Source of the DNA: a virus
Lineage: Duplodnaviria; Heunggongvirae; Uroviricota; Caudoviricetes
Virus record (IMG/VR): IMGVR_UViG_2740892372_000012
Length of the DNA stretch: 6,494 bases
Reading direction: 5' to 3' (one strand)
This document shows, one piece after another, positions 1 to 6,494 of this stretch (positions within the stretch are counted from its first letter, which is position 1; the number at the start of each line of letters is the position of its first letter). A program made the position numbers and the translations under genes. Under the pieces are notes generated by a model. The model was not told the DNA's origin. It saw only the letters and a program-made list of their open reading frames with translations, and did no database searches.

Positions 1-822
1 CTGTGTCTTTACCCAGCGTGTGTATTTCTCATTTACCCAGCGGCGACGTTTAGGTCGTTTCATGAAGGATTCCGGAGACTCCGGATCAACGGCAATGCTG
101 ACCACCGTCTTTTCCTGTGGTGGGTTCTGTTGCTGGTGGGTGTGAGGCGGTAGCGCAATATTTTTTGTGCGCTGCTTCAGTATGCTGGTGGCGGTCTGTT
201 CTCCCGGTATGATGTCGCTTTCACGGTATACGGAGCGGATTTTTTCCGCCGGTAATCCCAGAGAGCGACGCGATACTGCCTCAGGTAATGCGTCCACCAC
301 CTGATTGCAGACTGCCCACCAGGATAATTCAGCCAGCGATAATTCCCGTTCCTGTGTGCCATTCATTGCGTGGCGGATGACGTCAATCATCCATGCTGAC
401 AGGTTTTGTTGAGCAAGTTGCTCAAGTGATTCGGATGTCTGGTCGCGCAGCTGGTTGTCGCAGTGCCAGCACAACACCATCGCGCCGGTACCGTAACGAT
501 GTATGACGGTTTCGCTGTGGTGGTAATCACCATGAGGCCACTGGCAGGATTTAACGTGACGTAATAACCAGTCAGACAGTGCACCAGCGCCACCAGCAGC
601 ACGAATCACACGCTCATTGCTGAAAAATGGCAGTAATGATTTATCTTCCGCCAGCGGCTGGCGAACGGCAGGAACGACCCCGGACGGCAGATTACGCATG
701 CTTTTCGGTTCAGACTCCACCAGCACCCTGCCGCCATGAAATACCCGCATGGATTCACGGCCTGGCTTAACGATAACCAGACCGAGTTCCGGTACCAGAA
801 CAGGTCGAAGTAATACCCGCAC
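1..822 (-). CDS. Hypothetical phage protein, N-terminal part only (gene continues past the window start); sits where NinG/DUF968-type genes lie in lambdoid nin regions
   Basis: Hand translation: the minus-strand frame with codons at plus 1-3, 4-6, ... has no stop from 897 down to 1 (299 codons), while the same-phase plus frame is full of stops. Candidate start GTG (plus 820-822) preceded by GGAGG (complement of plus 827-831) with a 4-nt spacer; alternative ATG at 748-750 has no SD. Missing from the ORF track because it has no stop inside the window. Translation begins VRVLLRPVLVPELGLVIVKPGRESMRVFHGG and includes a CWHCD motif. Family assignment is unverified. Confidence 0.55.
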   Translation of the reverse strand, partial: MRVLLRPVLVPELGLVIVKPGRESMRVFHGGRVLVESEPKSMRNLPSGVVPAVRQPLAEDKSLLPFFSNERVIRAAGGAGALSDWLLRHVKSCQWPHGDYHHSETVIHRYGTGAMVLCWHCDNQLRDQTSESLEQLAQQNLSAWMIDVIRHAMNGTQERELSLAELSWWAVCNQVVDALPEAVSRRSLGLPAEKIRSVYRESDIIPGEQTATSILKQRTKNIALPPHTHQQQNPPQEKTVVSIAVDPESPESFMKRPKRRRWVNEKYTRWVKTQ

Positions 823-823
823 A

Positions 824-1102
824 TTACCTCCAGATCCGTTGCTGGAATGTGCGGGACGGACGCGGTGGCCGTTCGGAGTAAGGGAGCCTGACGGAGATTA
901 TCCAGTGACGGTAGTCGAGGCTAAGGGCTTTTTTAACCTCGCATCCGCGCCTGCGGTAACACTGAATGAGCCATTCGGCCTGTTCTTCAGTGCATGGGGG
1001 ATGCTGGTACCAGTCAGATTTGAATGCGTGAAAACACCGTCCGCGCCTGCTGGCAAAGACGGCAGAATCATCAGAATTGTATAATTTGGTATCGTGCGCC
1101 AT
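824..1102 (-). CDS. Small Cys-containing hypothetical protein (92 aa), possibly the N-terminal piece of a NinG/DUF968-like gene or a separate small gene
   Basis: ATG at 1100-1102 (MAHDTKLYNSDDSAVFASRRGRCFHAFKSDWYQHPPCTEEQAEWL...), stop TAA at 824-826, one base before the GTG start of the downstream long ORF, with the GGAGG for that ORF inside its 3' end (coupling geometry). Own SD is weak. The longer TTG-initiated version in the ORF track (start 1183) would overlap the hok terminator and is disfavoured. Confidence 0.35.
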   Translation of the reverse strand: MAHDTKLYNSDDSAVFASRRGRCFHAFKSDWYQHPPCTEEQAEWLIQCYRRRGCEVKKALSLDYRHWIISVRLPYSERPPRPSRTFQQRIWR

Positions 1103-1171
1103 CGGTTGTCTCTGCTGGCGCAGCAGGTGCCAGTTGTTCAGGCTGGCGTGCGAATTGTAAACCAGAATGCC

Positions 1172-1201
1172 AGGAAAAAACAAAACCCGCCGAAGCGGGT
1201 T
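1172..1201 (-). terminator. Rho-independent terminator downstream of hok
   Basis: Minus-strand reading: stem AACCCGC (1190-1184), loop ttcg, stem GCGGGTT, followed directly by TTGTTTTTT (complement of plus 1175-1183). GC-rich 7-bp stem plus U-tract, about 70 nt after the hok stop. Confidence 0.6.
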
Positions 1202-1269
1202 AAGTGCGGGTGCGTTGAGGATGCCTGATTCATCAGAGGTGGCGAGGGATTTCTCCCCCGCCTGGTCTC

Positions 1270-1425
1270 TTACTCCTCAGGTTCGTAAGCTGTGAAGACA
1301 GCGACCTCCGTCTGGCCGGTTCGGATTCGTACCTCGCAGAGGTCTTTCCTCGTTACCAGTGCCGTCACTATGACGGTTAAACAGATGACGATCAGGGCGA
1401 TTAACATCGCCTTTTGCTGCTTCAT
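1270..1425 (-). CDS. hokD: Hok/Gef family type I toxin (51 aa, small membrane toxin)
   Basis: Translation MKQQKAMLIALIVICLTVIVTALVTRKDLCEVRIRTGQTEVAVFTAYEPEE matches the Hok/Gef family signature (hydrophobic helix, conserved Cys, C-terminal YE motif) and, from memory, the E. coli HokD/RelF sequence. AAGGAG SD 9 nt upstream of ATG 1423-1425. The ORF track lists a 70-aa in-frame extension from ATG 1480-1482, which has its own GAGG SD 8 nt upstream. Confidence 0.88.
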   Translation of the reverse strand: MKQQKAMLIALIVICLTVIVTALVTRKDLCEVRIRTGQTEVAVFTAYEPEE

Positions 1426-1546
1426 AGCCTGCTTCTCCTTGCCTTTCGGCACGTAAGAGGCTAACCTAGATTTGCCGTTCATAGATTGAGCCTCAGATTA
1501 ATGTTAAGCGTCTTGCAGGACGCGTAATGTTAACTGGGGCTTTTCT

Positions 1547-1582
1547 CTATCTGCCGTTGGTGTTCATGCCCGAGGCAGATAG
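1547..1582 (-). other. Inverted repeat (9-bp stem, 18-nt loop) in the region upstream of hok; possible leader RNA structure
   Basis: Plus 1547-1555 ctatctgcc is the exact reverse complement of 1574-1582 ggcagatag. Hok-family mRNAs are known to carry structured regulatory elements, but the role here is inference. Confidence 0.3.
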
Positions 1583-2029
1583 CCTCAAGCACCCGCAGCT
1601 ATTCTACTTAACTTCCCATTACCTCGCCAATATGAAATCGGTCAGAAAGACAGACGTCCCATAAGGACAACAACGGAAAAAGAGATTTTGCTTGATGCTA
1701 TTTACCTCTGCACCATGAAGTTGCGCCAAAATCCCAGTGGTGATAACAGGAATTTGGTTGTTGGTGATTGGGGAAAGAAGTACGTTAGACTGTGGGTTAG
1801 TTCATTGACATGATAGTTACCTGCCTTCAATTTCCTAAGCAAGCGATGTAAACGATAATCAATATCAAATGTATTGACAGGTAAAATAATAACGATGTAC
1901 CTTTGCTGATAACATATATCAGTCTTAAATCATAATGGAGGTAGATAAAATAACTAAACACACACAACAAATTTTTTATCAGTGACATAGCATATCTTAA
2001 GCATCCTTTAATGCTCATGGGGAGAACGC

Positions 2030-2803
2030 ATGACTAAACATATGGACATTCATTGTCAAACACGCATATTTAACTCAATTAACCATGACACCAAATATAA
2101 AATATGTATTTTTACTCCAAAAAACATTAAAAAAAATAATGCAACTCTTTATATACTTGATGGGAATAGTGCCAACAATTACATTTCTGATATTCTGCCT
2201 GTTATTGATGCACTACCCAATCCACCAGTGTTAGTTACACTTGGTTATGAATCTTGGAATAACCTTAGCATTCATCGCCGTGCTTACGATTATACTCCTG
2301 ATGGTGAAAATGCTATTGTTGATAACTCTAAACCAGCATGGATCTACTTTACTGGTGGAGGAAGCCAGTCTTTCCGAGAATTATTACTAACTCAGATCAT
2401 GCCATGGGTTAGTACTATTGCTCCGAACAGTTCCAGAATCGGTATATGGGGGCACTCGCTAGGTGCTATTTTTGTGCTTGATTGCTTAAAAAATAATTCA
2501 TGCTTTAACTATTATTATATATCTGCACCATCACTTCTATGGCAGAATGAAAGAATCATCAAGATAATTAAAGATGATATATCAGAATCAAAGCACACTA
2601 AAAGTATATGCTTGCTTAACGGAAATCTTAGCCTTGATTACTCCGCATCTTTATATCCTGAAGCCATCAAAGCGGAATCTGTTTTGAGAAATATTTTGAC
2701 AGAAAAATACAGTAATTTTTCTATTGTACAATTTCCAGAGCTCAATCATCAGGAGACTTTCTCTGCTGCACTCTGGAATAGCATTATTCATTTCAGCATA
2801 TAA
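2030..2803 (+). CDS. Alpha/beta-hydrolase fold esterase (esterase D / enterochelin-esterase-like family), no signal peptide; AT-rich cargo (moron) gene
   Basis: 257-aa ORF with GGGGAG SD 5 nt upstream of ATG 2030. Nucleophile elbow GHSLG (WGHSLGAIF), upstream LYILDGNS motif resembling the YLLDG motif of the putative-esterase family, and a His near the C-terminus (ELNHQETF) consistent with a Ser-Asp-His triad. Codon usage is strongly AT-biased compared with the flanking phage genes. Confidence 0.8.
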   Translation: MTKHMDIHCQTRIFNSINHDTKYKICIFTPKNIKKNNATLYILDGNSANNYISDILPVIDALPNPPVLVTLGYESWNNLSIHRRAYDYTPDGENAIVDNSKPAWIYFTGGGSQSFRELLLTQIMPWVSTIAPNSSRIGIWGHSLGAIFVLDCLKNNSCFNYYYISAPSLLWQNERIIKIIKDDISESKHTKSICLLNGNLSLDYSASLYPEAIKAESVLRNILTEKYSNFSIVQFPELNHQETFSAALWNSIIHFSI

Positions 2804-3154
2804 CAGAAAATATGTAATCACTTTATCAATCTAGCTAACATAACTGATATCAATCCTAATGGGTCTTTGAACATATTAAAAGATAACTTCTCATTTGTAC
2901 ATTGTTGTGTTCTTAGACCCATTTCAAAAATACTATTTTTTAGATACTAATAATTACATCCATTTAGCTATCTTCTAAATACTCCTCTCAGTTTCTTCAT
3001 TGGAGCTGATTCAACTCCGGCAATGCATACTAGGATCATTTTATAAGCATACAAACAACATCCAGACTGTGAATTATTGCTATTCATTTTCTATGTATCT
3101 GCTCTTTTCCCATCCACTGAAACACCAGAATCCAAAGGTTTCATGTTATTTTCA

Positions 3155-3568
3155 CTATTCCATCATTACTCCTGTGTAAAATATCAAAACTCGCTGCATC
3201 ACTTCACTGTTACGGCACTCACTACAAATTATGTTCAATTGCCTGTCATAGCGGCGTATTTCTCCGTCTGGTAATGACCAGATAAGGTCAGGATCAACCA
3301 CAACCGGTTTCTTCAGTTTTGCCCTCGATAGTTTTTTGCGGGCGTTTTGCCAGTCCTTACGAGCCTGTTCAGATGGGAATAACCCGTAACCAGAGTTGTA
3401 TACATCGCCACTGGCAACCAGCTCTCTGGCAAGAACGCTCATCAGATATCTTGTCGCACCTGTCTTGGCTTCCAGTTGCCGTAACGTCTCGCGCCCACTC
3501 CGGCGTACTAGCTCAACAACCTGCCCTTTAATTTTTTCCCGCTCTTCCTGTGTAAATACTTTTGCCAT
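3155..3568 (-). CDS. Hypothetical phage protein (137 aa), last gene of the replication-module operon
   Basis: ATG at 3566-3568 preceded by GGAGG (complement of 3574-3578) with a 5-nt spacer; stop TAG at 3155-3157. Start lies 15 nt after the upstream gene's stop. The ORF-track start (TTG 3583) is a less likely 5-codon extension. No recognisable catalytic motif. Confidence 0.7.
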   Translation of the reverse strand: MAKVFTQEEREKIKGQVVELVRRSGRETLRQLEAKTGATRYLMSVLARELVASGDVYNSGYGLFPSEQARKDWQNARKKLSRAKLKKPVVVDPDLIWSLPDGEIRRYDRQLNIICSECRNSEVMQRVLIFYTGVMME

Positions 3569-3583
3569 AAGCGCCTCCGGCAA

Positions 3584-4354
3584 TCACTTTTCCGATACAA
3601 CACGGCGGGAAGAATCAGTAATCTGTCGAACAATATCCCGGTGCTTGTTCAGCTCCCGCAGCGCGGCGCAGACTCGCTCCCACTTCTGAACATCACTTTT
3701 CGCCCTGCGCAGCGCCAGGTTTGCCCTGCGAAGGGACGGAAAAATCAGCTCATCTGCTTGCGTTTCGGTAAACGATGGCAACGGCTGCACAATGTCCGCC
3801 ACAGTTTCTGTTTTAATTTCTTCCTGTGTTGCGGCTTCCCGGACTGGTAACGCAGCACCTGCTGGCTGAGGAAAGGCCTTACCATCACTTTCCGTTACCA
3901 GCGCGGCTTTCGGCTCTGCTGGTAAATTATCGCCCGGCATGCAGTAACGAAATTTACCGTTCTGATTAACGCGTGCCAGCCGCCCCGTTGCGGTTACCAC
4001 CGCCAGCGTGGAAGCAACCTTGCGAGTACTGACACCGAACTTACCCGCCAGTTCCTCACACGTTTTAGCCCCATCCTGACCGATAAACTCAATCATCATG
4101 TCTGCGGTAACTTTTTGTTCGACCTCCCCGGTCAGCATATCCTGTGCTTCAGATTTTACTGGCCGCTCTTCGGTTACCCGGGATTCACCTTCGCCAGCCA
4201 GAAACCAGGTGTGACCAGTTTTATCAACGACGCCATTTCTTTTGAGTTCCCACAGCTCGTTGACAGCCTCTTCACGACTGATTCCAAGGCGAGCTGCCAC
4301 CACATGTGAAGAGGCTTTTTTCAGTGCTTTCAGTGCGTCAGATACGGTTTCCAT
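3584..4354 (-). CDS. Hypothetical phage protein (256 aa) with two N-terminal regions resembling winged-helix/HTH segments
   Basis: ATG 4352-4354 with GGAGG (complement of 4363-4367) 8 nt upstream; stop TGA 3584-3586. Starts 21 nt downstream of the DnaC-like stop. Two similar segments (SDALKALKKASSHVVAARLGISREEAVNELWELKRNGVVDKTG and GAKTCEELAGKFGVSTRKVASTLAVVTATGRLARVNQNGK) suggest tandem wHTH-like domains; function unknown. Confidence 0.75.
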   Translation of the reverse strand: METVSDALKALKKASSHVVAARLGISREEAVNELWELKRNGVVDKTGHTWFLAGEGESRVTEERPVKSEAQDMLTGEVEQKVTADMMIEFIGQDGAKTCEELAGKFGVSTRKVASTLAVVTATGRLARVNQNGKFRYCMPGDNLPAEPKAALVTESDGKAFPQPAGAALPVREAATQEEIKTETVADIVQPLPSFTETQADELIFPSLRRANLALRRAKSDVQKWERVCAALRELNKHRDIVRQITDSSRRVVSEK

Positions 4355-4375
4355 TAAAATTTCCTCCGGACAAAA

Positions 4376-5122
4376 TTACTTCACAACCCTCATATTGCTG
4401 ACATTTGGACGCCAGCTATCCCAGTTAAACGTCACCCATCGACCACCGTTCATGGTCATGCGGTCCATAATCCTCTCACCAAGAAGCGTACTCATTGCGG
4501 CATGATTCAGGTTTGTTAACATCCCGACACTGCACAGTGATGCTGTCCGGCGATCAATTATCTGGTGTAATACCACCTGCTCGTTTTTCGTCTCCCGCTG
4601 AACGCCTATTTCATCCAGGACCAGCAAATCAACACTGCAAAGCTCCTGTAAAAATTTTTCCCCGGATTTGCCGTTGTCGTAGCTGTCATGCAACACGCTC
4701 ATGACATCAGACACGGTGACGATAATCACGCTGCGCCCCTTCGCCATCAGCCGGTTACCCATCGCCGCTGCAAGGTGATTTTTCCCGGTGCCGGTTTTAC
4801 CGCTGAACACAAAATTCGTGCACCCGGTCATCAGTTCGTCAGCTATGGATTTGGCCTGGCTCAGCGCGTATTTTTGCCCGTCGTTCTGCACCTGATAATT
4901 CGCAAACGAGCATTTGCTGTGCAGAGGCTGGATGCCCGAACGATTCAGGATTTTTTCCACCCGCAACTGGTGATTCTGGCGGTTAATCTCCTCGCTGCGT
5001 TTTCGTCCTTCAGCAAGTTGCCATTCCCGCCACTCCTCCACCGTCCGGTACGGTGGAACCGACGCCGGTGGTGCAAGTCTGCGAATACGTTCAAGAACCC
5101 CGGCTGCCGCAATGTTTTTCAT
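4376..5122 (-). CDS. DnaC-like replicative helicase loader (AAA+ ATPase), prophage paralog of DnaC
   Basis: 248-aa ORF with Walker A FVFSGKTGTGKNHLAAAM and Walker B DLLVLDEIG, colinear over its full length with recalled E. coli DnaC (RSGIxPLH, CSFxNY, GMLTN, LLGERxMDRM, FNWDSWR). ATG 5120-5122 lies 6 nt after the initiator stop, with GGGGGTGA upstream (translational coupling). Confidence 0.9.
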   Translation of the reverse strand: MKNIAAAGVLERIRRLAPPASVPPYRTVEEWREWQLAEGRKRSEEINRQNHQLRVEKILNRSGIQPLHSKCSFANYQVQNDGQKYALSQAKSIADELMTGCTNFVFSGKTGTGKNHLAAAMGNRLMAKGRSVIIVTVSDVMSVLHDSYDNGKSGEKFLQELCSVDLLVLDEIGVQRETKNEQVVLHQIIDRRTASLCSVGMLTNLNHAAMSTLLGERIMDRMTMNGGRWVTFNWDSWRPNVSNMRVVK

Positions 5123-5128
5123 GCCACA

Positions 5129-6223
5129 TCACCCCCTGAATCCCGGCGGAATTTCGGTATCCGGTTCAGAAATATGATTCACACAACGCTGGTTGTTCGT
5201 GCCGCTTACCGGGAGCAACCAGGGGTTTTCAAAATTCCGGTCCGGCCCAAAAAACGTCGTCGCTCGCTGAACAAATTCCGTTCCCGCTTTCCCGGTCGCC
5301 GCCAGGTATCTCGCGTAACGCCTCACACCATCCAGCATGGTCTCTGGTGGCACCCCCTCGCGCAATCTGGCCTTCCAGGCACTGAATGCGGATTTCTTCG
5401 GGTTTGCTCCGGCACGCAACGGGTACTCCCGCCAGACCTGTTCGAACACATCCGGATAATCCACTCGTCCCACAGACAGCCCGGTGTTTTCCGGGACTAC
5501 CCGATCGGCTTCCCGCTGAATGGCGGAATCGGCTTCAGGCTGCTGCAGTTGGTGTGATTGCTTCGGCCTTGCGGTCATCACCTGCTGCACAGCGCCCGAA
5601 TCGGCTTTCAGCGCATACGCTGAATCGGCTTCCGGTGTCGTGCCTGCTGGCTGACCAGGATTGACGGTCTGAACATCCCCTGCCTGGTTCGTGGCGTTTT
5701 TTACGCCATGGACCATAGTGTTTTGATCTTCTTGATCTGTATCTTTATCTGTATCTTTATCTGTATCTTTATCTGTATCTTTATCTGTCGTGACTCGTCG
5801 TGACATGTGCATGACATTTCGTGACGCGCCGTGACAATCGCCATTTTGTTCCCGCTTTCTTTCCCTCTCTCGCTGCGCCCTCTTGCGCTCTGCAGGAGAT
5901 TTTGCGGTTTGCGAAATATTGCCGTTGTCCTCTTTAAGCACCTGGCGTTTTTCCCATCCAGTGATTAAATCACCATCAAGTACCCGCCCCTGCATCGTCT
6001 GCAAAATTGAATCAATTACCTCTTCTGTCACGTCGAGCGCACTTGCCAAATCTTCTGTCGTGACATCAATGTGACCTCGCGTGACATTTCGTGACGCGCT
6101 CACCAGGAGGTGGATATACACTGCCATCACTGTTGCAATTGGCTGCCCTGACACCCTGGCAATTGTTCGCCACTTAGGGTCATTTGGCATGTCATGCCAT
6201 AATCTGAGCCAGGCGTTAGCCAT
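5129..6223 (-). CDS. Phage replication initiation protein: N-terminal DNA-binding (replisome-organizer-like) domain, (DKDT)n linker, C-terminal DnaT-like (primosomal protein I-like) domain
   Basis: C-terminus ...NHISEPDTEIPPGFRG matches the recalled C-terminus of E. coli DnaT (...SEPDSQIPPGFRG). Gene order DnaT-like then DnaC-like mirrors the host dnaTC operon. Start taken as ATG 6221-6223 (GAGG SD, 5-nt spacer) rather than the GTG at 6229 used in the ORF track. Stop TGA 5129-5131. Confidence 0.85.
   Translation of the reverse strand: MANAWLRLWHDMPNDPKWRTIARVSGQPIATVMAVYIHLLVSASRNVTRGHIDVTTEDLASALDVTEEVIDSILQTMQGRVLDGDLITGWEKRQVLKEDNGNISQTAKSPAERKRAQRERERKREQNGDCHGASRNVMHMSRRVTTDKDTDKDTDKDTDKDTDQEDQNTMVHGVKNATNQAGDVQTVNPGQPAGTTPEADSAYALKADSGAVQQVMTARPKQSHQLQQPEADSAIQREADRVVPENTGLSVGRVDYPDVFEQVWREYPLRAGANPKKSAFSAWKARLREGVPPETMLDGVRRYARYLAATGKAGTEFVQRATTFFGPDRNFENPWLLPVSGTNNQRCVNHISEPDTEIPPGFRG
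5735..5788. repeat. Perfect tandem repeat, 12-nt unit atctttatctgt x4 plus a partial copy, in frame inside the initiator gene (encodes DKDT repeats)
   Basis: Plus 5741-5788 is four exact copies of atctttatctgt, preceded by a partial unit at 5735-5740. The region is AT-rich, with two GATC sites just upstream (5724-5727, 5734-5737). Confidence 0.9.
5788..5835. repeat. Cluster of five phased (G/A)TGAC direct repeats at about 10-bp spacing (putative iterons, cluster 1)
   Basis: tcGTGAC at 5788-5794, 5798-5804, 5819-5825; gcATGAC at 5809-5815; ccGTGAC at 5829-5835. Spacing 10/11/10/10 bp, about one helical turn. The motif falls in different codon phases of the overlapping initiator ORF, so it is conserved at the DNA level, not the peptide level. 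Confidence 0.6.
6058..6095. repeat. Second cluster of four phased GTGAC direct repeats (putative iterons, cluster 2)
   Basis: GTGAC at 6060-6064, 6071-6075, 6081-6085, 6091-6095. The 18-mer tgacatttcgtgacgcgc is identical at 5812-5829 and 6082-6099, and both clusters are preceded by the same ctgtcgtgac 10-mer (5785-5794, 6055-6064). Confidence 0.6.
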
Positions 6224-6488
6224 ACTCACCTCTTCTGATACCGAATCTTTTTACTCACGAGTTGCCGGAAGCGATTCGATATGGCTATTATCACTCAATG
6301 CACTGCCACAGCATTTCCTGCCGGGCCACCACGGTTCATCTGATTGAAACCGGCGATTGCCACTGCGACAAAATCATCAGCGTCTCTCACCAGTCGCTCC
6401 CGCGTCTCCACCAGCTCCCGAAAATAAGCTGAACTGAACCGCCCCGGGAATCCTGGAGACTAAACTTCCTGAGAAAGAGGTAAACAGG
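6224..6488. promoter_or_regulatory. Divergent intergenic control region between the leftward replication operon and a rightward gene starting at 6489
   Basis: No convincing ORF on either strand over about 265 bp. Plus-strand AAGAGG (6475-6480) followed 8 nt later by ATG 6489, with the gene running off the window. Candidate minus-strand -10 GATAAT (complement of 6287-6292) upstream of the initiator. Promoter elements are not confidently resolved. Confidence 0.35.
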
Positions 6489-6494
6489 ATGACT

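Follow-up and report, generated by a model that had tools for sequence, protein, structure and literature searches.

A phrog_1212 gene upstream of a ydfU-family DUF968 gene in the Q-proximal region of a lambdoid prophage of Escherichia coli

NinG (Rap) of phage lambda is a His-Me finger nuclease specific for junctions and D-loops (PMC5714182). Its gene occupies the slot of ydfU, ahead of Q in the nin region, an analogy of position only. YdfU belongs to the DUF968 family, which has been grouped with DUF1364/YbcO in His-Me finger group 7 and has been proposed to comprise recombination nucleases with a role like that of NinG and the RecA-dependent nucleases (PMC5714182). In addition, Orf-like proteins of the DUF968 family from Listeria and Staphylococcus phages carry a zinc-finger HNH motif in a C-terminal extension (PMC4118853). 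YbcO (DUF1364; PDB 3g27), which is encoded by DLP12 and phage 82, is approximately 96 amino acids (aa) long and consists of the HNH module alone, whereas YdfU has approximately 260 extra N-terminal residues with a Cys/His domain and helical regions, partly inside the Pfam DUF968 match (residues 160 to 346). Ref of phage P1, a RecA-dependent HNH nuclease (PDB 3plw), is likewise without the N-terminal domains of YdfU. No biochemical report on YdfU or YbcO was found in the literature.

The DNA analyzed here, referred to as the window, is a stretch of 6,494 nucleotides (nt) from a virus of the Caudoviricetes (IMG/VR record IMGVR_UViG_2740892372_000012), of which positions 1 to 1102 are considered. 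The YdfU protein of the Qin prophage of E. coli K-12 (b1560) has 349 aa, as does the protein of the window, and the two are 86% identical in an ungapped alignment. In K-12, ydfU also lies upstream of Q and starts at the same GTG, a single base past the stop of the same 92-aa upstream open reading frame (ORF). The two loci differ in their neighbors. In K-12, rem and relBE are inserted near hokD, with rem lying between hokD and an intact, unannotated homologue of the 92-aa ORF, whereas the window lacks both rem and relBE and has rusA between its ydfU-like gene and Q. The Q protein of the window belongs to PF06530, and a 607-aa YdfU-Q fusion (87% identical to the query) has PF03589 on its Q part; Pfam PF27659 is also listed for fusions of this length. 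The minus strand of positions 1 to 1102 is best explained overall, with a probability of about 90%, as two separate genes in the Q-proximal (nin-like) early region of a lambdoid prophage.

Locus, reading frames, and junction

Bases 1 to 1500 of the window match the chromosome of E. coli O145:H28 strain RM12581 (accession number NZ_CP007136.1) with 100% identity, in which the matched region is a lambdoid prophage, and at least 80% of this 1.5-kb stretch is carried by 4207 of 5426 complete E. coli genomes. The gene order in the identical genome is hokD, the small gene, the ydfU-like (DUF968) gene, rusA, and Q, and RefSeq annotates two coding sequences there with boundaries exactly at the window coordinates given below for the small gene and the DUF968 gene. 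The hokD gene is placed at 1270 to 1425 by the RefSeq annotation, and a sok antisense RNA (RF01794) was located at 1420 to 1594 with Rfam. An intrinsic-terminator-like hairpin with a T-run (1184 to 1201, minus strand), 69 nt downstream of the hokD stop codon, is the upstream boundary of the pair formed by the small gene and the DUF968 gene. Transcription of the pair must either read through this hairpin or start after it, and a promoter scan found no sigma-70-like promoter between the hairpin and the small gene.

The minus-strand frame with codons ending at coordinates divisible by 3 contains a single stop, the TAA at 900 to 898, and is stop-free from 897 to base 1, i.e., for 299 codons. The probability of finding no stop in 299 codons is approximately 5e-6, as calculated from the base composition. 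This frame is missing from the program-made ORF list because it runs off the end of the window. It contains the first 274 of the 349 codons of a YdfU-family DUF968 gene (positions 1 to 822, minus strand; GTG start at 822 to 820; RefSeq WP_001265141.1). In NZ_CP007136.1, the coding sequence occupies 5773 to 6822 of the extracted locus (L001), which corresponds to window positions -227 to 822, so that 75 codons lie beyond the left window edge, past which the gene extends for 228 nt. The initial annotation had supposed that an ORF caller had skipped a real gene cut by the edge; the frame scan and the RefSeq coding sequence agree with this, and leftward extension gave an intact 349-aa ORF with no stop directly left of the window. 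All of the sequence observations made in the initial annotation were confirmed.

The small gene occupies 824 to 1102 on the minus strand (RefSeq WP_001341388.1, hypothetical protein, phrog_1212) and ends with the TAA at 826 to 824. The ORF list gives it as 824 to 1183 with a TTG start; the start in RefSeq and in all homologues is the ATG at 1102, which gives 92 aa. Direct reading of the sequence confirmed that it ends one base before a GTG preceded by GGAGG. The junction (820 to 831, minus strand) has the form GGAGG-TAA-T-GTG within ...ATC TGG AGG TAA T GTG CGG..., with GGAGG at 831 to 827. The small gene thus provides, in its two final sense codons (TGG AGG), the Shine-Dalgarno sequence for the DUF968 gene; the stop of the small gene falls inside the spacer, one base ahead of the GTG. 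The layout TGG-(A/G)GG-stop-start was found at most of the 17 junctions listed, where it precedes DUF968, NinG, YbcO, RusA, and NinX genes; the junctions of PY54, PhiR46_1, EhrS_59, and the locus L077 depart from it. The terminal Trp of the small protein is near-invariant because the terminal codons form this recurring layout.

With a stop and a start within a few bases of each other, a Shine-Dalgarno sequence inside the upstream ORF, and a layout conserved in relatives, the junction is that of a tightly coupled pair, as had been proposed. We infer from this arrangement that the two genes are coupled by termination-reinitiation. Ribosomes ending the small gene would reinitiate at the GTG with a short, 4-nt spacer, and synthesis of the nuclease would then depend on the small gene being translated. 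Phage early genes commonly have stops and starts packed this closely, and coupling alone is therefore no proof of a functional partnership.

The DUF968 protein

Only residues 1 to 274 of the DUF968 protein are encoded inside the window; most of its C-terminal HNH domain, with the catalytic motif (C276...H318), therefore lies outside it; the full-length protein and the motif were read from the 100%-identical record, not from the window itself. The full protein matches Pfam DUF968 (PF06147) over residues 160 to 346 with 259.2 bits, compared with a cut-off of 27.8 (E value, 2.4e-77), and the part inside the window alone (residues 160 to 274; positions 1 to 345, minus strand) scores 112 bits. This score and the 86% identity to K-12 YdfU justify the earlier description of the long frame as YdfU/DUF968-like. 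The protein also matches phrog_96 ("HNH endonuclease") end to end (E value, 1.5e-176) and Pfam HNHc_6 weakly; NCBIfam contains no model for it or for the small protein. The exact protein was found on 999 contigs, and the YdfU database clusters, of 349 to 352 aa, have thousands of members.

In 84 relatives with identities down to 50%, residues C276, C279, D284, D285, H287, H288, D303, C310, H314, and H318 are invariant, and these C-terminal residues are a zinc-finger HNH signature (CxxC...HH...CxxH...H). The predicted model has the beta-beta-alpha-metal fold, and its C-terminal HNH domain most resembles P1 Ref and YbcO; the prediction was run with a 95%-identical protein (P0182) as the first row in place of the protein of the window record. 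A PDB sequence search with full-length YdfU gave no match at an E value of ≤1, and the PDB sequence-profile matches of the HNH domain are individually nonsignificant (E values, 0.14 to 1.1), the fold assignment resting on the predicted model. The likeness to P1 Ref also comes from the model, the match of YdfU to Pfam RecA_dep_nuc being nonsignificant (E value, 0.25). We infer that the DUF968 protein is a zinc-finger HNH (His-Me finger) nuclease, predicted to act on recombination or replication intermediates. This nuclease would work beside RusA in the lytic cycle, as a functional analogue of lambda NinG/Rap that would be structurally closest to P1 Ref. NinG has no detectable sequence similarity to YdfU and is its positional and probably its functional analogue, not a member of its family; in Gifsy-2 and GF-2, NinG follows a phrog_1212 small gene, as YdfU does in the window.

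The N-terminal domain of YdfU contains a second conserved Cys/His motif, encoded by codons 93 to 126 (positions 445 to 546, minus strand) in the region of phrog_11007. The motif, C93-x3-H97-x2-Y100-H101...C118-x2-C121-D122-N123, is invariant or nearly so in the 84 sequences down to 50% identity, and AF2 places a hairpin at 105 to 118 and then a helix at 119 to 125 there, with pLDDT values above 90. The motif is possibly a zinc site or a second beta-beta-alpha module. An hhalign comparison of the N-terminal and C-terminal domains of YdfU put the Cys/His motifs in register, with an E value of 0.18 and a probability of 0.3%, and scans of Pfam, PHROG, and PDB gave no significant HNH family in the N-terminal domain. 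A second HNH in this domain is hypothetical.

Neighbors of the small gene

Homologues of the small protein were found by tblastn in 64 phage records, including Gifsy-1, Gifsy-2, mEp237, N15, PY54, and phiES15. Outside Escherichia, they occur in phages of eight genera (Salmonella, Klebsiella, Yersinia, Edwardsiella, Erwinia, Hafnia, Cronobacter, and Citrobacter) with identities of 33 to 48%. An exhaustive search of 1.84 billion representatives yielded 61 clusters of the small protein, typically of 65 to 70 aa. The clusters listed are mostly of 90 to 92 aa (65 to 70 aa in other genera), and none contains DUF968. Among the phrog_1212 relatives, STM1021.1n of Gifsy-2, gp51 of mEp237, and Orf QD1 of N15 have the core and the terminal TGG-(A/G)GG-stop in common with the window copy; the listed copies of 90 to 92 aa differ from other phrog_1212 members in carrying a 26-aa extension, which is weakly constrained (dN/dS, 0.54).

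In 17 hand-checked annotated phage and prophage loci, the small gene is directly upstream of its neighbor in 16, the exception being N15, where the copy is unannotated, and the neighbor or the next gene is a nuclease gene in at least 13. A search of IMG/VR loci with a single 66-aa family member as the query placed RusA (58 loci), NinG (6 loci), or YdfU (2 loci) next to the small gene in 66 of 68 loci. The order small gene, RusA, YdfU was found in 51 of the 68 and in Citrobacter phage Chris1. In other phages, the small gene lies upstream of NinG, YbcO, NinX, or an exonuclease gene. Redundancy in the IMG/VR sample is high: across the 58 loci, the RusA proteins encoded downstream are approximately 89 to 99% identical.

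These neighbors, together with the overlap of stop and Shine-Dalgarno sequence that is kept whichever gene follows, might mean that the nuclease module has the small protein as its dedicated partner, for example by inhibiting YdfU, RusA, YbcO, or NinG, by acting as a chaperone, or by serving as a specificity subunit. If this were true, the terminal Trp-Arg/Gly codons would be conserved for their role in ribosome binding at the nuclease gene, and the protein would regulate or target the nuclease. However, the partner families have unrelated folds (RusA versus His-Me finger), contrary to one specific interface, and nin regions are nuclease dense, so that adjacency is expected from synteny alone. 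In addition, most of the IMG/VR counts come from the redundant RusA loci, the next gene in EhrS_59, PY54, and MII_001 is no recognized nuclease gene, and no fusion with a nuclease was found apart from a single deletion product (P0213, described below). We consider a dedicated partner unlikely, and the data do not separate it from plain synteny. Our guess is that the small protein is an accessory or independent DNA metabolism factor that travels with the nuclease module. A broader proposal, that the phrog_1212 protein is a dedicated, coupled leader or partner which regulates or targets the nuclease and that YdfU is a two-headed His-Me finger enzyme with a second, cryptic module at residues 93 to 126, is equally doubtful when both parts are taken together.

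Coding frames of the two genes

The small protein matches the phrog_1212 profile over its entire length (profile positions 1 to 66 of 66; E value, 5.9e-36) with residues 27 to 92, and it consists of a conserved core of 66 aa and the N-terminal extension of 26 aa. The extension is common to the listed copies of 90 to 92 aa, nearly all of them from Escherichia. In an alignment of 32 members, Y49 is the sole invariant residue, and F32, L60, D63, L73, P74, and W91 are conserved in ≥90%, giving the core pattern W-F/Y...Y...L..D..W...LP...W. The AF2 core has pLDDT values above 90 and a beta-alpha-beta-beta arrangement with a C-terminal helix. Pfam searches with the small protein and with the 32 family members identified no family, only scattered chance matches.

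The window was compared with the Qin copy of K-12, to which it is 84% identical in DNA sequence without gaps over 1330 nt, and dN/dS ratios were calculated between the two copies by the Nei-Gojobori method. Mismatches at codon positions 1, 2, and 3 number 7, 10, and 26 in the small gene and 40, 17, and 108 in ydfU. The dN/dS ratio is 0.19 for the small gene (0.08 for the core and 0.54 for the N-terminal extension) and 0.10 for ydfU, compared with 1.1 to 3.3 in the other two frames of each region. The three listed minus-strand ORFs at 606 to 824, 387 to 602, and 177 to 362, which share one frame with TGA codons at 608, 389, 365, and 179, are therefore shadows, as the initial annotation had suspected.

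It is very unlikely that the small ORF is no gene but a leader or spacer, open by accident or merely in order to deliver ribosomes. The absence of a Pfam or NCBIfam family, the omission of the ORF from the curated K-12 MG1655 annotation, and the weak constraint on its first 26 codons would fit such a role. These are outweighed by the dN/dS ratio of the core, the protein-level homologues at 33 to 48% identity in phages of eight other genera, the confidently predicted AF2 core, and the membership in phrog_1212. The 92-aa gene does encode a protein, and its family is a small one of enterobacterial phages.

The initial annotation had also offered a single gene split by a frameshift in 827 to 897 (a pseudogene, a sequencing error, or a programmed shift); the ancestral product would have had approximately 440 aa. 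Upstream of the GTG, the DUF968 frame does continue for another 25 stop-free codons (823 to 897, minus strand), and one fused protein exists in the databases: among the best 120 clusters listed, the sole fusion of the small ORF with YdfU is a singleton of 438 aa (P0213), with the junction …FQQR|MRVLL…, consistent with a 13-nt deletion. However, the substitutions in 823 to 897 follow the frame of the small ORF. Mismatches by codon position are 1, 0, and 6 in that frame and 0, 6, and 1 in the DUF968 frame, with dN/dS ratios of 0.05 and 1.15, respectively; the stretch is noncoding in the DUF968 frame and forms the 3' end of the small gene. The alignment with K-12 is ungapped, and K-12 has the same junction at 84% DNA identity. 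Members of 92 aa or 349 aa number in the thousands against the lone fused singleton. The small gene is followed by NinG, YbcO, or RusA in other phages, and the N terminus of YdfU (MR.LL) is kept when RusA precedes it, in phages of the Chris1 type and in the 51 IMG/VR loci (MRALL…), with the start residue unchanged. Homologues thus occur as two separate conserved genes, a pattern that the initial annotation itself had set against a frameshift. Intact single-frame homologues are not the norm, the dN/dS ratios argue against read-through, and a frameshifted gene or pseudogene, which we consider highly improbable, was rejected. YdfU entries of 379 to 607 aa, also considered as fusions with the small ORF, are explained by duplications within the protein, by starts called too far upstream, or by read-through into rusA or Q; P0213 is the sole such fusion among them. 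Repetitive "hits" of 313 to 932 aa to the small protein (P0133, P0143, and P0168) were discarded as low-complexity repeat artifacts and are no fusions.

The chance that the small ORF is a homologue of Rem or bears the N-terminal zinc/Cys motif of NinG is close to negligible: it adjoins hokD, as rem does in Qin of K-12, and has four Cys in this copy, but BLASTP against K-12 Rem (b1561) gave no alignment at an E value of ≤100, K-12 has rem as a separate, extra gene besides its intact homologue of the small ORF, and neither similarity to Gifsy-2 NinG nor a Pfam NinG match was found. BLASTP of both window proteins against Gifsy-2 NinG, which itself matches Pfam NinG with an E value of 7e-82, returned chance segments only, and neither protein matches Pfam NinG (PF05766). 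The description "Cys-rich" holds for this copy and not as a conserved property, since the K-12 copy has other residues at three of the four Cys positions, the remaining one is variable among other genera, and only Y49 is invariant family-wide. Moreover, NinG is present in Gifsy-2 and GF-2 as a complete gene of its own, downstream of the homologue of the small ORF. Of the supposed pair of a rem-like and a ydfU-like gene, the two genes and the ydfU-like member (86% identical to K-12 YdfU) stand, and the rem-like member does not; the searches were positive for DUF968/YdfU and negative for NinG and Rem.

Both genes are ordinary, already annotated in RefSeq, and present in most E. coli genomes, with nothing new about them, and the value of the locus as a discovery is small. 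The outcome of the analysis is that a suspected frameshift or pseudogene is removed and that two suggested resemblances, to Rem and to NinG, are corrected. In K-12 MG1655, a conserved 92-aa gene between rem and ydfU is absent from the curated record. For YdfU, a y-gene of K-12, the predicted HNH model resembling Ref and YbcO and the conserved Cys/His N-terminal domain suggest concrete mutants for testing. For the phrog_1212 family, the terminal codons of the small gene also serve as the ribosome-binding site for the nuclease gene downstream, whichever it is.

Transcriptional context of the pair and neighboring features

A complete hokD/sok locus lies in the window, in which the sok RNA (1420-1594, minus strand) was identified by an Rfam match of 107 bits. 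An intrinsic-terminator-like hairpin (1184-1201, minus strand) follows the stop codon of hokD at a distance of 69 nt. A search for sigma-70-like promoters in the interval from this hairpin to the small phrog_1212 gene (824-1102, minus strand) found none. Because of this, transcription of the pair formed by the small gene and the ydfU-like gene, judged from sequence, probably relies on read-through or on antiterminated early transcription.

The region 1601-3200 is an AT-rich island with a GC content of 32-36%, versus approximately 53% in its flanks. It contains an alpha/beta-hydrolase gene (2030-2803, plus strand) oriented opposite to the early genes, and the island with this gene looks like an inserted moron. 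In addition, a 366-aa protein (5129-6229, minus strand) contains a (TDKD)n run that is encoded by a 12-nt tandem repeat (5730-5788; 4.9 copies with 97% matches); the gene for this protein is located upstream of the gene for a DnaC-like ATP-binding protein.

The YdfU N-terminal domain

The motif C-x3-H-x2-Y-H-H ... C-x2-C-D-N, which is invariant or nearly so in the YdfU N-terminal domain, occupies residues 93-126 (445-546, minus strand). AF2 predicted a beta-hairpin and a helix for these residues, with pLDDT above 90, and this segment may form a second His-Me-finger-like or zinc module; homology with HNH was unsupported by any sequence method (hhalign E value of 0.18). The precomputed Pfam list of the 607-aa YdfU-Q fusion proteins P0214, P0215, and P0218 includes PF27659.1, possibly a recent Pfam model for the N-domain of YdfU.

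Unannotated copies and the dual-coded end of the small gene

Escherichia coli K-12 MG1655 carries an intact 92-aa homologue of the small gene, sharing 80% identity with the window copy, between rem and ydfU (NC_000913.3, 1644306-1644584, minus strand; 4307-4585 of Qin locus L002). This homologue is not annotated in the MG1655 record, and an identical protein is found elsewhere in at least 1000 contigs under the name "Prophage protein." The copy in phage N15 (L013, 1801-2019) is likewise unannotated in the RefSeq record, and its UniProt entry is Orf QD1. Three repetitive proteins of 313-932 aa (P0133, P0143, and P0168) gave multistretch matches to the small protein (E values of 4e-11 to 5e-5) and were rejected as fusions, being tandem-repeat sequences with chance W/H/C-rich similarity.

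Among the 68 IMG/VR viral loci with a 66-aa relative (L016-L083), a highly redundant sample, 51 have the order small gene, rusA, ydfU, and rusA and ydfU are therefore swapped relative to the window. The small gene is followed by NinG in six loci and directly by YdfU in two.

At most of the 17 junctions listed (824-831, minus strand, with equivalents in L002-L016 and L073), the final two sense codons of phrog_1212 genes are TGG-(A/G)GG (Trp-Arg/Gly). By sequence, this end forms the Shine-Dalgarno of the downstream gene, which may be DUF968, NinG, YbcO, RusA, or NinX. The small gene's own stop falls inside the spacer between the Shine-Dalgarno and the next start, so that the end of the small gene is dual-coded.

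What the first reader, a model, noticed from the sequence alone, without database searches (positions are those of the whole stretch)
1172..1482. Orphan hok toxin without relBE, with an in-frame 19-codon upstream extension carrying its own SD
The 51-aa toxin is essentially HokD/RelF, but here it is not preceded by relB-relE as in E. coli K-12 Qin; upstream is non-coding AT-rich DNA and a foreign esterase. Two in-frame starts each have an SD (GAGG before ATG 1482, AAGGAG before ATG 1425), giving a possible 70-aa extended form or a mok-like coupling frame. A clean terminator follows. If active, a prophage-borne Hok could act as an addiction or abortive-infection module.
Basis: partly seen in the sequence, partly recalled or inferred. 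Interest (0 to 1): 0.6.

Follow-up and report, generated by a model that had tools for sequence, protein, structure and literature searches.

The report
Complete prophage hok/mok/sok toxin-antitoxin cassette
This is an ordinary, well-known prophage copy of the hok/mok/sok type I toxin-antitoxin cassette, complete with its antisense RNA antitoxin: the "extra" 19 codons are the known mok leader frame, and the E. coli K-12 relBE-hokD arrangement is the truncated form.

Summary
The ORF, the two in-frame starts with their SDs, the terminator and the absence of relBE are all real. The toxin is not an orphan, however. The finding's coordinates (1172-1482) stop short of a unit that runs from about 1630 to 1175 on the minus strand.

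The 155 nt upstream of the hok SD are not anonymous AT-rich DNA. They are the conserved hok mRNA leader (Rfam RF01794, 107 bits, E 2.5e-24). The cis-antisense Sok antitoxin gene lies on the plus strand (1474-1550).

Ab initio folds reproduce the published hok switch: tac/fbi closure with the mok SD sequestered by ucb in the full-length mRNA, tac/ucb plus SD/dcb after 3' truncation, and a metastable 5' hairpin.

The 19-codon extension is mok. K-12 mokC and mokA are likewise in frame with their hok genes.

K-12 relBE-hokD shares only 1439-1175 and has no RF01794 match, so K-12 is the rearranged derivative.

The full cassette is in 3819 of 5426 complete E. coli genomes. The 94%-identical hokW-sokW of Stx phage Sp5 has been characterised experimentally. 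Verdict: already known, low interest.

The parts
1601..1630 (-). hok/mok promoter-like site: -35 TTGGCG (1630-1625), 18-nt spacer, -10 TAGAAT (1606-1601). The -10 ends 7 nt before the mRNA 5' end at 1594.
   Evidence: scan. The -10 is conserved in the hokW locus, and TATAAT sits at the same place in K-12 hokC.
1176..1594 (-). Full-length hok (mok-hok) mRNA, about 419 nt, from the tac 5' end to the terminator U-tract.
   Evidence: The 5' end is position 1 of the RF01794 match. The 3' end is the terminator. The fold is -172.9 kcal/mol, z = -7.7.
1583..1594 (-). tac (translational activator) element GGGUGCUUGAGG at the mRNA 5' end.
   Evidence: It pairs with fbi in the full-length fold and with ucb in the truncated fold. 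It also forms a metastable hairpin with 1576-1566 in the nascent 35 nt (-18.8 kcal/mol, z = -5.0).
1534..1541 (-). ucb (upstream complementary box, the anti-SD), AGCCCCAG. The GCCCC core is invariant in 8 hok loci.
   Evidence: It pairs with the mok SD in the full-length fold and with tac in the truncated fold.
1491..1494 (-). mok Shine-Dalgarno GAGG.
   Evidence: Read. Sequestered. GAGGC is conserved upstream of the mok ATG in all 8 loci compared.
1270..1482 (-). mok reading frame: 70 codons plus stop, in frame with hok, with 19 codons upstream of the hok AUG.
   Evidence: K-12 mokC and mokA also share their stop codon with hokC and hokA. The 70-aa ORF is annotated as MokW / gef / ORF-33c in phage records.
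1457..1462 (-). dcb (downstream complementary box) AGCCUC, which pairs with the mok SD region after 3' truncation.
   Evidence: SD/dcb stem over mRNA nt 101-138.
1435..1440 (-). hok Shine-Dalgarno AAGGAG. K-12 hokD homology begins at 1439.
1270..1425 (-). hok toxin gene (HokD allele): 51 codons plus TAA.
   Evidence: PHROG 251 'MokW-like host killing', 113 bits.
1284..1287 (-). TACG at Tyr47, the TadA A-to-I editing motif (Tyr to Cys) described for K-12 hokD.
   Evidence: Read. Literature: PMC5630033 and PMC12214031.
1241..1262 (-). 3' UTR hairpin GGCGGGGGAGAAAUCCCUCGCC, expected to be part of the 3'-terminal structure that protects the truncated mRNA from 3' exonucleases.
   Evidence: Present in the folds. 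The protective role is inferred by analogy with R1 (PMC9841398).
1208..1220 (-). fbi (fold-back inhibition) element CCUCAACGCACCC, complementary to tac with one bulged C.
   Evidence: closing stem; duplex -21.5 kcal/mol, 1 of 200 shuffled tac sequences as good.
1175..1201 (-). Intrinsic terminator of hok mRNA: stem 1201-1184 followed by a U-tract.
1439..1467 (+). sok promoter: -35 TTGCCT (1439-1444), 17-nt spacer, -10 TAACCT (1462-1467).
   Evidence: Read. The -10 is identical in hokW-sokW and is the stretch replaced by primer YO-421 in the promoter-less sokW mutant (PMC8621323). It falls below the threshold of the scan.
1474..1550 (+). Sok antisense RNA antitoxin, about 77 nt: a single-stranded 5' tail complementary to the mok start codon, a terminator hairpin (1488-1542) whose 5' arm is complementary to the mok SD, and then CUUUUCUCU.
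   Evidence: Both ends were mapped from the annotated K-12 sokC ends through alignment A3. The fold is -33 kcal/mol, z = -5.8. It lies inside the RF01794 match.

Best explanation
Window 1630-1175 (minus strand), together with 1439-1550 (plus strand), is a complete hok/mok/sok type I toxin-antitoxin cassette of the hokD/hokW type. It sits in the nin-like region of a lambdoid (Stx-phage-like) prophage, between an AT-rich cargo island and the DUF968-RusA-Q genes.

Mechanism, inferred from the anatomy and from the R1 and hokW paradigms:
1. A constitutive promoter makes a stable mRNA of about 419 nt.
2. While the mRNA is nascent, its 5' tac element is held in a metastable hairpin.
3. Once the mRNA is complete, tac pairs with fbi near the 3' end. 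The mok SD is then sequestered by ucb, so the mRNA is neither translated nor bound by Sok.
4. Slow 3' trimming removes fbi. Tac then switches to ucb, and the mok SD region refolds with dcb into the Sok-target hairpin.
5. Ribosomes that start at the mok AUG (1482) read through the hok initiation region and allow initiation at the hok AUG (1425). Because mok is in frame here, they also make a 70-aa extended Hok.
6. The abundant but unstable Sok RNA (1474-1550, plus strand) pairs through its 5' tail with the mok start region. This blocks mok translation, and therefore hok translation, and triggers RNase III decay.
7. When Sok synthesis stops, whether through prophage loss, prophage induction or transcription shut-off by an infecting phage, HokD is made, inserts into the inner membrane and depolarises or lyses the cell.

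The most likely biological role, by analogy with hokW-sokW, is to help lysis and phage release after induction and/or to stabilise the prophage.

Shown here: the sequence elements, their conservation and the predicted alternative folds. Inferred: transcription, 3' processing, toxicity and the biological role.
For: - Rfam RF01794 matches 1594..1420 over model positions 1-157 at 107.1 bits (gathering score 59), E 2.5e-24. The same model matches K-12 hokC, hokB and hokE, R1-type hok, hokW and others, each spanning the annotated sok gene on the opposite strand.
- Pfam HOK_GEF scores 81.6 bits. PHROG 251 'MokW-like host killing' scores 113 bits.
- The full-length fold closes tac(1-12)/fbi and pairs ucb with the mok SD, z = -7.7.
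- The fold without fbi gives tac/ucb and SD/dcb.
- A metastable 5' hairpin forms, z = -5.0.
- The Sok fold has z = -5.8.
- The tac/fbi duplex is -21.5 kcal/mol against -15.5 +/- 2.1 for shuffled tac. Compensatory changes keep the pairing in other loci: hokB has tac U7>C with fbi A>G and tac G12>A with fbi C>U; R1-type and Atlantibacter loci have tac U4>C with fbi A>G.
- The Sok 5' end (1474) and 3' end (1550) map exactly onto the annotated ends of K-12 sokC. The -10 TAACCT is identical to that of hokW-sokW and is the site mutated in the promoter-less construct of PMC8621323.
- A mok offset of 57 or 58 nt with a GAGGC SD is seen in 8 of 8 loci.
- K-12 relBE-hokD shares only 1439-1175 and has no RF01794 match.
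- hokW-sokW (Stx2 phage I / Sp5 type, 93.6% identical over 82% of the query) is experimentally a type I TA that increases phage release (PMC8621323).
- HokD was used as a known-toxic control in the Hok survey (bioRxiv 10.1101/2025.08.07.668861).
Against: - There are no expression data for this locus. The transcripts, their ends and 3' processing are all inferred.
- The sok -10 (TAACCT) is a weak consensus match and was not called by the promoter scan.
[quoted passage not shown] Intact anatomy therefore does not guarantee the plasmid-type phenotype.
- NCBIfam Hok models score below their curated cut-offs (48.5 against 73).
- PADLOC has no model that matches.
Confidence: 0.9

Rival explanations
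1. Regulated but physiologically silent locus. The cassette is anatomically intact, but Sok is in such excess, or 3' processing is so slow, that Hok is never produced at killing levels. It would then persist as a hitch-hiking, selfish or neutral passenger of the prophage.
For: Intact chromosomal hokA, hokB and hokC loci were reported not to mediate PSK and not to be activated by rifampicin (text quoted). K-12 hok loci are widely described as inactive.
Against: - The close homologue hokW-sokW produces HokW on induction and changes lysis and phage yield.
- The cassette shows no IS insertion, stop codon or loss of any element.
- 452 records match at 99% identity or more, and the cassette is present in 3819 genomes.
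- An R1 hok expressed from the chromosome without Sok is lethal (PMC9841398).
Confidence: 0.07
2. One reading: an orphan HokD toxin that has lost its relBE partners, that is, a deletion derivative of a relBEF-type operon left without an antitoxin.
For: The Hok CDS and 3' UTR are virtually identical to K-12 hokD, and relBE is absent.
Against: - The 155 nt upstream of 1439 are homologous to the leaders of hokC, hokB, hokE and R1 hok. They must therefore be ancestral to the family, and K-12 lacks them.
- The full-leader form is about three times commoner than the relE-hokD junction: 3819 against 1173 genomes.
- Both forms occur at different sites in one genome, E2865 (H1 and H91).
- RelB neutralises RelE, not Hok (established knowledge of type II relBE).
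Confidence: 0.01
3. The 70-aa product started at 1482 (Mok fused in frame to HokD) is itself the main functional toxin, and the internal 51-aa start is secondary.
For: mok is in frame here, in hokW, in PPompW gef, in an Atlantibacter plasmid locus and in K-12 mokC and mokA. Every mok translation event therefore yields a protein that contains all of Hok.
Against: - Cassettes that are 87-93% identical (Rac hok, pE92 hokD), as well as hokB and R1, have a 58-nt offset that puts mok in the +1 frame. The fusion is therefore not conserved.
- In R1 only translation of mok up to the hok initiation region matters, not the Mok product (PMC9841398).
- The hok SD AAGGAG and AUG are invariant.
- The 51-aa HokW alone is toxic.
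Confidence: 0.04

Closest known systems
hokW-mokW-sokW of Stx2 phage Sp5 / 933W-type phages (PMC8621323)
   Same: - Same slot in a lambdoid prophage.
- 93.6% DNA identity over about 420 nt.
- Identical tac, ucb, fbi and hok SD.
- Identical sok -10 TAACCT, and the same 16-nt insertion in the Sok hairpin.
- mok is in frame and 70 aa long.
- Hok residues 1-44 are identical.
   Different: - The Hok C-terminus is ...FTAYEPEE here (the K-12 HokD allele) against ...FVDYESEK in HokW.
- Mok residues 2-5 and the Sok 5' tail differ at 6 of the first 18 Sok nucleotides. The predicted duplex is -33 kcal/mol for the cognate pair against -15 to -19 for the cross pairs.
- The Stx2 phage I copy lacks the terminator hairpin after fbi.
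E. coli K-12 hokD (relF), third gene of relBEF in cryptic prophage Qin
   Same: - The hok CDS is identical at the DNA level. The 3' UTR, fbi and terminator are nearly identical (window 1439-1175).
- Same downstream neighbourhood: a DUF968/YdfU gene, then Q.
   Different: - K-12 lacks the hok promoter, tac, ucb, the mok SD and start, dcb, the sok promoter and Sok. It has no RF01794 match.
- relE ends 71 nt upstream instead.
- K-12 is the rearranged derivative.
hok/mok/sok of plasmid R1 (the paradigm)
   Same: - All the named RNA elements are present: tac/fbi, ucb/SD, tac/ucb, SD/dcb and the metastable hairpin.
- A GAGG mok SD, and about 19 mok codons before the hok AUG.
- Sok has a 5' tail plus a hairpin.
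   Different: - The R1 locus is plasmid-borne.
- Its mok is in the +1 frame (58-nt offset).
- Its Hok protein is only distantly similar (44% identity is reported for HokW against Hok).
- The Sok hairpin here is 16-18 nt longer.
E. coli K-12 hokC/mokC/sokC (gef)
   Same: - mok is in frame with hok with a 57-nt offset.
- The Sok 5' end lies 8 nt inside mok, counted from the A of the AUG.
- RF01794 scores 118 bits.
   Different: - A chromosomal locus that is not in a prophage.
- In K-12 an IS186 lies 20 nt after the hokC stop and removes fbi and the terminator.

Membership tests
hok/mok/sok type I toxin-antitoxin | Small hydrophobic Hok/Gef toxin (Pfam PF01848) | tested here: met
   81.6 bits against a cut-off of 22. 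The CDS is identical to K-12 hokD.
hok/mok/sok type I toxin-antitoxin | Conserved structured hok mRNA leader that carries sok on the opposite strand (Rfam RF01794) | tested here: met
   107.1 bits against a gathering score of 59, full model 1-157. Positive controls were K-12 hokB, hokC and hokE and R1-type hok. The negative control was the K-12 Qin relBE-hokD region.
hok/mok/sok type I toxin-antitoxin | mok reading frame with its own GAGG SD that starts about 57-58 nt upstream of, and runs across, the hok start | tested here: met
   ATG 1482 and GAGG 1494-1491. The offset is 57 or 58 nt in 8 of 8 loci.
hok/mok/sok type I toxin-antitoxin | cis-antisense Sok gene: a promoter inside mok, a 5' tail across the mok initiation region, and a terminator hairpin | tested here: met
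   The promoter is at 1439-1467 and the RNA at 1474-1550. Its ends were mapped from the annotated sokC ends. The -10 is identical to the one mutated experimentally in sokW. The fold has z = -5.8. The transcript itself was not observed.
hok/mok/sok type I toxin-antitoxin | Long-range tac/fbi pairing that closes the full-length mRNA | tested here: met
   It is present in the minimum-free-energy fold. The duplex is -21.5 kcal/mol, with 1 of 200 shuffles as good, and compensatory changes occur across the hokB, R1-type and Atlantibacter loci.
hok/mok/sok type I toxin-antitoxin | ucb sequesters the mok SD in the full-length mRNA; tac/ucb and SD/dcb form after 3' truncation; a metastable 5' hairpin forms in the nascent RNA | tested here: met
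   These are thermodynamic predictions only. The ucb GCCCC is invariant and the SD GAGGC is conserved, so covariation there is uninformative.
hok/mok/sok type I toxin-antitoxin | Hok kills on expression, Sok neutralises it, and the mRNA is processed at its 3' end | not testable with these tools
   Literature only. HokD was a known-toxic control in a survey. hokW-sokW was validated experimentally.
relBEF operon arrangement (K-12 Qin) | relB and relE immediately upstream of hokD, co-transcribed with it | tested here: not met
   There is no relB or relE ORF or homology upstream. The K-12 junction is found in 1173 genomes, always at other loci.
TadA-edited hok mRNAs | A Tyr codon TAC within TACG at the position that aligns with HokB Cys46 | tested here: met
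   TACG at 1287-1284 is Tyr47. The motif and hokD editing (6%) come. Editing of this transcript was not tested.

The most novel reading that the evidence does not exclude
Two features could have functional meaning beyond the textbook model.

(1) mok is in frame here, so ribosomes make a 70-aa N-terminally extended HokD as well as the 51-aa toxin. A single-nucleotide 57/58-nt toggle among 87-93%-identical cassettes switches loci between producing two Hok isoforms and producing one.

(2) The only substitution hot spot inside the cassette (1481-1468) is the Sok 5' tail, which corresponds to mok codons 2-5. This could give each of the several co-resident prophage cassettes a private, non-cross-reacting antitoxin.

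Neither point has been shown to matter.
Probability: 0.15. Interest if true: 0.35.

Novelty: already known. Interest (0 to 1): 0.1.

Why it matters
It matters little as a discovery. It is a correct example of a textbook system, and RefSeq already names the gene hokD.

It is useful as a correction. RefSeq annotates only the 51-aa CDS in these prophages, so mok, Sok and the RNA switch elements are invisible to a reader. The K-12 relBEF arrangement then misleads people into treating relBE as the context of hokD.

Intact prophage hok/sok cassettes are present in most E. coli genomes, with a median of 2 and up to 10 matching places per genome that has any. They may influence lysis timing of Stx phages (PMC8621323).

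Tried and rejected
- **PADLOC:** the scan found nothing for Hok or its neighbours apart from weak hits on the DUF1627 protein.
- **NCBIfam:** the Hok models fall below their cut-offs, so the naming rests on Pfam, PHROG, Rfam and identity to K-12.
- **isrK:** a sub-threshold match (27 bits against a gathering score of 50) over the hok 3' UTR. I judged it to be a two-hairpin-plus-terminator resemblance and not a membership.
- **ceN48 and CRISPR-DR57:** these hits are chance.
- **Column-wise covariation of tac/fbi:** a count on MAFFT alignment A2 was abandoned. The R1-type and hokB fbi segments are shifted by one register and a moved bulge.
- **R1-type locus L010:** dropped because an IS150 abuts its leader.
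- **K-12 hokA:** IS150-disrupted, with no RF01794 hit.
- **Klebsiella L015:** no hit at the gathering score.
- **Literature search for mokW/hokW/933W:** returned nothing in the held library.
- **Promoter scan:** it did not call the sok promoter, which was located by homology instead.

Full report
**1. Observation**

On the minus strand the window carries a 51-codon ORF (ATG 1425-1423, stop 1272-1270) and an in-frame ATG at 1482-1480, which gives a 70-codon ORF.
- GAGG lies at 1494-1491, 8 nt before the upstream ATG. AAGGAG lies at 1440-1435, 9 nt before the hok ATG.
- A 7-bp GC-rich hairpin at 1201-1184 followed by TTTTGTTTTTT is called as an intrinsic terminator.
- The protein matches Pfam HOK_GEF at 81.6 bits.
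- Its DNA is identical to K-12 hokD over the whole CDS.
- No relB or relE is present.

The factual core of the finding is therefore correct. One part is wrong: the description of the upstream flank as anonymous non-coding AT-rich DNA. Positions 1483-1630 have about 46-53% GC in the overlapping 300-nt windows. The AT-rich island (GC 0.29-0.39) begins only at about 1650.

**2. What the upstream flank is**

The Rfam family RF01794 ('sok') matches 1594..1420 on the hok-sense strand over all 157 model positions, at 107.1 bits (gathering score 59), E = 2.5e-24.

The same model hits K-12 hokC, hokB and hokE, an R1-type plasmid hok, hokW of an Stx2 phage and other loci. In each case it spans the annotated sok gene on the opposite strand. 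It gives no hit in 9 kb around K-12 relBE-hokD. The model therefore describes the hok mRNA leader, with the antisense gene embedded in it.

Other elements in this flank:
- A sigma-70-like promoter, TTGGCG-18-TAGAAT (1630-1601), ends 7 nt upstream of model position 1 at 1594.
- On the plus strand, TTGCCT-17-TAACCT (1439-1467) precedes a predicted Sok RNA.
- Projecting the annotated ends of K-12 sokC through alignment A3 places Sok at 1474-1550.
- This 77-nt RNA folds into a free 5' tail plus a long hairpin followed by CUUUUCUCU (-33 kcal/mol, z = -5.8).
- The TAACCT box is identical in hokW-sokW. It is the stretch replaced in the promoter-less sokW mutant of Takada et al. (primer YO-421, PMC8621323).

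**3. The RNA switch**

The published hok mechanism (summarised in PMC9841398) has three parts:
- a tac/fbi 5'-3' closing stem, with the mok SD sequestered by ucb, in the full-length mRNA;
- tac/ucb and SD/dcb stems after 3' trimming;
- a metastable 5' hairpin during transcription.

Unconstrained folding of 1594-1176 reproduces the first state. Nucleotides 1-12 (GGGUGCUUGAGG) pair with CCUCAACGCACCC (1220-1208), and AGCCCCAG (1541-1534) pairs with the mok SD (-172.9 kcal/mol, z = -7.7).

Removing fbi (folding 1594-1221) gives tac/ucb and an SD/dcb hairpin. The loop of that hairpin exposes the complement of the Sok 5' end.

The first 35 nt form the metastable hairpin (-18.8 kcal/mol, z = -5.0).

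Across eight loci the tac/fbi duplex is retained through compensatory changes:
- hokB: tac U7>C with fbi A>G, and tac G12>A with fbi C>U.
- R1-type and Atlantibacter loci: tac U4>C with fbi A>G.

All of them are.

**4. The 19-codon extension is mok**
- In K-12, mokC and hokC share the same stop codon and their starts are 57 nt apart. mokA and hokA also share a stop.
- The 70-aa ORF is annotated as MokW, gef or ORF-33c in phage records.
- Among eight loci the offset is 57 nt (in frame) in the window, hokW, PPompW gef and an Atlantibacter plasmid.
- It is 58 nt (+1 frame) in Rac hok, pE92 hokD, K-12 hokB and R1.
- Cassettes that are 87-93% identical differ in this respect. That fits the published conclusion that translation of mok up to the hok start matters and the Mok product does not.

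**5. Relation to relBE-hokD**

K-12 shares only window 1439-1175: the hok SD, CDS, 3' UTR, fbi and terminator. It lacks everything upstream. The missing part is homologous to the leaders of all other hok loci, so K-12 is the derived form. This agrees with the literature statement that hokD was inactivated by genomic rearrangement (PMC12214031).
- The full cassette (at least 80% of 511 nt) occurs in 3819 of 5426 complete E. coli genomes.
- The relE-hokD junction occurs in 1173.
- Strain E2865 has both, at different sites (H1, H91).

The toxin here is not an orphan. It has its cognate RNA antitoxin.

**6. Context**

The whole window is 99.8% identical to an O145 STEC prophage.

The gene order on the minus strand is:
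- replication initiator (replisome organizer);
- DnaC-like ATPase;
- DUF1627 protein;
- DUF977 protein;
- AT-rich island with a divergently oriented hydrolase;
- hok/sok;
- 92-aa ORF;
- DUF968 protein.

RusA and Q follow just beyond the window's left end in the O145 prophage.

K-12 Qin has hokD in a comparable slot upstream of the DUF968 gene ydfU and the Q homologue ydfT.

**7. Function**

The closest studied relative is hokW-sokW of Sp5, represented here by the Sp5-type Stx2 phage I locus at 93.6% identity. It is a functional type I TA:
- sokW RNA disappears and HokW accumulates in the inner membrane after mitomycin C, in a RecA-dependent way.
- Deleting the locus halves phage release.

R1 hok/sok mediates post-segregational killing and partial T4 exclusion. 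I therefore commit to the canonical Sok/mok/hok mechanism (confidence 0.9). I regard help with lysis after induction and/or prophage stabilisation as the likeliest role. That role is inferred and was not shown here. The main caveat is that intact chromosomal hok loci have failed PSK tests.

**8. Novelty**

None of substance. The locus is annotated hokD in RefSeq, its phage copies are annotated Mok/Hok, and a PHROG family and an Rfam family cover it. Its mechanism has been a paradigm for decades, and prophage enrichment of hok has been surveyed (bioRxiv 10.1101/2025.08.07.668861).

The residual points of mild interest are:
- the in-frame/out-of-frame mok toggle;
- the substitution hot spot at the Sok 5' tail, with a mismatch fraction of 0.37 at 1481-1468 against 0-0.08 in the hok CDS;
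- predicted cognate duplexes of about -33 kcal/mol, against -6 to -19 kcal/mol for pairs involving this window's Sok or its target.

Noticed in passing
window 2030-2803 (+), island about 1650-3300: The 'foreign esterase' is an IroE-like siderophore (salmochelin/enterobactin) esterase homologue: PDB 2gzr IroE, E 5e-26 over residues 8-253, and full-length PHROG 8493 of unknown function. It sits in an AT-rich island (GC 0.29-0.39) and is transcribed divergently from hok. In O26:H11 11368 the same gene is split by IS1203. It looks like a possible iron-acquisition moron of STEC prophages.
   Followed up: partly
window 5730-5788 and 5789-5835, 6059-6095: Inside the replication-initiator gene there is a 12-bp tandem repeat (TCTTTATCTGTA x4.9, encoding DKDT repeats). 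It is flanked by two clusters of same-strand CGTGAC motifs: 7 of the 9 window matches, against 2.65 expected by chance. These are candidate iterons or an origin within the initiator gene, as in lambda O. The O145 genomes match the window with a 12-bp length difference (6482 against 6494), which may be a repeat-copy polymorphism.
   Followed up: partly
window 1284-1287 (-): Hok Tyr47 is encoded by TAC followed by G. This is the TadA A-to-I editing motif that recodes Tyr to Cys in K-12 hokC, hokD and hokE (hokD 6% edited). Editing would supply the second cysteine, opposite Cys30.
   Followed up: partly
window 1482 vs 1425; loci L005-L008, L011, L014, L016, L003, L012: The mok-to-hok start offset toggles between 57 nt (in frame, Mok = extended Hok) and 58 nt (+1 frame) among closely related cassettes. 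It is in frame here and in hokW, PPompW gef, mokC and mokA. It is out of frame in Rac hok, pE92 hokD, mokB and R1.
   Followed up: partly
window 1468-1481: Among five hokD-type cassettes, the substitution hot spot is mok codons 2-5, which is also the Sok 5' recognition tail. The mismatch fraction is 0.37 there, against 0-0.08 in the hok CDS. Predicted duplexes of the Sok 5' 18 nt are about -33 kcal/mol for cognate pairs and -6 to -19 kcal/mol for pairs involving this window's Sok or its target. Some other non-cognate pairs are much closer to cognate values: Rac/pE92 at -23 to -28 kcal/mol and PPompW/Atlantibacter at -27 to -30 kcal/mol. This suggests insulation between co-resident copies; genomes carry up to 10 matching places. 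The co-resident copies in the source genome were not examined.
   Followed up: partly
window 1180-1261 (-): A sub-threshold Rfam match to the Salmonella prophage sRNA isrK (27 bits, gathering score 50, E 0.008) covers the hok 3' UTR hairpin and terminator. It is probably only a shared two-hairpin architecture.
   Followed up: no
window 1655-1669 (-): A terminator-like hairpin (TGTCCTTATGGGACG followed by a T-rich tail) lies just upstream of the hok promoter. It could insulate the cassette from read-through out of the island and the early genes.
   Followed up: no
L005 (Stx2 converting phage I) about 690-720: The hokW copy keeps fbi but lacks the GC hairpin terminator that follows fbi in the window, K-12, PPompW and Rac. 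Its hok mRNA 3' end must lie elsewhere.
   Followed up: no
L001, L004 (RefSeq annotation of O26 and O145 prophages): RefSeq annotates only the 51-aa hokD CDS at this locus. mok, Sok RNA and the leader are not annotated, which probably caused the 'orphan' impression.
   Followed up: yes

What the first reader, a model, noticed from the sequence alone, without database searches (positions are those of the whole stretch)
1483..2029. About 550 bp of ORF-poor, AT-rich DNA between hok and the esterase, with hairpins: candidate antisense/sRNA and promoter region
This is an unusually long stretch with no convincing ORF on either strand, lying just upstream of a type I toxin, where a Sok-like antisense RNA and the structured hok leader would be expected. 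It contains a 9-bp perfect inverted repeat (1547-1555 with 1574-1582) and a 5-bp stem gcgtc/gacgc at 1509-1524. It must also hold the esterase promoter; TTGACA hexamers occur at 1805-1810 and 1874-1879, but no good -10 sits at proper spacing.
Basis: inference. Interest (0 to 1): 0.45.

Follow-up and report, generated by a model that had tools for sequence, protein, structure and literature searches.

The report
hok/sok control region plus gene scar
The 550-bp "empty" stretch is three ordinary things side by side: the already known RNA control region of a hok/sok toxin-antitoxin, a dead fragment of a phage antirepressor gene, and the conserved upstream region of an iron-scavenging (IroE-like) esterase gene that may be switched by the iron regulator Fur.

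Summary
They do not form a single element.

- **1483-~1672, hok/sok control region.** This is the regulatory half of a hokW-sokW-type type I toxin-antitoxin. Rfam RF01794 scores 107 bits against a threshold of 59. The 9-bp inverted repeat is the first hairpin of the hok mRNA. It is conserved in 45 other phage copies, with one compensatory pair. The 5-bp stem is the tip of the Sok/target hairpin. Promoters for hok (1630..1601, minus strand) and sok (1439-1467, plus strand) are conserved.
- **~1684-1778, gene scar.** This is a 28-codon remnant of an ORF6N/Ant antirepressor gene, inside a mosaic recombination junction.
- **1777-2029, esterase 5' flank.** This is the AT-rich left end of a 1.4-kb cassette whose gene is an IroE homologue (PDB 2gzr, E=5e-26). 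It shows no unusual folding and has no Rfam match. Its core, 1861-1950, is better conserved than third codon positions.
- **Possible Fur control.** The window's best Fur-box match (15/19, at 1848-1866) lies in this flank. That equals the score of known K-12 Fur sites. Fur control is inferred, not shown.

The RNA part is already known, so overall interest is low. The Fur-controlled prophage esterase is a modest new lead.

The parts
1439..1467 (+). Predicted sok promoter: -35 TTGCCT (1439-1444), 17-nt spacer, -10 TAACCT (1462-1467). It lies just outside the finding's left edge.
   Evidence: Read from the sequence. Both hexamers are conserved in 46 phage copies, with variants TTGACC and TAATCT. 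In the paralogue hokW-sokW, the promoter-less mutant primers YO-421/422 replace this same TAACCT (PMC8621323); that reading is my inference from the primer sequences.
1474..1550 (+). Predicted Sok-like antisense RNA, about 72-77 nt. It has a 5' single-stranded tail (1474-1487) antisense to the mok-like start codon, a long hairpin (1488-1541) whose tip is the gcgtc/gacgc stem (1508-1523), and a U-rich 3' end.
   Evidence: Fold -34 kcal/mol, z = -5.70, 0 of 200 shuffles as good. It is the complement of the RF01794 match. The ends are inferred by analogy with R1 Sok and sokW and have not been mapped.
1426..1594 (-). hok mRNA 5' leader. Predicted +1 is at 1594 (GGGUGCUUGAGG). The first (tac) hairpin spans 1536-1593 and contains the 9-bp repeat 1547-1555/1574-1582. 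It is followed by the Sok-target hairpin and the mok-like AUG at 1482..1480.
   Evidence: Rfam RF01794: 107.1 bits (gathering score 59), E=2.5e-24, model positions 1-157 of 157, ending on the hok AUG. 78.8% of cells are paired, against 30-44% when partners are slid. Three pairs carry compensatory changes, including A-U to G-C inside the 9-bp repeat.
1601..1630 (-). hok promoter: -35 TTGGCG (1630..1625), 18-nt spacer, -10 TAGAAT (1606..1601).
   Evidence: Found by the promoter scan. TAGAAT and a TTGGCG/TTTGCG-type -35 stay in register across phage copies whose flanking sequence is otherwise unrelated.
1631..1683 (-). Distal region upstream of the hok promoter. It is shared only with one subgroup of hok loci, out to about 1672. 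It contains a weak terminator-like hairpin at 1669..1655.
   Evidence: Homology with phages Evi, Tritos, mEp460 and loci L005/L044/L064/L066 ends at 1670-1672. In most other copies it ends at 1606-1649. The hairpin has only 3 G-C pairs and a poor U-tail.
1684..1778 (-). Dead N-terminal remnant of an ORF6N/Ant antirepressor gene (about codons 10-38). The C-terminal part is deleted at about 1684.
   Evidence: PGAP annotates a pseudogene at 1685-1768. It is 76-83% identical in DNA to ant/ORF6N genes of Stx phages and E. coli prophages. PF10543 ORF6N scores 17.9 bits, below the cut-off of 27.8, because only 28 codons remain. The translation ITNNQIPVITTGILAQLHGAEVNSIKQN aligns with ITHNQIPVITTELLAQLYGTETNNIKVN of an intact Ant. 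A related prophage keeps the intact gene between DUF977 and hok.
1777..2029 (+). 5' flank of the esterase cassette: promoter, operator and 5' UTR (33.6% GC). The conserved core is 1861-1950.
   Evidence: Divergent alleles L100-L103 share homology only from 1777 rightwards. The core is 93% (L101) and 100% (L099) identical, against 83-87% at esterase third codon positions and about 75% in the 3' non-coding DNA. Fisher p = 0.0099 and 1.2e-4.
1848..1866 (+). Fur-box-like site GTAAACGATAATCAATATC, 15/19 to GATAATGATAATCATTATC. Its 7-1-7 core CGATAATCAATATCA lies at 1853-1867.
   Evidence: It is the best match in the whole window. P = 0.0035 in shuffles of 1777-2029 and 0.031 in shuffles of the island. 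The 7-1-7 core has 2 mismatches; 0.03 such hits are expected in the window. Known K-12 Fur promoters score 12-16/19 by the same measure. Divergent alleles keep 14/19.
1907..1921 (+). Second, weaker Fur-like palindrome TGATAACATATATCA (3 mismatches to the 7-1-7 consensus).
   Evidence: It is the only other hit with 3 or fewer mismatches in the window. It is invariant in all esterase alleles. It overlaps the -35 of candidate promoter ATAACA-16-CATAAT.
1874..1936 (+). Candidate esterase promoters. One is TTGACA (1874-1879), 18-nt spacer, TACCTT (1898-1903). The other is ATAACA (1909-1914), 16-nt spacer, CATAAT (1931-1936).
   Evidence: The second is reported by the scan with 9/12 matches. The first was read from the sequence. 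All four hexamers are invariant across alleles. No transcription start data are available.
2021..2024 (+). Shine-Dalgarno GGAG, 5 nt before the esterase ATG at 2030.
   Evidence: Read from the sequence. Invariant in all alleles.
2030..2803 (+). IroE-like siderophore esterase gene (ECs_1077 in Sakai). Given as context for the promoter.
   Evidence: PDB IroE 2gzr E=5.1e-26 over residues 8-253; BES (2qm0) 9.2e-13; PfeE-type ferric enterobactin esterase 6gi0 1.5e-11. GHSLG aligns with the IroE GHSYG motif. Sakai annotation.
1270..1425 (-). hok toxin gene. Given as context.
   Evidence: PF01848 HOK_GEF, E=3e-23. Annotated hokD by PGAP.
1184..1220 (-). hok mRNA 3' end: the fbi-like segment (about 1208-1220) that pairs with the 5' end, and the intrinsic terminator (1201..1184). 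Given as context.
   Evidence: The minimum-free-energy fold of 1594..1180 pairs the first 12 nt with this segment; z = -7.35. The terminator was found by the scan.

Best explanation
The stretch is a mosaic of three unrelated pieces in the nin region of a lambdoid STEC prophage (Sp4 of O157 Sakai and its relatives).

- The hok mRNA starts near 1594 on the minus strand, from a TTGGCG-18-TAGAAT promoter.
- Its 5' end folds into the hairpin that contains the 9-bp repeat, and it also pairs with the mRNA 3' end. This keeps the full-length mRNA translationally inert.
- A Sok-like RNA of about 75 nt is made from the plus strand, at about 1474-1550. It pairs with the region around the upstream (mok-like) start codon and so blocks Hok synthesis.

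2. **About 1684-1778: leftover of an ORF6N/Ant antirepressor gene.** Recombination and deletion destroyed the gene. The remnant has no function and simply pads the gap.

3. **1777-2029: left end of an AT-rich 1.4-kb cargo cassette (moron).** It is transcribed against the phage early operon.
- It carries the promoter and 5' UTR of an IroE-like siderophore esterase.
- The promoter lies in the conserved block 1861-1950.
- It is most likely repressed by Fe-Fur, bound at 1848-1866 and perhaps at 1907-1921. The esterase would then be made under iron limitation.

What is shown: family membership of the hok leader, conservation, the gene remnant, the esterase family, and the motif statistics. What is inferred: the RNA ends, promoter use and Fur control.
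For: **hok/sok**
- RF01794 scores 107 bits against a gathering score of 59. Hok matches PF01848.
- Fold z-scores are -5.7 for Sok and -7.35 for the hok mRNA, which shows 5'-3' pairing.
- The cassette 1150/1182 to 1606-1672 is 88-97% identical in 80 phage contigs that have unrelated upstream neighbours.
- The -10/-35 hexamers and the transcript start are conserved. 78.8% of cells are paired, against 30-44% in slid controls, with three compensatory pairs.
- Primers for the experimentally proven hokW-sokW match 1597..1549 exactly (PMC8621323).

**Gene scar**
- PGAP annotates a pseudogene. There is DNA similarity to ant genes and protein-level similarity to Ant.
- A relative carries the intact gene at the same place.
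- Divergent alleles carry a different ant-derived filler between the hok promoter and 1777.

**Esterase flank**
- The GC content steps down at this point. The esterase is an IroE homologue. A 31%-identical relative sits beside TonB-dependent receptors.
- The core 1861-1950 is more conserved than third codon positions and than the 3' non-coding DNA.
- The Fur box matches 15/19, P = 0.0035 locally. That is within the 12-16/19 range of the fepA-fes, fepD-entS, fepB-entC, fhuA, cirA, fecI and tonB promoters.
- The only two 7-1-7 hits in 6.5 kb lie in these 253 bp.
Against: - No transcript data were available for this locus. The hok and Sok ends are set by analogy.
- The upstream (mok-like) ORF is in frame with hok here, unlike in plasmid R1. 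The coupling mechanism may therefore differ.
- The covariation support is thin: sequences are 88-97% alike and only 3 pairs carry double changes.
- The Fur box was noticed before it was tested. AT-rich DNA inflates such matches: P = 0.031 across the whole island, and P = 0.10 for two hits with 3 or fewer mismatches there.
- The strongest box lies just upstream of the conserved TTGACA, not over a mapped -10 or -35.
- The conservation test rests on two diverged lineages and on a block chosen after seeing the alignment. Recombination could also make the flank look conserved: L098 and L099 are 98-100% identical upstream but 92.6% identical in the gene.
Confidence: 0.8

Rival explanations
1. The right-hand 250 bp is ordinary AT-rich foreign DNA with a housekeeping or H-NS-silenced promoter. 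On this view the Fur-like motifs are a by-product of AT-richness and the esterase is not controlled by iron.
For: - The island is 33.5% GC.
- Over the whole island, a 15/19 match arises in 3% of shuffles. Two 7-1-7 hits with 3 or fewer mismatches arise in 10%.
- The best box does not overlap the best-conserved hexamers.
- No paper linking this gene to Fur or iron was found.
Against: - The top-scoring site in 6.5 kb falls within the 253 bp upstream of a siderophore-esterase homologue. It scores as high as proven K-12 Fur sites.
- The site is kept at 14-15/19 in lineages that differ at 17% of third codon positions.
- From established knowledge, the iroBCDE, fes and pfeE-type esterase genes are Fur-regulated.
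Confidence: 0.35
2. One reading: the AT-rich part (about 1640-2029) encodes a separate small RNA or antisense RNA in addition to Sok.
For: - The block 1861-1950 is conserved.
- It contains a short palindrome, CTGATA-N5-TATCAG, at 1906-1922.
Against: - Fold z-scores are +0.52 and +0.78 for the two strands.
- No Rfam match appears even at E up to 1.
- The scan finds no intrinsic terminator in 1700-2029.
- No Hfq-bound EcOnc sRNA is listed at the Sakai coordinates 11741xx-11746xx in the supplements of PMC4104026.
- The multicopy prophage sRNA HnrS lies in the late genes of other prophages (PMC13502914).
Confidence: 0.05
3. The stretch encodes small proteins. Candidates are ECs_1079 (1527-1664, plus strand, 45 aa) and the 63-aa ORF at 1827..2018 (minus strand).
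For: - ECs_1079 is annotated in the Sakai genome.
- Both ORFs exist in the sequence.
Against: - ECs_1079 lies wholly over the conserved hok leader, Sok and the hok promoter. Its start differs in other copies. PGAP does not call it.
- The 63-aa ORF is broken by a 1-nt indel in alleles L100-L103 (column 440).
- It is the kind of ORF expected by chance in AT-rich DNA on the strand opposite a gene's 5' flank (inference).
Confidence: 0.03

Closest known systems
hokW-sokW of Stx2 prophage Sp5, E. coli O157:H7 Sakai (Takada et al. 2021, PMC8621323)
   Same: - Same position in the nin region of a lambdoid prophage.
- The hok mRNA 5' end and first hairpin are identical: primer YO-351 matches 1597..1549.
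- Same sok -10 hexamer, TAACCT.
- Hok is 51 aa with the same first 44 residues.
- hokW-sokW is shown experimentally to be a type I toxin-antitoxin.
   Different: - This copy is in Sp4-type prophages.
- Its Hok C-terminus differs: ...FTAYEPEE here, against ...FVDYESEK as read from the primers.
- The codons after the upstream AUG differ.
- The upstream neighbour is an ant remnant plus an esterase cassette.
- This copy has not been tested.
hok/sok (parB) of plasmid R1; Rfam RF01794, Pfam PF01848
   Same: - A leader with a tac hairpin, a Sok-target hairpin and 5'-3' (tac-fbi) pairing.
- An antisense RNA from a promoter inside the leader, overlapping the upstream start codon.
   Different: - A 16-nt insertion lengthens the Sok/target hairpin. 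This insertion is the gcgtc/gacgc stem.
- The upstream ORF is in frame with hok, giving a 70-aa ORF. In R1, from memory of its sequence, mok is in another frame.
- The locus is on a prophage, not a plasmid.
Fur-repressed siderophore esterase genes (iroBCDE/iroE, fes, pfeE)
   Same: - The gene product is an IroE homologue (E=5e-26).
- The upstream DNA carries a 15/19 Fur-box match of the same quality as the fepB-entC and fecI sites.
   Different: - It is a stand-alone gene on a prophage, with no receptor or transporter next to it.
- The protein is only 257 aa. Whether it lacks an N-terminal anchor was not tested.
- Fur binding and iron response are untested.
Lambdoid phage morons (cargo cassettes with their own promoter between early genes)
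   Same: - An AT-rich 1.4-kb insert (1777 to about 3188) between DUF977 and ant/hok, transcribed opposite to the phage operon.
- Phage Evi carries a different cargo gene, an acetyltransferase, at the same spot.
   Different: No flanking terminator or mobility signature was identified here.
ORF6N / P22-type Ant antirepressor genes of Stx phages
   Same: 28 codons align with the N-terminal ORF6N domain. The position between the replication genes and hok is the same as in intact relatives.
   Different: Only a fragment is left. It has no start codon in frame, it scores below the Pfam cut-off, and the C-terminal nine-tenths are deleted.

Membership tests
[quoted passage not shown] | Small hydrophobic Hok/Gef toxin ORF | tested here: met
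   PF01848, E=3e-23, 81.6 bits against a cut-off of 22.
[quoted passage not shown] | Structured hok mRNA leader matching the family covariance model | tested here: met
   RF01794: 107.1 bits against a gathering score of 59, full length 1-157. The pairs are kept in 46 copies.
[quoted passage not shown] | Long-range pairing of the mRNA 5' end (tac) with its 3' end (fbi) | tested here: met
   Predicted in the minimum-free-energy and centroid folds of 1594..1180, z = -7.35. This is an in-silico result only.
[quoted passage not shown] | Antisense Sok RNA with its own promoter inside the leader, overlapping the upstream start codon | tested here: inconclusive
   The conserved TTGCCT-17-TAACCT promoter and a stable hairpin RNA are present. 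Transcription was not observed here. It was shown for the paralogue sokW (PMC8621323).
[quoted passage not shown] | mok reading frame overlapping hok in a different frame (the R1 arrangement) | tested here: not met
   The upstream AUG (1482) is in frame with hok, giving a 70-aa ORF. Other phage copies end the upstream ORF at a UGA that overlaps the hok AUG. An upstream start targeted by Sok exists, but not in the R1 form.
[quoted passage not shown] | Toxicity of Hok and its neutralisation by Sok | not testable with these tools
   Shown only for hokW-sokW (PMC8621323).
ORF6N/Ant antirepressor gene | Intact ORF with an ORF6N domain above the Pfam threshold | tested here: not met
   Only 28 codons remain. 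The score is 17.9 bits against a cut-off of 27.8. Stop codons and frameshifts occur upstream. PGAP marks it as a pseudogene. It is a remnant, not a member.
Fur-regulated promoter | Fur box close to the 19-bp consensus | tested here: met
   15/19 at 1848-1866, P = 0.0035 locally. Calibrated against K-12 Fur promoters, which score 12-16/19.
Fur-regulated promoter | Box overlapping a mapped -35, -10 or transcription start | tested here: inconclusive
   No transcription start has been mapped. The box overlaps a weak candidate promoter, TTTCCT-17-GATAAT, and ends 8 nt before the conserved TTGACA. The second site overlaps ATAACA.
Fur-regulated promoter | Fur binding and iron-dependent expression | not testable with these tools
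   No published data were found.
IroE-like siderophore esterase (gene served by the promoter) | Sequence similarity to IroE with the catalytic Ser (GxSxG) and His aligned | tested here: met
   2gzr, E=5.1e-26. GHSLG aligns with GHSYG, and LNHQ aligns with LGHG. The Pfam PF00756 match is weak (17 bits, below the cut-off of 22).
Independent small RNA in 1640-2029 | Unusually stable or conserved structure, a terminator, or a match to a described family | tested here: not met
   z = +0.52 and +0.78. No Rfam match. No terminator in 1700-2029.

The most novel reading that the evidence does not exclude
The right-hand quarter of the finding is the iron switch of an uncharacterised prophage cargo gene. 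On this reading, a Fur-repressed promoter at about 1848-1936 drives a short IroE-like esterase (ECs_1077). The gene is carried by Sp4-type prophages in about 8% of complete E. coli genomes, mostly O157, O26, O103 and O145 STEC. It would give these pathogens an extra, phage-borne way to release iron from catecholate siderophores. Its placement directly against a hok/sok module may help keep the cargo in the population.
Probability: 0.35. Interest if true: 0.45.

Novelty: already known. Interest (0 to 1): 0.2.

Why it matters
For the finding as stated, very little changes.
- The hairpins and the antisense RNA belong to one of the best-studied RNA-controlled toxin systems. That system is present in 4739 of 5426 complete E. 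coli genomes.
- It has already been shown to work in a sister prophage.

The analysis does give three useful results.
- **Annotation.** ECs_1079 is probably not a gene. The stretch 1684-1778 is an ant pseudogene. ECs_1077, labelled 'hypothetical protein' or 'alpha/beta hydrolase', is an IroE-family siderophore esterase.
- **Recombination hotspot.** The spot just upstream of the hok promoter is a recurrent recombination and cargo-insertion site in lambdoid phages.
- **A cheap, testable lead.** A Fur box lies in front of a phage-borne siderophore esterase that is common in Shiga-toxin-producing lineages.

Tried and rejected
- **Rfam at E up to 1 over the whole window.** Apart from sok, only sub-threshold hits appeared. 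isrK (27 bits) falls on the hok mRNA 3' end. A snoRNA and a CRISPR repeat hit are chance matches.
- **Folding of 1640-2029 on both strands.** No signal.
- **Terminator-like hairpin at 1669..1655.** It has 3 G-C pairs and a poor U-tail. It lies in hok-upstream DNA shared with a subgroup of hok loci, with no gene ending there. I did not accept it as a terminator.
- **The two TTGACA hexamers as promoters with a consensus -10.** None is present at the right spacing.
- **Small ORFs.** Rejected.
- **Esterase relatives in other species.** The pattern search of genome contigs found none. The word-indexed protein search gave only E. coli copies and one 31%-identical relative. In that relative's locus, the best Fur box sits before a TonB-dependent receptor, not before the esterase, so it says nothing here.
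- **Literature.** No paper holds ECs1075-1078 or links esterase, Fur box, prophage and EHEC. The IroE/prophage/O157 search gave nothing relevant.
- **Existing transcript data.** No supplements are held for the Sakai dRNA-seq and Term-seq paper (PMC7547250). No EcOnc sRNA lies at these coordinates. HnrS is elsewhere.
- **NCBIfam on the esterase.** No hit.
- **The 20-nt inverted match 1572-1591 / 1689-1708.** It falls in ordinary Ant coding sequence. I left it as probable chance.

Full report
**Context**

The window is the nin region of a lambdoid prophage.
- It is 100% identical over 1150-2100 to prophages of STEC O26:H11 11368, O145:H28, O103 and O157:H7. 455 of 5426 complete E. coli genomes carry that whole stretch.
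- In O157:H7 Sakai it is prophage Sp4. Genome position = 1176114 - window position. The esterase is ECs_1077 and the 70-aa hok ORF is ECs_1080.
- The phage early-right operon runs on the minus strand. It comprises an O-like replication gene (5129-6229), a DnaC-like gene (4376-5122), DUF1627, DUF977 (3155-3568), then hok (1270-1425), a small ORF and DUF968.
- The esterase (2030-2803) is on the opposite strand, inside a block of 27-40% GC.

**Checking the observation**

- The 9-bp inverted repeat and both TTGACA hexamers are exactly where stated.
- The 5-bp stem is one base to the left, at 1508-1512 / 1519-1523.
- GC content is heterogeneous: 47.5%, 43.4% and 33.6% for 1483-1640, 1641-1776 and 1777-2029.
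- As bare repeats the hairpins are unremarkable. A perfect repeat of at least 9 bp appears in 7.6% of shuffles. Stems of 5 bp are expected by the dozen.

**Left part: hok/sok**

*Family match and folding*
- Rfam's sok family (RF01794) matches 1594..1420 on the minus strand at 107.1 bits (gathering score 59, E=2.5e-24), full length. The match ends on the hok AUG, so it is the hok mRNA leader.
- In that alignment the 9-bp repeat is the core of the first hairpin. The gcgtc/gacgc stem is a 16-nt insertion that lengthens the second hairpin.
- The RNA from 1594 to the terminator at 1184-1201 folds at -172.6 kcal/mol (z = -7.35). Its first 12 nt pair with about 1208-1220, which is the classical tac-fbi lock.
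- The complementary plus-strand RNA, 1474-1556, folds into one long hairpin (-34 kcal/mol, z = -5.7) followed by a U-rich tract.

*Promoters*
- A TTGGCG-18-TAGAAT promoter sits at 1630..1601.
- A TTGCCT-17-TAACCT promoter for the antisense RNA sits at 1439-1467.

*Comparison with other phage copies*
- Eighty viral contigs encode the identical Hok. They share 88-97% identity from 1150/1182 up to 1594-1672 and nothing beyond. hok/sok is therefore a self-contained cassette whose upstream edge falls inside the finding.
- In 46 distinct copies the transcript start and the -10/-35 hexamers are conserved even where the flanks are unrelated.
- The Rfam structure is 78.8% paired, against 30-44% when partners are slid. 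Three pairs carry compensatory changes, one of them (A-U to G-C) inside the 9-bp repeat.

*Experimental precedent*
- The Sp5 paralogue hokW-sokW has been shown to be a working type I toxin-antitoxin. It aids phage release after induction (PMC8621323).
- Its published primers match this locus exactly at 1597..1549, and its promoter-less mutant alters the same TAACCT hexamer. The second point is my inference from the primer sequences.
- hok genes are known to be enriched in prophages, with up to 18 copies in an O157:H7 chromosome (bioRxiv 10.1101/2025.08.07.668861).

**Middle part: a gene scar**

- PGAP annotates 1685-1768 (minus strand) as an incomplete CDS.
- Its translation, ITNNQIPVITTGILAQLHGAEVNSIKQN, aligns with residues 13-40 of intact ORF6N/Ant antirepressors.
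- The DNA is 76-83% identical to ant genes of many Stx phages.
- A related prophage (O8:H28 BMH-17-0027) has the presumably ancestral order: DUF977, five small genes, an intact ORF6N gene, then hok.
- In the window, everything between DUF977 and ant is replaced by the esterase cassette. Ant is cut down to about 28 codons, with stops and frameshifts upstream.
- Diverged esterase alleles (L100-L103) carry a different ant-derived filler between the hok promoter and 1777. That filler is ant upstream DNA plus its first 12 nt. The segment 1640-1777 is therefore a recombination junction, not a functional unit.
- 1631-1672 is distal hok-upstream DNA shared with one subgroup of hok loci.

**Right part: the esterase 5' flank**

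*Boundary, structure and coding*
- Homology between the two esterase lineages begins at 1777.
- The stretch has no unusual RNA structure on either strand and no Rfam hit. Its only sizeable ORF is broken by an indel in the other lineage.

*Gene identity*
- The gene is an IroE homologue. PDB matches are 2gzr (E=5.1e-26), BES 2qm0 and the PfeE-type esterase 6gi0, with the serine motif and histidine aligned.
- The only close relatives are in E. coli prophages. A 31%-identical relative lies next to two TonB-dependent receptors.

*Conservation*
- Against lineage L101, the block 1861-1950 differs at 6 of 91 sites.
- That compares with 45 of 258 third codon positions (p = 0.0099) and 87 of 367 sites in the 3' non-coding DNA (p = 1.2e-4).
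- The block was chosen after viewing the alignment, and recombination is a possible confounder.
- The block contains TTGACA (1874), TACCTT (1898), ATAACA (1909) and CATAAT (1931). All are invariant.

*Fur box*
- The window's best match to the Fur consensus is 15/19 at 1848-1866. P = 0.0035 in shuffles of the flank and 0.031 in shuffles of the island.
- The only two matches to the 7-1-7 Fur motif with 3 or fewer mismatches in 6.5 kb are at 1853-1867 and 1907-1921.
- By the same measure, established K-12 Fur promoters (fepA-fes, fepD-entS, fepB-entC, fhuA, cirA, fecI, tonB) score 12-16/19. Only 7 of 176 control windows reach 14, and most of these probably contain the known sites.
- I therefore propose a Fur-repressed promoter. 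This is inference: no transcription start, binding or expression data exist. Literature searches found nothing on this gene.

**Verdict**

- The rest is a pseudogene scar and a cargo-gene promoter region. There is no evidence for a new RNA.
- The one mildly new lead is the possible iron control of a prophage-borne IroE-like esterase.

Noticed in passing
window 1270-1482 (-); alignment A1 columns about 160-225: The upstream (mok-like) AUG at 1482 is in frame with hok, giving the 70-aa ORF annotated as ECs_1080. Other phage copies (for example L084, L047, L042, L082, L033) carry -2/+1 indels. In those copies the upstream ORF stops at a UGA that overlaps the hok AUG (cUAUGA). One hok family therefore shows two different coupling designs, and neither is the R1 arrangement.
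   Followed up: partly
window 2030-2803 (+): The 'alpha/beta hydrolase' or 'hypothetical protein' ECs_1077 is an IroE-family siderophore esterase (PDB 2gzr, E=5e-26) of only 257 aa. It is carried by prophages in 455 of 5426 complete E. coli genomes, mostly STEC. In O26:H11 11368 it is split by IS1203.
   Followed up: partly
window 1572-1591 and 1689-1708: A 20-nt inverted match (85% complementary) links the hok mRNA 5' end and the ant remnant, 5 nt from the ant truncation point. In a read-through transcript it could pair with the hok 5' end. It lies in normal Ant coding sequence and may be chance.
   Followed up: no
window 5730-5788, with CGTGAC-type motifs at about 5789-5835 and 6037-6100: A 12-nt unit (TCTTTATCTGTA) is repeated 4.9 times inside the O-like replication gene, where it encodes (DKDT)n. 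Clustered GTGAC repeats lie next to it. This looks like an origin with iterons inside the initiator gene, as in phage lambda.
   Followed up: no
L004 (phage Evi) 3518-4419; L002 (strain OkiPb01713) 3996-4001: The site just upstream of the hok promoter is a recurrent rearrangement point. Phage Evi has an acetyltransferase cargo gene there. Strain OkiPb01713 has a deletion that joins rusA directly to window position 1800.
   Followed up: partly
window 1527-1664 (+): ECs_1079 of the Sakai annotation is an ORF that lies entirely over the hok leader, Sok and the hok promoter. It is almost certainly not a gene.
   Followed up: partly
window 2804-3154: About 350 bp of AT-rich non-coding DNA lies between the convergent esterase and DUF977 genes. 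It is only about 75% conserved between lineages and contains indels. No terminator or RNA family was looked for beyond the window-wide Rfam scan.
   Followed up: no
window 1180-1261 (-): A sub-threshold Rfam isrK hit (27 bits, gathering score 50) falls on the hok mRNA 3' end and terminator.
   Followed up: no

Follow-up and report, generated by a model that had tools for sequence, protein, structure and literature searches.

What is a stretch of low-GC DNA with a single gene doing inside a lambdoid prophage, and what might that gene do for the cell that carries it? The stretch, about 1.5 kb long, lies between hokD/sok and the gene for a DUF977 (Ren-like) protein in a Sakai-Sp4-type lambdoid prophage of EHEC (E. 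coli). We analyzed it within a window of 6,494 nucleotides, which is the whole of the DNA examined here. GC content is 0.344 from position 1651 to 3154, compared with 0.533 to the left (1-1650) and 0.522 to the right (3155-6494). Calculated from these regional values, the difference between insert and flanks has a binomial z of about -14. A sliding GC profile dips to 0.29-0.36 across roughly 1800-3100, and the GC3 of the coding sequence in the insert is 0.283, versus 0.48-0.67 in five neighboring genes. A first-pass annotation of this DNA had judged the region to be an AT-rich island by eye, and the windowed values (0.344 against flanks of 0.52-0.53) bear this out.

The borders were placed by comparison with related prophages. 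On the left, homology to insert-free prophages stops at about 1649-1672, at both empty and QueH sites. On the right, it is back at 3177 in a QueH-carrying prophage or at 3272 in E. coli B. Beyond the end of the empty- and QueH-site homology is a variable junction segment (1650-1776). It holds a 28-codon remnant of an Ant/ORF6N antirepressor gene (1685-1768, minus strand), which is a partial pseudogene in RefSeq and matches annotated Ant/ORF6N at 76-83% by blastn. The low-GC cassette itself (1777 to about 3176, plus strand) consists of a regulatory region, the coding sequence, and a 3' spacer. It is common to all alleles, has a GC content of 0.31-0.37, and matches the O157:H16 allele along its entire length, starting at 1777. 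The island had originally been started at 1500, but that position falls within the hok/sok locus. The sok antisense RNA and hok leader region (1420-1594, minus strand; Rfam RF01794, 107 bits versus a gathering score of 59) are conserved flank, being 94-97% identical in insert-free prophages. The hokD toxin gene (1270-1425, minus strand; Pfam HOK_GEF, E=3e-23; RefSeq hokD) is the left flank and is outside the insert. The right flank is the 137-aa DUF977/Ren-like gene (3155-3568, minus strand; Pfam DUF977, E=4e-27; phrog_142, "Ren-like exclusion protein"). A suggestion that insertion had altered the C terminus of its product found weak support. The last six or so codons are indeed inside a mosaic joint, ending in YTGVMME here versus YQGNVRYFRRY in a QueH-type prophage, but the protein matches the Pfam profile up to position 131 of 134 and is neither truncated nor fused.

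At the hokD/DUF977 junction, E. coli B (L003) has no insert, and other prophages (L004) have QueH. Among 5426 complete E. coli genomes, 471 carry the cassette, which is therefore not a universal feature of the prophage family. In Sakai, the locus maps to prophage Sp4, within a few genes of ECs1072 on its downstream side. The carriers are EHEC strains, including O157:H7, O145:H28, and O45. A search for direct repeats bordering the insert, as an insertion signature, gave none that was convincing. The insert is a discrete cassette of deviant GC content that is missing from otherwise related phages, which is the hallmark of a moron. These data support the original proposal of a moron acquired horizontally at a hotspot, here the variable ren-to-nin slot.

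The gene in the cassette (2030-2803, plus strand) encodes a protein of 257 aa (WP_000160654.1), labeled "alpha/beta hydrolase" in RefSeq and assigned to phrog_8493, function unknown, in PHROGs. As noted from the outset, it is oriented opposite to the phage operon: the genes for the replisome organizer, the DnaC-like protein, DUF1627, DUF977, HokD, and DUF968 are all on the minus strand. It also stands alone in the prophage, with no linked receptor, transporter, or biosynthesis gene. A 63-aa open reading frame on the minus strand (1827-2018) was not accepted as a gene: it lacks a family match and a RefSeq annotation, and in the O157:H16 allele an indel of 1 nt breaks its frame.

Several candidate regulatory elements surround the gene. 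A Shine-Dalgarno sequence (GGAG, 2021-2024, plus strand) can be read 5 nt before the ATG and is conserved in the O157:H16 allele. Two candidate sigma-70 promoters are upstream on the same strand, TTGACA-N18-TACCTT (1874-1903), read from the sequence, and ATAACA-N16-CATAAT (1909-1936), from a consensus scan. Neither differs in the O157:H16 allele. Promoter-like sites in the region (9) were no more numerous than in shuffled sequences (7.4), so both promoters are candidates only. A Fur-box-like site, GTAAACGATAATCAATATC (1848-1866, plus strand), is a candidate iron-dependent operator. It matches the consensus at 15 of 19 positions and scores higher than any other site in the window; of 2000 random upstream regions matched for composition, 13 (about 0.65%) scored at least 15. 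Divergent alleles match at 14 of 19. The site is 164 nt before the ATG, upstream of both candidate promoters, and does not overlap a -35 or -10 element. Downstream of the gene is a candidate terminator (2858-2945, plus strand), a hairpin followed by a T-rich run. Its arms (2858-2873 and 2908-2923) form a 16-nt inverted repeat that is 88% complementary, with a predicted energy of -26.7 kcal/mol (z=-2.9 versus shuffles). A strict terminator scan did not call this hairpin.

To which family does the protein belong? The first-pass annotation had singled out a GHSLG nucleophile elbow and an LDG motif. Both are present (G141-H-S143-L-G145 and L43-D44-G45), and the Ser and His residues survive proper alignment. 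By phmmer, the best match is IroE (2gzr, E=5e-26), with residues 8-253 of the 257 aligned, followed by BES/BesA (9e-13), PfeE (1.5e-11), and EstA (1.5e-8). The AlphaFold2 (AF2) model is confident (pLDDT 88.8, pTM 0.90). It predicts an alpha/beta-hydrolase fold of the IroE type that lacks an N-terminal lid domain. In a Foldseek search of the PDB with this model, ranks 1-30 were siderophore esterases only (IroE, BesA, PfeE, and EstB; TM 0.71-0.80). IroE came first, at TM 0.78-0.80, or 0.80-0.81 when normalized to IroE. Therefore, the description of this protein as unlike the periplasmic siderophore esterases, with its substrate unknown, was not upheld: IroE ranks first by sequence and by structure, and its closest relatives occur in iroA and ent loci (see below).

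The catalytic residues agree with this placement. IroE has a documented catalytic dyad, Ser189/His287 (PMC10515146). S143 and H240 line up with these two residues, and D44, R84, G141-H-S143, G145, and H240 are invariant in alignments of 13 and 48 members. The whole IroE catalytic set, the Ser-His dyad plus an Arg/Asp pair (R84/D44, the oxyanion pair), is conserved, and the further family-invariant positions D87, T89, and G110 are kept. In IroE, reportedly by the account of Larsen et al. in 2006, the oxyanion is stabilized by Arg130, which is anchored by Asp90. The match to Pfam PF00756 ("Putative esterase") is below the gathering cutoff (17 bits versus 22; E=0.005). Nearly all of its relatives pass this cutoff, so the protein is simply a divergent member. 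There was no match among the NCBIfam models and none at E<=1 among the PADLOC defense-protein models.

Of the families first considered as candidates, profile and structure searches selected the IroE group. Fes/IroD was rejected, with no match to PF11806, a protein made up of the catalytic domain only, and Fes placed at rank 32 or below by Foldseek. Esterase D and feruloyl esterases were at ranks 34 and below (TM 0.53-0.58), and the E values of Fes, esterase D, and feruloyl esterases were some 7 to 8 orders of magnitude weaker. Antigen 85 was absent from the Foldseek top 50. Carbohydrate esterases were set aside because the closest relatives in sequence and structure belong to the IroE group instead. 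Nor is this IroE proper, an iroA orthologue: it has no signal or anchor, its reading frame is not extendable, and it is not beside iroBCDEN or a TonB receptor. We conclude that the protein belongs to the IroE-like siderophore esterases, as a divergent member, and from this placement we infer activity on siderophore esters. Identity to any characterized esterase is only about 27-33%, so its substrate specificity could have shifted.

The family came into view only with a deep search. A word-indexed protein search returned the E. coli copies and one match at 31% identity; an exhaustive search of 1.84 billion representative proteins was needed to reveal the relatives. That search found no relative between 33% and 87% identity, and none above 33% outside E. 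coli. There was no close relative in the 185,579 species genomes of GTDB. A near-identity DNA search of deposited phage genomes gave no match, and tblastn of phage genomes gave only distant iroE-type genes (about 29%) in records resembling bacterial contigs or fragments. The closest relatives occur in iroA and enterobactin loci. In Pantoea (P0182), the order is TonB receptor, esterase, ABC exporter, glycosyltransferase, and Enterochelin_N esterase, which is an iroA cluster (iroN-iroE-iroC-iroB-iroD). Another relative (P0020) adjoins entE/B/A-type genes and two TonB-dependent receptors. A leaderless one (P0114) adjoins a FecCD/ABC/binding-protein importer. Our literature search found no paper on the prophage gene and no report of a siderophore esterase homologue as phage cargo.

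Of 228 relatives, 185 have extra N-terminal sequence that includes a hydrophobic segment, and the nearest clade carries such a leader. The prophage protein does not. Its first 45 residues reach a Kyte-Doolittle maximum of only 0.35 (11-residue window), so there is no signal-like segment. An in-frame TAA (2009-2011), six codons before the ATG, rules out a longer N terminus. Searching the window by tblastn with the N termini of relatives gave no match, and so no leader remnant, upstream of 2030. These results support the early statement that there is no signal peptide. With neither a signal nor an anchor sequence, a predicted fold that starts at residue 9, and five cysteines where leader-bearing relatives have a median of 0, the esterase would stay in the cytoplasm of the lysogen.

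Taken together, these analyses lead us to favor, with moderate confidence, the explanation that the moron cassette encodes a divergent, leaderless IroE-family enzyme that acts as a cytoplasmic, BesA-like trilactone siderophore esterase. The gene is probably an accessory gene for iron acquisition that works inside the cell. There are counterpoints. The gene is not linked to receptor, transporter, or biosynthesis genes, and E. coli already has a cytoplasmic Fes, so that a second such enzyme would be of doubtful benefit. We also counted the low identity to characterized esterases, the subthreshold PF00756 score and lack of an NCBIfam match, the placement of the Fur-like site and its drop to 14 of 19 in other alleles, a frameshift in one copy (L026), and the degradation of many carrier prophages by insertion sequences.

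Three rival explanations were weighed. An IroE-fold esterase might have been recruited to a nonsiderophore substrate, such as a different small ester or lactone, or a metabolite originating from phage or host, with the siderophore link being one of ancestry only. Consistent with this are the solo gene without iron uptake neighbors, the Pfam score below threshold, the change of location relative to the nearest, leader-carrying clade, and the lack of relatives, both at 33-87% identity among the 1.84 billion proteins and in the 185,579 species genomes. Even so, we consider it unlikely. All characterized members of the structural group (IroE, PfeE, BesA, and fungal EstA/EstB) cleave siderophore esters, the unusual Arg/Asp oxyanion pair is retained along with D87, T89, and G110, and there is a Fur-box-like site upstream. 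The same enzyme might instead act outside the cytoplasm, after release by lysis or nonclassical export (for example, type III secretion), and degrade environmental or periplasmic siderophores. Its closest relatives are exported, lysis genes are present in the same prophage, and the carriers are EHEC, which encode the LEE type III secretion system and in which low-GC prophage cargo often consists of effectors. However, in the predicted model only residues 1-6 are disordered and the first beta-strand begins at residue 9, which would leave no room for a typical secretion signal of 20 to 30 residues. The five cysteines suit a reducing compartment; no allelic difference touches them, and among 171 leader-bearing relatives the median number is 0, with only 2 having at least 4. 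The gene is also directed away from the lytic operons, an orientation typical of morons expressed in lysogens, and many of the host prophages are defective, with insertion sequences and frameshifted morphogenesis genes. We regard action outside the cytoplasm as quite improbable. Readings of the gene as one for a type III effector or for defense were considered and, on the grounds given for these rivals, set aside.

Finally, the gene might be a decaying, nonfunctional iroE-like relic whose 5' end was lost during capture and which persists only by hitchhiking in recently expanded EHEC clones. The leader and a "PLGPNIADTGS" segment conserved in the nearest relatives are both missing, and one copy is frameshifted. 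Identity is 99% or more in 458 of the 471 copies, which alone is weak evidence of constraint. Comparison of the alleles argues otherwise. There are four, each exactly 257 aa with all catalytic residues kept, and their dN/dS of 0.16-0.25 at dS of 0.12-0.32 indicates that the gene is under purifying selection. Conservation among alleles is 86-99% in the upstream 250 nt and 91-93% in the coding sequence, versus 75-78% (about the neutral rate) in the 3' spacer. The Shine-Dalgarno sequence is good, and the model is confident and compact and needs no missing N-terminal element. Replication modules differ among the prophages that carry these alleles, so the cassette has been retained during extensive mosaic exchange. 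We therefore think there is little chance that the gene is a relic.

If a cytoplasmic siderophore esterase is indeed what the cassette encodes, the cassette would have a promoter of its own and be read in the direction opposite to the phage early operon, and this promoter may be iron regulated through Fur. His240 would activate Ser143 in a dyad without an acid residue, with chemistry as in IroE, and Ser143 would attack ester bonds in the backbone of a cyclic polyester siderophore. Arg84, held by Asp44, would stabilize the oxyanion. The likeliest substrates would be the enterobactin tri-serine lactone or related catecholates. The enzyme could have a cytoplasmic role like that of Gram-positive BesA or serve as a second Fes. 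Either iron would be freed from imported ferric catecholates, or fresh siderophore would be linearized.

A bolder version is that a phage captured an IroE-type esterase that was retooled for the cytoplasm, with its leader lost and cysteines gained, and that lysogens lacking iroA thereby gain iron piracy or siderophore remodeling. The gene would then be an unrecognized contributor, under Fur control, to fitness or virulence in O157:H7, O145:H28, and related EHEC. We offer this as speculation that is probably wrong in at least some part. If it were true, foreign trilactone catecholates could become usable, or linearized enterobactin might be exported and behave differently toward host lipocalin-2. 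Prophages contribute much of what gives EHEC its virulence and fitness, and most of this cargo is unannotated; a gene that was formerly just an "alpha/beta hydrolase" of "unknown function" can now be assigned to the siderophore esterase family. If active, it would be a phage-borne iron acquisition enzyme in strains including O157:H7, O145, and O45 and an example of an exported enzyme turned cytoplasmic after phage capture. Without activity, or with activity on some other substrate, the cassette would be a routine moron.

How does the prophage esterase compare with known systems? It is most like IroE, the salmochelin/enterobactin trilactone hydrolase of iroA (2GZR/2GZS), in its fold, its GHSxG Ser-His dyad, and its Arg/Asp pair, and almost the whole of the crystallized IroE chain could be aligned with it. 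It differs in being only about 27-33% identical, in having five cysteines, and in being a solo prophage gene outside iroBCDEN. It also does not have the N-terminal segment of about 46 residues that includes the IroE membrane anchor, which suggests that it is not periplasmic. The best functional analogy is to BesA (BES), the ferri-bacillibactin esterase of Bacillus (2QM0), which is in the same fold group (Foldseek rank 2) and is also leaderless. BesA is cytoplasmic and frees iron from an imported tri-ester catecholate. However, identity to BesA is about 20%, the match covers residues 20-189 only, and BesA comes from a Gram-positive host, is chromosomal, and is linked to siderophore uptake genes.

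PfeE of Pseudomonas (Foldseek ranks 3-12) is in the same IroE-like fold family. PfeE and Cee of Campylobacter are periplasmic enzymes that both hydrolyze ferric enterobactin, and pfeE adjoins the TonB-dependent receptor gene pfeA (PMC8001512). In contrast, the prophage esterase is leaderless and unlinked to a receptor. Fes and IroD presumably have the same compartment and substrate class in common with it, and they are in the same broad PF00756 superfamily, but the structural match is much weaker (E of about 1e-9; TM of 0.47 normalized to the target). Unlike the prophage protein, Fes and IroD have an Enterochelin_N domain at the N terminus and use a Ser-His-Glu triad (PMC10515146). As a genetic element, the cassette resembles other lambdoid ren-nin morons, which likewise have deviant GC content, opposite orientation, candidate promoters and terminators of their own, and presence/absence polymorphism. 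The cargo of this slot is QueH or an Ant remnant in the alternatives, whereas here it is a siderophore esterase homologue.

The esterase (257 residues) is encoded by the only plus-strand gene in the window (2030-2803). Curated libraries were nearly silent on it, with a sub-threshold match to Pfam PF00756 and none in NCBIfam or PADLOC. However, a search against solved structures returned IroE as the best match (E=5e-26, residues 8-253), followed by BES/BesA, PfeE, and fungal siderophore esterases. An AlphaFold model from an alignment of 48 family members was confident, with a pLDDT of 88.8 and a pTM of 0.90. Its top 30 PDB structural neighbours were all siderophore esterases of the IroE-like group, with IroE first, and matches to Fes, esterase D, feruloyl esterases, and others were far weaker. 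The first-pass annotation had read two motifs in the protein, and both are there (G-H-S143-L-G and L-D44-G). Larsen et al. reportedly identified Arg130 and Asp90 as the unusual oxyanion site of IroE in 2006, and these residues align to R84 and D44. The IroE catalytic dyad, Ser189/His287 (PMC10515146), aligns to S143 and H240. All four residues are invariant throughout the family alignments. The nearest relatives of the esterase also have informative gene neighbourhoods. One from Pantoea (P0182) is within a complete iroN-iroE-iroC-iroB...iroD arrangement, another (P0020) adjoins entE/B/A-type genes and two TonB-dependent receptors, and a leaderless one (P0114) adjoins an importer of the FecCD type. 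Therefore, the earlier view that the protein is unlike siderophore esterases was wrong, and of the families proposed for it, the IroE-like siderophore esterases are the one to which it almost certainly belongs.

The gene had been described as a low-GC moron in a hotspot, oriented opposite to the phage genes. Measurement agreed: GC is 0.344 over 1651-3154, compared with 0.533 and 0.522 in the flanks, and GC3 is 0.283 in the esterase gene, compared with 0.48 to 0.67 in the phage genes, which are on the minus strand. The proposed left edge at position 1500 did not hold, falling within the conserved hok/sok locus. We set the boundaries by comparison with two other loci, one in E. coli B (L003), where the site is empty and hokD and DUF977 are neighbours, and one in another prophage (L004), where it holds QueH. 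Sequence common to the window and these loci stops at about 1649-1672 and restarts at 3177 or 3272, and every esterase allele shares a cassette spanning 1777 to about 3176. This cassette is present in 471 of 5,426 complete E. coli genomes, and in at least 694 genomes the flanks lie close together without it. The hokD-DUF977 junction holds nothing in E. coli B (L003 3226-3488), and in other E. coli prophages it holds an epoxyqueuosine reductase gene, queH (L004 3464-4129), which, borne by a phage, is itself an unusual moron. On the esterase side of sok, before the cassette begins, 28 codons remain of a phage antirepressor (Ant/ORF6N) gene (1685-1768, minus strand), and so the slot earlier held other cargo. 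These differing contents and this scrap show the junction to be a true cargo hotspot whose history is layered. The suggestion that insertion altered the DUF977 C terminus held only weakly. A mosaic joint lies within the last few codons, and the protein ends ...YTGVMME(Q) in the window and the O157:H16 allele but ...YQGNVRYFRRY in the QueH-type prophage. The change is one of short tails and not a truncation, the protein still matching Pfam DUF977 through position 131 of 134; the clearly shortened version is that of E. coli B.

A lambdoid prophage region 99.8 to 100% identical to the 6.5-kb window occurs in 447 complete E. coli genomes. The prophage adjoins yccA in O145 strain RM9872, and its copy in O157:H7 includes an "ECs1072 family" gene, which makes it the Sakai Sp4 type. 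Its minus-strand genes encode a replisome organizer (5129-6229), a DnaC-like loader (4376-5122), DUF1627 (3584-4354), DUF977 (also called Ren-like; 3155-3568), and hokD with sok RNA (1270-1594), beyond which are a small open reading frame and DUF968. Within the replisome organizer gene, a 12-nt unit, TCTTTATCTGTA, is repeated in tandem (5730-5788; 4.9 copies, 97% matches). The array encodes TDKD repeats and, by analogy with lambda O, may represent iterons of the phage replication origin. Just downstream of hokD is a weak, sub-threshold Rfam match to the Hfq-binding sRNA isrK (1180-1261, minus strand; 27 bits against a gathering score of 50, E=0.008). The DUF1627 protein has weak winged-helix (HTH) matches and faint PADLOC matches to Csa3/CARF-type models (E about 1e-3), which probably reflect only its HTH. 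In O157:H7 strain PV15-279, an ISEc8 (IS66-family) insertion splits the DUF977 gene beside the esterase (L028 15506-18369) and several morphogenesis genes are frameshifted. Therefore, the carrier prophage is defective in that strain.

As first noted, the esterase has no signal peptide: a hydrophobic N-terminal segment is absent, and the well-spaced GGAG/ATG start is preceded, six codons upstream, by a stop codon, which leaves no room for a longer form. The protein is also isolated in sequence space: in a set of 1.84 billion representative proteins, nothing beyond its own E. coli cluster exceeds 33% identity, and a search of 185,579 species genomes found no close relative. In 185 of 228 relatives, the N terminus is longer by at least 26 residues and includes a hydrophobic segment, and 16 begin at the same point as the prophage protein. 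The five closest all have the leader and a conserved PLGPNIADTGS segment, both absent here, and so leader loss was probably secondary.

In E. coli, H-NS often keeps AT-rich islands silent. The best Fur-box-like site in the window (1848-1866), 164 nt 5' of the ATG, matches 15 of 19 positions of the 19-bp consensus. Only 0.65% of composition-matched random upstream regions do as well, and divergent alleles retain 14 of 19. Two conserved promoter candidates follow (1874-1903 and 1909-1936), although promoter-like sites were no more numerous than in shuffles. The second overlaps a perfectly conserved palindrome, CTGATA-N5-TATCAG (1906-1922). By eye, about 11 of 14 positions of this palindrome agree with a 7-1-7 arrangement of Fur half-sites, and it may serve as an operator. 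A hairpin with a T-run (2858-2945) may terminate the esterase transcript.

We propose that the lysogen would synthesize a leaderless IroE-type serine esterase in its cytoplasm, from the gene's own promoter, possibly under Fur control. The S143/H240 dyad would cleave the ester bonds in the backbone of trilactone catecholate siderophores, with R84/D44 stabilizing the oxyanion, and in function the enzyme would resemble BesA or a second Fes. The analysis establishes the family, fold, catalytic residues, lack of a leader, selection, and moron status, whereas the compartment, substrate, iron regulation, and any host benefit are inferred from them. We hold this proposal as a whole with slightly better than even confidence. 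A substrate changed from a siderophore is unlikely. Action outside the cell, following lysis or through nonclassical export, is quite improbable. The protein has five cysteines, and no O157:H16 allele difference falls on any of them; in 171 leader-bearing relatives, the median over the corresponding region is zero, and only two have four or more. This is consistent with long residence in a reducing compartment, not recent truncation.

We also doubt strongly that the gene is an inert relic. IMG/VR prophage contigs and complete genomes contain alleles at 100, 92, 90, and 89.5% protein identity, each exactly 257 residues with the catalytic residues kept. All occupy the hokD-DUF977 slot beside diverged neighbours (DUF977 71 to 100% identical, replication modules different). 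Pairwise dN/dS is 0.16 to 0.25 at dS of 0.12 to 0.32. The 3' spacer has 75 to 78% identity, about the synonymous rate, whereas the coding sequence (91 to 93%) and upstream 250 nt (86 to 99%) are better kept. In one IMG/VR copy (L026 6001-6770), a 1-nt deletion destroys the reading frame, and so loss of function does occur. These comparisons indicate a gene under purifying selection but losable. In another copy (L020 290-1313, against 1777-2803 of the window), the upstream region is 98 to 99% identical but the coding sequence only 92.6%, which suggests that a recombination joint lies within the cassette.

The first-pass observation therefore stood, and its interpretation was only partly borne out. 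A literature search found no publication on the gene. It offers a clear and testable candidate for an iron acquisition function carried by a prophage in EHEC. IroE is an enterobactin/salmochelin hydrolase of the iroA cluster, whereas the prophage esterase is a solo phage gene outside any iron uptake locus. It is not a new kind of system but one with novel traits within the known IroE-like siderophore esterases: leaderless, cysteine-rich, phage-borne, solo, and highly divergent.

Follow-up and report, generated by a model that had tools for sequence, protein, structure and literature searches.

The stretch of viral DNA analysed here, referred to as the window (6,494 nucleotides), carries on its minus strand a gene order of initiator, DnaC-like loader, DUF1627/YdaW and DUF977/Ren-like. 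The genes and their Shine-Dalgarno (SD) sequences are as follows:

5129..6229, minus strand: replication initiator/replisome organiser, first gene of the module (phrog_3729, E = 3.6e-251)
4376..5122, minus strand: DnaC-like helicase loader (YdaV type), directly upstream of the gene pair described below (NCBIfam PRK12377, E = 1.5e-153; phrog_50)
4363..4367, minus strand: SD sequence GGAGG of the 256-aa gene, 8 nt 5' of the ATG (read from the sequence)
3584..4354, minus strand: 256-aa DUF1627/YdaW-family gene (open reading frame; Pfam, PHROG, RefSeq)
3574..3578, minus strand: SD sequence GGAGG of the 137-aa gene, 5 nt 5' of the ATG (read from the sequence)
3155..3568, minus strand: 137-aa DUF977/Ren-like gene (open reading frame; Pfam, PHROG, RefSeq)

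The first-pass annotation of this DNA had described two open reading frames (ORFs) here with GGAGG SD sites and short gaps to their neighbours, and this was confirmed, both ORFs being on the minus strand. The 256-aa ORF runs from an ATG at 4354, which is 21 nt downstream of the stop codon of the DnaC-like gene (TAA, 4376-4378), to a TGA at 3584-3586, while the 137-aa ORF starts at an ATG at 3568, 15 nt after that TGA, and ends at 3155, stop codon included. A mechanical ORF list begins the latter at an upstream TTG, giving 142 aa; we prefer the 137-aa start because RefSeq and the position of the SD site concur. Strict translational coupling, also proposed at first, is a stronger claim than the sequence supports, since there is no overlap, the gaps are of 15 and 21 nt and each gene has its own SD site. 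The idea of an operon shared with the replication genes stands: a consensus search of the minus strand between 3155 and 5122 revealed no promoter-like or terminator-like site and, given also that SD sites and short gaps are conserved, the pair can be placed in one operon with the loader. Among 63 distinct sequence contexts upstream of DUF1627 homologues, 61 contain an SD-like motif; the gap to the preceding gene ranges from -1 to 42 nt (mode 17). No palindromes and no repeats resembling iterons or binding sites were found near the gene pair, repeats being confined to the initiator gene (annotated as 'phage replisome organizer' in O145 genomes), where a 12-nt iteron occurs five times (5730-5789).

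The two ORFs share a reading frame interrupted by a single TGA; programmed read-through was considered and rejected, the relation being attributed to chance. There are two fused two-ORF proteins in the databases, both single-member entries and one of them frameshifted. According to coordinates, the in-frame relation is kept in vB_EcoS-673R7 and lost in POCJ13, and it cannot exist in one divergent clade, where the DUF1627 and DUF977 genes overlap by 14 nt.

This DNA is 100% identical to that of prophages in enterohemorrhagic Escherichia coli (EHEC) O26/O145, in which the genes are annotated as DUF1627 and DUF977, and proteins identical to both products are in RefSeq (WP_000451007.1 for the 256-aa protein, WP_001151233.1 for the 137-aa protein). 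The genes are very common in E. coli: DNA similar to a 1.5-kb query, which took in part of the DnaC-like gene besides the pair, was present in 4610 of 5426 complete genomes. For the 256-aa gene dN/dS was 0.26-0.48, and for the 137-aa gene it was 0.11-0.22. Together with the Pfam scores given below, the identity of the DNA in many EHEC genomes and the conservation of SD sites, these values indicate that the ORFs are more than chance. The pair is present in inducible phages, for example POCJ13, 75/02 Stx and Rac-SA53, and among those with these genes are Stx-converting ones such as 75/02 Stx and phiSTEC1589-Stx1c.

Although no family had been assigned to either protein at first, that statement is outdated. 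The 256-aa protein matches Pfam PF07789 (DUF1627) with an E-value of 9.7e-99 and 328 bits (gathering score, 28.1 bits), its residues 91-245 covering the whole profile (1-155 of 155), and phrog_630 with an E-value of 4.5e-133 and full-length coverage. Its residues 1-154 are 55% identical to YdaW of the Rac prophage of E. coli K-12 (b1361, 186 aa), which follows YdaV in the same place as the 256-aa gene; the loader in the window is 80% identical to K-12 YdaV. Unlike the 256-aa protein, K-12 YdaW is devoid of an acidic linker, an IPSFT motif and a basic C-terminal hairpin, and the DUF977 gene has been lost from K-12 Rac. The 256-aa protein is the full-length ortholog and K-12 YdaW a truncated form. 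An alignment of 36 divergent DUF1627 members and an AlphaFold2 (AF2) model showed a first winged helix (WH1), a linker, a second winged helix (WH2), another linker and a C-terminal helix, in agreement with the two winged helices and charged C-terminus described at first:

4190..4354, minus strand: WH1, residues 1-55 (AF2 pLDDT >90; helices 4-11, 16-23 and 27-39, beta 43-52)
3935..4108, minus strand: WH2, residues 83-140 (AF2 pLDDT about 87)
3587..3796, minus strand: C-terminal module, residues 187-256 (conserved (I/L)PxF(T), then a basic helical hairpin)

The cores of the two winged helices in the model comprise residues 1-52 and 84-138. WH1 is the best-conserved region of the family, with L34 and W50 invariant in the alignment, and is acidic to neutral (family mean charge -1.8; recognition helix -1.5). 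WH2 is basic (family mean charge +3.8; helix 3 and wing, +2.6 each), which makes it a candidate nucleic-acid-binding domain, and has weak matches to HTH_11, PafC, FeoC and phrog_142. The last of these (E = 2.7e-6, with no stretch passing alone), along with hhalign probabilities of 18-29% between WH2 and Ren/DUF977, may reflect only a weak, generic winged-helix likeness. In the alignments the C-terminal hairpin is of the type EIRRTK..L..LE..R.A.R.L.KH; its helices (208-237 and 239-255; AF2 pLDDT about 90) have a net charge of +7 over residues 208-255 (family mean +6.8), and a profile search of PDB sequences with this module found no relative. The inter-domain linkers are disordered in the model and the one after WH2 is acidic, the protein being a flexible 'beads on a string' of acidic WH1, basic WH2, acidic disordered linker and basic hairpin. 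Other tandem winged-helix proteins, such as ScpB, ESCRT-II subunits and the SelB C-terminus, were its best Foldseek matches in PDB (E = 2e-4 to 3e-3), but there is no sequence kinship, TM-scores are 0.2-0.3 and none has a counterpart of the long disordered linkers and the basic hairpin, so the resemblance is one of fold only.

The 137-aa protein matches Pfam PF06163 (DUF977) with an E-value of 3.7e-27 and 95.5 bits (gathering score, 22.1 bits) over residues 1-133 (profile 1-131 of 134). It also matches phrog_142, 'Ren-like exclusion protein' (E = 4.4e-45), to which lambda Ren belongs as well (E = 1.6e-41). The N-terminal helix-turn-helix seen at first corresponds to a winged helix in the AF2 model, and a second conserved element lies near the C-terminus:

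3377..3550, minus strand: winged helix-turn-helix, residues 7-64 (AF2 pLDDT about 90; helices 7-24, 29-36 and 40-53 plus a beta wing)
3176..3235, minus strand: C-terminal motif NIICSECRNSEVMQRVLIFY, common to lambda Ren (NLVFKECRQSAAMKRVLAVY) (BLASTP, hhalign, alignment)

The N-terminal winged helix and the C-terminal motif, ECRxSxxMxRVLxxY, are common to Ren (96 aa) and the 137-aa protein, and in both cases the gene lies past the helicase loader, where the replication operon ends. Overall pairwise identity is only about 25%, and BLASTP detected nothing except the motif (50% identity over 20 residues, E = 2e-5); when the DUF977 profile was aligned with Ren using hhalign, however, a probability of 94% and an E-value of 1.5e-7 were obtained over Ren residues 3-95. 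The 137-aa protein differs in an insertion of around 40 residues (helix 67-86 and a linker) between winged helix and motif. There are also differences in the loci, since lambda ren lies directly after P, whereas in the window the loader is DnaC-like and the DUF1627 gene separates it from the 137-aa gene. On this evidence, the 137-aa protein and lambda Ren are distantly homologous. A search of loci with Ren itself as the query returned copies 99-100% identical and nothing else, and Foldseek against BFVD with the 137-aa model, whose C-terminal half is of low confidence, gave generic winged-helix matches (E >0.01) with no Ren in the top 50. A further comparison is provided by STM1016 of Gifsy-2 and by Klebsiella phage proteins, which are full-length Pfam DUF977 members (E = 3.9e-58) encoded directly after a DnaC-like loader, with no DUF1627 gene ahead of them. 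They are shorter (111-115 aa), about 28-30% identical to the 137-aa protein, and are classified in phrog_2391, 'DNA binding protein', their overlap with phrog_142 being limited to the N-terminal winged helix. For 'LygF', the name given to DUF977 in one phage record, no functional literature was traced.

The profile and fold searches that had been suggested for both proteins assigned the families and predicted winged-helix folds, but the fold matches were generic. Searches of PDB sequences gave no significant match for either protein, and Foldseek against PDB with both models gave generic or tandem winged-helix matches only, those of the 137-aa winged helix being of MarR/GntR/ArsR type with E >0.01 and limited to the core. 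NCBIfam assigned neither protein to a family. In PADLOC-DB the 137-aa protein had no matches and the 256-aa protein two marginal ones (Csa3 and CARF HTH, E about 1e-3), with no stretch passing alone. No Rep-family Pfam match was found at E <=1. Domain fusions, inspected as functional clues, turned out to be prophage deletion fusions or additional winged-helix copies.

In about 170 loci the DUF1627 gene is invariably found directly after the last replication gene, which is DnaC-like in 121 loci, lambda-P-like in 37, HTH_36 in nine and a DnaT-domain initiator in one. This, along with the homology of the 137-aa protein to Ren, upholds the earlier view that the pair occupies the ren position of lambdoid phages. 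As for the co-occurrence with a DnaT-like/DnaC-like module considered at first, the adjacency to replication genes is constant and the tie to one loader type is not: one DUF1627 allele (at least 80% identical) occurs with either loader type and has two different DUF977 alleles as partners. Such free recombination with replication genes makes DUF1627 an occupant of a 'ren slot' and not a loader-specific partner. Among close loci, 77 of 80 have DUF977 after DUF1627, against about 21 of 80 divergent ones (absent from ~75%), a patchy presence that fits accessory genes. Within the clade of phages whose loader is at least 79% identical, DUF1627 does not look 'accessory', as all 11 phage records carry it.

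In our preferred explanation, to which we give a probability of around 40%, the two genes encode Ren-type early accessory or counter-exclusion proteins. As accessory genes, the pair would fill the 'ren slot' of a lambdoid (Rac/Sakai-type) prophage, forming the tail of an early rightward replication operon, a position from which expression would be expected early after induction or infection and not in the quiescent lysogen. By analogy with Ren, both products may be non-essential helpers that, while the phage is replicating, attach to a protein or nucleoprotein target and thereby shield phage development from abortive-infection or exclusion systems (Rex-type, retron-type) of the host or of co-resident prophages. 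Nucleic-acid contacts could be made by WH2, the C-terminal helix and the DUF977 winged helix, and protein contacts by WH1 and the Ren motif. This explanation is favoured by the place of DUF977 right behind the DnaC-like gene in Gifsy-2 and in a Klebsiella phage, which matches that of ren behind P. The ren gene is regarded as dispensable for lambda growth, and lambda Ren is said, from the work of Toothman and Herskowitz in 1980, to give resistance to exclusion and not to cause it, which makes the PHROG label 'Ren-like exclusion protein' misleading. In lambda, ren is co-transcribed with O and P, and a two-hybrid assay has shown interaction of the Rex proteins with O and Ren. We infer that the pair are neither core replication factors nor classical repressors.

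Some observations go against a Ren-type role. In O26, rexAB was not seen within the 19.5 kb that surround the identical locus, there was no convincing PADLOC match, and Ren was absent from the top BFVD matches. Besides, the near-universal presence of a Ren/DUF977-type gene after the loader would suit a replication-linked role equally well.

It is possible, though somewhat unlikely, that the proteins are replication accessory factors, which would tune initiation (e.g. helicase release, the change from one replication mode to another or coupling to transcription) by binding, through their winged helices and the basic C-terminal helix, to the origin, to replication intermediates or to the DnaB-loader complex. 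Thomason et al. considered ren 'likely involved in DNA replication', and the fact that the pair invariably closes the replication module, its gaps short and its SD sites conserved, would agree with this, as would the Ren/DUF977-type gene that comes after the loader in lambda and Gifsy-2 and in phages of Klebsiella and E. coli, the DUF1627 gene in each of the 11 phages with a close YdaV-type loader, and the fact that ScpB, a tandem winged-helix fold, is chromosome-associated. The same DUF1627 allele is found, however, with unrelated loaders (IstB-type versus lambda P), DUF1627 also accompanies single-protein initiators, the genes have no iteron-like repeats nearby, and DUF977 is missing from most divergent DUF1627 loci. 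Nor does the dispensability of ren speak for such a function. The idea that DUF1627 is a paralogue of the initiator DNA-binding domain was rejected, hhalign against the initiator of the window giving a probability of 2%. According to Hayes et al., P-lethality and replicative killing by a lambda fragment need P and initiation at ori-lambda, and not ren.

A role as conventional MarR/ArsR-like winged-helix transcription factors, acting on delayed-early, nin-region or host genes, appears unlikely. Both WH2 and the winged helix of DUF977 are basic, YdaW has been listed as a predicted transcription factor of E. coli, the best Foldseek matches of DUF977 are MarR/GntR repressors, and there is weak likeness in Pfam, PHROG and NCBIfam to MarR, Crp-like HTH, MntR and ArsR. 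Every one of these regulator matches is nevertheless under the family threshold, and membership of the MarR/ArsR-type regulators was rejected, as all Pfam and NCBIfam matches fell below cut-offs and fold matches covered the winged-helix core only. MarR-type dimerisation helices are not predicted, the 'recognition' helix of WH1 is acidic, neither palindromes nor operator-like repeats flank the genes, and long acidic disordered linkers with a coiled-coil-like tail would be unusual for small repressors.

A bolder proposal, which we consider distinctly unlikely, is that DUF1627/YdaW and its Ren-like neighbour DUF977 act together as a counter-defence module of two proteins in lambdoid phages, in which YdaW would neutralise abortive-infection toxin effectors such as the retron toxin RcaT, and its Ren-like partner would mask a replication-stage trigger sensed by Rex-type systems. 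If true, this would offer a mechanism for the Ren phenotype after more than 40 years and help explain how EHEC strains with many lambdoid and Stx prophages tolerate their mutual induction. A prophage defence or superinfection-exclusion pair, made in the lysogen and guarding the host against other phages, is very improbable in spite of the PHROG label (moron/host-takeover category) and of defence-like cargo downstream of DUF1627 in other phages (e.g. an AAA_21/AbiEii-type ATPase and a methyltransferase), since the genes have no promoter-like site of their own and no credible PADLOC match, lie within a lytic early operon that is repressor-silenced in the lysogen, and, in the case of the 137-aa gene, encode a homologue of a protein that reportedly gives resistance to exclusion.

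Public annotation already had both families, the name YdaW ('YdaW family protein' is used by some phage annotators) and the Ren-like label, and the finding is in this sense incremental. The truncation of K-12 YdaW, the homology between DUF977 and Ren and the module-independent 'ren slot' provide a sharper experimental target, in counter-defence or in replication control. Experimental hints of such functions come from lambda Ren genetics and from an overexpression screen in which ydaW, along with other prophage genes, blocked the retron-Sen2 toxin RcaT; the screen result is restated in a review. As K-12 YdaW is truncated, this blocking concerns the two winged-helix domains only, and since the DNA-binding regulators dicC and mhpR also scored in the screen, the effect of ydaW may be indirect.

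The replication genes and the pair that follows them form a row on the minus strand, in which the Shine-Dalgarno motifs of the pair can be read from the sequence:

5129-6229, minus: ORF of the replication initiator (366 aa)
4376-5122, minus: ORF of the DnaC-like helicase loader (248 aa)
4363-4367, minus: Shine-Dalgarno GGAGG of the 256-aa ORF, 8 nt before its ATG
3584-4354, minus: 256-aa ORF, ATG at 4354
3574-3578, minus: Shine-Dalgarno GGAGG of the 137-aa ORF, 5 nt before its ATG
3155-3568, minus: 137-aa ORF, ATG at 3568

The loader TAA lies 21 nt from the start of the 256-aa ORF, whose TGA is followed after 15 nt by the 137-aa ORF, and no promoter-like or terminator-like consensus was found from the loader through the 137-aa ORF. 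Of the 63 distinct contexts compared for homologues of the larger gene, 61 carried an SD-like motif, with a gap to the upstream gene of -1 to 42 nt (mode 17). The operonic arrangement is real, and both genes are under purifying selection (dN/dS 0.26-0.48 for the 256-aa gene and 0.11-0.22 for the 137-aa gene). The first-pass annotation, which had described two translationally coupled genes here, was largely right and the genes are real; strict coupling is an overstatement, since the ORFs do not overlap. Across 3568-3586, the TGA of the first gene is in frame with the second ORF, and two single-member database proteins are fused, P0002 (stop changed to Gly) and P0004 (frameshifted). POCJ13 and divergent clades do not keep this frame relation, which makes chance or sequencing error the probable explanation.

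The DNA between 3000 and 4500 is 100% identical in EHEC O26:H11, O145:H28 and other prophages, and O145 chromosomes match the entire window at 99.8%. The identical genes are annotated there as 'DUF1627 domain-containing protein' (WP_000451007.1) and 'DUF977 family protein' (WP_001151233.1), in agreement with the Pfam matches of the 256-aa (PF07789/DUF1627, E 9.7e-99) and 137-aa proteins (PF06163/DUF977, E 3.7e-27). In PHROGs, the former matched phrog_630, of unknown function, and the latter phrog_142, 'Ren-like exclusion protein' (E 4.4e-45). The earlier statement that no family could be assigned is thus superseded: both families were already catalogued, RefSeq contains the identical proteins and phage annotation (e.g. 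of POCJ13) uses a Ren-like label, while a literature search found no published characterisation of DUF1627 or DUF977. What is new here is the YdaW orthology, including the truncated nature of K-12 YdaW, a Ren-DUF977 homology backed by tests, domain models of good confidence, and the finding that the slot does not depend on which kind of replication module precedes it.

Lambda Ren, the 96-aa product of the gene after P, itself matches phrog_142 (E 1.6e-41), and BLASTP aligned a common C-terminal motif, NIICSECRNSEVMQRVLIFY in the 137-aa protein and NLVFKECRQSAAMKRVLAVY in Ren. A profile of 49 DUF977-like sequences from the fetched loci matched Ren in hhalign with 94% probability (E 1.5e-7), covering all of Ren (residues 3-95) and showing an insertion of around 40 residues in DUF977. 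The 137-aa protein is a Ren homologue, a link that rests on sequence profiles and synteny because fold searches returned generic winged-helix regulators without singling out Ren. The HTH-like N-terminus noticed previously corresponds to a confident winged helix in the AlphaFold2 model (residues 7-64), followed by a helix (67-86) and a poorly defined C-terminus; DUF977 had been described as a winged helix, at times fused to Fic domains (Kinch et al., 2009). Two DUF977 alleles (loci L019, L024, L055 and others versus the window) share their termini, but the winged-helix core and the linker behind it are strongly divergent, which suggests cassette-like exchange of a putative binding surface. Both occur with either loader type.

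As for the 256-aa protein, ydaW (b1361) of the K-12 Rac prophage starts 22 nt behind ydaV, whose product is 80% identical to the window loader. YdaW is 55% identical to residues 1-154 and then diverges where Rac is deleted. The 256-aa protein is full-length YdaW, and K-12 YdaW is a truncated DUF1627 protein, not a DUF977 one. The following architecture emerged from 36 aligned divergent members and from an AlphaFold2 model based on 62 sequences (charges are family means):

Residues 1-52: winged helix 1 (WH1), pLDDT >90, charge -1.8
Residues 56-79: disordered linker 1, pLDDT <50, charge not notable
Residues 84-138: winged helix 2 (WH2), pLDDT about 87, charge +3.8
Residues 145-182: disordered linker 2, pLDDT <50, charge -4.7
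Residues about 190-197: conserved (I/L)PxF(T) motif, pLDDT 50-56 (10-residue block means), charge -1.5 (region 187-207)
Residues 208-237 and 239-255: C-terminal helices, pLDDT about 90, charge +6.8

Model and alignment bear out the tandem winged helices and charged C-terminus first proposed. The best Foldseek PDB matches were the tandem winged-helix proteins DIP2311, ScpB, ESCRT-II and SelB, with low TM-scores, a likeness of fold only. The family is small (at 50% identity, 155 representatives in a set of 1.84 billion proteins), and all named members seen are from Enterobacterales (Escherichia, Salmonella, Enterobacter, Citrobacter, Serratia, Pantoea); one matching phage record is attributed to an Actinobacillus host, and only 24 deposited phage genomes and 14 'plasmid' records carry DUF1627. 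Among the relatives P0328, P0355, P0241 and P0257, some have a third winged helix, and in others a deletion has fused the N-terminus of a replication initiator with the C-terminal module of DUF1627, which points to prophage decay.

Loci from species genomes (12), near-identical viral contigs (80) and divergent viral contigs (80) were compared. In the fetched loci DUF1627 was always directly downstream of the final replication-module gene, be it a YdaV-type DnaC-like loader (121 loci), a lambda-P-like gene (37), an HTH_36 initiator (9) or a DnaT-domain initiator (1). A DUF977/Ren-like gene followed in 77/80 close, about 21/80 divergent and 1/11 species-genome loci; elsewhere a methyltransferase, Ead/Ea22 or an AAA_21 ATPase was found, typical nin-region cargo. 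In Gifsy-2 and a Klebsiella phage, DUF977 lies directly behind the DnaC-like gene without DUF1627, an arrangement like that of P and ren in lambda. These positions define a conserved 'ren slot', usually held by a Ren/DUF977-type protein, with DUF1627 in front in one Enterobacterales phage group. One soil MAG (L006, 6663-6992) shows the reverse order, the Ren-like gene lying between the DnaC-like gene and DUF1627.

Lambda Ren reportedly gives resistance to Rex exclusion. For the pair, its position in the early operon, its family membership and domain architecture, a mosaic distribution and purifying selection are established. Its most likely role (probability roughly 0.4) would be that of Ren-type accessory proteins, which would act in the replication phase by binding a target, either nucleoprotein or protein, and thereby shield the developing phage against systems of exclusion or abortive infection. 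A TIC/TAC overexpression screen scored ydaW as a prophage 'blocker' of the retron-Sen2 toxin RcaT, as repeated in a review; this is weak evidence, because a truncated protein was overexpressed and the screen also picked up other DNA-binding regulators. An accessory role in replication itself, in keeping with the near-universal synteny, is rather unlikely: a single DUF1627 allele (at least 80% identical) is combined with loaders of both the DnaC and the P type and with two alleles of DUF977, and recombination this free between unrelated loaders speaks against a partnership with one particular loader. In lambda, ren is transcribed together with O and P, and Thomason et al., who reported Rex-O and Rex-Ren two-hybrid interactions, considered it 'likely involved in DNA replication'; it plays no part in P-lethality or in the replicative killing of the lambda fragment. 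Somewhat less probable still is that the two are ordinary transcription factors, given that every regulator match was below threshold, operator-like repeats are absent and WH1 is acidic. A defence pair expressed in the lysogen is improbable, neither an own promoter nor a credible PADLOC match having been found.

Further features of the window are:

1180-1261, minus: isrK-like element, sub-threshold (27 bits versus a gathering score of 50)
1184-1201, minus: strong intrinsic terminator
1270-1482, minus: hokD-type toxin ORF
1420-1594, minus: sok (Rfam match, 107 bits)
2030-2803, plus: alpha/beta-hydrolase-like protein, 257 aa (phrog_8493, E 7e-185; Pfam Esterase only at E 0.005)
5730-5837 and 6071-6099: repeats inside the initiator gene, among them five 12-nt units TCTTTATCTGTA in tandem (5730-5789), which encode a DKDT repeat

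The hydrolase-like ORF, intact here and split by IS1203 in O26:H11 11368, lies on the opposite strand in an island of low GC content (29-39%; about 1650-3170). The junction of this island is inside the last DUF977 codons, so that the DUF977 protein ends unusually, with ..IFYTGVMME in place of ..AFYQGN... The last residues of the initiator (5129-5200; ..PDTEIPPGFRG) are shared with K-12 YdaU, the proteins being otherwise unrelated, and match the extreme C-terminus of DnaT (NCBIfam NF002770, E 1.6e-3); this peptide could possibly recruit the DnaC-like loader. The 12-nt units, together with the flanking GTGAC..CGTGACA repeats, are probably origin iterons embedded in an O-like gene, as in lambda.

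Follow-up and report, generated by a model that had tools for sequence, protein, structure and literature searches.

A length-variable 12-nt repeat within a prophage initiator gene as the probable core of the DNA-unwinding element of a lambda-style origin

The window analysed here, a stretch of 6,494 nucleotides of prophage DNA (Caudoviricetes; IMG/VR record IMGVR_UViG_2740892372_000012), carries a real 12-nt tandem repeat inside its replication initiator gene, and this repeat probably forms the central part of an AT-rich DNA-unwinding element that belongs to a lambda-style origin within that gene. It is most likely a fresh example of an already known design, the lambda-style origin lodged inside the gene for the initiator. 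The origin function of this region of the initiator gene is an inference from sequence comparison, and so are the binding of the iterons, the melting of the tract, the recruitment of a helicase and any influence of copy number; literature searches found no experiments on this initiator family that show origin activity, binding to the iterons or melting. The role of the tract as DNA is probably the primary one and the DKDT peptide largely a by-product, which reverses the emphasis of the first-pass annotation, where the repeat had been read mainly as a protein linker of variable length.

Tandem Repeats Finder delimited a period-12 array at positions 5730-5788 (4.9 copies of the consensus TCTTTATCTGTA, 97% matches, score 111), and a second repeat search returned the identical register. 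The exact self-match at period 12 starting from 5735 extends over 42 nt, so that the 54 nt at 5735-5788 hold 4.5 perfect units; when the window was shuffled 1000 times with its dinucleotides preserved, exact runs with periods of 4 to 30 reached at most 14 nt. Read on the minus strand, the array consists of GAT AAA GAT ACA four times followed by GAT and encodes DKDTDKDTDKDTDKDTD, that is (DKDT)4D, which confirms the earlier description of a microsatellite with four perfect copies coding for (DKDT)n. The GC content is 0.28 over the array versus about 0.55-0.6 in its flanks. Full-text searches for the unit in its rotations and for the peptide 'DKDTDKDT' retrieved only unrelated papers.

The initiator gene occupies positions 5129-6223 of the minus strand and codes for a protein of 364 amino acids that NCBI names 'phage replisome organizer'; its open reading frame spans 5129..6229, and translation probably begins with the ATG at 6223. 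The protein matches PHROG 3729 'replication initiation protein' with an E value of 4e-251. A Pfam scan of the 366-aa reading frame gave no family at E <= 0.01, and none of the replisome-organizer models of Pfam and NCBIfam was matched, those of PHROG giving weak matches (families 4880 and 5968, 'replisome organizer', E 2e-8 and 7e-7). The protein begins with a helical N-terminal domain and a basic helix, continues through a disordered linker of some 125 residues, and closes with a C-terminal domain that ends in a DnaT-like tail. In the AlphaFold2 model, residues 1-78 and 254-340 are predicted to be folded, whereas confidence is low over residues 127-253, the predicted disordered linker within which the repeat falls. 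A Foldseek search of the full model against the PDB found no significant match, the best hits (E > 1) being winged-helix regulators and sigma factors.

The first-pass annotation had placed the repeat in a linker of variable length between a DNA-binding and a DnaT-like domain. The linker part of this proposal stood, as the repeat lies in the low-confidence segment between two folded regions, and the 'DnaT-like domain' proved only partly right. The last ~25 residues of the initiator (SGTNNQRCVNHISEPDTEIPPGFRG) do match the extreme C-terminus of DnaT (E 0.002-0.008), and in a PDB search the match to DnaT was limited to this C-terminal tail; the NCBIfam DnaT model scored 18 bits for a cutoff of 201 and covered the last 24 residues only, and the Pfam DnaT domain (PF17948) had no match in the initiator. 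That domain is present in a sister group of organizers with a different C-terminal module. A 2026 paper on the DnaT preprimosome states nothing on the extreme C-terminal tail. Directly downstream of the initiator gene, at 4376-5122 of the minus strand, lies a gene for a DnaC-like helicase-loader ATPase, which was identified by Pfam (IstB_IS21, E 4e-19, and Bac_DnaA), PHROG (family 50) and NCBIfam (PRK12377, 509 bits; DnaC equivalog, E 6e-89).

The candidate unwinding element is an AT-rich, purine/pyrimidine-asymmetric tract at 5716-5788 (GC 0.28-0.33), made up of the repeat and of GATCAAGAAGATCAAAAC in the minus-strand sense. It contains the least stable 40-mer of the gene (dG -41.4, z 3.6, GC 0.23), and DNA folding predicted it to be structure-free as a single strand on both strands. 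Two GATC sites, at 5725 and 5734, lie within it. The GATC end of the tract resembles the oriC 13-mer (GATCTnTTnTTTT) at about 9/11 specified positions as judged by eye, a lead only. Elsewhere in the window, a low-GC hydrolase island at ~1900-2950 holds three 40-mers that are less stable than that of the repeat.

On one side the tract adjoins a cluster of five direct GTGAC repeats (GTCACG on the coding strand) at 5789-5836, hereafter cluster B, with copies at 5790, 5800, 5811, 5821 and 5831. Their spacing of 10-11 bp is helically phased; the copy at 5811 is degenerate (ATGAC), most relatives having CGTGAC there, and the cluster encodes CHGASRNVMHMSRRVTT. The proximity of the repeat to a GTGAC cluster and two GATC sites, already pointed out by the first-pass annotation, was verified for the four intact copies and both GATC sites. 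The repeat begins directly after the last iteron, the sequence reading ...GAGTCACGACA up to the junction and GATAAAGATACA... beyond it. In the coding direction, the least stable, AT-rich tract (GC 0.23-0.28) follows at once on the last iteron, and the lambda control agrees. A second cluster (A), located at 6054-6096 and about 270 nt upstream of cluster B, comprises four direct GTGAC repeats (6060, 6071, 6081 and 6091), again spaced by 10-11 bp, and codes for residues 46-52, a loop of the N-terminal domain modelled with low confidence. An inverted GTGAC copy occurs near it at 6027-6031, and positions 5809-5829 and 6079-6099 share a 21-nt match that is 95% identical. The iterons of cluster B and the repeat correspond to nt 389-490 of the 1095-nt initiator gene, in the segment between the folded regions 1-78 and 254-340, so that the elements lie between the domains of the initiator, in the manner of an intragenic origin.

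On the side opposite the iterons, the tract is bounded by a GC-rich inverted repeat at 5685-5715 (core TGGCGT-AAAAA-ACGCCA), which may form a hairpin or a cruciform. DNA folding gave -8.7 and -10.9 kcal/mol (z -4.1 and -5.2), and equivalent hairpins were found in other lineages. In their alignment, 83% of the cells were paired versus 22-38% when the partners were slid, a figure that understates pairing for two rows (L017 and L242) lying one column off register in the 3' arm; three pairs changed on both sides. A promoter scan of 5400-6300 called 2 promoter-like sites versus 0.9 expected, one of them overlapping the iterons and none within the repeat, and a promoter role for the repeat was dropped on this ground.

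The layout was compared across the window and nine homologues, ten lineages in all, with protein identities as low as about 46%. The order of iterons, AT-rich tract and hairpin is kept over this whole range. Two iteron clusters lie 183-251 nt apart in 8 of the 10 lineages, the AT-rich tract following the mid-gene cluster. The iterons differ in sequence from lineage to lineage: some lineages have GTCACG, some GTAACG(C), and those whose N-terminal domain is unrelated have unrelated repeats. The window has direct GTCACG iterons in clusters of five and four, and the repeats of the other lineages occupy the same positions, so that the arrangement is kept while the sequence changes with the type of initiator. 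Moreover, the 48-nt window of lowest GC in the gene coincides with the AT-rich tract adjoining the iterons in nine of the ten lineages, the exception (L022) having it elsewhere in the gene. One lineage, L015, has a different peptide over the tract (IRKEEIRKEDKELKD), yet its tract GC is 0.21. Codon choice was compared in seven lineages below 90% nucleotide identity, where the run is written exclusively with GAT (36/36), AAA (21/21) and ACA (11/11), codons whose share outside the run is 67%, 65% and 19%, respectively. This uniformity could be due in part to homogenisation of the units by slippage rather than to selection. Taken with the layout of lambda, which is the same, these comparisons support the suggestion of the first-pass annotation that the tract may act at the DNA level as an unwinding element. 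AT-richness is not universal, however, since L022 departs from it and since, in organizers whose N-terminal domain is unrelated, the junction is occupied by (EQ)n with a GC content of 0.40-0.50; a protein- or recombination-level constraint may also act.

The length of the repeat is highly polymorphic. Alleles with identical flanks range from about 1.5 to 5.5 units in steps of 6 or 12 nt, with 2 units as the usual number, and the series includes 2, 3, 4 and 5 whole units as well as half-unit (6-nt) variants at differing positions of the array. In E. coli genomes, surveyed as a systematic 'spread' sample, a 351-nt query spans 363, 351, 345, 339, 333, 327 or 321 nt between identical flanks. Among 80 IMG/VR relatives, 64 have 2 units, seven have 3, two have 4 and one has 5.5, and all seven sequenced phages with the initiator gene have the 2-unit length. 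The copy-number comparison proposed by the first-pass annotation therefore found polymorphism rather than a fixed number, and its prediction of a slippage-prone repeat that always stays in frame agrees with this allelic series. The perfect 12-nt (6+6) repeat is prone to slip during replication, and as all length changes are multiples of 3 the protein remains in frame; its perfect units, a unit length divisible by 3 and length polymorphism among close relatives with identical flanks make it an in-frame coding VNTR. Over 6.5 kb the window and twelve complete O145 genomes (RM9872 and eleven others) are the same apart from one SNP and one additional unit in the window, and the change in copy number is therefore recent. 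Many genomes carry 2-4 copies of the initiator module, and the O145:H28 strain RM9872 has two, with 3 and 4 units. No zero-unit allele was seen among the alleles surveyed except in P0018, where an in-frame deletion also removes the iterons and the hairpin.

Such wide variation without evident constraint is what would be expected of a neutral microsatellite that grew by slippage in a disordered linker, with no role at the DNA level and AT-rich only by chance of the unit that was amplified. The predicted disordered segment should tolerate changes of length, the expansion in the window sits in a cryptic prophage, and homogenisation by slippage could account for the uniform codons. We nevertheless consider this explanation unlikely, because an AT-rich tract adjoins the iterons in lineages of only 46-58% protein identity that have different iterons, one of them with a different peptide over the tract, and because the AT-richest codons are exclusive in seven lineages, including ACA, which makes up 19% of the threonine codons elsewhere. 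The shared lambda architecture and the lack of zero-unit alleles, other than the single one in which iterons and hairpin are lost as well, also argue against neutrality. As tract length is not conserved, with alleles of about 1 to 5.5 units, its exact value cannot be critical.

Selection on the protein, with (DK/DT)n as a flexible charged spacer setting the reach between the iteron-bound N-terminal and the helicase-recruiting C-terminal domains, fits the predicted disordered linker and would explain why organizers whose N-terminal domain is unrelated have acidic (EQ)n dipeptides at that junction, encoded by DNA of GC 0.40-0.50 that is not notably AT-rich. It is very unlikely to be the main explanation: 4-12 residues are a small change in a linker already about 125 residues long, L015 loses the peptide but keeps the AT-rich DNA, and an invariant choice among synonymous codons is not predicted by selection at the protein level. 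The tract could also be a microhomology joint for the exchange of N-terminal-plus-iteron modules with C-terminal, loader-specific modules. Similarity between organizer types stops precisely where the D[KT] run stops, and one combination of N-terminal domain, iterons and DKDT is found linked to three different C-terminal modules (NTMVHG..., ELNPTHNAR..., which has the Pfam DnaT domain and a lambda-P-like loader, and LKTDPPLNPP...). As a full account this is highly improbable, since it leaves unexplained the adjacency of tract and iterons and the lowest DNA stability of the gene; it is compatible with an origin rather than an alternative to it, as the module boundary of lambda also lies at its origin. 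Finally, a T-rich plus strand serving as the tail of an intrinsic terminator after the hairpin at 5685-5715, and blocking antisense transcription into the origin or the initiator gene, is extremely improbable even though the hairpin is stable and conserved and a consensus scan calls its 13-pair stem and T-rich tail on the plus strand, because one terminator-like site is no more than shuffles yield (mean 1.0), no plus-strand promoter or gene lies upstream within the replication genes, and the tail (TAGTGTTTTGATCTTC...) is broken by other bases where a terminator would have a clean run of T.

With the unwinding element as the preferred reading, a model of initiation can be proposed. The N-terminal domain of the organizer would bind the phased GTCACG iterons, five adjoining the repeat and four about 270 nt upstream, and the resulting nucleoprotein complex would strain the adjacent low-stability, structure-free (GATAAA/GATACA)n tract until it melts, with the GC-rich inverted repeat as the far edge of the melted zone. 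The C-terminal domain with its DnaT-like tail would then bring DnaB by way of the phage DnaC-like loader, and relatives without a phage loader would use host DnaC for DnaB recruitment. Tract length would vary freely around the usual 2 units. An origin placed in the coding DNA of a disordered linker would have its tract read as Asp, Lys and Thr, hydrophilic residues with AT-rich codons, and this constraint would make the DKDT peptide largely a by-product. That slippage of the unit goes further and acts as an evolvable rheostat, altering the ease of origin melting or the reach of the initiator linker, seems quite unlikely. If it did, the repeat would be a contingency locus acting on replication and not on gene expression, and could tune prophage replication after induction or the cross-talk of co-resident prophages with the same iterons.

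In the window, the upstream control region is replaced by an IS3-family element and a truncated Rha gene. This prophage is thus cryptic, the candidate unwinding element is probably unused here, and the extra unit is probably neutral.

The module is very widespread. Of 5426 complete E. coli genomes, 2076 have a match to the 351 nt surrounding the repeat, with coverage of at least 80% in 1645 of them, and the initiator module is also present in sequenced temperate phages; a profile search of genome contigs with a mixed alignment recovered only 2 loci because its pattern was drawn from the C-terminal domain. The placement of the candidate origin (iterons at 5789-5836 and 6054-6096, AT-rich repeat at 5716-5788, hairpin at 5685-5715) establishes a testable map for these prophages of E. 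coli, including those of the pathogenic serogroups O145, O103, O111 and O157, and offers a candidate case of a DNA-level function shaping a protein sequence. Moreover, as one unit versus one SNP in 6.5 kb indicates, the repeat changes faster than point mutations accumulate in this prophage. It could for this reason be used as a marker for fine-scale typing, and assemblies probably differ in length because of it.

Searches for literature on the origin of this replication module found none, and returned only work on SPP1 and on the O protein of lambda and Stx phages. The closest likeness is with the lambda origin, which lies in the middle of gene O, between the parts coding for the N-terminal DNA-binding and the C-terminal loader-recruiting regions of the initiator (PMC7466680). 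In both cases an AT-rich, purine-biased tract, of ~40 nt in lambda, comes directly after the direct iterons in the coding direction and is itself followed by an inverted repeat. Gene O analysed as a control showed its four annotated iterons followed by an AT-rich tract coding for the D/T/K-rich peptide DTKDTITKEKRKDY, and the 40-mer of lowest stability begins at nt 437 of gene O and at nt 440 here, with a GC content of 0.23 in both. The initiator described here matched no Pfam family, Phage_rep_O included, and is not a homologue of lambda O; by analogy it may work like lambda O without belonging to its family. Its iterons are direct repeats of 6-7 bp spaced by 10-11 bp whereas the lambda units are 18 bp long, a second iteron cluster lies in the region coding for the N-terminal domain, the partner is DnaC-like where that of lambda is lambda P, and the AT-rich tract is a perfect tandem repeat of variable copy number. 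The Stx phages 933W and P27 have 6 iterons instead of 4, the two extra ones adding 13 amino acids to the initiator (PMC7466680), and likewise some relatives of the present prophage have two extra cluster A iterons that add 7 amino acids (TCHGVSR/L). In contrast to the Stx phages, where iterons vary, the AT-rich tract varies here too, and much faster, between otherwise identical prophages.

Other systems share single features with this one. The oriL of SPP1 is located within gene 38, with repeated boxes beside an AT-rich region. Its G38P protein is an origin-binding organizer that hands over to a separate helicase loader (PMC5615212), and the initiator described here shares with it the name 'phage replisome organizer'. 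SPP1 differs by its Gram-positive host, its own encoded helicase and another repeat architecture. The likeness to E. coli DnaT (primosomal protein I) lies in the extreme C-terminus, and the homologue of the initiator in phage Evi is annotated 'Primosomal protein I', but the N-terminal domain of DnaT and its three-helix ssDNA-binding domain were not detected in the initiator. Finally, the repeat resembles bacterial coding VNTRs and contingency loci in being a short perfect tandem array with a unit that is a multiple of 3 and a length that differs among close relatives; it differs from them in having no frameshift on/off switching and no known phenotype, and in lying in a putative replication origin rather than in a surface-protein gene.

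The open reading frame containing the repeat lies on the minus strand (5129..6229, likely start at the ATG at 6223). Its 364-aa product matches PHROG 3729, "replication initiation protein", from end to end (E 4e-251) and is named "phage replisome organizer" by NCBI, while a Pfam search matched it to no family. The next gene downstream encodes a DnaC-like helicase loader (4376-5122, minus strand), and in intact relatives a CI-like repressor, a Cro/YdaS-like protein and a YdaT-like protein are encoded upstream; this is therefore a lambdoid prophage replication module.

An AlphaFold2 model of the initiator, built from 27 homologues, gave a moderately confident helical structure for residues 1-78 (loop 46-52 excepted), a basic helix at residues 110-126, a second folded region at 254-340 and low confidence for residues 127-253. 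The DKDT run (about residues 145-163) falls in this last stretch, a long and probably disordered linker. The first-pass annotation had placed a variable linker before a DnaT-like domain; the linker is retained, but no Pfam DnaT domain was detected in the initiator and a Foldseek search with the model returned no significant match. What is left of the likeness is the last ~25 residues (…QRCVNHISEPDTEIPPGFRG), which align with the very C-terminal end of DnaT (E 0.002-0.008 for PDB chains 6aep, 2ru8 and 9zbt; E 0.0016 for NCBIfam DnaT). This tail, SGTNNQRCVNHISEPDTEIPPGFRG (window 5129-5203, minus strand), closely resembles the C-terminal extremity of DnaT from E. coli and Salmonella, and could have been copied from the restart primosome of the host as a short recruitment motif.

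Tandem Repeats Finder delimited a period-12 array at 5730-5788 (consensus TCTTTATCTGTA, 4.9 copies, 97% matches), and a second repeat search of the window gave the identical register. Its perfect portion, 5735-5788, spans 54 nt or 4.5 units; the longest exact periodic run in 1000 dinucleotide-preserving shuffles of the whole window (periods 4-30) was 14 nt. Read on the minus strand, the array is GAT AAA GAT ACA four times and then GAT, giving DKDTDKDTDKDTDKDTD; purines make up 75% of the unit's coding strand, as the sequence itself shows. The surroundings noted in the first-pass annotation were confirmed: GTGAC motifs at 5790, 5800, 5821 and 5831 adjoin the array, together with a degenerate copy, ATGAC, at 5811 (CGTGAC in most relatives) and GATC sites at 5725 and 5734. 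The low GC content was likewise borne out, falling to 0.28 over the array vs ~0.55-0.6 in flanking DNA. Nearest-neighbour calculation puts the least stable 40-mer of the gene in the repeat (dG -41.4 vs a mean of -57.1, z 3.6, GC 0.23), and each of its single strands, folded alone as DNA, has practically no structure.

The GTGAC motifs belong to a mid-gene iteron cluster (5789-5836) of five GTCACG-type repeats spaced by 10, 11, 10 and 10 bp in the coding sense, and the array begins directly after the last of them (…GAGTCACGACA followed by GATAAAGATACA…). Past the array, in the same sense, come 18 further AT-rich bases with both GATC sites and then a GC-rich inverted repeat with an A5 loop (GGTCCA-TGGCGT-AAAAA-ACGCCA-CGAACC, 5685-5715), which bounds the AT-rich tract. 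About 270 nt upstream of the mid-gene cluster lies a second one (6054-6096), with four identically phased GTCACG repeats (6060-6095) and, among its sequence, 21 nt that match part of the first cluster at 95% identity; it codes for a loop of the N-terminal domain (initiator residues 44-53) of low AlphaFold2 confidence, and in some relatives it holds two additional iterons, in the form of a 7-residue insertion. Two clusters with 10-11-bp phasing are found in seven homologues with the N-terminal domain of the window, whose iterons differ by lineage, some having GTCACG and others GTAACG(C). Because the clusters are 183-251 nt apart across these lineages, the arrangement suggests looping or wrapping.

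Folding of the inverted repeat gave -8.7 and -10.9 kcal/mol (z -4.1 and -5.2). Stable inverted repeats also follow the tract in the homologous loci L014 (z -5.3) and L017 (z -2.4) and, with a different sequence, in L019 (z -7.5). Across 13 distinct variants, pairing was kept in 83% of cells vs 22-38% with partners slid, and three pairs had changed on both sides, one example being the loop-closing A-T to T-A, which costs E-to-V and I-to-N in the protein. The hairpin is conserved, and its base changes are compensatory despite altered amino acids. The plus strand of the inverted repeat together with the T-rich repeat scores as intrinsic-terminator-like, and the hairpin could be a cruciform origin boundary, a single-stranded DNA loading signal or an antisense terminator.

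Comparison of the window with the DNA of nine homologues, down to ~46% protein identity, placed the lowest-GC 48-nt stretch of the gene in the tract after the mid-gene iterons in nine of the ten lineages. Organizers with unrelated N-terminal domains carry unrelated 11-12-nt repeats at the mid-gene site. In L015 the tract encodes IRKEEIRKEDKELKD, not D[KT]n, and its DNA is AT-rich (GC 0.21) and internally repeated; it is the DNA property that is conserved, not the peptide. Codon use inside the run is invariant in seven lineages of less than 90% nucleotide identity (GAT 36/36, AAA 21/21, ACA 11/11, counts that are not fully independent as units within an array copy one another), and the same codons outside the run, in the same genes, reach 67%, 65% and 19%, respectively. 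This agrees with conservation at the DNA level.

The reading with the best support takes 5716-5788 as the unwinding element of a lambda-style candidate origin inside the gene, with the iterons at 5789-5836 and 6054-6096 as its other parts and the inverted repeat at 5685-5715 as its distal boundary. The initiator would bind the iterons, the AT-rich tract would melt, and the C-terminal domain with the DnaT-like tail would recruit the helicase. As the tract is also translated, within a disordered linker, it has to code for hydrophilic residues with AT-rich codons, hence the DKDT peptide. An unwinding role had already been proposed in the first-pass annotation; comparative layout, GC content, codon use and a lambda control now speak for it, and melting itself is what we infer from them.

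A purely DNA-level reading is nevertheless opposed by the apparently unconstrained length of the tract (~1 to 5.5 units), by an (EQ)n repeat of GC 0.40-0.50 at the same junction where the N-terminal domain differs, and by homology between organizer types, which stops precisely where the run ends. Since the run is moreover joined to three different C-terminal modules, the tract may, besides its part in the candidate origin, also be a recombination joint. At loci L021 (1978-2019) and L022 (2014-2037) both the N-terminal domain of the organizer (MRDYAKVSPRFW…) and the mid-gene repeats are unrelated; the matching junction there holds a (QE/QD)n dipeptide repeat, followed by the common hairpin-coding segment NT(M/L)VHGEK; a low-complexity acidic repeat is therefore recurrent at the module boundary. 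In many relatives, the common 2-unit form among them, a DUF977 gene comes directly after the initiator and no DnaC-like loader lies between (E. coli loci L004, L005, L006, L009, L010 and L011); in other relatives this N-terminal domain goes with a Pfam DnaT C-terminal module and a lambda-P-like loader. It appears that the loader partner has been swapped along with the C-terminal module. In the homologous protein P0016 the iteron-plus-repeat segment is duplicated.

Slippage of the array with preservation of frame had been predicted, and copy number among homologous prophages is clearly polymorphic. A 351-nt query around the repeat matched 2076 of 5426 complete E. coli genomes, with seven discrete span lengths between fully aligned flanks. 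The best 60 matches listed had spans of 363 nt (2), 351 nt (6), 345 nt (15) and 339 nt (at least 37); an evenly spaced sample with 47 full-length matches gave 351 nt (1), 339 nt (2), 333 nt (1), 327 nt (42) and 321 nt (1), and none of 363 or 345 nt. Eleven fetched loci showed whole-unit alleles of 2, 3, 4 and 5 with identical flanks, and half-unit (TCTGTA) gains or losses at differing array positions. Among close relatives in IMG/VR (77 of 80 loci parsed), 64 had 2 units, seven had 3, two had 4, one had 5.5 and three were half-unit variants (1.5 or 2.5); 1-unit forms exist among protein representatives, and all seven sequenced phage genomes carrying the gene have the 2-unit length. The tract slips because it is a perfect 6+6-nt repeat, and as every observed length change is a multiple of 6 nt, all alleles stay in frame.

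Twelve complete O145 genomes, RM9872 among them, match the entire 6494-nt window (99.8% over 6482 nt). Compared base by base, the window and RM9872 are distinguished only by a SNP at position 265 and by an additional 12-nt unit in the window (4 vs 3), so the repeat is evolving no more slowly than point mutations across all 6.5 kb taken together. In a second, related O145:H28 prophage the unit count is 4 in RM12581 and RM13514 and 5 in RM12761 and RM13516, with 13 further differing sites outside the repeat between the organizer genes of RM12581 and RM12761. Carrying E. coli complete genomes hold up to 4 copies of the initiator region (median 1), and O145:H28 strains harbor two related prophages with the same iterons and different repeat numbers, which raises the question of cross-talk between co-resident origins.

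The window lacks the cro/ydaT control region that usually lies upstream of the initiator; mapping from the RM9872 annotation puts a truncated Rha-family regulator gene (~6295-6435, minus strand) in its place, and an IS3-family transposase start at the ATG at 6489 (plus strand). Because of this replacement the prophage is cryptic (decayed), and the 3-to-4-unit change consequently most probably represents neutral slippage in an origin that is not in use. Elsewhere in the window, a hokD-type Hok/Gef toxin gene (1270-1425, minus strand; Pfam HOK_GEF, E 3e-23) and an adjoining sok antitoxin RNA match (1420-1594, minus strand; Rfam RF01794, 107 bits) constitute a prophage-borne type I toxin-antitoxin module. 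On the opposite strand, a low-GC island (~1900-2950), which contains the least stable DNA of the entire window, carries a plus-strand ORF (2030-2803) whose 257-aa product resembles an alpha/beta-hydrolase or esterase (weak Pfam Esterase match; "alpha/beta hydrolase" in RM9872). It is absent from the related RM12581 prophage and looks like a moron insertion.

Three elements are new: the origin assignment for an E. coli prophage initiator family that is very common and apparently uncharacterised, the arrangement of short phased iterons in two clusters, and an AT-rich origin part that is a fast-evolving in-frame repeat; literature searches found no paper on the candidate origin, the two-cluster iterons or the repeat. 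In the textbook lambdoid design the origin lies within the initiator gene, iterons precede an AT-rich tract and the repeats are translated. The same analysis, run on lambda gene O as a positive control, showed, directly after the four annotated iterons (39034-39118), an AT-rich, purine-biased tract coding for DTKDTITKEKRKDY. The least stable 40-mer starts at nt 437 of gene O and at nt 440 of the initiator gene of the window, with a GC of 0.23 in both, and the lambdoid origin is known to consist of iterons and an AT-rich tract in the middle of gene O (PMC7466680). The homologous protein P0018 (302 aa, from a 5.1-Mb chromosome) has an in-frame deletion of mid-gene iterons, repeat and hairpin, which resembles the classical in-frame ori-minus deletions of lambda. 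Finally, origin repeats are read through as protein in lambdoid phages, and here the extra upstream iterons are likewise read, as TCHGVS(R/L).

Follow-up and report, generated by a model that had tools for sequence, protein, structure and literature searches.

Replication origins that lie inside the gene of their own initiator have been described in several phages and plasmids. In phage lambda, the origin is located in the initiator gene O, where iterons are followed by an AT-rich region that unwinds, and the protein segment encoded by the origin tolerates change (PMC6022878). The phage SPP1 origin oriL lies in gene 38 and combines AB boxes bound by G38P with an AT-rich element, and it has proved sufficient for theta replication in vitro (PMC5737612, PMC6316719). 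For the RepA_N plasmid pSK41, Rep boxes positioned centrally in rep provide a further experimental precedent (PMC5703833).

Here we describe a comparable arrangement in a 6,494-nucleotide stretch of DNA from a tailed phage (IMG/VR record IMGVR_UViG_2740892372_000012; hereafter the window), in which the replication genes occupy an early-right position, as in lambda. Judged from its sequence, the segment at 5685-6100 is very probably a lambdoid prophage's origin of vegetative replication, contained within the gene for its initiator, and we infer that the initiator binds this segment and that replication fires from it. A literature search for GTGAC/GTCAC iterons, or for an origin of this initiator family, returned nothing relevant; few subscription journals were covered, and an earlier description is possible. 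The literature searched likewise held no binding or replication experiment for this family.

The initiator and its helicase loader

The replication genes of the window comprise the following features.

5129-6223, minus strand: initiator gene, 364 aa from the ATG at 6223
5939-6223, minus strand: N-terminal winged-helix domain of the initiator, aa 1-95
5828-5896, minus strand: basic helix of the initiator, aa 110-132
5873-5875, minus strand: codon of Gln117, a candidate specificity residue of the basic helix
5132-5191, minus strand: last 20 initiator residues (QRCVNHISEPDTEIPPGFRG), matching the C-terminal tail of host DnaT
4376-5122, minus strand: DnaC-like helicase loader gene, directly downstream of the initiator gene

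A GTG at 6229, upstream of the initiator ATG, falls within a Shine-Dalgarno-like GAGGTG. The encoded protein, named 'phage replisome organizer' in RefSeq, is ordered as winged helix, basic helix, linker and C-terminal domain. The AlphaFold model shows an N-terminal winged helix whose nearest folds are the DnaD N-terminal domain and a plasmid RepA, a resemblance at the level of the fold; searched by sequence, the Protein Data Bank gave no match to the N-domain profile. The full protein matched no Pfam family at E <= 0.01, that of lambda O included, and neither half matched a lambda O-type model at E <= 10. The N-terminal domain did align with PF09681 (Phage_rep_org_N, the N-terminal domain of SPP1 G38P) over profile positions 1-119 of 121, scoring 16.4 bits (E = 0.009), which is below the gathering cut-off of 23.3 bits and does not place it in the family.

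At the other end of the protein, the last 20 residues share 14 of 20 identities with residues 160-179 of E. coli DnaT (pairwise E = 6e-8). This alignment is limited to the last 20-25 residues and does not extend along the full length of DnaT; the 'primosomal protein I' labels in some phage records rest on this tail, which may be a docking peptide for a DnaC-type loader or for DnaB. The downstream gene encodes an AAA+ IstB/DnaC domain (Pfam IstB_IS21, PF01695, 4e-19) and matches NCBIfam PRK12377 above the subfamily cut-off (1.5e-153). It also matches the DnaC model NF005931 (6e-89) with 297.8 bits, below the equivalog cut-off of 357, and is 48% identical to E. coli DnaC over 243 aa.

Two arrays of one-turn iterons within the initiator gene

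The repeats form two arrays, with one inverted copy between them.

6059-6095, minus strand: iteron array A, with four copies arranged head to tail (GTCACG as read on the gene strand)
5789-5835, minus strand: iteron array B, with five copies arranged head to tail as read on the gene strand
6027-6032, plus strand: single inverted copy (GTCACG) between the arrays, encoding part of LDVTE

Array A (copies at 6090-6095, 6080-6085, 6070-6075, here GTCACA, and 6059-6064) lies 130 nt into the initiator coding sequence and encodes aa 43-55 (ASRNVTRGHIDVT), which in the AlphaFold model form the last residues of helix 29-45 and the loop after it. Array B (5830-5835, 5820-5825, 5810-5815, here a degenerate GTCATG, 5799-5804 and 5789-5794) encodes linker residues at about 130-146. 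Read on the plus strand, CGTGAC occurs at 5789, 5799, 5820 and 5830 with CATGAC at 5810, and in the other block at 6059, 6080 and 6090 with TGTGAC at 6070. The GTGAC words start at 5790, 5800, 5821 and 5831, with the ATGAC variant at 5811 (spacing 10, 11, 10, 10), and at 6060, 6071, 6081 and 6091 (spacing 11, 10, 10). Since the copies recur every 10-11 bp, all of them face one side of the helix.

The original prediction, made from the sequence of the window, had counted nine GTGAC repeats in two blocks. Nine sites are indeed present, but sequence reading and repeat searches resolve them into eight exact copies and one degenerate ATGAC. The predicted spacing of 10-11 bp and distance of about 270 bp were borne out, the block-to-block offset being 270 bp. 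The blocks share, as claimed, an identical 18-mer (TGACATTTCGTGACGCGC, at 5812-5829 and 6082-6099), and their common lead-in, given as a 10-mer, is identical over 11 bp (TCTGTCGTGAC, at 5784-5794 and 6054-6064). In addition, as had been stated, all repeats lie in the initiator's own open reading frame, 5129-6223, and occupy different codon phases; all three phases are represented (xxG TCA CGx, GTC ACG and xGT CAC; peptide SRNVTRGHxDVT).

Eight of the 13 GTGAC words on the plus strand of the window fall within the two blocks, and four or more within 50 bp arose in 1 of 2,000 composition-preserving shuffles. In 74 of 80 near-identical relatives, all five copies of array B are exact. The ATGAC of the window is a derived point change, because the third position is GTCAC in the example sequence of every copy-number class. 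Both this mutated copy (GTCAT) and the chance that the prophage is defective count against the origin reading. The inverted copy recurs in 18 of 26 GTCAC-class loci, each time at nt 193 of the gene and with V encoded by GTG, and has no counterpart in the other iteron classes.

The arrays are maintained by selection on the DNA

The original prediction had argued from codon phase that the motif is selected at the DNA level. This was confirmed by a synonymous-site test on conserved four-fold codons of 22 diverged homologous loci (<90% nucleotide identity), in which third-position entropy was 0.15 bits inside the motif (n = 7) and 1.73 bits outside it (n = 24; Mann-Whitney p = 4e-5), with no overlap between the two sets. 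Motif codons were invariant (V47 GTC, T48 ACG, G50 GGT and V54 GTC each 22/22; H51 CAC 21/21), whereas the spacer codon for Arg49, which serves as an internal control, varied freely among CGA, CGT, CGC and CGG. The saturation of neighbouring sites excludes very recent ancestry as the source of this conservation. The arrays are maintained by selection on the DNA and not on the encoded peptide.

An AT-rich run and a hairpin follow array B

Three further features complete the candidate origin; they carry no strand assignment.

5716-5788: candidate DNA-unwinding element, a strand-asymmetric, AT-rich zone immediately beyond array B
5730-5788: 12-bp tandem repeat TCTTTATCTGTA, 4.9 copies (AGATAAAGATAC on the gene strand), encoding the peptide DKDT
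5685-5715: inverted repeat beyond the AT-rich zone as seen from array B, with a stem of 13 bp and a loop of 5 nt

The GC content of the zone is 28-33%, with its minimum (28%) at 5720-5779, compared to 55-63% elsewhere in the initiator gene; this composition makes the zone a candidate DNA-unwinding element. The AT-rich tandem repeat, which had been correctly described as adjoining the iterons, varies from 1 to 5 copies among near-identical relatives. Among 76 homologues, AT content in the first 45 nt past array B is 67-68% and purine content 75%, as against 45% and 53% further on, and this run is kept in all iteron classes. It is periodic, consisting of (AGATAA)n in the window and of GAATCC, ACAGG or GAACAG runs in distant relatives. 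The run may reflect selection on the DNA, on the protein or on both: GATA stands in the same frame in 37 of 41 loci and encodes D-K/D-T repeats.

The hairpin at 5685-5715 has a DNA folding energy of -10.9 kcal/mol (z = -5.7), a value equalled by 0 of 200 shuffles. In the family, windows starting 20-40 nt after array B gave mean z values between -1.2 and -1.6, with z < -2 in 30-39% of loci, compared with about 5-9% in windows downstream of the zone. GATC sites, also listed in the original prediction, do occur twice in the zone (5725 and 5734), but we reject them as an origin feature: over 76 loci there is no enrichment (3.8 per kb in the zone versus 4.0 in the rest of the gene), and GATC is scarce over the entire window (11 sites found, 25 expected). 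DnaA boxes were likewise rejected as a component, with 21 matches at up to two mismatches in the window versus 19 expected and none notable in the origin.

Layout and iteron classes across the family

The position, number and spacing of the motif are conserved in E. coli, Pseudomonas, Aeromonas, Bordetella and others. Recurrence in homologous phages, on which the original prediction had also been staked, is seen in Pseudomonas phage phita81A (4+4 copies) and Aeromonas phage pAEv1818 (4+3), which have the two-array layout at the same gene positions, as do dozens of gamma- and betaproteobacterial prophages. The recurring order is array A, about 250 bp, array B, the AT/purine-rich run and often a hairpin, and homologues of all classes carry 3-6 copies in the equivalent of array B. 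Array A is not universal, with two loci (L119 and L190) carrying array B alone, and the A-to-B distance (250-350 bp) is not in helical phase, so that cooperation between the arrays is conjectural.

The core word differs by lineage (GTCACG, CGAACGC, GTAACG or GTGACG; family core (GTC|GTG|GTA|CGA)ACG), and the two arrays change together. In a first set, all 44 loci with both arrays called shared one core (27 GTCAC, 12 GAACG, 5 GTAAC). Among 87 non-redundant loci, the cores were concordant in 67 and, by majority call, discordant in three; in two of these three, array A still contains the array-B core, and in the third, both cores occur within array B. In phage PhiR5_2, whose initiator has the shared C-terminal half but a different N-terminal domain, the arrays are absent. 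The iteron classes are reassorted with at least 18 unrelated C-terminal families, and the neighbours of 23 GTCACG-class loci fall into 18 clusters upstream and eight downstream. In these comparisons, the arrays track the N-terminal winged-helix domain of the initiator rather than its C-terminal domain or the neighbouring genes. Residue 117 is Q in 27 of 28 GTCAC-class loci and W, H, F or Y in all loci with an xxACGC iteron core, a covariation that reflects few independent switches and is confounded by shared ancestry, and that makes this position a candidate specificity residue.

A reverse search with the bare array pattern found the array inside this initiator family, on the gene strand, in 84 of 120 viral contigs. 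In at least two other contigs (L261 and L229) it lies in more distant 'replication initiation protein' reading frames of PHROGs family phrog_1408; Pfam assigned none of four distant array-bearing reading frames, and the two placed by PHROGs fall in this family. In two complete phage genomes, these arrays are the sole phased chains of the motif. Matches in a plasmid collection were solely to prophage-bearing large plasmids, chromosome-sized records and two 50.9-kb circular Pseudomonas phage genomes. At least 80% of the window was matched in 447 of 5,426 complete E. coli genomes, best in O145 Shiga-toxin-lineage strains, and prophages of Pseudomonas, Aeromonas, Serratia, Bordetella and other proteobacteria carry the same replication module.

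Alternative explanations and a proposed mechanism

The arrays might instead be initiator-binding sites that act mainly in control, as autoregulatory roadblocks in the transcript of the initiator gene itself or by titration or handcuffing like incA of P1, with the true start of replication elsewhere. Array A would suit such a role, being placed within the coding sequence far from the AT-rich run, absent from L119 and L190 and not phase-locked to array B, and plasmid iterons do both jobs (PMC3401445). We nonetheless consider this explanation unlikely, as array B always adjoins a conserved AT/purine-rich run, with a hairpin in many loci, which is the anatomy of tested origins (PMC5737612, PMC6022878), and the two complete phage genomes hold no other phased array. 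Control and initiation are not mutually exclusive, so that the question concerns mainly array A. There is a smaller chance still that the repeats bind another factor, for instance a phage regulator of the CII type or a host protein, and that their cis function is a different one, such as packaging, partition or an antisense promoter. CII-type activators recognise tetranucleotide direct repeats with a 10-bp period, one turn apart, and a weak promoter-like match lies on the plus strand at 5811-5838. However, the region contains two promoter-like sites, each matching at 9 of 12 positions, where shuffled sequence gave an expectation of 1.0, on which grounds we rejected an antisense promoter, and 3-6 copies in two blocks exceed the needs of an activator site. 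The neighbouring genes vary at the same core, leaving the N-terminal domain as the only constant partner, and the presence of both GTCACG-class and GAACGC-class elements in Pseudomonas argues against a host factor.

That the repeats are a by-product of a repeated peptide or a recent duplication, with no function at the DNA level, is highly improbable. The peptides encoded by the two blocks (ASRNVTRGHIDVTT and ASRNVMHMSRRVTT) are indeed alike and read in the same frame, and the 18-mer and 11-mer are common to both blocks, but the 10-11-bp period shifts the codon phase between successive copies, and the synonymous-site test, with positions frozen in the motif and saturated in the spacer and elsewhere, rules out a peptide repeat. 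Moreover, the peptide changes wholesale with the core (SRNVTRGH versus SNATERGRT), and L119 and L190, which lack array A, have unrelated loop peptides while retaining the same array-B core. The loop encoded by array A is for this reason a passenger, and a self-referential reading, in which that loop would itself recognise the iteron, was rejected. We also set aside a relationship to oriJ and YdaU of the Rac prophage, given that K-12 YdaU, a DUF1376 protein, differs in its N-terminal domain and belongs to another family.

We favour the reading as a replication origin. Binding by the cognate initiator is indirectly suggested by the co-inheritance of the arrays with its N-terminal domain, by the concerted class switches and by the covariation at residue 117. 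Monomers of the N-terminal domain, through the winged helix and the basic helix at 110-132, would bind the copies side by side to build an O-some-like complex, which would stress supercoiled DNA and melt the adjacent AT-rich run at 5716-5788. The C-terminal domain with its DnaT-like tail would then recruit the phage DnaC-like loader together with host DnaB, which would be loaded onto the opened strands. The core of the origin would be array B with the AT-rich run; array A, an auxiliary cluster about 220-270 bp upstream in the segment coding for the winged helix, might concentrate bound initiator locally, make the DNA loop or exert feedback on transcription of the initiator gene. A reading that goes beyond a lambda-like O-some site, which we offer as a doubtful possibility, is that a head-to-tail filament of winged-helix initiators on one-turn mini-iterons points into the periodic strand-asymmetric run and then extends onto, or hands over to, one specific single strand, forming the phage counterpart of the bacterial DnaA-box/DnaA-trio unwinding module. 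Array A, lying in the segment that codes for the DNA-binding domain, would tie origin specificity to the initiator, and the module would switch specificity and move between phages as a unit.

These results provide a concrete candidate origin of about 420 bp for the replication module of many E. coli prophages, and a lambda-type layout in an initiator family for which the literature searched held no prior description. The natural specificity classes (GTCACG, CGAACGC, GTAACG and GTGACG), together with a candidate specificity residue, offer a system for studying initiator/origin co-evolution and could help to predict replication incompatibility or cross-activation of co-resident prophages. They could also supply origin parts of defined specificity for engineering, and the arrays allow an origin to be annotated where the initiator has no Pfam assignment.

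Comparison with known systems

The analogy to ori-lambda in gene O, drawn in the original prediction, is apt, and oriL of SPP1 and the Rep boxes of pSK41 are closer still (PMC6022878, PMC5737612, PMC5703833). As in lambda, iterons are followed downstream by an AT-rich region among early-right replication genes, and the initiator is modular; in lambda its N-terminal part reads the iterons and its C-terminal part recruits the helicase loader (PMC6022878). The window differs from lambda in having nine asymmetric 6-bp cores that repeat once per helical turn and form two clusters separated by about 220-270 bp, a DnaC-like AAA+ loader instead of lambda P, and no match to the lambda O Pfam family.

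With SPP1, where G38P is the 'replisome organizer', G39P the loader and G40P the helicase, the window shares direct repeats and an adjacent AT-rich element inside the initiator gene, and its N-terminal domain gives the full-length, sub-threshold match to Phage_rep_org_N (16.4 versus 23.3 bits). SPP1, in contrast, is a lytic phage of a Gram-positive host with other repeat units, and its second G38P-binding region (oriR) is 13 kb away, whereas the second array of the window is in the same gene. The pSK41 system belongs to a plasmid of Gram-positive cocci, has four Rep boxes in one cluster and shows no detectable sequence similarity, and the DnaC-like loader and DnaT-like tail set the window system apart from it. 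The DnaT tail followed by a dnaC-like gene repeats the order of the host dnaT-dnaC operon in E. coli, although the rest of the initiator is unrelated to DnaT, which binds no specific origin. The locus appears to be a new origin of the known kind represented by lambda, SPP1 and pSK41, made unusual by its one-turn mini-iterons and their split into two arrays.

The initiator gene and its surroundings

The window is the early-right part of an E. coli lambdoid prophage. Prophages of O145 strains (e.g. RM9872) match it at 99.8% identity, and 447 of 5,426 complete E. coli genomes contain matches to at least 80% of it. Its initiator matched no Pfam family at the default threshold, belongs to phrog_3729 ('replication initiation protein' in PHROGs) and is named 'phage replisome organizer' in RefSeq. 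We place its start at the ATG at 6223, as homologues begin MAN-W and the GTG at 6229 selected by the ORF tool falls within the ribosome-binding site. Separately, the minus-strand phage operon is broken up by an AT-rich island (1680-3150) that looks like a moron-type insertion and carries a plus-strand ORF (2030-2803, 257 aa) that weakly matches alpha/beta hydrolases/esterases (RefSeq 'alpha/beta hydrolase').

Features of the window
5129-6223, minus strand: initiator gene, 364 aa from ATG 6223, GAGG ahead of the ATG
4376-5122, minus strand: DnaC-like loader gene
Minus strand: DUF1627 gene and DUF977 gene
Minus strand: hok toxin gene
5132-5191, minus strand: DnaT-like tail, the initiator's last 20 residues (QRCVNHISEPDTEIPPGFRG), 70% identity to the C-terminal tail of E. 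coli DnaT
6060, 6071, 6081, 6091, plus strand: GTGAC starts of block A (array A)
5790, 5800, 5821, 5831, plus strand: GTGAC starts of block B (array B), with an ATGAC variant at 5811
6027-6032: single inverted iteron copy between the arrays
5730-5788: 12-bp tandem repeat TCTTTATCTGTA, 4.9 copies, flanking block B, encoding the peptide DKDT
5685-5715: inverted repeat (hairpin) with a 13-bp stem, just beyond the AT-rich zone, DNA fold z = -5.7

Two phased arrays selected as DNA

The original prediction of a candidate origin had described phased GTGAC repeats in two blocks, and we recovered eight GTGAC copies and one ATGAC variant, spaced 10 or 11 bp apart, with seven of the nine copies reading CGTGAC. 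As claimed, one and the same 18-mer occurs in both blocks (5812-5829 and 6082-6099), while their common lead-in proved to be an 11-mer (5784-5794 and 6054-6064) rather than a 10-mer. Together they hold 8 of the 13 plus-strand GTGAC words of the window, and four copies within 50 bp arose in only one of 2,000 shuffles. The ATGAC copy at 5811 is a derived mutation: 74 of 80 near-identical relatives carry five exact block-B copies. This status had gone unmentioned in the prediction, as had the hairpin and the inverted copy at 6027-6032. The latter is kept in 18 of 26 GTCAC-class loci, where its Val codon is always GTG, and has no counterpart in the other iteron classes.

With a period of 10-11 bp, the codon phase shifts from one copy to the next (xxG TCA CGx, GTC ACG and xGT CAC). 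We compared synonymous codons across 22 homologous loci of less than 90% nucleotide identity. Within the motif, codons were fixed at V47 (GTC, 22/22), T48 (ACG, 22/22), G50 (GGT, 22/22), H51 (CAC, 21/21), V54 (GTC, 22/22) and T55 (ACG, 21/22), whereas the spacer residue Arg49 varied between CGA, CGT, CGC and CGG and conserved residues outside the array took all synonymous codons. Third-position entropy was 0.15 bits in the motif (n=7) compared to 1.73 bits outside (n=24; p = 4e-5), with zero overlap between the two sets. Selection at the DNA level, which had been proposed from the codon phases, is thus confirmed; a peptide-repeat explanation is excluded, and the peptide ASRNVTRGHxDVT is a mere translation of the array.

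Distribution of the arrays and their constant partner

We collected loci from a one-genome-per-species scan (52 loci), two viral-contig scans and a phage collection, leaving 87 loci once near-duplicates were removed. Their anatomy is near-universal, with array A at gene nucleotides ~117-165, array B at ~355-480 and then an AT/purine-rich run. The repeats are also present in homologous phages: at the same gene positions, Pseudomonas phage phita81A carries 4+4 of them and Aeromonas phage pAEv1818 carries 4+3. The cores are lineage-specific, namely tGTCACG (209 units), CGAACGC (248 units), GTAACG and GTGACG, giving a family consensus of (GTC/GTG/GTA/CGA)ACG with a spacing of mostly 10 bp and otherwise 11 bp. 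Both arrays of a locus used the same core in 44 of 44 loci of the first set in which both were called. Under strict phasing, the extended set comprised 67 concordant loci, 17 lacking a call in at least one array and three discordant by majority call; two of these three retain the array-B core within array A, and in the third (L127) array B contains both cores. The array-A peptide shifts with the core (SRNVTRGH versus SNATERGRT).

In a reverse test, the bare pattern GTCACGN4GTCACGN4GTCAC retrieved 120 viral contigs, 84 of which have it on the gene strand of a gene with a recognisable N domain. At least two further contigs (L261 and L229) have it in more distant ORFs, assigned by PHROGs to phrog_1408 ('replication initiation protein'), and in several of the rest an array precedes a periodic strand-asymmetric run. 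Three viral contigs (L319, ~10060-10140; L227, ~3987-4030; L316, ~12150-12190) contain phased GTCAC(G) arrays with 4-8 copies that, judged from the surrounding ORFs, apparently lie outside any long array-strand ORF; origins outside initiator genes may thus employ this mini-iteron too.

The N-terminal domain is the sole constant partner of the arrays. The C-terminal parts of 84 complete ORFs fall into at least 18 unrelated clusters that are shuffled against the iteron classes, the upstream genes of 23 GTCACG-class loci form 18 clusters, and the downstream partner varies from a DnaC-like gene (window) to a DnaB-like helicase (Pseudomonas) to none (phage Tritos). The two arrays are the only phased motif chains on either strand of the complete 46-kb Tritos genome and, together with an inverted pair between them, of the complete 41-kb pAEv1818 genome. 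Escherichia phage PhiR5_2 (L004), whose initiator joins the same C-terminal half to another N-terminal domain, lacks the arrays. It carries its own repeats in a comparable layout (~3090-3400): two direct copies of GAAGGGGCT adjoin a (GAACAG)n run, and ~250 bp away, within the N-domain coding part, there are two inverted ones, so a two-cluster design may be general for this group of initiators.

The AT-rich zone and hairpin

As predicted, block B is adjoined by an AT-rich tandem repeat, in which GC content drops to 28%; the remainder of the gene has 55-63%. The copy number of this repeat ranges from 1 to 5 among 80 relatives that are otherwise nearly identical, the behaviour of a variable-number repeat within a putative unwinding element. 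Across 76 loci, the 45 nt past array B on the gene strand are 67-68% AT and 75% purine, as opposed to 45% and 53% further downstream. This run is usually (AGATAA/AGATAC)n, and its GATA keeps to one reading frame in 37 of 41 loci, so that selection on DNA and on protein are inseparable here. Windows starting 20-40 nt past array B are fold-prone in the same 76 loci (mean z -1.2 to -1.6; z < -2 in 30-39%, compared to about 5-9% downstream of the zone), and the hairpin at 5685-5715 is the window's version of this segment. Across the family this segment is often of the CCCCC...GGGGG type, coding for PPxxPRG, and could be a DNA element or a peptide-motif by-product. GATC sites, also put forward as an origin feature, show no enrichment in the stretch past array B over the 76 loci, nor do DnaA boxes in the window. 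The whole window is GATC-poor (11 sites versus 25 expected from dinucleotide-preserving shuffles).

The initiator protein

In an AlphaFold model of residues 1-134 (pLDDT 79.8), helices (4-14, 16-25, 29-45, 56-63 and 67-77) and a loop (46-55) are followed by a beta hairpin (78-87), a disordered stretch (98-108) and a basic helix (110-132). Array A falls on the codons for the end of helix 29-45 and the loop behind it, and array B on those for the start of the linker, both sequence-tolerant places. We rejected the loop peptide as reader of the motif: in two loci without array A (L119 and L190) the loops are unrelated and the array-B core is unchanged, making the loop a passenger. Within the basic helix, residue 117 follows the class: 27 of 28 GTCAC-class loci have Q at this position, and all xxACGC classes have W, H, F or Y. 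This makes it a candidate specificity determinant, with few independent switches behind the signal.

The DnaT-tailed initiator and the downstream loader gene, whose product is 48% identical to E. coli DnaC, mirror the host dnaT-dnaC operon. According to PMC13377028, it is not known how DnaT recruits DnaB/DnaC. The tail, shared by phage initiators that are unrelated in other respects, is a candidate docking peptide, and since Tritos has the same initiator and no DnaC-like gene, it may also work with host DnaC.

Origin model and alternatives

The comparative signal supports the predicted reading, and we consider the region to be, with good probability, an initiator-bound replication origin. N-terminal domains would occupy the copies in head-to-tail order along one face of the helix and form a nucleoprotein complex, the AT-rich run adjoining array B would melt, and the C-terminal domain with its DnaT-like tail would recruit the DnaC-like loader and host DnaB. 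Array B and the AT-rich run are likely the core of the origin, and we infer an auxiliary or regulatory role for the array A cluster. That the arrays are control sites instead of a start site is unlikely. Still less probable is that they serve another factor; a host factor is argued against by Pseudomonas, which holds GTCACG-class and GAACGC-class elements alike. Arrays without any DNA-level function are the most improbable of all, given the frozen third positions within the motif. We found no paper describing this origin in the literature searched, the coverage of which was incomplete, so an earlier description is possible. The rich comparative signal makes the proposed origin directly testable.

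Comparison with known systems

By this analysis, the window's origin would belong to a well-known kind, the iteron origin embedded in an initiator gene. The predicted likeness to ori-lambda holds, and the arrays follow the same logic as three cases established by experiment. Within gene O, ori-lambda has four iterons and a 39-bp high-AT region, and lambda O remains functional despite in-frame deletions in the AT region (PMC6022878). SPP1 oriL in gene 38 consists of AB boxes and an AT-rich unwinding element and is enough for in vitro replication (PMC5737612, PMC6316719). In pSK41, the Rep boxes inside rep are bound by a DnaD-like N-terminal domain, and the ori-encoded linker is dispensable (PMC5703833). 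At the sequence level, the window's initiator fell outside Pfam Phage_rep_org_N, the lambda O family and the DnaT family. Its arrays repeat an asymmetric 6-bp core each helical turn, in contrast to the 18-bp palindromic repeats of lambda. The window further differs in splitting its iterons into two arrays, one within the segment coding for the DNA-binding domain, and in pairing a DnaT-like tail with a DnaC-like loader.
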